This document shows, in pieces, positions 1-64,000 of a stretch of 64,000 nt of DNA. Each line of letters starts with the position of its first letter. The first letter of the stretch is position 1. The position numbers and the translations under genes are program-made. Origin of the DNA: Paragordius varius (lineage: Eukaryota; Animalia; Nematomorpha); assembly GCA_964247055.1 (NCBI GenBank), contig OZ176052.1, positions 7,936,001-8,000,000 of the forward strand, written 5' to 3'. A model generated the notes under the pieces. That model was not told where the DNA came from, made no database searches, and saw only the letters and a program-made list of their open reading frames with translations.

Positions 1-2972
1 AGCAAATATTTTTTATAAGATTAATCATATTTTCTAAACCAGGGGTGTCCAACATTGTCTTGAACATCATATTCGACCCGCGAAATTTGTAAAATTATAC
101 TTGAAAAATCCTAATATTGTTCACACAAATATTCTGAATAAATCTATCCAATAGGCAAGAATATGAAGAAATAATTACAAATCTCCACATATATATTTCA
201 ATGCGGCACGCCTGTTTTTTCAACTTAAAAATGTTACCCACTTCTAAAACATATAACGCTGCGGGTATTGCAGGAATATAGATGCTAAAACTATCATATT
301 AAATATTTACAAATATTAATTAATAGGCTACGTAGGCATTATCCAGTGTTATAAAAGAATAATTGTCTTTTTAAAAATAGTCGTTGAATTTTTGTTTTAT
401 CCGTATAATAATAATTTTGTTATAAAATTGAAAAATAATGTGCACAAAATCGGGGGGTAACAGAAAACACAAAGGAATTATATGTGAAATATATCAGAAT
501 TATTATGGTACTTTTAGTTTTAAGCCTTTTAGCAAAATTAGCGCCTATTATATCAATAATTTTGGTAAAAATTAAATGGTTCTAACCAAAAAATATCATT
601 TATTCTATCATAAACAATAATTAAGAAGCTAAACAATTTTCATAAATTTAATATTTAAAATTTAGGTTCCAAACTCGAAAATATTTTGTTAAAGCGTATT
701 TCCTGCAATTTCAAGCATGGCGTAATTGGCATAATACGCTTTAAAATACTATAAATTAATTTTCTTATATAATTTGATAGATTTTGATTAAAAAATTCTT
801 TTTTTTTCATTTAACGTTGATTATATATTTTATTTATATTTGACAAATTTGGCGCATATTTTTATCTATTTGCAATCTAGCATATTTTAAATGCTTATCG
901 CGCAATCTCGGCTTTTCAATTTTAAGAAAACCAGATTTAAAGGAAGGCACTAATTTGCGACTTTTCCACAAAAATTTTTTAATTTTAAATTAATATAGGT
1001 TTGATTTTTAAATTTTTCTGCCACTCAATTTTGCATTTTCTGATATGAAGTATCATTTTAACAGCAAATCTAAATTAAAATCTAAATTATACCTAAGAAT
1101 TTTTATAATTTTTTTTATAAATATGTACCCTCTTCAAAATTTTACTAAAATATTTTTTTTGAAAATACAACAAATGTCCATTTATAATTTATTATTAGAA
1201 AGAGTAATAAAAACTCTAAAAAATTTATAGCTAATATATTTTGCATCGTAATTTAATATTGAAGAAGCGACAAACTCGCCAAGCAGGAGCGTTTTTGCAA
1301 ATAAATATATTTTTAAAAGGGATGCATGAAATAGCTCATACTTTGTGTAGATACAATGAATGTCTAAATAACACAAGAAAGTTTTTTTTGATAAAAACAC
1401 TTATTTATTGCTTTATGTCATTCAAAACAGTTTAGGTTTATATTTTAAATAATTACCACTTCATCAATATGAATTATTTTCTTTGAGAGGCTTATAATTT
1501 AAAATATCCAAAAACTATTAGATTAATGCATTCTTGATTTTTTCTAACCATTTTGTACTAAACTTTGCATTTTAATATCAACTATAATTATTAGTAAATA
1601 TAGATTTTTTATAAAAAAGTAAACCAAAAGCTTTTTCAAATATTTCTTTTTATTGTATACTAATGCAAACCAGAGGCGTAGTTTACATTTCTGACGCCGC
1701 GTGCATGAATTCGTAAGGGCGCTCCCTCTACTTAACCCCTTGCATTTTAAAAAAAATATTATATTTAGAGCGGGATGAAATGTGGTCCGTCAAAAATAGA
1801 AACGCGTGAAAAAAATGCACATTCAACCCCTTCCTTTGAAAACGACGGCTTGCTTAGCAAATGTATCAGTAATAATAAAATAATATTAGTTTCTGCGCGA
1901 AAAGTTTGACTTAGTTAAATATAGATGTTGTATAAAAGCAGATTCAAACTGCATATGCGTGGCCCGACCCAATTTTTTTTGAATAATGGCTTGCGTCCGA
2001 AAAAAAATGACAATCCCTCGGTATTAAAAAAATGCCACAAAAGTTTGATAACAATTTACTGCATCCTTAGACATAAATATAGCAAATTATATATATAATT
2101 CAAATTTTTTTCTTTAAATATTATTATTATTAAGGTCCTCTATTGTATGGATATTGTTGAAAAATATCGTGGCGCCGTTGTTAGGCAGAGGAATTCTCAA
2201 AAAATATTGCGGCCCCCTTGTTGGGCAGAGTTGTTGCTAAATTATTAGTATCAGAGGTATTGTTGTCGGATTACAATTATCTGACCCTAACCCTAATTAT
2301 TAGGATGCAAATATGATTGCAACCTTTCTCTTAATTCTTGTGCGGTATAATTTTCTTTCAATTTTCGTTTTTTATTTTGAGAACCGCTAAGTTTAGGCAT
2401 TCCCGATCATAATAATTTAAATAAATAAAAATTTTTCTTATTTGAACTATTATCCTATCCTTTCCTTCGAGATTATATTACAGTGGGAAACAAAAAATGA
2501 AAAGGGAGGCATAATGTATGCAGATGTAGATGGTATGCCATGCCTTAAATTGGGAAAGATAAAATAAACAACTATTTCGAAATTTGTTTCTTATAATATC
2601 AATTTTAATTGAAAGAATTATACCATAATGGGTGGCACTGAGAAAATATATATATACATAATTTGAAAGGAAATTAACATGTCATTTTGATCAAATATTT
2701 TAAGGTAGGTTACGTAATGATATGAACAGGCCTAGGTTAAGAAAGGTAGGCACTTAAAGATAAAGTGGAAATAATAAATAAGGATATGAAACAGTAAATT
2801 TAAATAATGATAATATACTTATAAGGAGAATTTTGATCAAGATAGAAGGTCATAAATGGGTGATCTTTTTATGTAATAAAAATAATAACTTTTAAATTCT
2901 TATTATTTTGAAATAAATTTAATTTAAAAAATCCAGCGCCACCTTCAACTATGGCGCGAAGATGGAAAAATT

Positions 2973-3042
2973 GCGTAGTTACGGGGTTCGAACTCTGGCA
3001 TGCAGTGTATGTCCGGTGCCTTACCTACTATACCGTCACGCC
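2973..3042 (-). other. tRNA-derived SINE head or tRNA pseudogene
   Basis: The minus strand reads GCGTGACGGTATAGTAGGTAAGGC...AGAGTTCGAACCCCG...ACGC. These are A-box-like and B-box-like Pol III motifs at tRNA spacing, but the stems pair poorly. Confidence 0.35.
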
Positions 3043-3487
3043 TTCATGTTATAATTATTATACTGATAATTTAATTTTAAAAATGCTTATTGTTGAACCA
3101 GGACCAATTTAAATTAAAAACTAAAATACGAACCAAACCCGTATCCATTTGATATTGTGAAATTTATGGATATTGCTTTTAAAATAAGACACAAAGCAGG
3201 TTACACAAAATTTGCTATAAATTGTTTTGTGATACACTACGATTATACTTTTAACCTAAATTATTAATTATGAAAGACTGTTTCTTATCATCCGCCAGGC
3301 CTAAGAAAAAACAGACATTAATTAAAACCCAAATAATTTTATCTAAATTTTGTGTTAACCTTGGGTCATAGCAATAAAAACTTTGCAATCCACAATTAAT
3401 ATAACCAATCGCATTTATTTGTATAACCTTGATAATTTATAAATATTTTTTTTCCATAAATTATAAAACAAACCTTTTTTCATATCT

Positions 3488-6400
3488 TTATAAAGTTTTA
3501 TAATTATGGTAATGTGAAATGGCATGTGAATTTGATTGAGTTTCATTAGTATCAAACCCGTTATTAGTATAAAAATATTTGTTTTTATTATTGGAAGAAG
3601 ATAATAAAGTTGATGGATGATCTTTCCAATGATAATTTAGCGAGAGAGTAGATTCCGCCCTTTCACTTAACCTCGTTAGGCGTGTCGTGTTTGATGAGGT
3701 GCTACTTAAATTTTTGGTTAACAAAATTTTGGAAAATAGACAACCATCCTTCCTAAACTCGAGAGTTTTTGCGTGAAAAATGTTGCTGCTGTTGTTGGAA
3801 TTTTGTTTTTTTACTCGAGTACCACTTTTATTGGAATTATCCTTATTTTTTCTGTCATTGTTATTGTTAAAATCGATTATATATGAATCTTCGACACTTT
3901 CAGTATGATTCAATATGGTTTGATGTTCATCAACTTTATCCAAATCAAAATAATCATTATCCACATAATAATCAGTATTTTCCATGTCCTTACATTTATT
4001 ATGTTCCATTATAGCCTTGGCCAAATTTTGTACTAATGTGTGAAAGGTTGGCCGTACATGGGGTCGCACATGCCAACATTCTTGCATAATTTTATACCTA
4101 GGTATGAATGTATCAAATATTTTTAATTTACGAATGGTTTTAATTTTTTTAGTAATTCACAGAAAAAATAAAACTAAAAAATGTTTAGATTATATTAGTA
4201 TCTGATTCTAATTATACTTATTATTTATGTGAAATGAATAATTTTATTATCGACAACAACTAAAAATTAGCAAATTTATCATTTAAAACATATATTTGTC
4301 ATTAAAAAAAGTTATTTTTTGAAAAAAGGAACTCAAATTATTTCACAAACATAAACTTAACTTACAGATCATCACTGGCATGTAAAGGCTTGCTCAATCG
4401 TACACCCTTTTGCAATGCCGCAATAAATTTGGAACCAGCTTCGTATTCTGGGTAAGGTGAATGGCCTAAGCTAAAAATTTCCCACAACACAACCCCAAAT
4501 GACCATCTGTATAATTAGTAAAATTATCAGAGGAGATCGGATAGAATATCAAATATTATTTAAATAATAAATAATACATATCGCTTTTTATCGAGTATTC
4601 GTTGTCAAGAAGTGCTTCCAAAGCCATCCATTTAACGGGAATAGGAGTCTAAAATGAATAACAGCTTCATAATATTTTTTTACGTAAAAAAAATAAAAGA
4701 CATATATTTATTGTAACCTAAAAATGGAATAATATAAAGAGTTTTTTATGAAAGTACGTGTTATATATATATGAAACCATAATATGTGTTTCTCGAAATT
4801 AAAGGAATTCGTGCCAATTTTAAATTAAAGAATTTTATTGTACCTGTAAAAATTAACTTTATTCAGTTGGCAAACATGTAAAGATTAATGATAAATGATC
4901 TGGTTACATGAAATAAATATTTTTTTACTTTTTTAACCCTTTACCAACCACCATTTATTTATAGTCAAGATATATATTCATTATACAGTGGTATCATAAA
5001 ATTTTTATTCAAACCTTTGACGATTTAACGTAATTGTAGGAATACAGATGCTTTGAAAGTCCAAAATCGCCTATCTTGACAGCATTATTATGGTGCAAAA
5101 GTACGTTACGGCACGCCAAATCTCGATGAATAAACTATATATAAAATAAAAAAATATATGAATAGTGAAAAAATGATTATATAAATAGGCAAGGGAGATT
5201 TCACAAAATTTTAATTGAATTTTATTGTACCAAAAAATATGTGTTTTAAATAATAAAAATAGTAATATATATATAATAACAAATGACAAGGTTGAATCGT
5301 TTTGTTAAAAATTGTTTAAGTATGAATATCTTTTAAGATTTTTGGAAAAGGATCACAAAATTATCCCAACTCAAATAAACACCCATGGAAAATACAATGG
5401 ATTTATATTAAAATTATAAAATTGTACGCAAGCAAATAAAATTTACTTTTTTGGAGGCCAAAAAGTCCATACCCTTTGCAATTTGATATGCATAACTCAA
5501 AAGCACTGAATAAGTGAGTGTGGTTTGTTTTTGGGAATTATCTATATCTAAAATAAGATATATAAATATATAATAAAGAAAAATGGTAAACTAAAAGATA
5601 TAAATACATCAATCTACCTGGAGAATTGGAAAATGGTGATAAATCATAAGTATTTTCGTTGGCGGAAGTATATAGATCCCGATTCCTTTTAAGGTGATCC
5701 TTTAAGTTTCCATAAGCGCAAAATTCCATTATAATCATAAAAGACATATCTATTGGAAATAGAATCTAATTTTGCACATGCCAAATTTGTTAAACAATTC
5801 ATATATATCACGGTGCGCGTCAAAAAATAAATGTTAATAAATCATATATCATTCGATAGCTAAAAGCTTCAGAATAATGAATATCGAAATGATATTTGCG
5901 GTTTAAATATTAGAAAAAGAGTAATTTAATTTTTCTTTTATTGGTCAAAATCAAAAAACCGCATTTTTATCGCACATTAGATCAAATAAAATTAAATACA
6001 ATAAAGCGTGTCAACTAAATTTTATTTGTGTTAATATAGCATAAGGATAATAAACGCAAATTATTATCGAAAAAGTTTTTACATTTTTACTGAGGGTCAC
6101 AGAAAGATTTTCAAGAATATAAGCTGAAAATCGCATTTTGGCGTGAAATTCGATAAAAATTTATTAATATGCGGTAAAAGATTTTAATTTTTATTAAACT
6201 CCATATATTAAAATTACCCAATATATCTCGCCTTCAAAGAAGTTTGAGCCTTATATAAAAAAGAAAAATTTTCGATAATTTGGACCAAAGCGGAAGCTGC
6301 TCAGAATTTTTACAAAGCATTAAATATATATTATAAAATTTTCATAAGATTCGATGCAGAATAAAATATCTATCGACTCAGTTTTTTGATTTGGGGAATT

Positions 6401-9293
6401 TTTGTGCCCTAAAGCCGGTATAAAGCCAAAATGGCGCCAAAAATATCTAATCAAATTTTGGTAAAACCCCAAAAATTTGAGATAATAGATTCTTTTTCTG
6501 CATCGAATTGTATGGAAAAAGTATTTATAATAAATATTGGATGTTTTGTAAAAATTATGCGCAGCTTCCGCTTTGATGAAAATAATCGAAAAATTTTCTT
6601 ACTCATTTAAGGCTTAAATTTTTGGTGAAGGCGATTTATTGGGTAATTTCTATATATATAGAGTTAATATATGATCAAATAAAAATTTAAATCTTCTACC
6701 GGATATTTATAAATTTTTATGATGTAAATTGGCTGCCAAAGATTTTTTAGCTTATATTTTTGAAAATTTTTCTGGGACCCACAGTAAAAATGTAAAATCT
6801 TTGTTGATAATAATTTGCGTTTAGAATTATCCTTATGCTATATTAACACAAATAAAATTTAGTTGACACGTTTCTATCTATTATATTTAATTTTATTTGA
6901 CTTAATGCACGATAAAAATGCAATTTTTTGGGTAATAACAGAAAAAATTTTTTCTAGTATATTAACCGCACATATCATTTCAATATTCATTATTCCTGAA
7001 GCTTTTATCTATCGTATATGAATCATTAATTTTTATTTTTTAATGCCCATTTTGGCCGCACAGTGTATCAGTACTTGTATAAGTATAGATGTTGTACATA
7101 GCATCAAAAATGTGGATACCCAATATTTAAACCGATTTTATGTTAAATATATACTGTAAGTTAACTGATTTTGGGGTATGATGTAAACTTATGTCTTCAT
7201 TTTTTTAATTAAATAAATTTAACAATGGTAATGAAACCTTGCAAATCCTGCGAGCAAACCCCTAATAAATTAACAATGTTTGGATGTTTGCCCAATTTTA
7301 ACATGATTTGAAATTCGGAAATTAGAGTTTGGAAATGATTAACATCGTTGACGCCTTGTATTGTCTTGATAGCTACCTTAGTTCGCGATTCTTCTGGCGT
7401 TAAACCGATAACGAAGGCTTCAAAAACTTTGCCAAAGGTTCCGTGACCAATGATGGGTCCTAGAGGAAAAAATATGATTGGTAAAAAATTATAGCGAAAT
7501 ACATATTATAATTGAGTTAATGTGAAAAAAAGTGGTTATAAATATCCTTAAGTTGAAGATATTTATTGGATGAACTGAAAAAATATTTAAATTATTCTGG
7601 ACAAATATGTGTGATTACCCAAATTTATTCGATCTCTCGGAAATTCTAAAGCAGAATCAAAGGAAATGGTAGGTTTTGAGGTATCGAACGAAGGTATGGT
7701 CAGTGTTTTAATGATAGGAGGTTTTACATATTCCAAACATTTCAAATTCTTTTTCATCTGTTTGGATAAATGATTATATATCGACATCTTGGCTAATTCA
7801 TAATTAATTATTAATAGGTCAAACGGAAAGCATTGCAAGAAAGCAAAATAATATGTAATTTACTCGTATGGTATGTAAACGTTGTCGCACTATCAATGTC
7901 AGAAATAAAAGTAGTATAAGACTTATGGTTGTGGCAAACAGGTAGGATAATAGATTTAAAGGCCCATTCTTCTTTGTTTTCACCTCTTAAGTATAAAAAT
8001 GACCATAATACGATTTTTTATACATAATAAAAAAGAGGTTTTTTAAAAAATCATATTTTTGGAACCGTAATTCCGGTACTAAAAATGAATCGGCAAACGG
8101 TCCCGGTATAATCCCTAAATTGATCAAATTTTTAGAAATGTTAACAACATTACTTTTGGACGCTTTTTATGTTAAAAAAATTAAATATTATATTATGAAA
8201 ACTAAATCTATTCCAATAATGTGTATGAAACCCTGATAAATTTCGGCTGCAAAATATAAATCTGAGATCATTTGAGTAGAATTGTGTAATTGACAGCGCA
8301 CGTCTGCTCTTACAGCATAATCTAGTTCCAATACGCTTTCGATTGTTAGGATTCTTTTACTATCGCTTGCATTTATCCAGTATGTTCTGTTGTATGATAA
8401 CTAAATTTTAATTAGCAGTAATATGTTTAAATCATATATCTAATTTAAGATATTACATATTTTAAATATAAAGTTCAATCTATTACCGACTAAATGATTT
8501 TGTGAAAAATTAATTTTTGGTTTATTTTGCAAATTAAAGGAACAAATTGAAGCAAAATACCCAAAAATAATAGGATGGATCATAATCGATCCTCCCACCG
8601 AAATCATTGACATGATAAAATGAAGAACTCAAATCAGTCGTTTTGTTGAAGGTATAAGTTGTTACGCTTTTATTACTGGTGTCATTATCATTCAATGGAC
8701 ATAAATCATTTTCAGTATTTAAATGATTAAATAATTCGTAGTTCAGCGTTGGCTGACTCTCTGACAATACATTAACGATGGCTTCCATATTTTCGATGTT
8801 TTCAAAATTTTTTGGGCGTATAGGTTGAATACAATTTATATTTTCTGCTACCCAGGTAATGTAATAATAATATTCATCCAAATAGTTTAATGTGTGTGGT
8901 GTTTTAAATTGACATGCATACGATTTTGATATGTTTTGAATAGGATGGCCATAAAAACTATATAAAAGACATAACTTTTACATTTAAATAAAAATAAGTA
9001 CATTTTAAAATTAAAAAAAAAACAAATAATTACTATTATTAAAGCATAGAATTTTTAGCCCGAATTTATGTAATCGGAGCTTTTCATTTATTTTTTTAAA
9101 GGACCCATTGACTAAAGATTCAAAACAAATAAGCATTAAAATGATTTTTGCGTATATACCATTTACAGATCAAATTCACCCTTAAATAAATTATGTGTTT
9201 TTTTAATATAAAAAATTACCTTAATTTTTAATATTTTACAATATAAATTCTGTTTAAAATTAATATAATGCTGAAAAAATAATAAAATATGTC

Positions 9294-9327
<34 letters not shown>

Positions 9328-12300
9328 TTATGAATAATGTATTTATTAGCCAACACATAATTTATTTTTAGGGTTATTAATTGTTCAAGGGCGAATTTGA
9401 ATTGTTCGAGGGTGGATTTAAATTGTTTAGGGGTGAACTTGAATTGTAAATGGTATATTTAACCATTTAAAATCATTTGCACTTTAACAGTGTTTTTGAA
9501 CACTTCAAGTTGGTCCTTAAAATTTTTAAATTTTGATTTAACCATGATTTTCGCATATATTTTTTTATTATTTTTTAAACTAATTTTTTTTGTTTAATAT
9601 ATATTTATTTATTTTAAAATAAAAATTTCCATACAAAACCACTTTTTTGTTTCAAATTTTTTCCAATTTAACAAATTAATTAACTTTTAAATGTTTTCAA
9701 TGAAAAATTGTAAATAACCCAGAAACTTATATATTTTTTAATTACGTGTTAAAATCTTATAAATATCCGAAGTAATTTTAAGAAAATAAAGATATACGGT
9801 TTCTCTATGATTAAAAGTTGCTATTGATTTAAAATTTATGAATAATAGAAAATAGGTTGAAAACGATAAAATAGATGAATGATATACGATTTGATTAATA
9901 AAAGTTAAAAACAAAACTAAAAAGTCAAAGGACCAACTTGAAATGTTCAAGGACCATCTTGAAATGTTCAAGGACCAACTTGAAGTGTTCAAGGACCAAT
10001 TTGAAATGTTTAAGGACCAACTTGAAGTAAGGATAAACTTGAGATGTTCAAGGACCAACTTGAAGTGTTCAAGGACCATCTTGAAATCAAGGACAAACTT
10101 GAAGTGTTCAAGGACACTTTTGAAGTGCAAATGGTATATAACAATGTTTAACAAAATATCTGAAAAGACGGGCAAAAATATACCTAAATAGATTAATCTT
10201 TTTGAAGCTATAATCAAAGGTATTGATAAAAGTATCTTTCGATTCGTTGCTATCAGCGGCTAATAGTTAAAAAAATTAATATTTAATATTTTTATAAGAT
10301 CGGTGAAATAACCACAAAATTTTTGGAATAGGAAATTGAAAATATAACATTTTATATTTTAATGTCATGACCTGATTGTACGAAACGTTATTTAATCAGT
10401 TGACCATATAATTGTTTTAGCTATTTTTGAAAAACAGCTTTATAAAATTTCGAGTTTAATATGATTCTACTATATAAATGTAATTTTTCAATAATAATTT
10501 ATTTAATATAATGTAATTGGTCAATCGTTAAATTTTGACATTCCAGAAAATTAATAAATCAATATTAACTAACCATTGAATGGCAGCGTAGCGTTAACAA
10601 CATTTTCATTGAAATCATCGACAGTACATGATGTTTGATGAGGTTTTGTAACATTTGAATAAACCTCAATATCCAATTGTTTGGTAACAAATGTCAATGG
10701 AACCTCATCACTAAATTGTTCTCCATCTATCCGTAAATCGGCCTCTTCCGTAGGACCTATCACAAATTTCTATAATGAAACAAAAACATTTGGATAAATT
10801 TCCAACAAATAATAAACAAAAATTAAAAATAAAGTATACCACAATTTTTAACTTTGATTTTCGACATTACATAAATTTGTAAATTATAAAATTAAGTATG
10901 TTATTAACATATATCTCTCTTTCTTATTTCGAAACCCAAAACGATAGGTTATACCAAAAAAGGTAAAAATATGGTTTACTTGAAAATCTTCCATCTTTGT
11001 TTTTAATATTTTAATTTTACTGTAAATTTAAAAAAAATTTAAGCACTCGATTTAAAAGTAAATAAAATTATAAAATTTGAGACGCACAAATTAAACATTT
11101 ATACCTTAAAAGAACTTTGATTAACAAGGGCATTGTCAAATTGAACATTCCAATTTAATTGGACATGATCATTGCTATAAAGGTTGACAAAGCATGTCAA
11201 GGAGTTGGAAGTCCACGGATTAAATCCAGAATAGTCCCCAAAGGGAATTAAAATAAATGGATTTAATTCTTTAATCTTACCTGAATATGTAAAAATTAAA
11301 AAATCATCAGATTTTGAAAAATTAAAAAGAGAAATAAGCCGAATTCAATGTTATTTATTTGGATTAAAAGTAATACATTTTAGTTAAAATCAATTTAAAG
11401 GGTTGGTCTAAAATAATCTTAGTTTTAGCCGTTTATTCAAATTAATAAACTTTAATTATATAAATAAGTGGTACTCAAACCGCGGCCGTAAAACTGCTTT
11501 ATTATGGCCCTGTTTATCTATAAAAAAATTATATGGTATTTATTTTGGGTATAAATGTCAAATGTGTTAAAGAGCTATTAAGATTTAATTTTAAGGTCGT
11601 GCACGGCTCTAGAGACAAAATAAATATTTTTTGCGGCCCTTTAAAATTTTTTGATGACTAAAATAAATAGTTTAAGAGTGGCGTAGTATCATAATCATAA
11701 ATTACTTTTAAAAATTAGGTGTTATCCAATCTAAACAGTTATAGACTTGGATACTCAAAAGATATAAGATATAAAAATTTAACCTTTATATATGGTTATG
11801 ATTTTAAGCGATTGAGTTAAGTTATATAATTGAACGGTACAGGTGTAGCTATCATGATATCGCATTGTTGGTTCCTCCAAATAAAACCCTTTGAATGGAT
11901 TAAAAGTATCCGAAGATTGATTCAATTTTGAAAATACTTCGGTTTTTGTGCCATGCAAGCTAACATTAGCCCAACTGAATGTAGAAATACATGGGAAATA
12001 TAAGGATTGTCCTTCAAACATAGCCAAATATATGAAGTTAATATCATCTTCTTTTTTACCCGTGTACAAAAATGGTAATGTAGCTACATTATTATCAGAC
12101 TTAGTGGCAATCAATTGTTTATAATCTAAGAATATGTTAGTAGTATATAAATCCATGAATAAATATATATATTGTTTTGCAATACCAAAAAGGTAAAAAT
12201 GTTTTTGTTTCTTTTAGTATAAAAATTGTTAGGTTGAATTATGTACACATTATTATTTTTAGGAATTGTTGACGACGCAGAGCAATTCAATCTTCGACCA

Positions 12301-13858
12301 TATAACATTTAAACGCATTCATCAACAAGGTATATGAAAAATGTAGGAAAAATGTCATATAAAACGCTTTGATGTCCAATATTACCGTTTTGAATCGCTC
12401 ATAAAAATTGGAATTATATATAAATAAGATTAACACCTTTAGGATATATTTATTTTATTTACCAAAAAATCACAAAATTTAAATAAGCTGTTGATACTTA
12501 AATTTTGTAATCGAACTAGATTCTTGATTGTACGAAAAAGTTGACTTTAACATCTTATTATAATCTTTTAATTTTTTAGCAAATAAAATTTATGTAATCA
12601 ACTGTAATATTTATAATCTATAAAATTGATTACCGTTGACAAAAACATATAAGGACTGGGAATGTTGAGTCCGATTGATTTTTGCGTGGTGGATATAGCA
12701 CTGGAAAAAACCAGAGCTTATGTTTTGAGAGTGGCTGATAATTGTTTTTGAAGCCATATATACGATGGAACCAACCTTAACAGAACCATATATGACCTTC
12801 AAGGTTTATAAAATAATAATAATTAAAACTGTGATAATCTTGTTTTATAATTACTCCAATGGACATCTTATAATTACATATTATTTCTATAACATTTCAA
12901 ATTTAAAACAGATATGTCATATAATATAAATATATAAGCAATTTTAATAATATTTAGAGCTCAATAAGCGTGTAAATGCCATTATCATCTGAAAATATTA
13001 TTTTTTTCCATATTACTCTAACAGAGTTTTAAAAAAATTGGATTGGAACCTATCCCATTTTTGGTTCCGGCTTCTGTCATTTTGTCAAATAGTTCTCATT
13101 CCATTTTTAATTGATATAACTTAATTATTTTGGCACAATATAGTAAAAATTTTGAAAAACACTTCCAAAATTTTAAAATAGCACAAATAAGATTAAAAAA
13201 ATATTTTTTTGACACTATTTGGAATTACCGTTCCAGCTTCATTTATGTTAAACATAATTATGAAAAAAAACTATCCGTTTAATAGATAAAAAGTTTCCTA
13301 CACGCATTTAGCGTTAGGGCATGTTAGATCGAAATATATAAAATAAAAAAACTTTCTTAACTTAAGAATAATGTATTAACCTGATTTTGAGACACATTAA
13401 CCAAAGGCACCTGAGTAAGACTTCCACACAAAATATCCAAGGATTGATTAGTTGCATAATCAATATATGGAACATGTCTCCAATATTTTAATAAATAATA
13501 TCGCGGTATCCATAAAATTACGCTTGTGTCAACTAAAATTACAATAAATAAATAAATACTATTTGAAAATTGTTGATATTACATTATTAATTTTATAATT
13601 TTTGCTATATAAACATATATATTAATAAAATATTAAACACAATTTTTTTATTAGTAATTAATCAAGAACATTGAACATTTGAAATCGTTAGCATACATGC
13701 ATTCATTGACTGTAGGCCAGTTGTTTTCAACCAATCTAAAATTGTCCATAGTTATACTTTGATAATTTATAACTATTATTAATATTTTTACTGGAAAATA
13801 GTAAAAACACAATAGCTATCAAAACAAATATCGTAATAAATAACCAACTTTGCTCCAT
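3488..13858 (-). CDS. PDGF/VEGF receptor family (Pvr-like) receptor tyrosine kinase, 18 exons, ~1131 aa
   Basis: Phase-consistent GT-AG exons: 13858-13792, 13532-13381, 12796-12634, 12125-11784, 11280-11105, 10769-10574, 10259-10184, 8957-8561, 8400-8232, 7985-7864, 7757-7619, 7459-7238, 5749-5618, 5547-5447, 5134-5015, 4648-4578, 4506-4366, 4097-3488 (sum 3396 nt). Signal peptide [22 protein letters not shown]; Ig-like motifs ([14 protein letters not shown]; VEGFR-D2-like EGQSLYFPC...KGFYL...SYTC); TM segment [22 protein letters not shown]. Kinase motifs [28 protein letters not shown], a short kinase insert, [50 protein letters not shown]. Ectodomain exon boundaries are less certain than kinase ones. 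Confidence 0.9.
5809..7065. mobile_element. Non-autonomous palindromic (foldback/MITE) element with CACGGTG...CACAGTG termini
   Basis: Long imperfect inverted arms (e.g. catatatcattcgatagctaaaagcttcagaat vs attcctgaagcttttatctatcgtatatg). A second, interrupted copy lies at 34566-37320. Located in an RTK intron. Confidence 0.75.
9155..9457. mobile_element. Foldback-type element with TATACCATTTACA termini and 21-bp subterminal repeats
   Basis: Left end tataccatttacagatcaaattcaccc; right end gggtgaacttgaattgtaaatggtata; gggtgaatttgaattgttc-type units. Other copies at 25773-27099, 29246-29497, 39875-40289 and 61506-61810. Confidence 0.75.
9460..10138. mobile_element. Variant foldback element with ~9 copies of a 21-bp unit (aaggaccaacttgaa(a/g)tgttc) in the right arm
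   Basis: Tandem 21-mers at ~9925-10125 end in gcaaatggtata. One inverted unit (gaacacttcaagttggtcctt) sits at ~9497-9518. This repeat explains spurious ORFs 9738-10217 and 9943-10191. Confidence 0.65.
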
Positions 13859-16759
13859 AAAAATTTGCAAGTTTTTACCTATCAAAGAAATGACCTTTAA
13901 CTTTTTTTTATAAATTTACATATTATAAGAACAATTATCGGATAATTATATTAATAAATATAATTATATAATGTTTAAGCAAAAACATGAGGGTTAAGCC
14001 TTAATTAATTAATATGGTTTTAGACTTAAAATAATGGGTAATTGAAACTTGACAAAATGAAACTTTACGATAAATGATTTCGGAATACACTTTTTAACAA
14101 TCTTAAGAGGCAAAATAATATGACAGAATATCTTATATATTCCAATATATTGTTTTATAACGATTTTTTCTGGGTGGAAAAGTAAGAAATCGCAATATCG
14201 TGTTTGGCAATTCGTCAATATATATATTCCCCTATAAAAAATAGTTTTAGCACGCAATTTCCAATTAAACTTAATCCTATCTCCTAGTATTATGCAATAT
14301 TATATAATCTTCGTTTATTTTTTTACATATATTGATTTGATATTAAACAAATAATAGTGCCTAAAATAACATTTATCATTATGTTTCATTTACCATTTAC
14401 AATGACATATCCTAATGAATTGTTTTTCGTCTTTATTTGAAAAATGCTATTTAGTGCTTTTGAGAATAACGACAAACTTATGATGTCCGTTCCCCCTTTT
14501 TCCTGGTATTTTCGAAAACCAAAAGCGATACTTATACAAATTTACATGAGATGGGCACATGCTAGAGTTTCGATTTCCAATATATTTGATTTAAATTTTT
14601 AAATTTTCCAATCTTATCACCTACTTGTTAAAAACGTATTGATCCGACAGGTGTTTTTATATAATTAATGTAATTATTATGAATAAAGATTACCATTGGA
14701 TTCGGAATCATTCAAATTGTCTGATGTGACAATCTGATATTGATTGGTGTCGAATAATCCCTCTTGAAAAGATTTTGAAGTCAAGAATAAAAAAATTGAA
14801 ATTAAACAAAACCATTCAATACCTTCATGATTCATATCAATAAATTTAAATTTTCATGATAATGAAAAAATATTTATAAGATAAAAAATATGAAGGGATG
14901 GTTTATTTCTAAGAAAAATTAAGAGTGTAATATCATTACAAAAAAGAAAACAAATACATGCACACATGATAATGTAATATTATTATTAGATAAAAAGAAG
15001 ATACATAAAACGAAGCATATTTTTAGCCATACTACACATGTAAATGCCTTGAAGACAATTAATATTGTATTTTACGATAAAGTTTGTTTGAAATTAATTT
15101 TTAATATAGCCCAATGTCGGGGCAAATGTTATTTTTTAAATGCCATTTAAAATATATTCTTTAATAGAAAAGTGGAAACATATTGGTTTTTGCTCAACTT
15201 CAATGGGAGAAAATAGGCATATAAAATATCGTTTTCTTAAAACATAATATCTTTTTGCGAAGAAAAAATTGGCTCGGGTCTTGTTTTTCTTAGGTCAAAT
15301 GGTTCTGATTGGGGATTCATTTTCATAAAACAAGCCCAAATATTTTGATACAATGTTAGGAGGATATATAATATTTATATAACTTTAAACATCACAAAAT
15401 CTTATTTCTAATTTATCCGAAAATCTAAAATCATACTTTTATAATTAAAATAAAACAATATCAACAAACATGGCAAACATAACATAAAAATATTCTAAAA
15501 CAAAAAAAAACATTTTTAAAACAGTTCAAGAACCGTATTTTTGAAAGGTTTCTGGAATGATAATTATATTGTTTCGCCGAAACTCAAATCCCTGACAAAT
15601 GGAGTTTAATAGTGCCACAACGTATGGAATAATGGGAATTTATTTTTTCAACAACTTCACCAATTTGAGCGGTAGTCATTTTTTTATATCTCTTGCACCG
15701 TTTCCATATATATTTTTTCCAAAAAATATCATTGCCAAAAATAGTTGAGATCCAATTTGGTGTTTTAGCAAAATTTATTTTGTTTCAATTTCATTGTATT
15801 TTTAATCAAATGGCTCTGAATTAGTACCATTTTTTAAACTTCAGATATCCTCATTTTTTTAGAGAATATGAAAAATAGCCACTAAGTCCCAAAGATGGCA
15901 CTTATGAAAATTGAAAAAAATGTTATGATACAAATATAAAAAATATACTATTTTCAGTGTTTATTTTGGATAGCTAAAAAAGGGTACCGTTTTGGTTTCA
16001 TAAAAACAGTTTTTGTTTCTAGAATTTACCTCTGCCATTACTGGAATAATTTGAAACTTTAAATAAATTTAACCGTTTCTAGAATATGGAATTAAAAAAA
16101 ATCGATGAAATCACCTTTAAATGCTCATATTTATTTGTCTTAATAATCACATTTATATATGTAAAACTTAAAAATTTGTTGATATTATTCTTTCAGATGT
16201 ACTTTATGAGATTAGGAGTCAGAAGATGCAGAATGTTTTGATAGTGAGTGATTTAATTCCCCAAATTATTAATACTTACGAATTTTACTAAGGGTAGAAT
16301 CTTATTGGTAGTACAGTTTACAAGCTAAAACAGTCAATGCATAAACCTTGGTGAATGGTTTAAGTAACAGTATTTTTTTGGTAGTATCTAATTTTAACCA
16401 GAATACAAACAAACAGATATCATTATAGGTTACATGTAAAATGATTTTTTGGTTAGCGTTACGATTAAAAACGACATTTGTACAAAATCAAGGATAACCG
16501 CAAGAATCTGTTCTTTGAAATTTGTTTTATTCGGGATTCGTTAAACACCAATAATTTATGTAATATTATGTCTGTACCAATTCTTTAGTAAATATGGATT
16601 TTCAACCATACACACAATGTGCTAGAATAAACATATTATTTACGGGTGATGCGGTGTATCGTATGATAGTTGGATTTATTTACATACTTAATTTAAATGA
16701 GATAAAAAAATTTAAAATTTTAAGGCATATCTACAATTTTAAAGGAAAGAATAAAAGAG

Positions 16760-17310
16760 GATATTTCGAATTTTACACATCCTGATTGGTGGTTGTGTGT
16801 GTGTTGCTACAGTCGAGGTCGACTTTTTGCAATATTTTAAATAAAACTTCTCCATAAATTGCGGTTTGTAGTTTTAATGTTGAGTTGAGCCAAGGTTGCG
16901 TGAGTTTCTTGTTGAATATTGTCCACCCATCCTTCTTGGGCCCCTTTTACGTGTACCGCTAACTTTACCCAACATCAAGGACTTTTCCAGTGAATTAGAT
17001 CTCATAATATGGTCTAGTTTGGTGCGGATGGACATTCCGAGCAATGACATGTCGGGATTGATTTTATACAAAATTGCATTGTTAGTAATTTTATCCGTCC
17101 ATTTCATTTGTAAAATTTTTCTCCACATCCACATTTCAAAAGAGTTAATTATCCGTGTGTCGGATTTTTTTAAAGTCCAGCCTTATCCGTAGAGGGAAGT
17201 TGGAAAAACGATGGCGTTTGCAAGCCGAATTTTCGTTTTTAAGGCTGACATCATGGGATTCCCAGATTTTGTTATAATTATTTGCGGCCGTTTTGGCCAC
17301 GACTATCCTT
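16760..17310 (-). mobile_element. 3' fragment of an RTE-clade non-LTR retrotransposon (decayed)
   Basis: Minus-strand translation gives KIRLANAIVFPTSLYG*GWTLKKSDTRIINSFEMWMWRKILQMKWTDKITN...LEKSLMLGKVSGTRKRGPR, typical of RTE/BovB-like C-terminal regions, with stops and frameshifts. Confidence 0.8.
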
Positions 17311-17588
17311 CGTTTTATCTCTGGAGTACAATTATTAGCATCACAGAAAGGTTAAAAAATCTAACAAATTACAATGGTTTATGGTGATAAAGAGTCGTTT
17401 AAATATTTTCATTCAATGTTATCGCTAATTTTGGCTAATTCTAAAATTGCTTAAATAAAAAAATTAAATACCATGTTTAACTATTTACTGTGTTTAATTT
17501 TAAATACTTCATGGATGCAATCAATATATGCAAAATTCCAAACCGAGCTTAGCAATATAAAAATTAAAATATTAATATAAATAATTTA

Positions 17589-18366
17589 TTAAATATATAA
17601 TGTATCTTTTAATATTTTTTTGACAGTCCCAGTCATATTTTGGCAGATATTGGTATATATTATCTATATTTAAAATTATTTTATACTTTAAATAAATATG
17701 GTTGCACATGCGTATAATGCGTATCAAACACAGTATTAATATTGGCTTTAGGTGGAATCATGGGAGTATATGTACTCTCAATAATTTTCAAATTGACAAA
17801 TATAATAAGCTGGTTTATTTGTTCATTTATTTGTTCTCTCTGTTCGTCTATAAACCATTAAAATAAATTTACCCGAGATTGTTTCCAAAAGGTTCAATTT
17901 AAGATTCCATATTTCCCATGGAATAGATTCACTTGGAAATGGCCATCGAATTTGTTTTTTAAGATAAAACACTAATGATATCTACAATGGTAAAATAAAC
18001 TACTTCAGGGTGAATTAATTTATTAATGCTTATATGTTTAACAAAACTTTTGAGCTCTTTTTTTATAAAAACATCCAAATCATCAGATGCGCATCGGACC
18101 TTTAAAATACACTGTATAAATTTACGTAAGTTAAATCTAAAGTTTGGCAATCGACATCCGTAATTCCAACAGATCCAACACTATATTCATCTTCACCATA
18201 TGTAAACTATACTTAATGATTGAAATATACTTTCCCTGTAGTTCTATGAAATAAAATGGTGTGAAATATTGCTTAAGTTATAATTAATAATGATTATACC
18301 AGATAAAGCTTCTTCAATTTGTTCATAAACGAGATCAATTTTTAAAAGGTGATTATTTGCATTCAT
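17589..18366 (-). CDS. ATG101: Autophagy-related protein 101 (HORMA domain), 7 exons, 209 aa
   Basis: Exons 18366-18300, 18271-18231, 18206-18126, 18099-18004, 17981-17873, 17847-17687, 17663-17589 (630 nt). Protein MNANNHLLKIDLVYEQIEEALSAIFHTILFHRTTGKFTYGEDEYSVGSVGITDVDCQTLDLTYVRCASDDL...ISLVFYLKKQIRWPFPSESIPWEIW...VFDTHYTHVQPYLFKII...KKILKDTLYI. It is colinear with recalled ATG101 (HTxLxHRSTGKF, DVDC, TYVR, RWPF, IPWEVW, VFDT, VQPYL, KDTL). Confidence 0.95.
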
Positions 18367-18391
18367 AAGTTAAGTCATTTGTATCGACCAC

Positions 18392-30406
<12,015 letters not shown>

Positions 30407-31549
30407 AATGACGATGTTATTGCAATTTGAATTTATTTAAATAAATATTGCAACCACTTTTTTATATATAACCTTATTTAAATTATATATTTATTGAATT
30501 CAAATTAGGTTGTTTTCTTTACAGTGTTATAATATAATTTTAATATAAAACATCAGCTATGTTTATCTCCAAATTTTTTTAATTAAACCATTTTCTCCCT
30601 TATTATTTGTAACAGGATAAACTTAGGATAATAAAGGCTTTGTTAGGCTTAGTGCAAAATTGTACAAATGACCTTTAATTGTATATATATAATTTGATGT
30701 AAAAATCGCTTAAAGACTATATATTATATAATTTGATATTGAGATATCATGAAAAATATTTTACATCCATAAATTATTGACAAGATATTGGAAAACTTGA
30801 TTTTAGATGTTCCATGCATTAAATATTAATTTTTATATTATCTTTGACTGGAAAATCGCTTGACCAATACTTTGATTTTTATTGATTTTATACAGCCGCG
30901 TAGCTCATGATAACATTTTATTTAAATTCATATGTTTTGCACCATTTTTAATAAATAATGATTGTAAGCTGCGATACACATCGAGAATCTTTCGCGGTTC
31001 ACACAACCTTGTGTGCACCACCTCCACCCCAAAGGTTTATGAATATGGGGAAGATAAAAGTACTTAACTAAACCAAACACTAAATTTGGAATATGCCTAA
31101 ATTTTAATTACAACACACCAAAACGATTAATGTACATAATTTTCATATAGAAATCAGTTTAGCATTTGTATGATCAATAAAGTAGAATATGCTTTTTGAT
31201 GGTGTTGTCAACTAACACATAGGTAAAGCGGTATTGGCTCACTATATTTTCGTGTTTTATACTTAGGGTTTTTCGTATATTCGAAATAAATTTTAACGTA
31301 TAGGTCAAATTTTTAATCATGGTTTAATCCAAATATTGCTAATGTAATCAAACCGTTTCCATACTGAACCCAACTTGAAGAGCGTTTCGCTGGTATGACA
31401 ACTTTATTTAATGAAAAACCAGAAAATATTTTTTAACAATGATAATAAAAATAATGGATATCATATTAATTTTAAACGTTTTCGTTATTGTTCCACTGAT
31501 GCTTGGGGTAACACAGTTTTGAAAAGTAAAATAAAGTATGTGTGATAGC

Positions 31550-32283
31550 TAGGGTTGTGCTGACAAGTCATAATCCGGTCAGTGACTATTTATTTTTTGA
31601 CCTTGGTCATTTTAAAAACACATGTTTTTTGAAAAATTGCTGGTAAATTTTTTTGGAAGAGCAATAGTAAGATTTTATTGTTTTTTAAGATATTTTTTTA
31701 AAATATATGCTCATTTAACTATAAAGACATGTAAGTATTGCTATTTTTATTTCTACTTTTTTAAGAGCCACTATTGCTTTAGCCTATCTAATAAAAATAA
31801 CAGCAGCGGCATTCTTGTTAATACCAATTATGTGTGGGTGTTAATCCTGCTTTCACTAGGCATCGTTATAACATTAGCATTTAAGCATATCCAGTTATTT
31901 TGTAAAACCTAACAATCAAGCACTTTGCAATATATGCAATTATTCCATATATGTCAACCAATAAAATGAAAAAAAAACATTTTATAATTGGATTTTACAA
32001 TGATGAAAGAAAGTTTAAAACAAACTAGGTTTCATTTGAAATATCCAGTATTAAAAGTATTTGAAGATTCAGAAGGCCACAAATAATTAAATTTGAAATA
32101 TAAAAAAATATATATAAACTTTTTTTTAAAAAATGACATTATTAGTGAAACGCAAGTGTCGCACGAACATTATTTTCACAATCCAATATCGCATGATATT
32201 TAATTAAGTAAAAGTGGTCATGACCATGGTCTGACTGGGTCTCACCGGACTTTTTTGAAAAAGCAGTCAAAAGCACAACCCTA
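31550..32283. mobile_element. hAT-type MITE with 8-bp target-site duplication
   Basis: TIRs TAGGGTTGTGCT / AGCACAACCCTA, flanked by a perfect GTGATAGC duplication (31542-31549 and 32284-32291). Confidence 0.85.
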
Positions 32284-33585
32284 GTGATAGCGCTGGTTCA
32301 AACATTCATAGACGCAGTAAAATATTTAAATTCTTTTCCGAGACATAAAAAAAATTTCCATGCCAGAAAATACTTCAAGGGCTACGGTTCGAGTGCGGGA
32401 TAGGGGATAAATGTACCATATATAACCAAGAAAGCTTTCTGCCTTGCCATGATTGACAGCGTTGATTGAAAATTAAGCACTCTCTGGTATTTTATTTCAC
32501 TCAGTGCACATATGAGTCTGACGCGTCTTTCTAATATCCATCCTTTTTTGCATATATTTTAAATATTTTCATTGCACGATATATATTTAATGGCTTTCTT
32601 AAATCTTACAACCTTTAGGATATGCAGGAAAAAATATTTTCCGATAGATAAAATAGTATTCTAATGGCACTTTTTGTTTTGGGCTGTACGAGTAATATAA
32701 AGTCATTACCTCTTTTATTATGACTCTTTGAGATAAGAATAGGAAAAGCTCACATTTTTCTTTATGTGCTAACCTCTTCTTTCCAAAAACAACCACTTTC
32801 AATATTTTAAACTATGTATAAAAAAAGCAAAAAAAATATTTAAACCATTTTTAGATAAGGGCTCCGAAAGTTGCAAACTTTTGGACCATTTAAAATGGGA
32901 GCGACTTTTCTGGTATTCTAAAACGTGTGGAAACAAAAAGACTTTAAGAAAGTTTTTATACCTTTCCATCATAAAAAATATCATCACCCTCGCTTCATCA
33001 AAAATCTGCAATTAAATTTATAAGCTAAATATCCATTTTTTGGAACTTTTATTTATGTCAAAATATAGCATAGATATTTAATATTTTTATCGCGCAATCT
33101 TGACATATTTTAAAGAATACTTGCCCAATTTAGACATGTTCGAAAATTTTATTTTAAGCGCACATTCAATATTTTTTAGTAATATTTTTTGGATTAAACA
33201 TTTGGTTTTCACCGAAAAATGGTGATTTAGAAAATGTCCACGTTTGCCATTTTATGATCTGGAGCAGTGACCAAAGTGGTAATACCTTTATACTCGTAAG
33301 GCTTAAAAGTACCATGATAATTTTAATAATTTTGAGACATTTTTTATCAGAATAAATGATTATATCAGATTTTTTATAACCTTTTTCTGCTCTGCATACT
33401 TTAACAGTATTCATGAATTCCATAAAATCTTTATTTTCTTGTATGACACTTTGTCAGTTTGTAGTTTTGATTAAAACTGAACACTAAATTAATTTTCACA
33501 CAGGTTTTTGTGAATGTAGTTCATAACACATTTTTTATTACGTAACCGCATGGTAATAAAATTTAAAATTTAGGATCAGGATAAC

Positions 33586-48069
<14,484 letters not shown>

Positions 48070-48779
48070 ATATTTTTACGACACATTAGCTTTTGTTCAC
48101 CATTTATCCAAAAAAATGCATAAATTTTTTTTTATAACAAAAATGCAATAAATGTGAGTGATCCAAATTTATAATTCGTTTTTAGATTATTGTACAAAAT
48201 GTATCATCGTATGACATTCTTCAAATGGAAGATTGCGTGTAGTAAAAAATGATTATACTCAAATACTCACTAATATTTTGTTCTTGATAAAAAAATTAAT
48301 TAAAAAAGAAAAAATAGAATTTTTGGAATAATTTCCAGAAATATGATAGATTTTTTCGATTTAATAGAATTATAATTCATTTTAAATATTTGACAATCAG
48401 ATGTACATAAACCTTTTGTTGTATTCATATGCTAATAATTTTTTAATATCGAAGTAAAAAATTTATTTATATTTTTTACCACCATGTATATGAAAAAGGT
48501 AATTATGGAAAATAATTAAGTATCAATCCAAACATTTATTTTTTGAAGGAGTTTTACATTCGTAATAATAACATTTAATTTTTGGCATATATATTGTAGT
48601 AAAGTAAATAAATATTAAATCAACCCAACGTGCCCCATATTATTATAATTTTTTACTGTCAATTTTGTTTAAAACATTTTTGTTTAGTAATGATTACTTT
48701 TGTAAGAATATTTTATTATATTCGGATAAGTTTGTTAATAATAAGACTAAATTTCACCCTTTAGAAATAAAATAATAGT

Positions 48780-49250
48780 TTCTTTAACTTGACTCCCATG
48801 TCATTTCCTTTAATTCTTTAATACAATTCCCAAACCCTTTAACATAGTCGAGCCATGTTGACATGAGTCTTATCTTTTTTCTTTTTGTGTTTCGACTTGT
48901 TCAACAATTAAATCTTGTTCTAGAGATGCCATTCTAAAAATATATTATATAAATTATTGCTTTTAAAGTATATTTACTAGGATGTTACGGTCAGTATTCA
49001 AATCTTTATTTTCCAGTTTTTAAAAAGCATAATAACTCTAATGTTAAAACTAAAATGTTCTCATCTGTCATGCAGGCTAAATTTTAGCAAAAATTATCCA
49101 AGATAGGGTACATGAAGTGATAGCCAGAGTGATTCCAGATGTTCAAGCAGGATTTCAGAAATAGAGAACAAAAAATTCCATCTTTAATGTTAAATGTATA
49201 ATCGAAACCTGAAAGAATATTATCAATTGGAGTTATATATATGTTATCTA
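48780..49250. mobile_element. Two short RTE-like LINE remnants in opposite orientations
   Basis: Plus strand 49040-49250 gives ILAKIIQDRVHEVIARVIPDVQAGFQK...IFNVKCIIE...ELYICYL (RT N-terminal part). Minus strand 48780-48960 gives LEQDLIVEQVET...WLDYVK (3' end-like). Confidence 0.6.
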
Positions 49251-50243
49251 GGGTGTATATGATTGGTAAAATTAGGGTCAATATAAATATATAAAATAAT
49301 TAAGGTGTTCATAACTTTAATATGTTGAATTTATATTCTACTAAATGAATTCCATCATTATCACATCCTGCCCCACACTTATCAATTAATTACTTAATAT
49401 AGTTTGGATATAGTTATAATTAATAAATATTCTGATTTATAATTTATTTTAGAGGTGTATATTACAATTTTAGGATGAAATCATCAATGATTTTTTAAAT
49501 TTAAATCCTCTTGTTAGTATTTTTATAATTTGTTAAAATATTTCGTTTATAGAATTGTTCCATTAATTGCACCTAAATTATGCGAAAAACAAATATCATA
49601 TATTAATATTATATTTATTAAAATATTTTTTTATTATTAAAATAATTTTATATTATAAAAATAATTATGTATCATTTACATAAATTATAATGGTTGTGTT
49701 TGCATTGTAACTCACAATAGTATAATAAGAATGATATATTTAATTATGAATATTATGTTTGTGGCTTTATTATCACATGTTTGCCTGAGGCTAAAAACAG
49801 GTCCTTTGGGAAAATGTATTGGGATCACAGAATTTCACAATAAATTTTTTGGATGGTTTTGTTTTTTATTGAAACAGCTTTAAAAACGTCTCAAACTGTA
49901 TTGCTGATCTCCAAAGACAGTAATTGATGAGGAACATTCATAGTATGTTTAACCTAAAAGACTAAAACTATTAATCAATGAAGAAAGTGGCTCGCTTTAA
50001 CTTTTATATATAATTTTGCCAATGATCCCTTTTCTGTCAAAAATATATCGTTTCGTGTGCAACAAACATATCGATAATGACATTATTACATTGTATGGTT
50101 AAAATAGCAAAATTATAAAGCCTATTATCGATTGATCTGTTTTCATAGATAATGAAATACAAAAAACAATATATAAAAAAACAAATAGTATGTTACTAAA
50201 AATTTATGATAAATAAACATTTTCGAATCCTAAAAAATTGAAA

Positions 50244-52088
50244 CTAGGTGGGAGGTTTGCGCCTAAACAAACTCACAAACTCTCGGCGAAACCCTTTGTT
50301 CATGAATGTGTAAATCAAAAAATTGGTCGGATTACTGAGTATGACAAGAAAATTACGTGTCACCATAATATAATTCCAATTATCTCGGCTCATAAAATTG
50401 GGACACATTTGAAACACAATACATATAAGGTATAGGAGCATGAGTATCATTACAGGAAGTTGTGTTATCAAAAATGCGGATATTACTATGATTAGAAGTC
50501 GTGTAGACTTTGTCAAGTTATCACATTTTTTAATTTTTTTTGTTAAACGTTTTTTAACAGTGTTTGTAATTCTTTTAATGTTTATCGGAGTTATCTCTTC
50601 ATGTGTCGAATTGTTCCTGTTTTTTGTATTATTTTGATACCTTTTATTCGACGTAAAAATACTATGACCTAAATCTGCGCCTTTTTTAAAACAACGATCT
50701 GGTTTGAATCTCGGTTGATATTTTGAAAGTGTTGATGCTGATAATTTGATGATGCTTCCTTTGACAGGCTTTTGAATGTGGTGACTGTTTGCTTTTGATT
50801 TAGGGGGGAATTGATTCTTAGTGTTAATTATTTGATAATCACATGCAATCGCGTTGATTGTGTTCACATTATCAGACGATTTATTTATCACACCATTCTT
50901 GTTATTATAATTCATATTTAGCGTTTTATTTGCACTCAAAACGTCTAAATATGATTCAGCAGAAAAAGAATTTGGTGTTAAAAAATTATCATGAATGTTG
51001 TTAGCATTTTTATCAGGATCACATGTACTTGTTGTCAGGCTTACATTAGATGGTGACGGTTCCAACGGTATAAGTAAAAAATGAGGATTTTTCGCTGTGT
51101 TTGAAGCCTCCTTACTCCTGGTTGAAAATGAGAAGGTGTTTGATTCACTCCGATTCTGACTGCGTCGTATATCGGATGCCTTAGTTTCACCCTTAACCTT
51201 TATAGCATTCAAGACTTTCAAGTTTCGGTGACCTTCTTTAAGCGCTTTAATCAAAAAATAATTACAAAGGAGCATTGTAAATGTGGGAATGACATCGACC
51301 AACAGTGTGCGAGCCATGAAACGCCCCTTCAGATAAATGACAAAATTATTTTCTAACCATTCTTGATTCACTTTAGGACATTGGGATATGGGGATAAAAT
51401 TTGTTTGATTAACATGCTTAATATATCTTGGCTGCAAATGATTAGATGAACCGTACAAGTTAGACTTATTTCTGGAAGGTAATACATCAGAGACTAATTT
51501 ATTCTCAAATAGAACTCCAGATTGAATGAATAAACTAAAGGTAAACAAGAAACAGAGAACAGTCAGGGTGGTAGATCTTGCCTCACACTTTATCCCATAT
51601 TTTTGTAAATAAAATCCAGAAAACCTTTGGACAGCCAAATAAGCTGTTGAAAACACTGTCATGGTGTGAAAAACAGTGGGTATCCAAAGCACCAAATACA
51701 TATACATATAGCATACAGTTATATTTAGTGACACTTGGTTATAAGCCCGCGCCCAAAAATAATACGTATACCATGGTAATAGGGCACCCGCTATAACTGT
51801 GGAGCAAGCTGCTAATGCAACTAAAATATATTCCGTCGATTTAAGTTTAAATAAACTTTTTCCTCTAACGAATATGGCTATGATTGTGGAATTTGCGAAT
51901 AGGGTAAAAAATAATATACATGGCCCAATACATCCGTAAAGTATGAAATCTAAAAAGAAGGCATTGAAATAACGATATCTTATGAGGTATACTGGAATGA
52001 TTATTAGTTTTGACGTATGGTATATGATAGATTTTGTCGTAACATAATGATCATCATTATCAGTTAAATTTGATACATTATTAAACAT
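50244..52088 (-). CDS. Class A neuropeptide GPCR, sex peptide/myoinhibitory peptide (MIP) receptor-like, single exon, 614 aa
   Basis: Seven hydrophobic segments. TM3 FHTMTVFSTAYLAVQRF resembles the recalled SPR-type LAVQRY. Also TM5 RTLLVDVIP...NYFL, TM6 STRLLIIVISAFLITQLP and TM7 SNPTNFLIYTFMNKGFRREF. Family assignment is from recalled motifs only. Confidence 0.8.
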   Translation of the reverse strand: MFNNVSNLTDNDDHYVTTKSIIYHTSKLIIIPVYLIRYRYFNAFFLDFILYGCIGPCILFFTLFANSTIIAIFVRGKSLFKLKSTEYILVALAACSTVIAGALLPWYTYYFWARAYNQVSLNITVCYMYMYLVLWIPTVFHTMTVFSTAYLAVQRFSGFYLQKYGIKCEARSTTLTVLCFLFTFSLFIQSGVLFENKLVSDVLPSRNKSNLYGSSNHLQPRYIKHVNQTNFIPISQCPKVNQEWLENNFVIYLKGRFMARTLLVDVIPTFTMLLCNYFLIKALKEGHRNLKVLNAIKVKGETKASDIRRSQNRSESNTFSFSTRSKEASNTAKNPHFLLIPLEPSPSNVSLTTSTCDPDKNANNIHDNFLTPNSFSAESYLDVLSANKTLNMNYNNKNGVINKSSDNVNTINAIACDYQIINTKNQFPPKSKANSHHIQKPVKGSIIKLSASTLSKYQPRFKPDRCFKKGADLGHSIFTSNKRYQNNTKNRNNSTHEEITPINIKRITNTVKKRLTKKIKKCDNLTKSTRLLIIVISAFLITQLPVMILMLLYLICIVFQMCPNFMSRDNWNYIMVTRNFLVILSNPTNFLIYTFMNKGFRREFVSLFRRKPPT

Positions 52089-52841
52089 AATTAGATAATT
52101 CGAATGTTGCGCATAAATTTATTAAGGTTAAAGCTTCAAAAATATGAATTAATATAATATTATAACTTTTAATAATCTTTCCTAAAATTTAATAATTATG
52201 AAAGTGTCTGATATATTGGGAAGAAGTAGATTACGGCATCTAATTAATGAATATTTTTATCATTTTAAATAAATTATGGAATTTAAGGAAATCGGAGGAT
52301 AGGATAGTTAATTAATGTATTTTAATTTTCAATACTAAGAATATAAGATTATAGTGTTGAGTTAAAAATAAAATTAACGTTTTTTTTCTGAAATCAATAT
52401 GAAAGGGGGGATTAATTAAATCAGAGTATTCATTATTATTTTTTCAAAAAAATTAAAAAAAATATTAGACCTAATCTTTAAGATGGATAAAAAAATCTTT
52501 GATGATAATTGTATTAAAAGAGAATTTTTATCTAGTTAATCTTTGAAACAAACGATGAGATGATTTGTCATAATTTGTCTATTTAACAAAACAAAAATCA
52601 TAACAGAATCAAATTATATTACGGGGAAATCCACCAACAAATCTTTTATCATTAGCGTCAATTTTTGTTAATGCGTGTGCAAAAGTAAAAAAAATCTTTT
52701 ATCAATAGCGAATAATTATTTTGAAATATTAATTTCTAGGGAGAGACGAACGGGAAGAAATATTTTGTAGTATGTCATGAGAGATTTTAAAAAGAAATTT
52801 TATTATAATTGAAATATGTAATCATCTTATTTTATTCCACT

Positions 52842-52845
<4 letters not shown>

Positions 52846-52882
<37 letters not shown>
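52846..52882. repeat. (TA)n microsatellite
   Basis: Pure TA run. Similar runs occur near 9295, 29911, 39706, 41343, 41446 and 58990. Confidence 0.9.
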
Positions 52883-52886
<4 letters not shown>

Positions 52887-53959
52887 GACCATTTATTATT
52901 ATTAATAATGGATGAAACGTCTCTAAAATATAATGATTGCTTTTAATAATAATAATAAAAGATAAAGATTTTTTTAGTATTGTAATTTATCTAATGTCTA
53001 CTTTGCACCAAATATGACCACTGCTGGAAAATTTTTCAGCGCATAATATGCAATATATGAGAACGAACATCTTTAAATATCTCTTCATGTAAAAAAAGGT
53101 AATCCCTCTAGCGACTAAAAATCAATTAATAAAAGAGCAATGGAAATGAGATTGTATTTAGGTTATCGCAAAGGCTATCCGGCAGTTTTGTAATTAAAAT
53201 GAAAGATTTTATCCTCATGCACATTATATATTGAAATTTTTGCAATATAACCGAAAAAGTAATTAATAAAATACCATTAACAAAAAAAATTCATAAATTA
53301 AATAAATAATATTGCTCAATCCTACATCATATGGTTCATTAGAAAACGATTATATAAAAAGATGGATTAAAGTTAACAAACGCTATATTATTGGAACATA
53401 AAAAAATGGGTTTATTTATATACAGTGGATACTCCCTGTCCAATAATGCAATAGTGGGGAAAATACACAGGTGATTATCCACACCATGATCTCCTTTTCA
53501 AAAAATATAAAATTATTATCTATTTTATTTTATGAAATATAATAATTAATGATATTTTAGAGAATTTGAAACAAAAAATATTAGTAATAATTTAAAATTA
53601 TTTTTGGCTCATTTTTGAGGCCGTTATCAAAAATCACAAAAGGTGCATGAGGAACTGCATGTGTTAATTCGCTTATGGACGCCTTTTTTTTAAAAAACGT
53701 TACAGGGTGGTCTACTGTAGTCGATGGCGTCAAATGTATCATGAAAAGTACCAGCGACAATATGTAAATCAATCCATAATTAATCATAATCTTTATATTC
53801 ACGCCATTAAAGCTTCCTGTTTACTGCGTCACGAACTTGAAAACAATGTCGACCCCTTTAATCTACTCTTATCAGGCATTCAAATCGTCTATATATATAT
53901 ATATATACTAGTTTTATAATATGCAGGTTGTTCTTAAATTAGAGCAGGATGGTCCACAC

Positions 53960-54140
53960 GCGGCCCGCTTCGATTAAATCCATTTACCAAATTTATTCTT
54001 TTTTTCCATAGCTCGGTCATCTATATTGTTTTATGTAATACATGTAATGATTCAGCTAAATGTTGTTGAGTTTAAGTTTGTTTATCATCCACCTCGCAGT
54101 TATGTGGTCTACCAGAGCGCCTCTCTTTCATATAAAATCA
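53960..54140 (-). mobile_element. Mariner transposase N-terminal remnant
   Basis: Minus strand, with frameshifts, gives RSGRP...EVDDK...TQQHLAESLHV...AM.K...GKW, matching the mariner HTH region pattern. Confidence 0.5.
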
Positions 54141-55489
54141 ACTTTTAAATTTTTGAAACCGTGGTTATGATAGCCGATAGAGTATGTTCTTCATCTGCCA
54201 GCAAACAATAATTTTCAACAACTTTTTTATGGCAATGCGGCTTACATGTCCTTTTCAGGCTCAAAATTCGACATGATTACTGAAAATTATAAGACGCTAG
54301 TTTTTGGCAAAATCAATTTTCTCGTTAATTGTACGACGAACAAAATAAGGTCTGTATCAATTTAATCGTCTGCCTATTTTTCGCTGACCTCTTCTCTTAG
54401 TTATACCGAAAACTAATGAATAAACTTATTATGTTTTTTTAGGTTTATTCAATTCCTTTCAAAATGATTCCTATCTAATACTTTAGAGTTGATTTAACGT
54501 TTTATAAATATATTAATATATGATATTTCTAGTTTTTTCATCTCATCGTTAAGGTAATCTAAACATCAATAATATTTTAGCGTCCATATAATATATATAC
54601 CATATTTTGGTTTAAAATGACATTATCATATGTTACTTTCCAAACATTTTAATTCTTATGTGTGACATTGAGAAGAAAAAATTGTTTTAGCAGTGAGACA
54701 CACTATAATTTTGATTAATTTAATTAACTTTGTGTCTTTTTAACTTAAAGTTTTTAGACAAAGTGTTGTCTCCATAAGGCTTATTATATGTAATTTATCA
54801 AACTTTAAAATACAGCAAGACCACACCACATCATTTCACAGCATGTTATGGATATGATGACAACTTAAAACTGTAATACATAACTTTTTTCCTAATTATA
54901 ATGAGTTATAAGCATTTAGATATGTCTGATTTGGTCTAGGTTCTAGAAAAAAACTAGTTTGTATTCTACTAAGCTTGCCACATTAAGGATGAAATATGAT
55001 ACTTTGTGTTATTTATATTAGATACTATACTGTAATCAGATTTTAATTGCACTGTTAAAGGTATATTAGATTAAGAAAATATATGGAATTTTCGTGTATT
55101 TTAACTTAAAGATATTGTAAATTGTTCGTAAACATAGGTTAGGTCTCTAACAAAATGATTTTGTCGGATTGATTGTTTTTATATCATATTTTACAAGAAT
55201 TGATGCTTGACAAAAATTAATTTTGAAATATGTGTATCAGGATGAAACTTTATGACTGGAGGTGAAATATATTTGGGTTATTAAATTGGGTAATATTTCG
55301 GCAAAACATTATTAAATATGTATTAGTTGCATTATTTCATTTTGAAATAACTTAACTGGTTTTTAAGTTTTAAAATTTTTTTAAATTTAGATCAAAGTCC
55401 CAATAGTGACGTCGATTATTAATTATATTTGGTATTTTATTTCATCAATATAAGTCCTCATTGTCATTAAATATTTTTAAAAAATAGTT

Positions 55490-58420
55490 AAAAAATTGTT
55501 ACTTGAAATTTTTCATTTCCGAAAACTATAAAACTTTTGACACAAAAAAGAGGGTTAATTTTAACAAAAAAATTTTTTTCATCAGATAGTTATAACTAGC
55601 GAATTCATTTGCCGCAAAATTTTTATTTGTTTACGACCTAGTTTTTGAAATATTGAGAGAAAATCGAAATCGGCCATAAAGTGAAAATTAAGGATAATTA
55701 AGAATAATAATGATAAAAATTGATATATTATGGTTTATTATCATTTTAGGAGATATTTTTCCATATATAAATAGCCTATAATCATATATTTAAGGTTTAT
55801 ATTAAATATCAGTTCAAAAGATGGCGTTTTTCTTTTAACACACTTAATCAAAAAAATTTTATATAACTATACTAGCGTGAATCTCGTGCTGCTACGCAGC
55901 CCGAGGAAGTCCTTCGGACTTCTGGGGGGGGGGGGGGGGGGGGGGGTTCGAAGTTTGGATTTGAATAGGTCTATTTGTTTTCCTGTACCAGATCACAAAG
56001 CCAGCATTTTCCATTTTTAAAATATATAGATTACCATAAATAATGTTTTAATATCCATATATCTTTTAACATGCTATACATATGATAATCCTTACTCAGC
56101 AGCTATCATCAAAGAAACGCCTGACTAAAATTTTTGCCTTTTAACAGGGAATACGTGGAATCTTTATTGAATTTTTACGGTCTCATACCTAGGGCGAAAA
56201 ATCGATTTAAAAAATTATTTTTGTGGACTTTATTTTTTGAAAAAGGTGGCATTTCACAGGGGAGCGGGTAAAAAGAGGGCCTAAATCAAAAAAGTGGCTC
56301 GGCTATGTTCAGCGCAATCGAAAATAAGTAAACAAAAATCATATTTGAAATTGAATGGTCCAACACGTTCTCCAAAAAATTGACTTAACCCATTTTTCAC
56401 ACGGGGTGGGCCCAAACTGGGGACCTAATTCCAAAAAAGGGCGAAGCTATTGTCGGGGCATTCATTAATGATTAAATTTTTTCGATGTTTAAATTTGATT
56501 GGGTTCACTGGTTTTCCGGAAACAGATCACAAAGTTATATGAAAAATCAGTTTTTAGCGGGTAGCTCCTTACCCAGCAGCTATCATCAAAGAAACGCCTG
56601 ACTAAAATTTTTGCCTTTTAACAGGCATTACGAAAAATCCTTCTCGAATTTTTAGTCTCATACCTTGGGCAAAAAAATACAATCAAAAAAATATTTTTGT
56701 GGACTTTGTTTTTTTTGAAAAAAAATGGCATTTTACGGGGGGAGCGGGTAAAAAGAGGGCCTAAATCAAAAAAGTGACTCGACTATGTTCGGCGCAATCG
56801 AAAATAAGTAAACAAAAATCATATTTGAAATTGAATGGTCCAACACGTTCTCCAAAAAATTGACTTAACCCATTTTTCACACGGGGTGGGCCCAAACTGG
56901 GGACCTAATTCCAAAAAAGGGCGAATCTATTGTCGGGGCATTCATTAATGATTAAATTTTTTCGATGTTTAAATTTGATTGGGTTCACCGGTTTTCCGGA
57001 AACAGATCACAAAGTTATATGAAAAATCAGTTTTTAGCGGGTAGCTCCTTACCCAGCAGCTATCATCAAATAAACGGTAGACTAAAATTTTTGCCTTTTA
57101 ACAGGAAATACGTGGAAAATTTATTGAATTTTTACGGTCTCATACCTAGGGCGAAAAATCAATTTAAAAAATTATTTTTGTGGACTTTGTTTTTTGAAAA
57201 AGGTGGCATTTCACGGGGGGAGCGGGTAAAAAGAGGGCCTAAATCAAAAAAGTGGCTCGGCTATGTTCAGCGCAATCGAAAATAAGTAAACAAAAATCAT
57301 ATTTAAAATTGAATGGTCCAACACGTTCTCCGGAAAATTGTCTCAAAGACACGATTTTTGTGGACTTGTGTTTTCAAAAAAAACCCGTTTTTCATACGGG
57401 GTGGGCCCGAACAGGGGGCCTATTTCAAAAAAAGGGCGAAGCTATTGTCGGGACATTTATTAATGATTATATTTTTTCGATATTTGGATTTGATTGGGTC
57501 TACCGGTTTTCCTGTACCAGATCACAAAGCCAGCATTTTCCATATTTATAAATATATAGATTAAAATAATTTTTTTAAATTATTTACAAGCAACATTCAT
57601 ATTTTTTCAGAAAAAAACTTAAATATCAAAGTAAAACTAAATTATATTGTTTTTTGTTTTTTCATTTTTTCTCATCTGGTTTATGACGGTATAAAAAATT
57701 TACTGTTAAATTTGGAATTTCACATGAGCGGGAATTATAAATTATATAAATTAATACATAATAAAATTTACAAGTATTGAAAAATCAACCAAAAATTCAT
57801 ACATATCCCAATAAAAATATTAATTTGTGTTAAAACAAACTTGTTACAGGGATTTGTAAGGATTGTTAGTTGATATTCCACGACTTTTAAATCCTATTTT
57901 GTATAAAACTAAGATTCCAAAATACAGTATAAATATTTTATAGACTAACCAGATGACGAAAAAATGAAAAAATAAAAAACAATATTTTTTAGTTTTATTG
58001 AAATACTTAATAAAACATGATTGCTAAGATTTTAATAGTTAGTATGGCTAGTAATAATAAGAAAAAACTATTTTAATATAGTTTCATTAAAAAATTTTGT
58101 CTTTCAAATGTGTTAAAATAACTATGCCATCTTTTGAACTGAGATTTTATACAAACCCTAACTATATGATAGGCTATTTATATATTAAAAATATCTCCTA
58201 AAATGTTAAAAACCATAATACCTTAACTTTTAACATTATTTTGAATTATCCTTTATTATTCTTAATTTTCACTTTTTGGCCGATTTCGATTTTCCCTCAA
58301 TATTTCAAAATCTAGGTCGCAAACAAATAAAAATTTTTACGGAAAATGAATACGCTGGTCATAAGCTATATCATGAAAAAACAATTATTTTGTTGAAAAA
58401 AATTTTGCACACAGTACAAT
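55490..58420. mobile_element. Palindromic MITE interrupted by central insertions
   Basis: Arm at 55620-55690 (tttgtttacgacctag...cgaaatcggcc) is the inverse of 58260-58330 (ggccgatttcg...ctaggtcgcaaacaaa). The arms enclose the tandem array and a second small palindrome at ~57620-58000. Confidence 0.55.
55870..57562 (+). repeat. Helitron/DINE-like element carrying a ~477-480 bp tandem array (~3 units)
   Basis: The marker agctatcatc recurs at 56101, 56578 and 57058. The element starts at actagcgtgaatctcgtgc with a ~23-nt poly-G. An identical 3' block (tttcctgtaccagatcacaaagccagcattttcc...atatatagat) occurs at ~55980-56031 and ~57510-57562. The array is direct evidence; the Helitron class is inferred from the termini. 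Confidence 0.6.
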
Positions 58421-59015
58421 CAAAATGTAAATTTTATCTGGCACAAGCACCATAACTAATTTTATTTTACTTCAATGTTTTTGATCTAATAAAAAAATTT
58501 AAATTCTTCATTTAACAGTATCTTTAACTTTATATGTGATAAATATATTCTGAAAACTGTTGTTATGTGACAAGGGTTATGAAAAAATAATACCGTTCAG
58601 AACGACTTTAATGAAACATAATACCTTATTACTAATAGATATAAATGTTTTCTCATTAAGTTCTTTACTAGAAATGCAAATAGGAGAGGGCTTAAGTTAC
58701 TAATGATTGAAAATTAATTTTAATCCAAATTTTCCTACGAATGCTAAAATAATTTCTATAATAATATATAAAATTATTTTATTTTGTCTCTGCATGTCAA
58801 TCTCTTGGCTTAAATTTTTATACATTCATAATCTAAATACCCAATATAAATTAAAAACCGAATTAGTAATCTATAAGCCATTTTACTTCTTTATTCGGAA
58901 AAGGAAGGAGCCAAAAATGCAGAATTTTTTTTGAGAAAATATATTACTAAAATATTTTCAATCAAATCGATTAAGTGTAATAACAATTTTAAAATGCTCT
59001 CTCTCTATACATATA

Positions 59016-59053
<38 letters not shown>

Positions 59054-59640
59054 ACATAGGGATATAAGTTTTTTTGTTAAACACGAAGAAAATGGTAAAA
59101 GGATATAATAATGGCTAAAAAATGCCTACAATGTTTAGCTTAGGGCAAATTTCTCATTTGCATGTCTATGTTAATATAAGAATAAAAAATATAGGCTAAT
59201 ACTTTTTTTAAAATTTTTCATGATGTTTTACACCGGTACAATAGTTATAAGTATTCGATTTTAAAAAGTTTATTATCTGGCAAATTTATTATTTTTAATA
59301 TAATTGATATATTGTCCGACTTTGAGAATCAAAAATTCTTTTTAATTTTTATAATAAAATGGATAAAAATCATCCCATATTCTTAAAAAGGTATATATAT
59401 ATATATATATATTATTTTAAAGATTGTTATATTTGGGAGTATATTTATTAATTTTTAATTATCTGCAAATAAATTTCCTAGATATTGAAGCTATAATCAA
59501 AGTTTACCATAATTCAACCCAAAATCGTTAATATAAAAAACAGTATACAAATTTGTGGATAAAATATATTACTACGTGTTTATTTTGATACACAAAGTTA
59601 AATTAATCTGATTAAAAAGTTTGTGCTTTAAAATATATAG

Positions 59641-62600
59641 ATGTTTAACTATTGGGCGAAAATTATTTTGTTTTTGTTTTTCAAAATTTATAGTTTTATA
59701 TGGCTTGGGATCGTATTAATTTTTTCCGGAGTCCAAACACAAAGAAGCTTTGTCACTAACCCAAATAATAACAATAATGATAACGATTTAAGCAATGATT
59801 ACAATTATGGACTTCCCACAAAACATGAATTGATTGAAGGACTTAAACTGGCAACTCAGATTTACTTAAATTTTTTGGATTATTTTTCGTCTCTTGTCTA
59901 TGACAAAAGTAGTTATTGTAAAAATAGTTTATTTATAATAACTTGGAAAAATTATCTAAAAACACATATAAAACAAAATTAATTGTATCACGAATCATTT
60001 TATTGTTTTAATTTCTAGGTATTCCTCAATTAACTATAAGTGAATTTACGTATCCCAGCACGACATTCGTGCAATTTGGAGAAGCAGCTATTGAGCACTT
60101 TTTTGCAACAGATGTCTTGAAGAAAATCATAATGTATGTATAATATAAATATATATTTAAAATTAAATTTGTGATGATTGATTAAGTCAAGATTCAACAA
60201 ACATTTTTTTAAGTTACAAGGACACAAAAAAACACGGCTTCCTTGTCATAACCGCAAATTCCTCGTCTTTAAGTAGGAAACTTTTTAGGTCCTAAGAGAA
60301 TTAGATTGGTACATCACCGCTAATCGTTATGAATCAAAACACAATAGAATATAACTTTTTTGAAGAAAATAATTTTTTAGGTGGTTTTTCTATTATAAAA
60401 AACAAAAAATAATTTTCCTATGTTAAAAAGGGTATGAATTGATGAATAATTTGTTTTGATAACAATATATTTTTGTATTTCAATGATAATTGCATCTGAC
60501 CATGATGAATGCATTCATATAATCGGTAAAAAATGTCTGAAAGTAAGCATACAAGCCAGGAAGAGTTATTATTTCGAAATTTCCCATTTACTACAATTTA
60601 AATTGTAAAAAAATATTGTTTCAATCGAATTCAGAGAAGCATTTATTTTTCGATCCGCAACTTTGATTTAGGGACCAATTTGCATAATATTAGCACTTAT
60701 ACATTATTCAACATAATTTTTCCATTCAAAAACATTTGTTCAACTGGAATGATAAAAAATATATGTAAATATATTCCCAAAATGATATTGTTCCAGAATA
60801 AATTTGACTATTATGATATGAGATAAGGGTTAATTAGTTTAAACCACGTATTCGATTGCATGGTTATACTTACGGTGATATAGCAATTAAAAAAATCAAT
60901 AAATACTCATTAATCTTAGACGCAAAACAAAGGGAAACATTGGGAAAGAACAGATTGGCCAATACCTTTTAACGCTAAATTTTACGTCGCCGAACGGACC
61001 TCAATGCTTGCTAGCTAAAGAACTTAAAATCCATGCTTGTGATAAGAATGTTCGAGAAATTGATGGGTTTTGCAACAATCTTAAACACAGGCATTGGGGT
61101 ATGGCTACTATACCGCATAAGCGTCTCTTATACCCCGATTATGGAGACGGTAATATAATTTTCATTATTTTTGTATACATGGTAATATGGCTATATATAT
61201 TAAAAAAATTTAAATGTTTGAGGTATATATTAGCCTATATACAGAGGCTTAGCTGGAGGGGGCAAAGGAGGGCTGATGCACCGGCCGCCATAGTTGAAGG
61301 GGCGCCGGATTTTAAAAAATTTTCATATAAAAATAACCCATTTATGAGTGGTCATGACCACGGTTTGAATTTGATTAATTTTTAAATGCAAGGGGTCGCA
61401 TGAAGGGGTAGGGGGCGCCATCACAAATTCATGCACCTGCGCCAGAAATGCAAGCGAAGCCATTTTAAAGAACAAAAACCAATAATATTGCTCTGTTTAC
61501 TGTAATATACCATTTACAGTTCAAATTCACCCTTAAACAATTCAAATTCACCATAAAATAAATTATGTCTTTTTTAAGATTAAAAATTACCGATATTTTT
61601 TTATATTTTTCAAAAAATGAAATTACGTTTAAAATTAATATAATACTGAAAAAATAATAAACTATGTCGTAAAAGTATATTTCATATTAATGATGAGTTA
61701 CATTAGCCCGAAAGCACATTATTTTTAGGGTGAATTTGAATTGTTCGAGGGTGAAGTTTGTTCGAGGGTAAAAAATTGTTCAAAAGACAATTTGAATTGT
61801 AAATGATATATATAACTGTTAATTTTCTTATTTTTCTAAATAAAATATCTTCAAAATGTACCATATCATTCATTATCTTTTAGACGAGGTTTGAAATAAA
61901 AATATGTAAATTTTGTTGAACCACATTCTTGATTTGTATGTAATGAATGTTAGACATTAGTTTAATGAAATTTTTAATTTATGACACAAATTTCGAAGAA
62001 ACAGAATTAGCCATAAAAAATATATACTTAGAAAATCAAAACCATCAAACTAAAATTTTAAAAATTATATCTGTTTTTGTTCATGCATGATAAAATTTAA
62101 GACTTTAAAACAAAATTTAGAGATTACATTTTTGGAAAACATACTGCGTGTAATTTCGAGAAATTTTCTTTGTCGCTTTTTGTTAAACATACTATTCTAT
62201 TAAATTATATGATATGTGAGGTCATTTTTATAAAGTTTAATACCTATTATATTTAAAGTTTTAAGAGGCTCAATATCGTGAAATAAATACAGAAATTAAA
62301 TATAAAATGGTTTAATTAGGAATTAATTGATGGATTGAATCGGGATAGATTAGTATATAAGATATACTGAAAAAAAAACAGGATTATATATCTAAATTGA
62401 AACCCGTTTTCCTCAAAAATAATTTGTCAATCAACAATTTAATACTCTAATTCACAAACAGTAGGTTTTTTAATCTAAATTAAAAATTCCATAAGTACGT
62501 AAAAAAACTTTTGACTAATACAGCTTTGTAAAATCTATACGGAGCATTCAAGATTTGAATTACACAAATTTAGGGCTAAATTCGCCAAGATTAGCGCAAA

Positions 62601-62744
62601 GTGGAAATCCTTTACCTAATCCACGTATAATTACGACCAAAATTTTTGGGAACGAAGATAAACCTCATTCATCTCTGAGTATTTTAACGATGACATTTGG
62701 ACAATTCTTGGATCATGATATAACTCAAACACCTTTCCCCACAG
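59641..62744 (+). CDS. Animal heme peroxidase (peroxinectin/chorion peroxidase-like), 5' part only; the gene continues beyond the window
   Basis: Exons 59641-59908, 60019-60133, 60187-60288, 60920-61149, 62574-62744 (phases 1, 2, 2, 1). Hydrophobic N-terminus; C...REIDGFCNNLKHRHWG...RLLYPDYGD/GLNSPR...LPNPR; TFGQFLDHDITQTP with the distal His. The first three exons are less certain. Confidence 0.85.
61506..61810. mobile_element. 21-bp-repeat foldback element copy in a peroxidase intron
   Basis: tataccatttacagttcaaattcaccc ... gggtgaatttgaattgttc ... gaattgtaaatgatata. Confidence 0.7.
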
Positions 62745-64000
62745 GTAAATTGGTTTTAAATTTTGTGCACCAAAAAATAATTTTTGACTGAAGGTAATGT
62801 ATAACAGTTGTAAACATTCCTGTTTTCATAAATGATTTATGGATACCAATTTAGTAAACGACAAACAACAGTAGATCCACTATTGTTTTGTAATTTATTT
62901 GACAAATATTTAATAGGTGGTGTTTTACGTCAATGTTGTTTGGTTAATTTTATTTTCTCTCTTAACACTCTAATGTAACATGACAAAGGGTTAATGGCTG
63001 CTTTTTAGTGTAAAATTTCTTGGACTTAATTTCATTTTAACACAAGAAAATTAATGTTATTAACCCATCTATCATCATTATCTCTTTTAATATAATAATG
63101 TTTTACTTATATATTTATTTTGTAATATAGAGTTAGGAATCAGGCTACATGAACCGAAAAAAATATTATCCCATTTAAAATTCATATAAATTTCACCTTT
63201 AATCATTAAAATAATTTAAAACTTTTTTTTAAAATTAAGTTTTTATGGATAATGTATGAAGAAGGCTTTTATGTTCTTTTTTGATGTTTTTCCCTTTGAT
63301 GTGACAAAATATTCATTTATAATCAAAATACTTTAGTAATGAATTTTGTGGATAACATTACTATTATCAAGAAAAACTACCAGGCGTATTTTGTCTTTAG
63401 CTCTGCCTTTCAATCCAAACAGACCATAAAAATAATCGAGTGAAAATATTATCTTTTTTAAATTTTCCCGTAAATTATTTACAAAGGTTGTTGGTGACAT
63501 GAATTTTTTTTAATTTTGTAATTTATTTAACAAAAATGAATTGTATCTTTGTAATATGGGATTTAAATAATTGGATTATATTAAAAATTTATGAATAAGA
63601 TTGCCATTTAAAAGTAAGTCCCATCCTCTAAGTTATTCCATTTAAACAATTTTAACTTAAATTAATTAAAGTTCTAATAAATTTAACAGTTTCCCGAGGG
63701 TGCCAGTGTTTAAATAACATAAATTTAGAAACTACTATGGATCCCCCCCCCCCCCGCCTTATAAAACTCCTGATTAAACAGAAAATAAAACTGAATTCTC
63801 CAAATCATGACTCTTTTTGAAAAATATATAAAATGGAATTTATAATTAATATTTCTTATTATATAGTATATTACCAATATATACTAGTGATAATTTAAAA
63901 TAAAATAAAAAATAATTGAATTTATTTTGGCTCATTTGAGGGTTCTATAATGCGCACAAACTTAGTGATTTGAGGAAGGTATGCTTAATTTTAAACAGTA

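What the first reader, a model, noticed from the sequence alone, without database searches (positions are those of the whole stretch)
17589..18366. ATG101 is built entirely with ultra-short introns (28, 24, 26, 22, 25, 23 nt)
Seen in sequence: six GT-AG segments at 18272-18299, 18207-18230, 18100-18125, 17982-18003, 17848-17872 and 17664-17686. Removing exactly these gives an uninterrupted 209-aa protein colinear with ATG101, restoring conserved joins such as TGK/F and TY/VR. The 24-nt intron is a multiple of 3 but carries in-frame TAA and TAG. Established: typical animal intron minima are roughly 40-80 nt. Introns of 15-30 nt are known from ciliates (Paramecium, Stentor) and chlorarachniophyte nucleomorphs; among animals I recall them only in dicyemids. 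Inference: this animal has a spliceosome able to excise introns of about 22 nt.
Basis: partly seen in the sequence, partly recalled or inferred. Interest (0 to 1): 0.9.

Follow-up and report, generated by a model that had tools for sequence, protein, structure and literature searches.

The report
Six tiny introns in ATG101
An ordinary autophagy gene (ATG101) of this AT-rich animal is interrupted only by six introns of 22-28 bases, most of them where a sea lily and a water flea have normal-sized introns, so they are almost certainly real; introns this short are published for only two other animal groups.

Summary
On the minus strand at 17589-18366, removing six GT-AG segments of 28, 24, 26, 22, 25 and 23 nt gives one 209-codon frame. 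It matches Pfam ATG101 (E 1.7e-30) and is colinear end to end with solved human ATG101 (E 6e-45).

New here:
- Four of the six segments sit at exactly the codon and phase where the crinoid Antedon has introns of 274-1886 nt. Two of these four are also shared with Daphnia. A fifth agrees in phase, two residues away, next to an alignment gap.
- Each segment, if retained, gives a premature stop.
- None of 300 shuffles comes near the 617-nt open chain.
- The neighbouring EPRS gene has seven more 21-24-nt introns beside introns of 85-6135 nt, with the same GTA/GTT...(T/A)AG ends.

So these are very probably genuine U2-type introns, shrunk in place.

Direct RNA proof is missing.

I could not prove the taxon. 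GC content argues against Dicyema japonicum. Unchecked earlier scan notes point to a horsehair worm. The scan has reported this intron class many times on other DNA of this genome.

Verdict: a new member of a known kind. If the animal is a hairworm, this is a third animal lineage with introns under 30 nt.

The parts
17589..18366 (-). ATG101 coding region: 7 exons and 6 introns, 209 codons plus stop
   Evidence: Spliced frame; Pfam PF07855 E 1.7e-30; colinear with human ATG101 4wzg, E 6e-45.
18272..18299 (-). intron 1: 28 nt, GTA...AAG, phase 1 after codon 22
   Evidence: Retention gives a stop at codon 41. No matching intron in Antedon or Daphnia, whose first intron lies after codon 10 in phase 0. 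It is lineage-specific or gained.
18207..18230 (-). intron 2: 24 nt, GTA...TAG, phase 0 after codon 36 (join TGK/F), with in-frame TAA and TAG
   Evidence: Same alignment column and phase as a 1886-nt intron of Antedon.
18100..18125 (-). intron 3: 26 nt, GTA...AAG, phase 0 after codon 63 (join TY/VR)
   Evidence: Same column and phase as a 274-nt intron of Antedon and a 65-nt intron of Daphnia.
17982..18003 (-). intron 4: 22 nt, GTA...TAG, phase 0 after codon 95
   Evidence: Same column and phase as a 322-nt intron of Antedon. One alternative donor 3 nt downstream (19 nt) also keeps the frame.
17848..17872 (-). intron 5: 25 nt, GTA...TAG, phase 1 after codon 131
   Evidence: Same phase as introns of Antedon (304 nt) and Daphnia (68 nt) that lie two alignment columns away, next to a 4-residue gap. 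Probably the same ancestral intron.
17664..17686 (-). intron 6: 23 nt, GTA...TAG, phase 0 after codon 185
   Evidence: Same column and phase as a 1052-nt intron of Antedon and a 63-nt intron of Daphnia.
18450..19036 (+). Context: 5' end of the neighbouring EPRS gene (start codon at 18392) with micro-introns at 18450-18472 (23), 18552-18573 (22), 18674-18694 (21), 18858-18879 (22) and 19014-19036 (23)
   Evidence: A chain search recovers the first four. Their removal gives a GST-like N-terminus colinear with ostrich EPRS residues 19-131, E 2e-9, with three joins inside the alignment. The fifth has an alternative at 19041-19060.
33805..33933 (+). Context: two mid-gene EPRS micro-introns, 33805-33826 (22 nt) and 33910-33933 (24 nt, in frame and without a stop)
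   Evidence: Read. The 24-nt segment corresponds exactly to an 8-residue gap against the ProRS fragment P0048. Splice-site table, where the second was printed one base off.

Best explanation
The locus is a functional ATG101 gene, encoding the HORMA-domain partner of ATG13 in the ULK1 autophagy-initiation complex. All six of its coding-region introns are genuine U2-type GT-AG spliceosomal introns that have shrunk in place to 22-28 nt. At least four, and probably five, are ancestral bilaterian introns kept at the same codon and phase. Only their length has collapsed.

Inferred mechanism: recognition by intron definition with minimal signals. These would be a GTA 5' site, an A-rich or TTAA-like branch region roughly 5-12 nt before a (T/A)AG 3' site, no polypyrimidine tract, and a drop in GC from about 30% in exons to about 17% in introns. 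The same spliceosome also handles introns of 85-6135 nt, which carry the same end signals, in the gene next door.

Shown: the anatomy, the homology, the positional conservation and the reading-frame consequences. Inferred: actual excision from RNA, the branch site, and the identity of the animal.
For: ORF restoration and exact coordinates. Pfam ATG101 above its cut-off. Full-length gap-free colinearity with human ATG101, including the conserved W-P-F motif. Intron positions mapped on annotated orthologues, with 4 exact and 1 near match in position and phase. My estimate of the chance of 4 or more exact matches among 6 is about 1e-7, taking 6 target sites among 627 nucleotide positions. Each retained intron gives a premature stop, the boundaries are essentially unique, and 0 of 300 shuffles approach the observed open chain. 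Seven further 21-24-nt GT-AG introns in EPRS are supported by homology. Micro and long introns share the same end signals. Micro-intron GC is 0.17 against exon GC of 0.295.
Against: No protein in the 5.8-billion-protein collection is more than 45% identical to the spliced product, so no transcript-derived or annotated copy confirms the joins. The runs guessed to be RNA for this species label hold next to none of the sampled words of the gene. Intron 1 has no counterpart in the orthologues examined. The branch-site proposal rests on 13 short sequences.
Confidence: 0.9

Rival explanations
1. The introns are real, but the organism belongs to a lineage where they are already described: a myxobolid myxozoan such as Myxobolus or Thelohanellus, or a dicyemid. 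The finding would then be a routine example of published biology.
For: Median intron lengths of 22-27 nt and the reduced GTa / AG signals are published for myxobolids and Dicyema (PMC13644364). Myxobolus honghuensis also combines large introns and many transposons (PMC8855578), so the two-class architecture does not exclude a myxobolid. My own taxon tests were uninformative: the ATG101 tree leaves the window as an unplaced long branch, and the best ProRS-exon relatives are unnamed.
Against: Window GC is about 26%, against 36.7% in D. japonicum and 29.1% in Henneguya. It matches the 26.9% of the hairworm Gordionus. ATG101 keeps 43-45% identity to amphioxus and crinoid proteins. Unchecked scan notes on this genome report Antp, Dfd, an 'ecdysozoan-type Hox gene' and a Hox5-mir-10 link, none of which is expected in Myxozoa. 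About ten follow-ups call it a horsehair worm.
Confidence: 0.15
2. The gene is a decaying pseudogene, or the segments are small insertions that are never removed, so no intact ATG101 protein is made.
For: No RNA evidence and no identical protein on record.
Against: Six independent insertions would each have to begin with GT and end with AG, and four of them would have to land on ancestral intron positions and phases. The exons are free of stops and frameshifts over 209 codons, and conserved ATG101 motifs are kept. The same class of segment occurs in the essential EPRS gene.
Confidence: 0.03
3. The segments are removed by a route other than the spliceosome. One option is ciliate-like internal eliminated sequences cut out of somatic DNA. 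Another is IRE1-type cytoplasmic splicing, as for the 23-26-nt XBP1 intron.
For: The size range resembles Paramecium IESs and the XBP1 intron (my own knowledge).
Against: The boundaries are GT...AG, not TA...TA. None of the six 5' junctions fits the CNG|NNG loop motif of IRE1 sites (read). The positions are ancestral spliceosomal intron positions. Long introns in the same window use the same end signals. DNA-like runs hold all sampled words of the unspliced gene (X1 share 1.00), although this may be the sample the assembly came from.
Confidence: 0.02

Closest known systems
Dicyemid micro-introns (Dicyema japonicum and Dicyema sp.; Ogino et al. 2010 as cited in PMC6543705; PMC6736024)
   Same: The median is about 26-27 nt, about two thirds of introns are under 30 nt, the exon/intron positions are conserved while lengths are highly shortened, and the signals are reduced to GTa and AG.
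   Different: Dicyema has a compact 67.5-Mb genome with 36.7% GC and a mean intron of 38 nt. Here GC is about 26%, and micro-introns sit beside introns of 85-6135 nt that hold transposon remnants.
Myxobolid myxozoan micro-introns (Henneguya, Thelohanellus, Myxobolus; PMC13644364)
   Same: Median lengths of 22-27 nt, conserved positions between conserved exons, a GTa 5' site, weakly conserved A residues before the AG, no polypyrimidine tract, and clustering with other short introns.
   Different: These are cnidarian parasites. This genome is reported by unchecked scan notes to have bilaterian Hox genes and mir-10. Its ATG101 is only moderately divergent from those of other animals.
Flatworm microintrons (Opisthorchis, Schistosoma, Echinococcus; PMC6530080)
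   Same: A distinct short class coexists with kilobase introns in a large genome. The short introns are clustered next to each other, biased to 5' ends of genes, lack a polypyrimidine tract, and are missed by annotation software with default minimum intron length.
   Different: The modal length there is about 37 nt, against 21-28 nt here, which is below the 30-nt mark. In ATG101, every intron of the gene belongs to the short class.
Tiny introns of ciliates and chlorarachniophyte nucleomorphs (Paramecium 20-33 nt, Stentor 15-16 nt; cited in PMC13644364; nucleomorphs from my own knowledge)
   Same: They show that a canonical U2-type spliceosome can remove introns of 15-30 nt with GT-AG ends.
   Different: They are not animals, and nearly all introns there are tiny. 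There is no coexisting kilobase class.

Membership tests
U2-type GT-AG spliceosomal intron | GT at the 5' end and AG at the 3' end | tested here: met
   6 of 6 in ATG101, all GTA...(T/A)AG. 13 of 13 when EPRS is included.
U2-type GT-AG spliceosomal intron | Removal restores a single reading frame colinear with orthologues, and retention disrupts it | tested here: met
   Each retained intron gives a premature stop.
U2-type GT-AG spliceosomal intron | Position and phase shared with introns of orthologues in distant taxa | tested here: met
   4 exact and 1 probable match with Antedon; 2 exact and 1 probable with Daphnia.
U2-type GT-AG spliceosomal intron | Branch-point adenosine and polypyrimidine tract | tested here: inconclusive
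   There is no polypyrimidine tract. A-rich, TTAA- or CTAAC-like motifs lie 5-12 nt before the AG. TTTTAA occurs in 4 of 13 introns, against about 0.6 expected by my own estimate (read). The sample is too small.
U2-type GT-AG spliceosomal intron | Excision seen in RNA (junction reads) | not testable with these tools
No identical spliced protein is on record.
ATG101 (Pfam PF07855, HORMA-fold autophagy protein) | Profile match above the curated cut-off over the whole domain | tested here: met
   106.4 bits against a cut-off of 26.5, covering profile positions 6-153 of 158.
ATG101 (Pfam PF07855, HORMA-fold autophagy protein) | Full-length colinearity with a solved ATG101, including the W-x-F finger | tested here: met
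   Residues 1-208 align to 1-217 of 4wzg, E 6e-45, with R-W-P-F conserved. No fold was predicted.
Dicyemida (lineage with described micro-introns) | Genome composition and intron profile of Dicyema japonicum (GC 36.7%, mean intron 38 nt) | tested here: not met
   Window GC is about 26%. EPRS has at least 15 introns of 275-6135 nt, against the values in PMC6736024. Other dicyemid species were not tested.
Myxobolidae (lineage with described micro-introns) | Cnidarian/myxozoan phylogenetic placement | tested here: inconclusive
   The ATG101 tree leaves the window unplaced. The architecture does not discriminate. Only unchecked scan notes of Hox genes and mir-10 argue against it.
Nematomorpha (suggested by earlier scan notes) | Close sequence relatives named as hairworms, or an rRNA/COI match | tested here: inconclusive
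   No named hairworm protein appeared in my searches. The only support found here is that window GC equals the 26.93% of Gordionus.
IRE1/XBP1-type unconventional intron | CNG|NNG cleavage motifs in twin stem-loops at both junctions | tested here: not met
   0 of 6 5' junctions fit (read). Folding was not run.

The most novel reading that the evidence does not exclude
This is a third, independent origin of sub-30-nt spliceosomal introns in animals, in an ecdysozoan (probably a horsehair worm), and in a repeat-rich genome where the same spliceosome also removes kilobase introns. Extreme intron shortening would then not be tied to genome compaction. Standard gene finders cannot model these introns, and no correct ATG101 of this or a related genome exists among 5.8 billion proteins. 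Part of the reported mass loss of universal metazoan genes in hairworms, and their low BUSCO scores, could therefore be an annotation artefact.
Probability: 0.6. Interest if true: 0.8.

Novelty: new member of a known kind. Interest (0 to 1): 0.65.

Why it matters
A paper from September 2026 (PMC13644364) states that introns under 30 nt occur in only two animal lineages, both small-genome parasites. It treats this as a boundary case for how little sequence a spliceosome needs.

This locus is a whole conserved gene built only with 22-28-nt introns at ancestral positions, next to a gene that mixes 21-24-nt and kilobase introns. It is a natural test bed for how one spliceosome handles both extremes. 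It argues against genome compaction as the sole driver of intron shrinkage.

There is also a practical consequence. Annotation pipelines with a default minimum intron length will break or miss such genes, which inflates apparent gene loss. Gordionus reaches only 71.6% BUSCO completeness.

Tried and rejected
1. RNA proof. Local scripts in the closed sandbox did read the whole window file, and one search left those bases out.

2. Taxon.
- The ATG101 homologue search gave only hits of 45% identity or less, spread over many phyla.
- The ATG101 tree gave an unplaced long branch.
- The ProRS exon search gave best relatives that are unnamed fragments.
- Their contigs are not close kin. L006 has 44% GC. 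L007 has 37% GC and introns of about 50-90 nt.
- The tree partner P0040 comes from unnamed 2025 runs.
- Exact look-ups of window ORFs found nothing.
- The 614-residue orphan ORF has no homologue.

3. A relative's ATG101. A search with exon 6 alone found nothing.

4. Other tools. Rfam and tRNA scans of the window were empty, so no snRNA could be examined here. My first chain searches with a GTA-only donor failed on EPRS because some donors are GTT. Nematostella and Trichuris ATG101 are intronless and Paramacrobiotus shares no position, so they were uninformative for intron positions.

5. Literature. Full-text searches pairing hairworm or Nematomorpha terms with intron terms turned up no paper on hairworm intron length or short introns among those listed. 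Two hairworm genome papers do not mention introns at all.

Full report
**Observation.** Reading the minus strand of 17400-18600 and splicing by script confirms every coordinate in the finding.
- The six segments 18272-18299, 18207-18230, 18100-18125, 17982-18003, 17848-17872 and 17664-17686 measure 28, 24, 26, 22, 25 and 23 nt.
- All six begin with GTA. They end with TAG (four) or AAG (two).
- Removing them gives a 630-nt frame of 209 codons plus a stop. The unspliced DNA has stops in all three frames.

**Identity of the gene.**
- The product matches Pfam ATG101 (PF07855) at E 1.7e-30 and 106 bits, against a cut-off of 26.5.
- It aligns from residue 1 to 208 with solved human ATG101 (4wzg, E 6e-45). 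There is no gap at the joins, and the R-W-P-F motif is conserved.
- A search of 5.8 billion proteins found 46 ATG101 proteins from many animal phyla at 34-44% identity, with Branchiostoma, Antedon and Daphnia on top. Nothing was closer.
- So the gene is an ordinary animal ATG101, and no correct copy from this genome or a close relative is on record.

**More than chance.**
- Each segment, if retained alone, gives a premature stop within about 20 codons.
- Within 12 nt of each end, the GT-AG pair that keeps the frame open is unique. The exceptions are a 19-nt variant of intron 4 and a 37-nt variant of intron 5.
- In 300 dinucleotide-preserving shuffles of the gene, the longest open chain from the start averaged 55 nt, with a maximum of 359.

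**Intron positions in other animals (new here).** I fetched the annotated ATG101 loci of five animals and mapped their exons exactly onto their proteins.

| Species | Introns: after residue / phase (length) |
|---|---|
| Antedon | 10/0, 36/0, 64/0, 97/0, 135/1, 191/0 (274-1886 nt) |
| Daphnia | 10/0, 64/0, 140/1, 196/0 (63-380 nt) |
| Nematostella | none |
| Trichuris | none |
| Paramacrobiotus | two, at unrelated positions |

- In a MAFFT alignment, window introns 2, 3, 4 and 6 fall in exactly the same column and phase as Antedon introns.
- Introns 3 and 6 also match Daphnia.
- Intron 5 has the same phase (1) and lies two columns from the Antedon and Daphnia intron, beside a 4-residue gap. 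An equally good placement of that gap makes them coincide.
- Intron 1 has no counterpart.
- With 6 target sites among 627 positions, four or more exact hits out of six have a chance of about 1e-7 (my estimate).

This is the pattern described for dicyemids, conserved exon/intron structure with highly shortened introns (Ogino et al. 2010, cited in PMC6543705). It is the strongest argument short of RNA that the segments are real introns.

**Surroundings.** The window is 24-33% GC, about 26% overall.

A large EPRS gene starts 25 nt from the ATG101 start codon, on the other strand (start codon at 18392).
- Its GST-like N-terminus becomes readable only after GT-AG segments of 23, 22, 21 and 22 nt are removed. 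A probable fifth is 23 nt.
- The product is then colinear with ostrich EPRS residues 19-131, E 2e-9.
- Two more micro-introns lie mid-gene: 33805-33826 (22 nt) and 33910-33933 (24 nt). The second corresponds exactly to an 8-residue gap against a ProRS fragment from another organism. It is in frame and has no stop.
- The rest of EPRS, mapped with Pieris EPRS and junction refinement, has introns of about 85 to 6135 nt. Some hold reverse-transcriptase remnants.

Comparing the two classes:
- Both use the same ends: GTA or GTT at the 5' end, and mostly TAG or AAG at the 3' end.
- No intron between 29 and about 84 nt was seen in these two genes.
- Micro-introns have 17% GC. ATG101 exons have 29.5%.
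- ATG101 differs from its neighbour, and from most cases in earlier scan notes, in that all its introns belong to the micro class.

**Mechanism.**
- Shown: the anatomy, the homology, the positional conservation and the frame effects.
- Inferred: ordinary U2-type splicing by intron definition. The signals would be a GTA 5' site, an A-rich branch region 5-12 nt before the AG, and no polypyrimidine tract. TTAA-, CTAAC- or TATAAC-like motifs occur in that region, and TTTTAA occurs in 4 of 13 introns.
- This matches what PMC13644364 reports for myxobolids and Dicyema: a GTa 5' site, AG at the 3' end, and weakly conserved A residues.

**RNA.** I could not test excision.
- Two run searches listed DNA-like holders (X1 1.00, X2 0.85), partial holders of unknown kind (X3, X4, X5), and small runs guessed to be RNA that hold almost none of the sampled words.
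Nothing was laid.

**Taxon.**
- My own tests failed to place the organism.
- GC argues against Dicyema japonicum (36.7%). It is lower than Henneguya (29.1%) and equals the hairworm Gordionus montsenyensis (26.93%).
- Architecture alone does not exclude a myxobolid, because Myxobolus honghuensis also has large introns and many transposons.
- About ten earlier follow-ups on this genome call it a horsehair worm or a relative. First-reader notes mention Antp, Dfd, an ecdysozoan-type Hox gene and a Hox5-mir-10 link. All are unchecked AI notes. I treat them as leads that make a bilaterian, probably nematomorph, origin likely (about 0.75-0.8).
- One of them (s1-305267) says that RNA of the species shows such introns being cut from another gene. 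I could not check this.

**Comparison and novelty.**
- Sub-30-nt introns in animals are published only for dicyemids and myxobolids (PMC13644364).
- The closest architecture is that of flatworms. They have a short class clustered at 5' ends beside kilobase introns in a large genome, and default annotation settings miss it. The mode there is about 37 nt (PMC6530080).
- Full-text searches pairing hairworm or Nematomorpha terms with intron terms turned up no paper on hairworm intron length or short introns among those listed. Two hairworm genome papers do not mention introns at all.
- The kind of thing is therefore known. This would be a new member: a third lineage if the animal is a hairworm.
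- The scan has already reported this intron class many times elsewhere in this genome.

This follow-up adds three things: a gene built wholly from micro-introns, exact positional homology for four to five of six introns with a deuterostome and an arthropod, and mid-gene micro-introns in EPRS.

**Verdict.**
- Confidence is 0.9 that these are genuine spliceosomal introns.
- Novelty: new member of a known kind.
- Interest: 0.65.

Noticed in passing
window 18364-18394: The start codons of ATG101 (minus strand) and EPRS (plus strand) are head to head, only 25 nt apart. Their 5' UTRs or promoters must overlap or be extremely short. No AG acceptor lies just upstream of the ATG101 start, so spliced-leader trans-splicing at that spot looks unlikely.
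   Followed up: partly
window 33910-33933 (+): This 24-nt GT-AG segment inside the ProRS part of EPRS is in frame and has no stop. Retaining it would add 8 residues rather than break the protein. It is a candidate for tolerated or alternative retention of a micro-intron.
   Followed up: partly
window 18392-48066 (+): The EPRS gene spans about 30 kb. It has seven micro-introns (21-24 nt) and at least 17 introns of about 85-6135 nt. None between 29 and about 84 nt was seen. Reverse-transcriptase remnants lie in the long introns (for example 21018-21224 on the minus strand, Pfam RVT_1).
   Followed up: partly
window 50247-52088 (-): A 614-codon uninterrupted ORF has many hydrophobic stretches. 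It has no Pfam match and no homologue among 5.8 billion proteins. It may be an orphan membrane protein or a chance ORF.
   Followed up: partly
window 3491-12213 (-): Exons of a VEGFR/PDGFR-like receptor tyrosine kinase: an Ig-like VEGFR-1 domain at 11782-12213 and split kinase-domain pieces at 7212-7505, 5541-5765 and 3491-4156. The gene structure was not worked out.
   Followed up: no
window 60903-62788 (+): Two exons of an animal haem peroxidase (Pfam An_peroxidase).
   Followed up: no
window 9231-10259, 25682-25895, 29362-29526, 39783-40374, 61468-61686: A dispersed short tandem-repeat element reads on one strand as repeats like FKFTLEQ / KDQLEMF and on the other as RVNLNCS. It recurs at five or more places in the window, often inside introns (seen in the ORF listing).
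   Followed up: no
L007 (ENA ERZ27245262 k141_220711), 1-6198: A metagenome contig carries a compact fused EPRS gene (37% GC) with introns of about 50-90 nt. Its ProRS exon lacks the 8 residues that the window's 24-nt segment would encode. The organism is unknown.
   Followed up: partly
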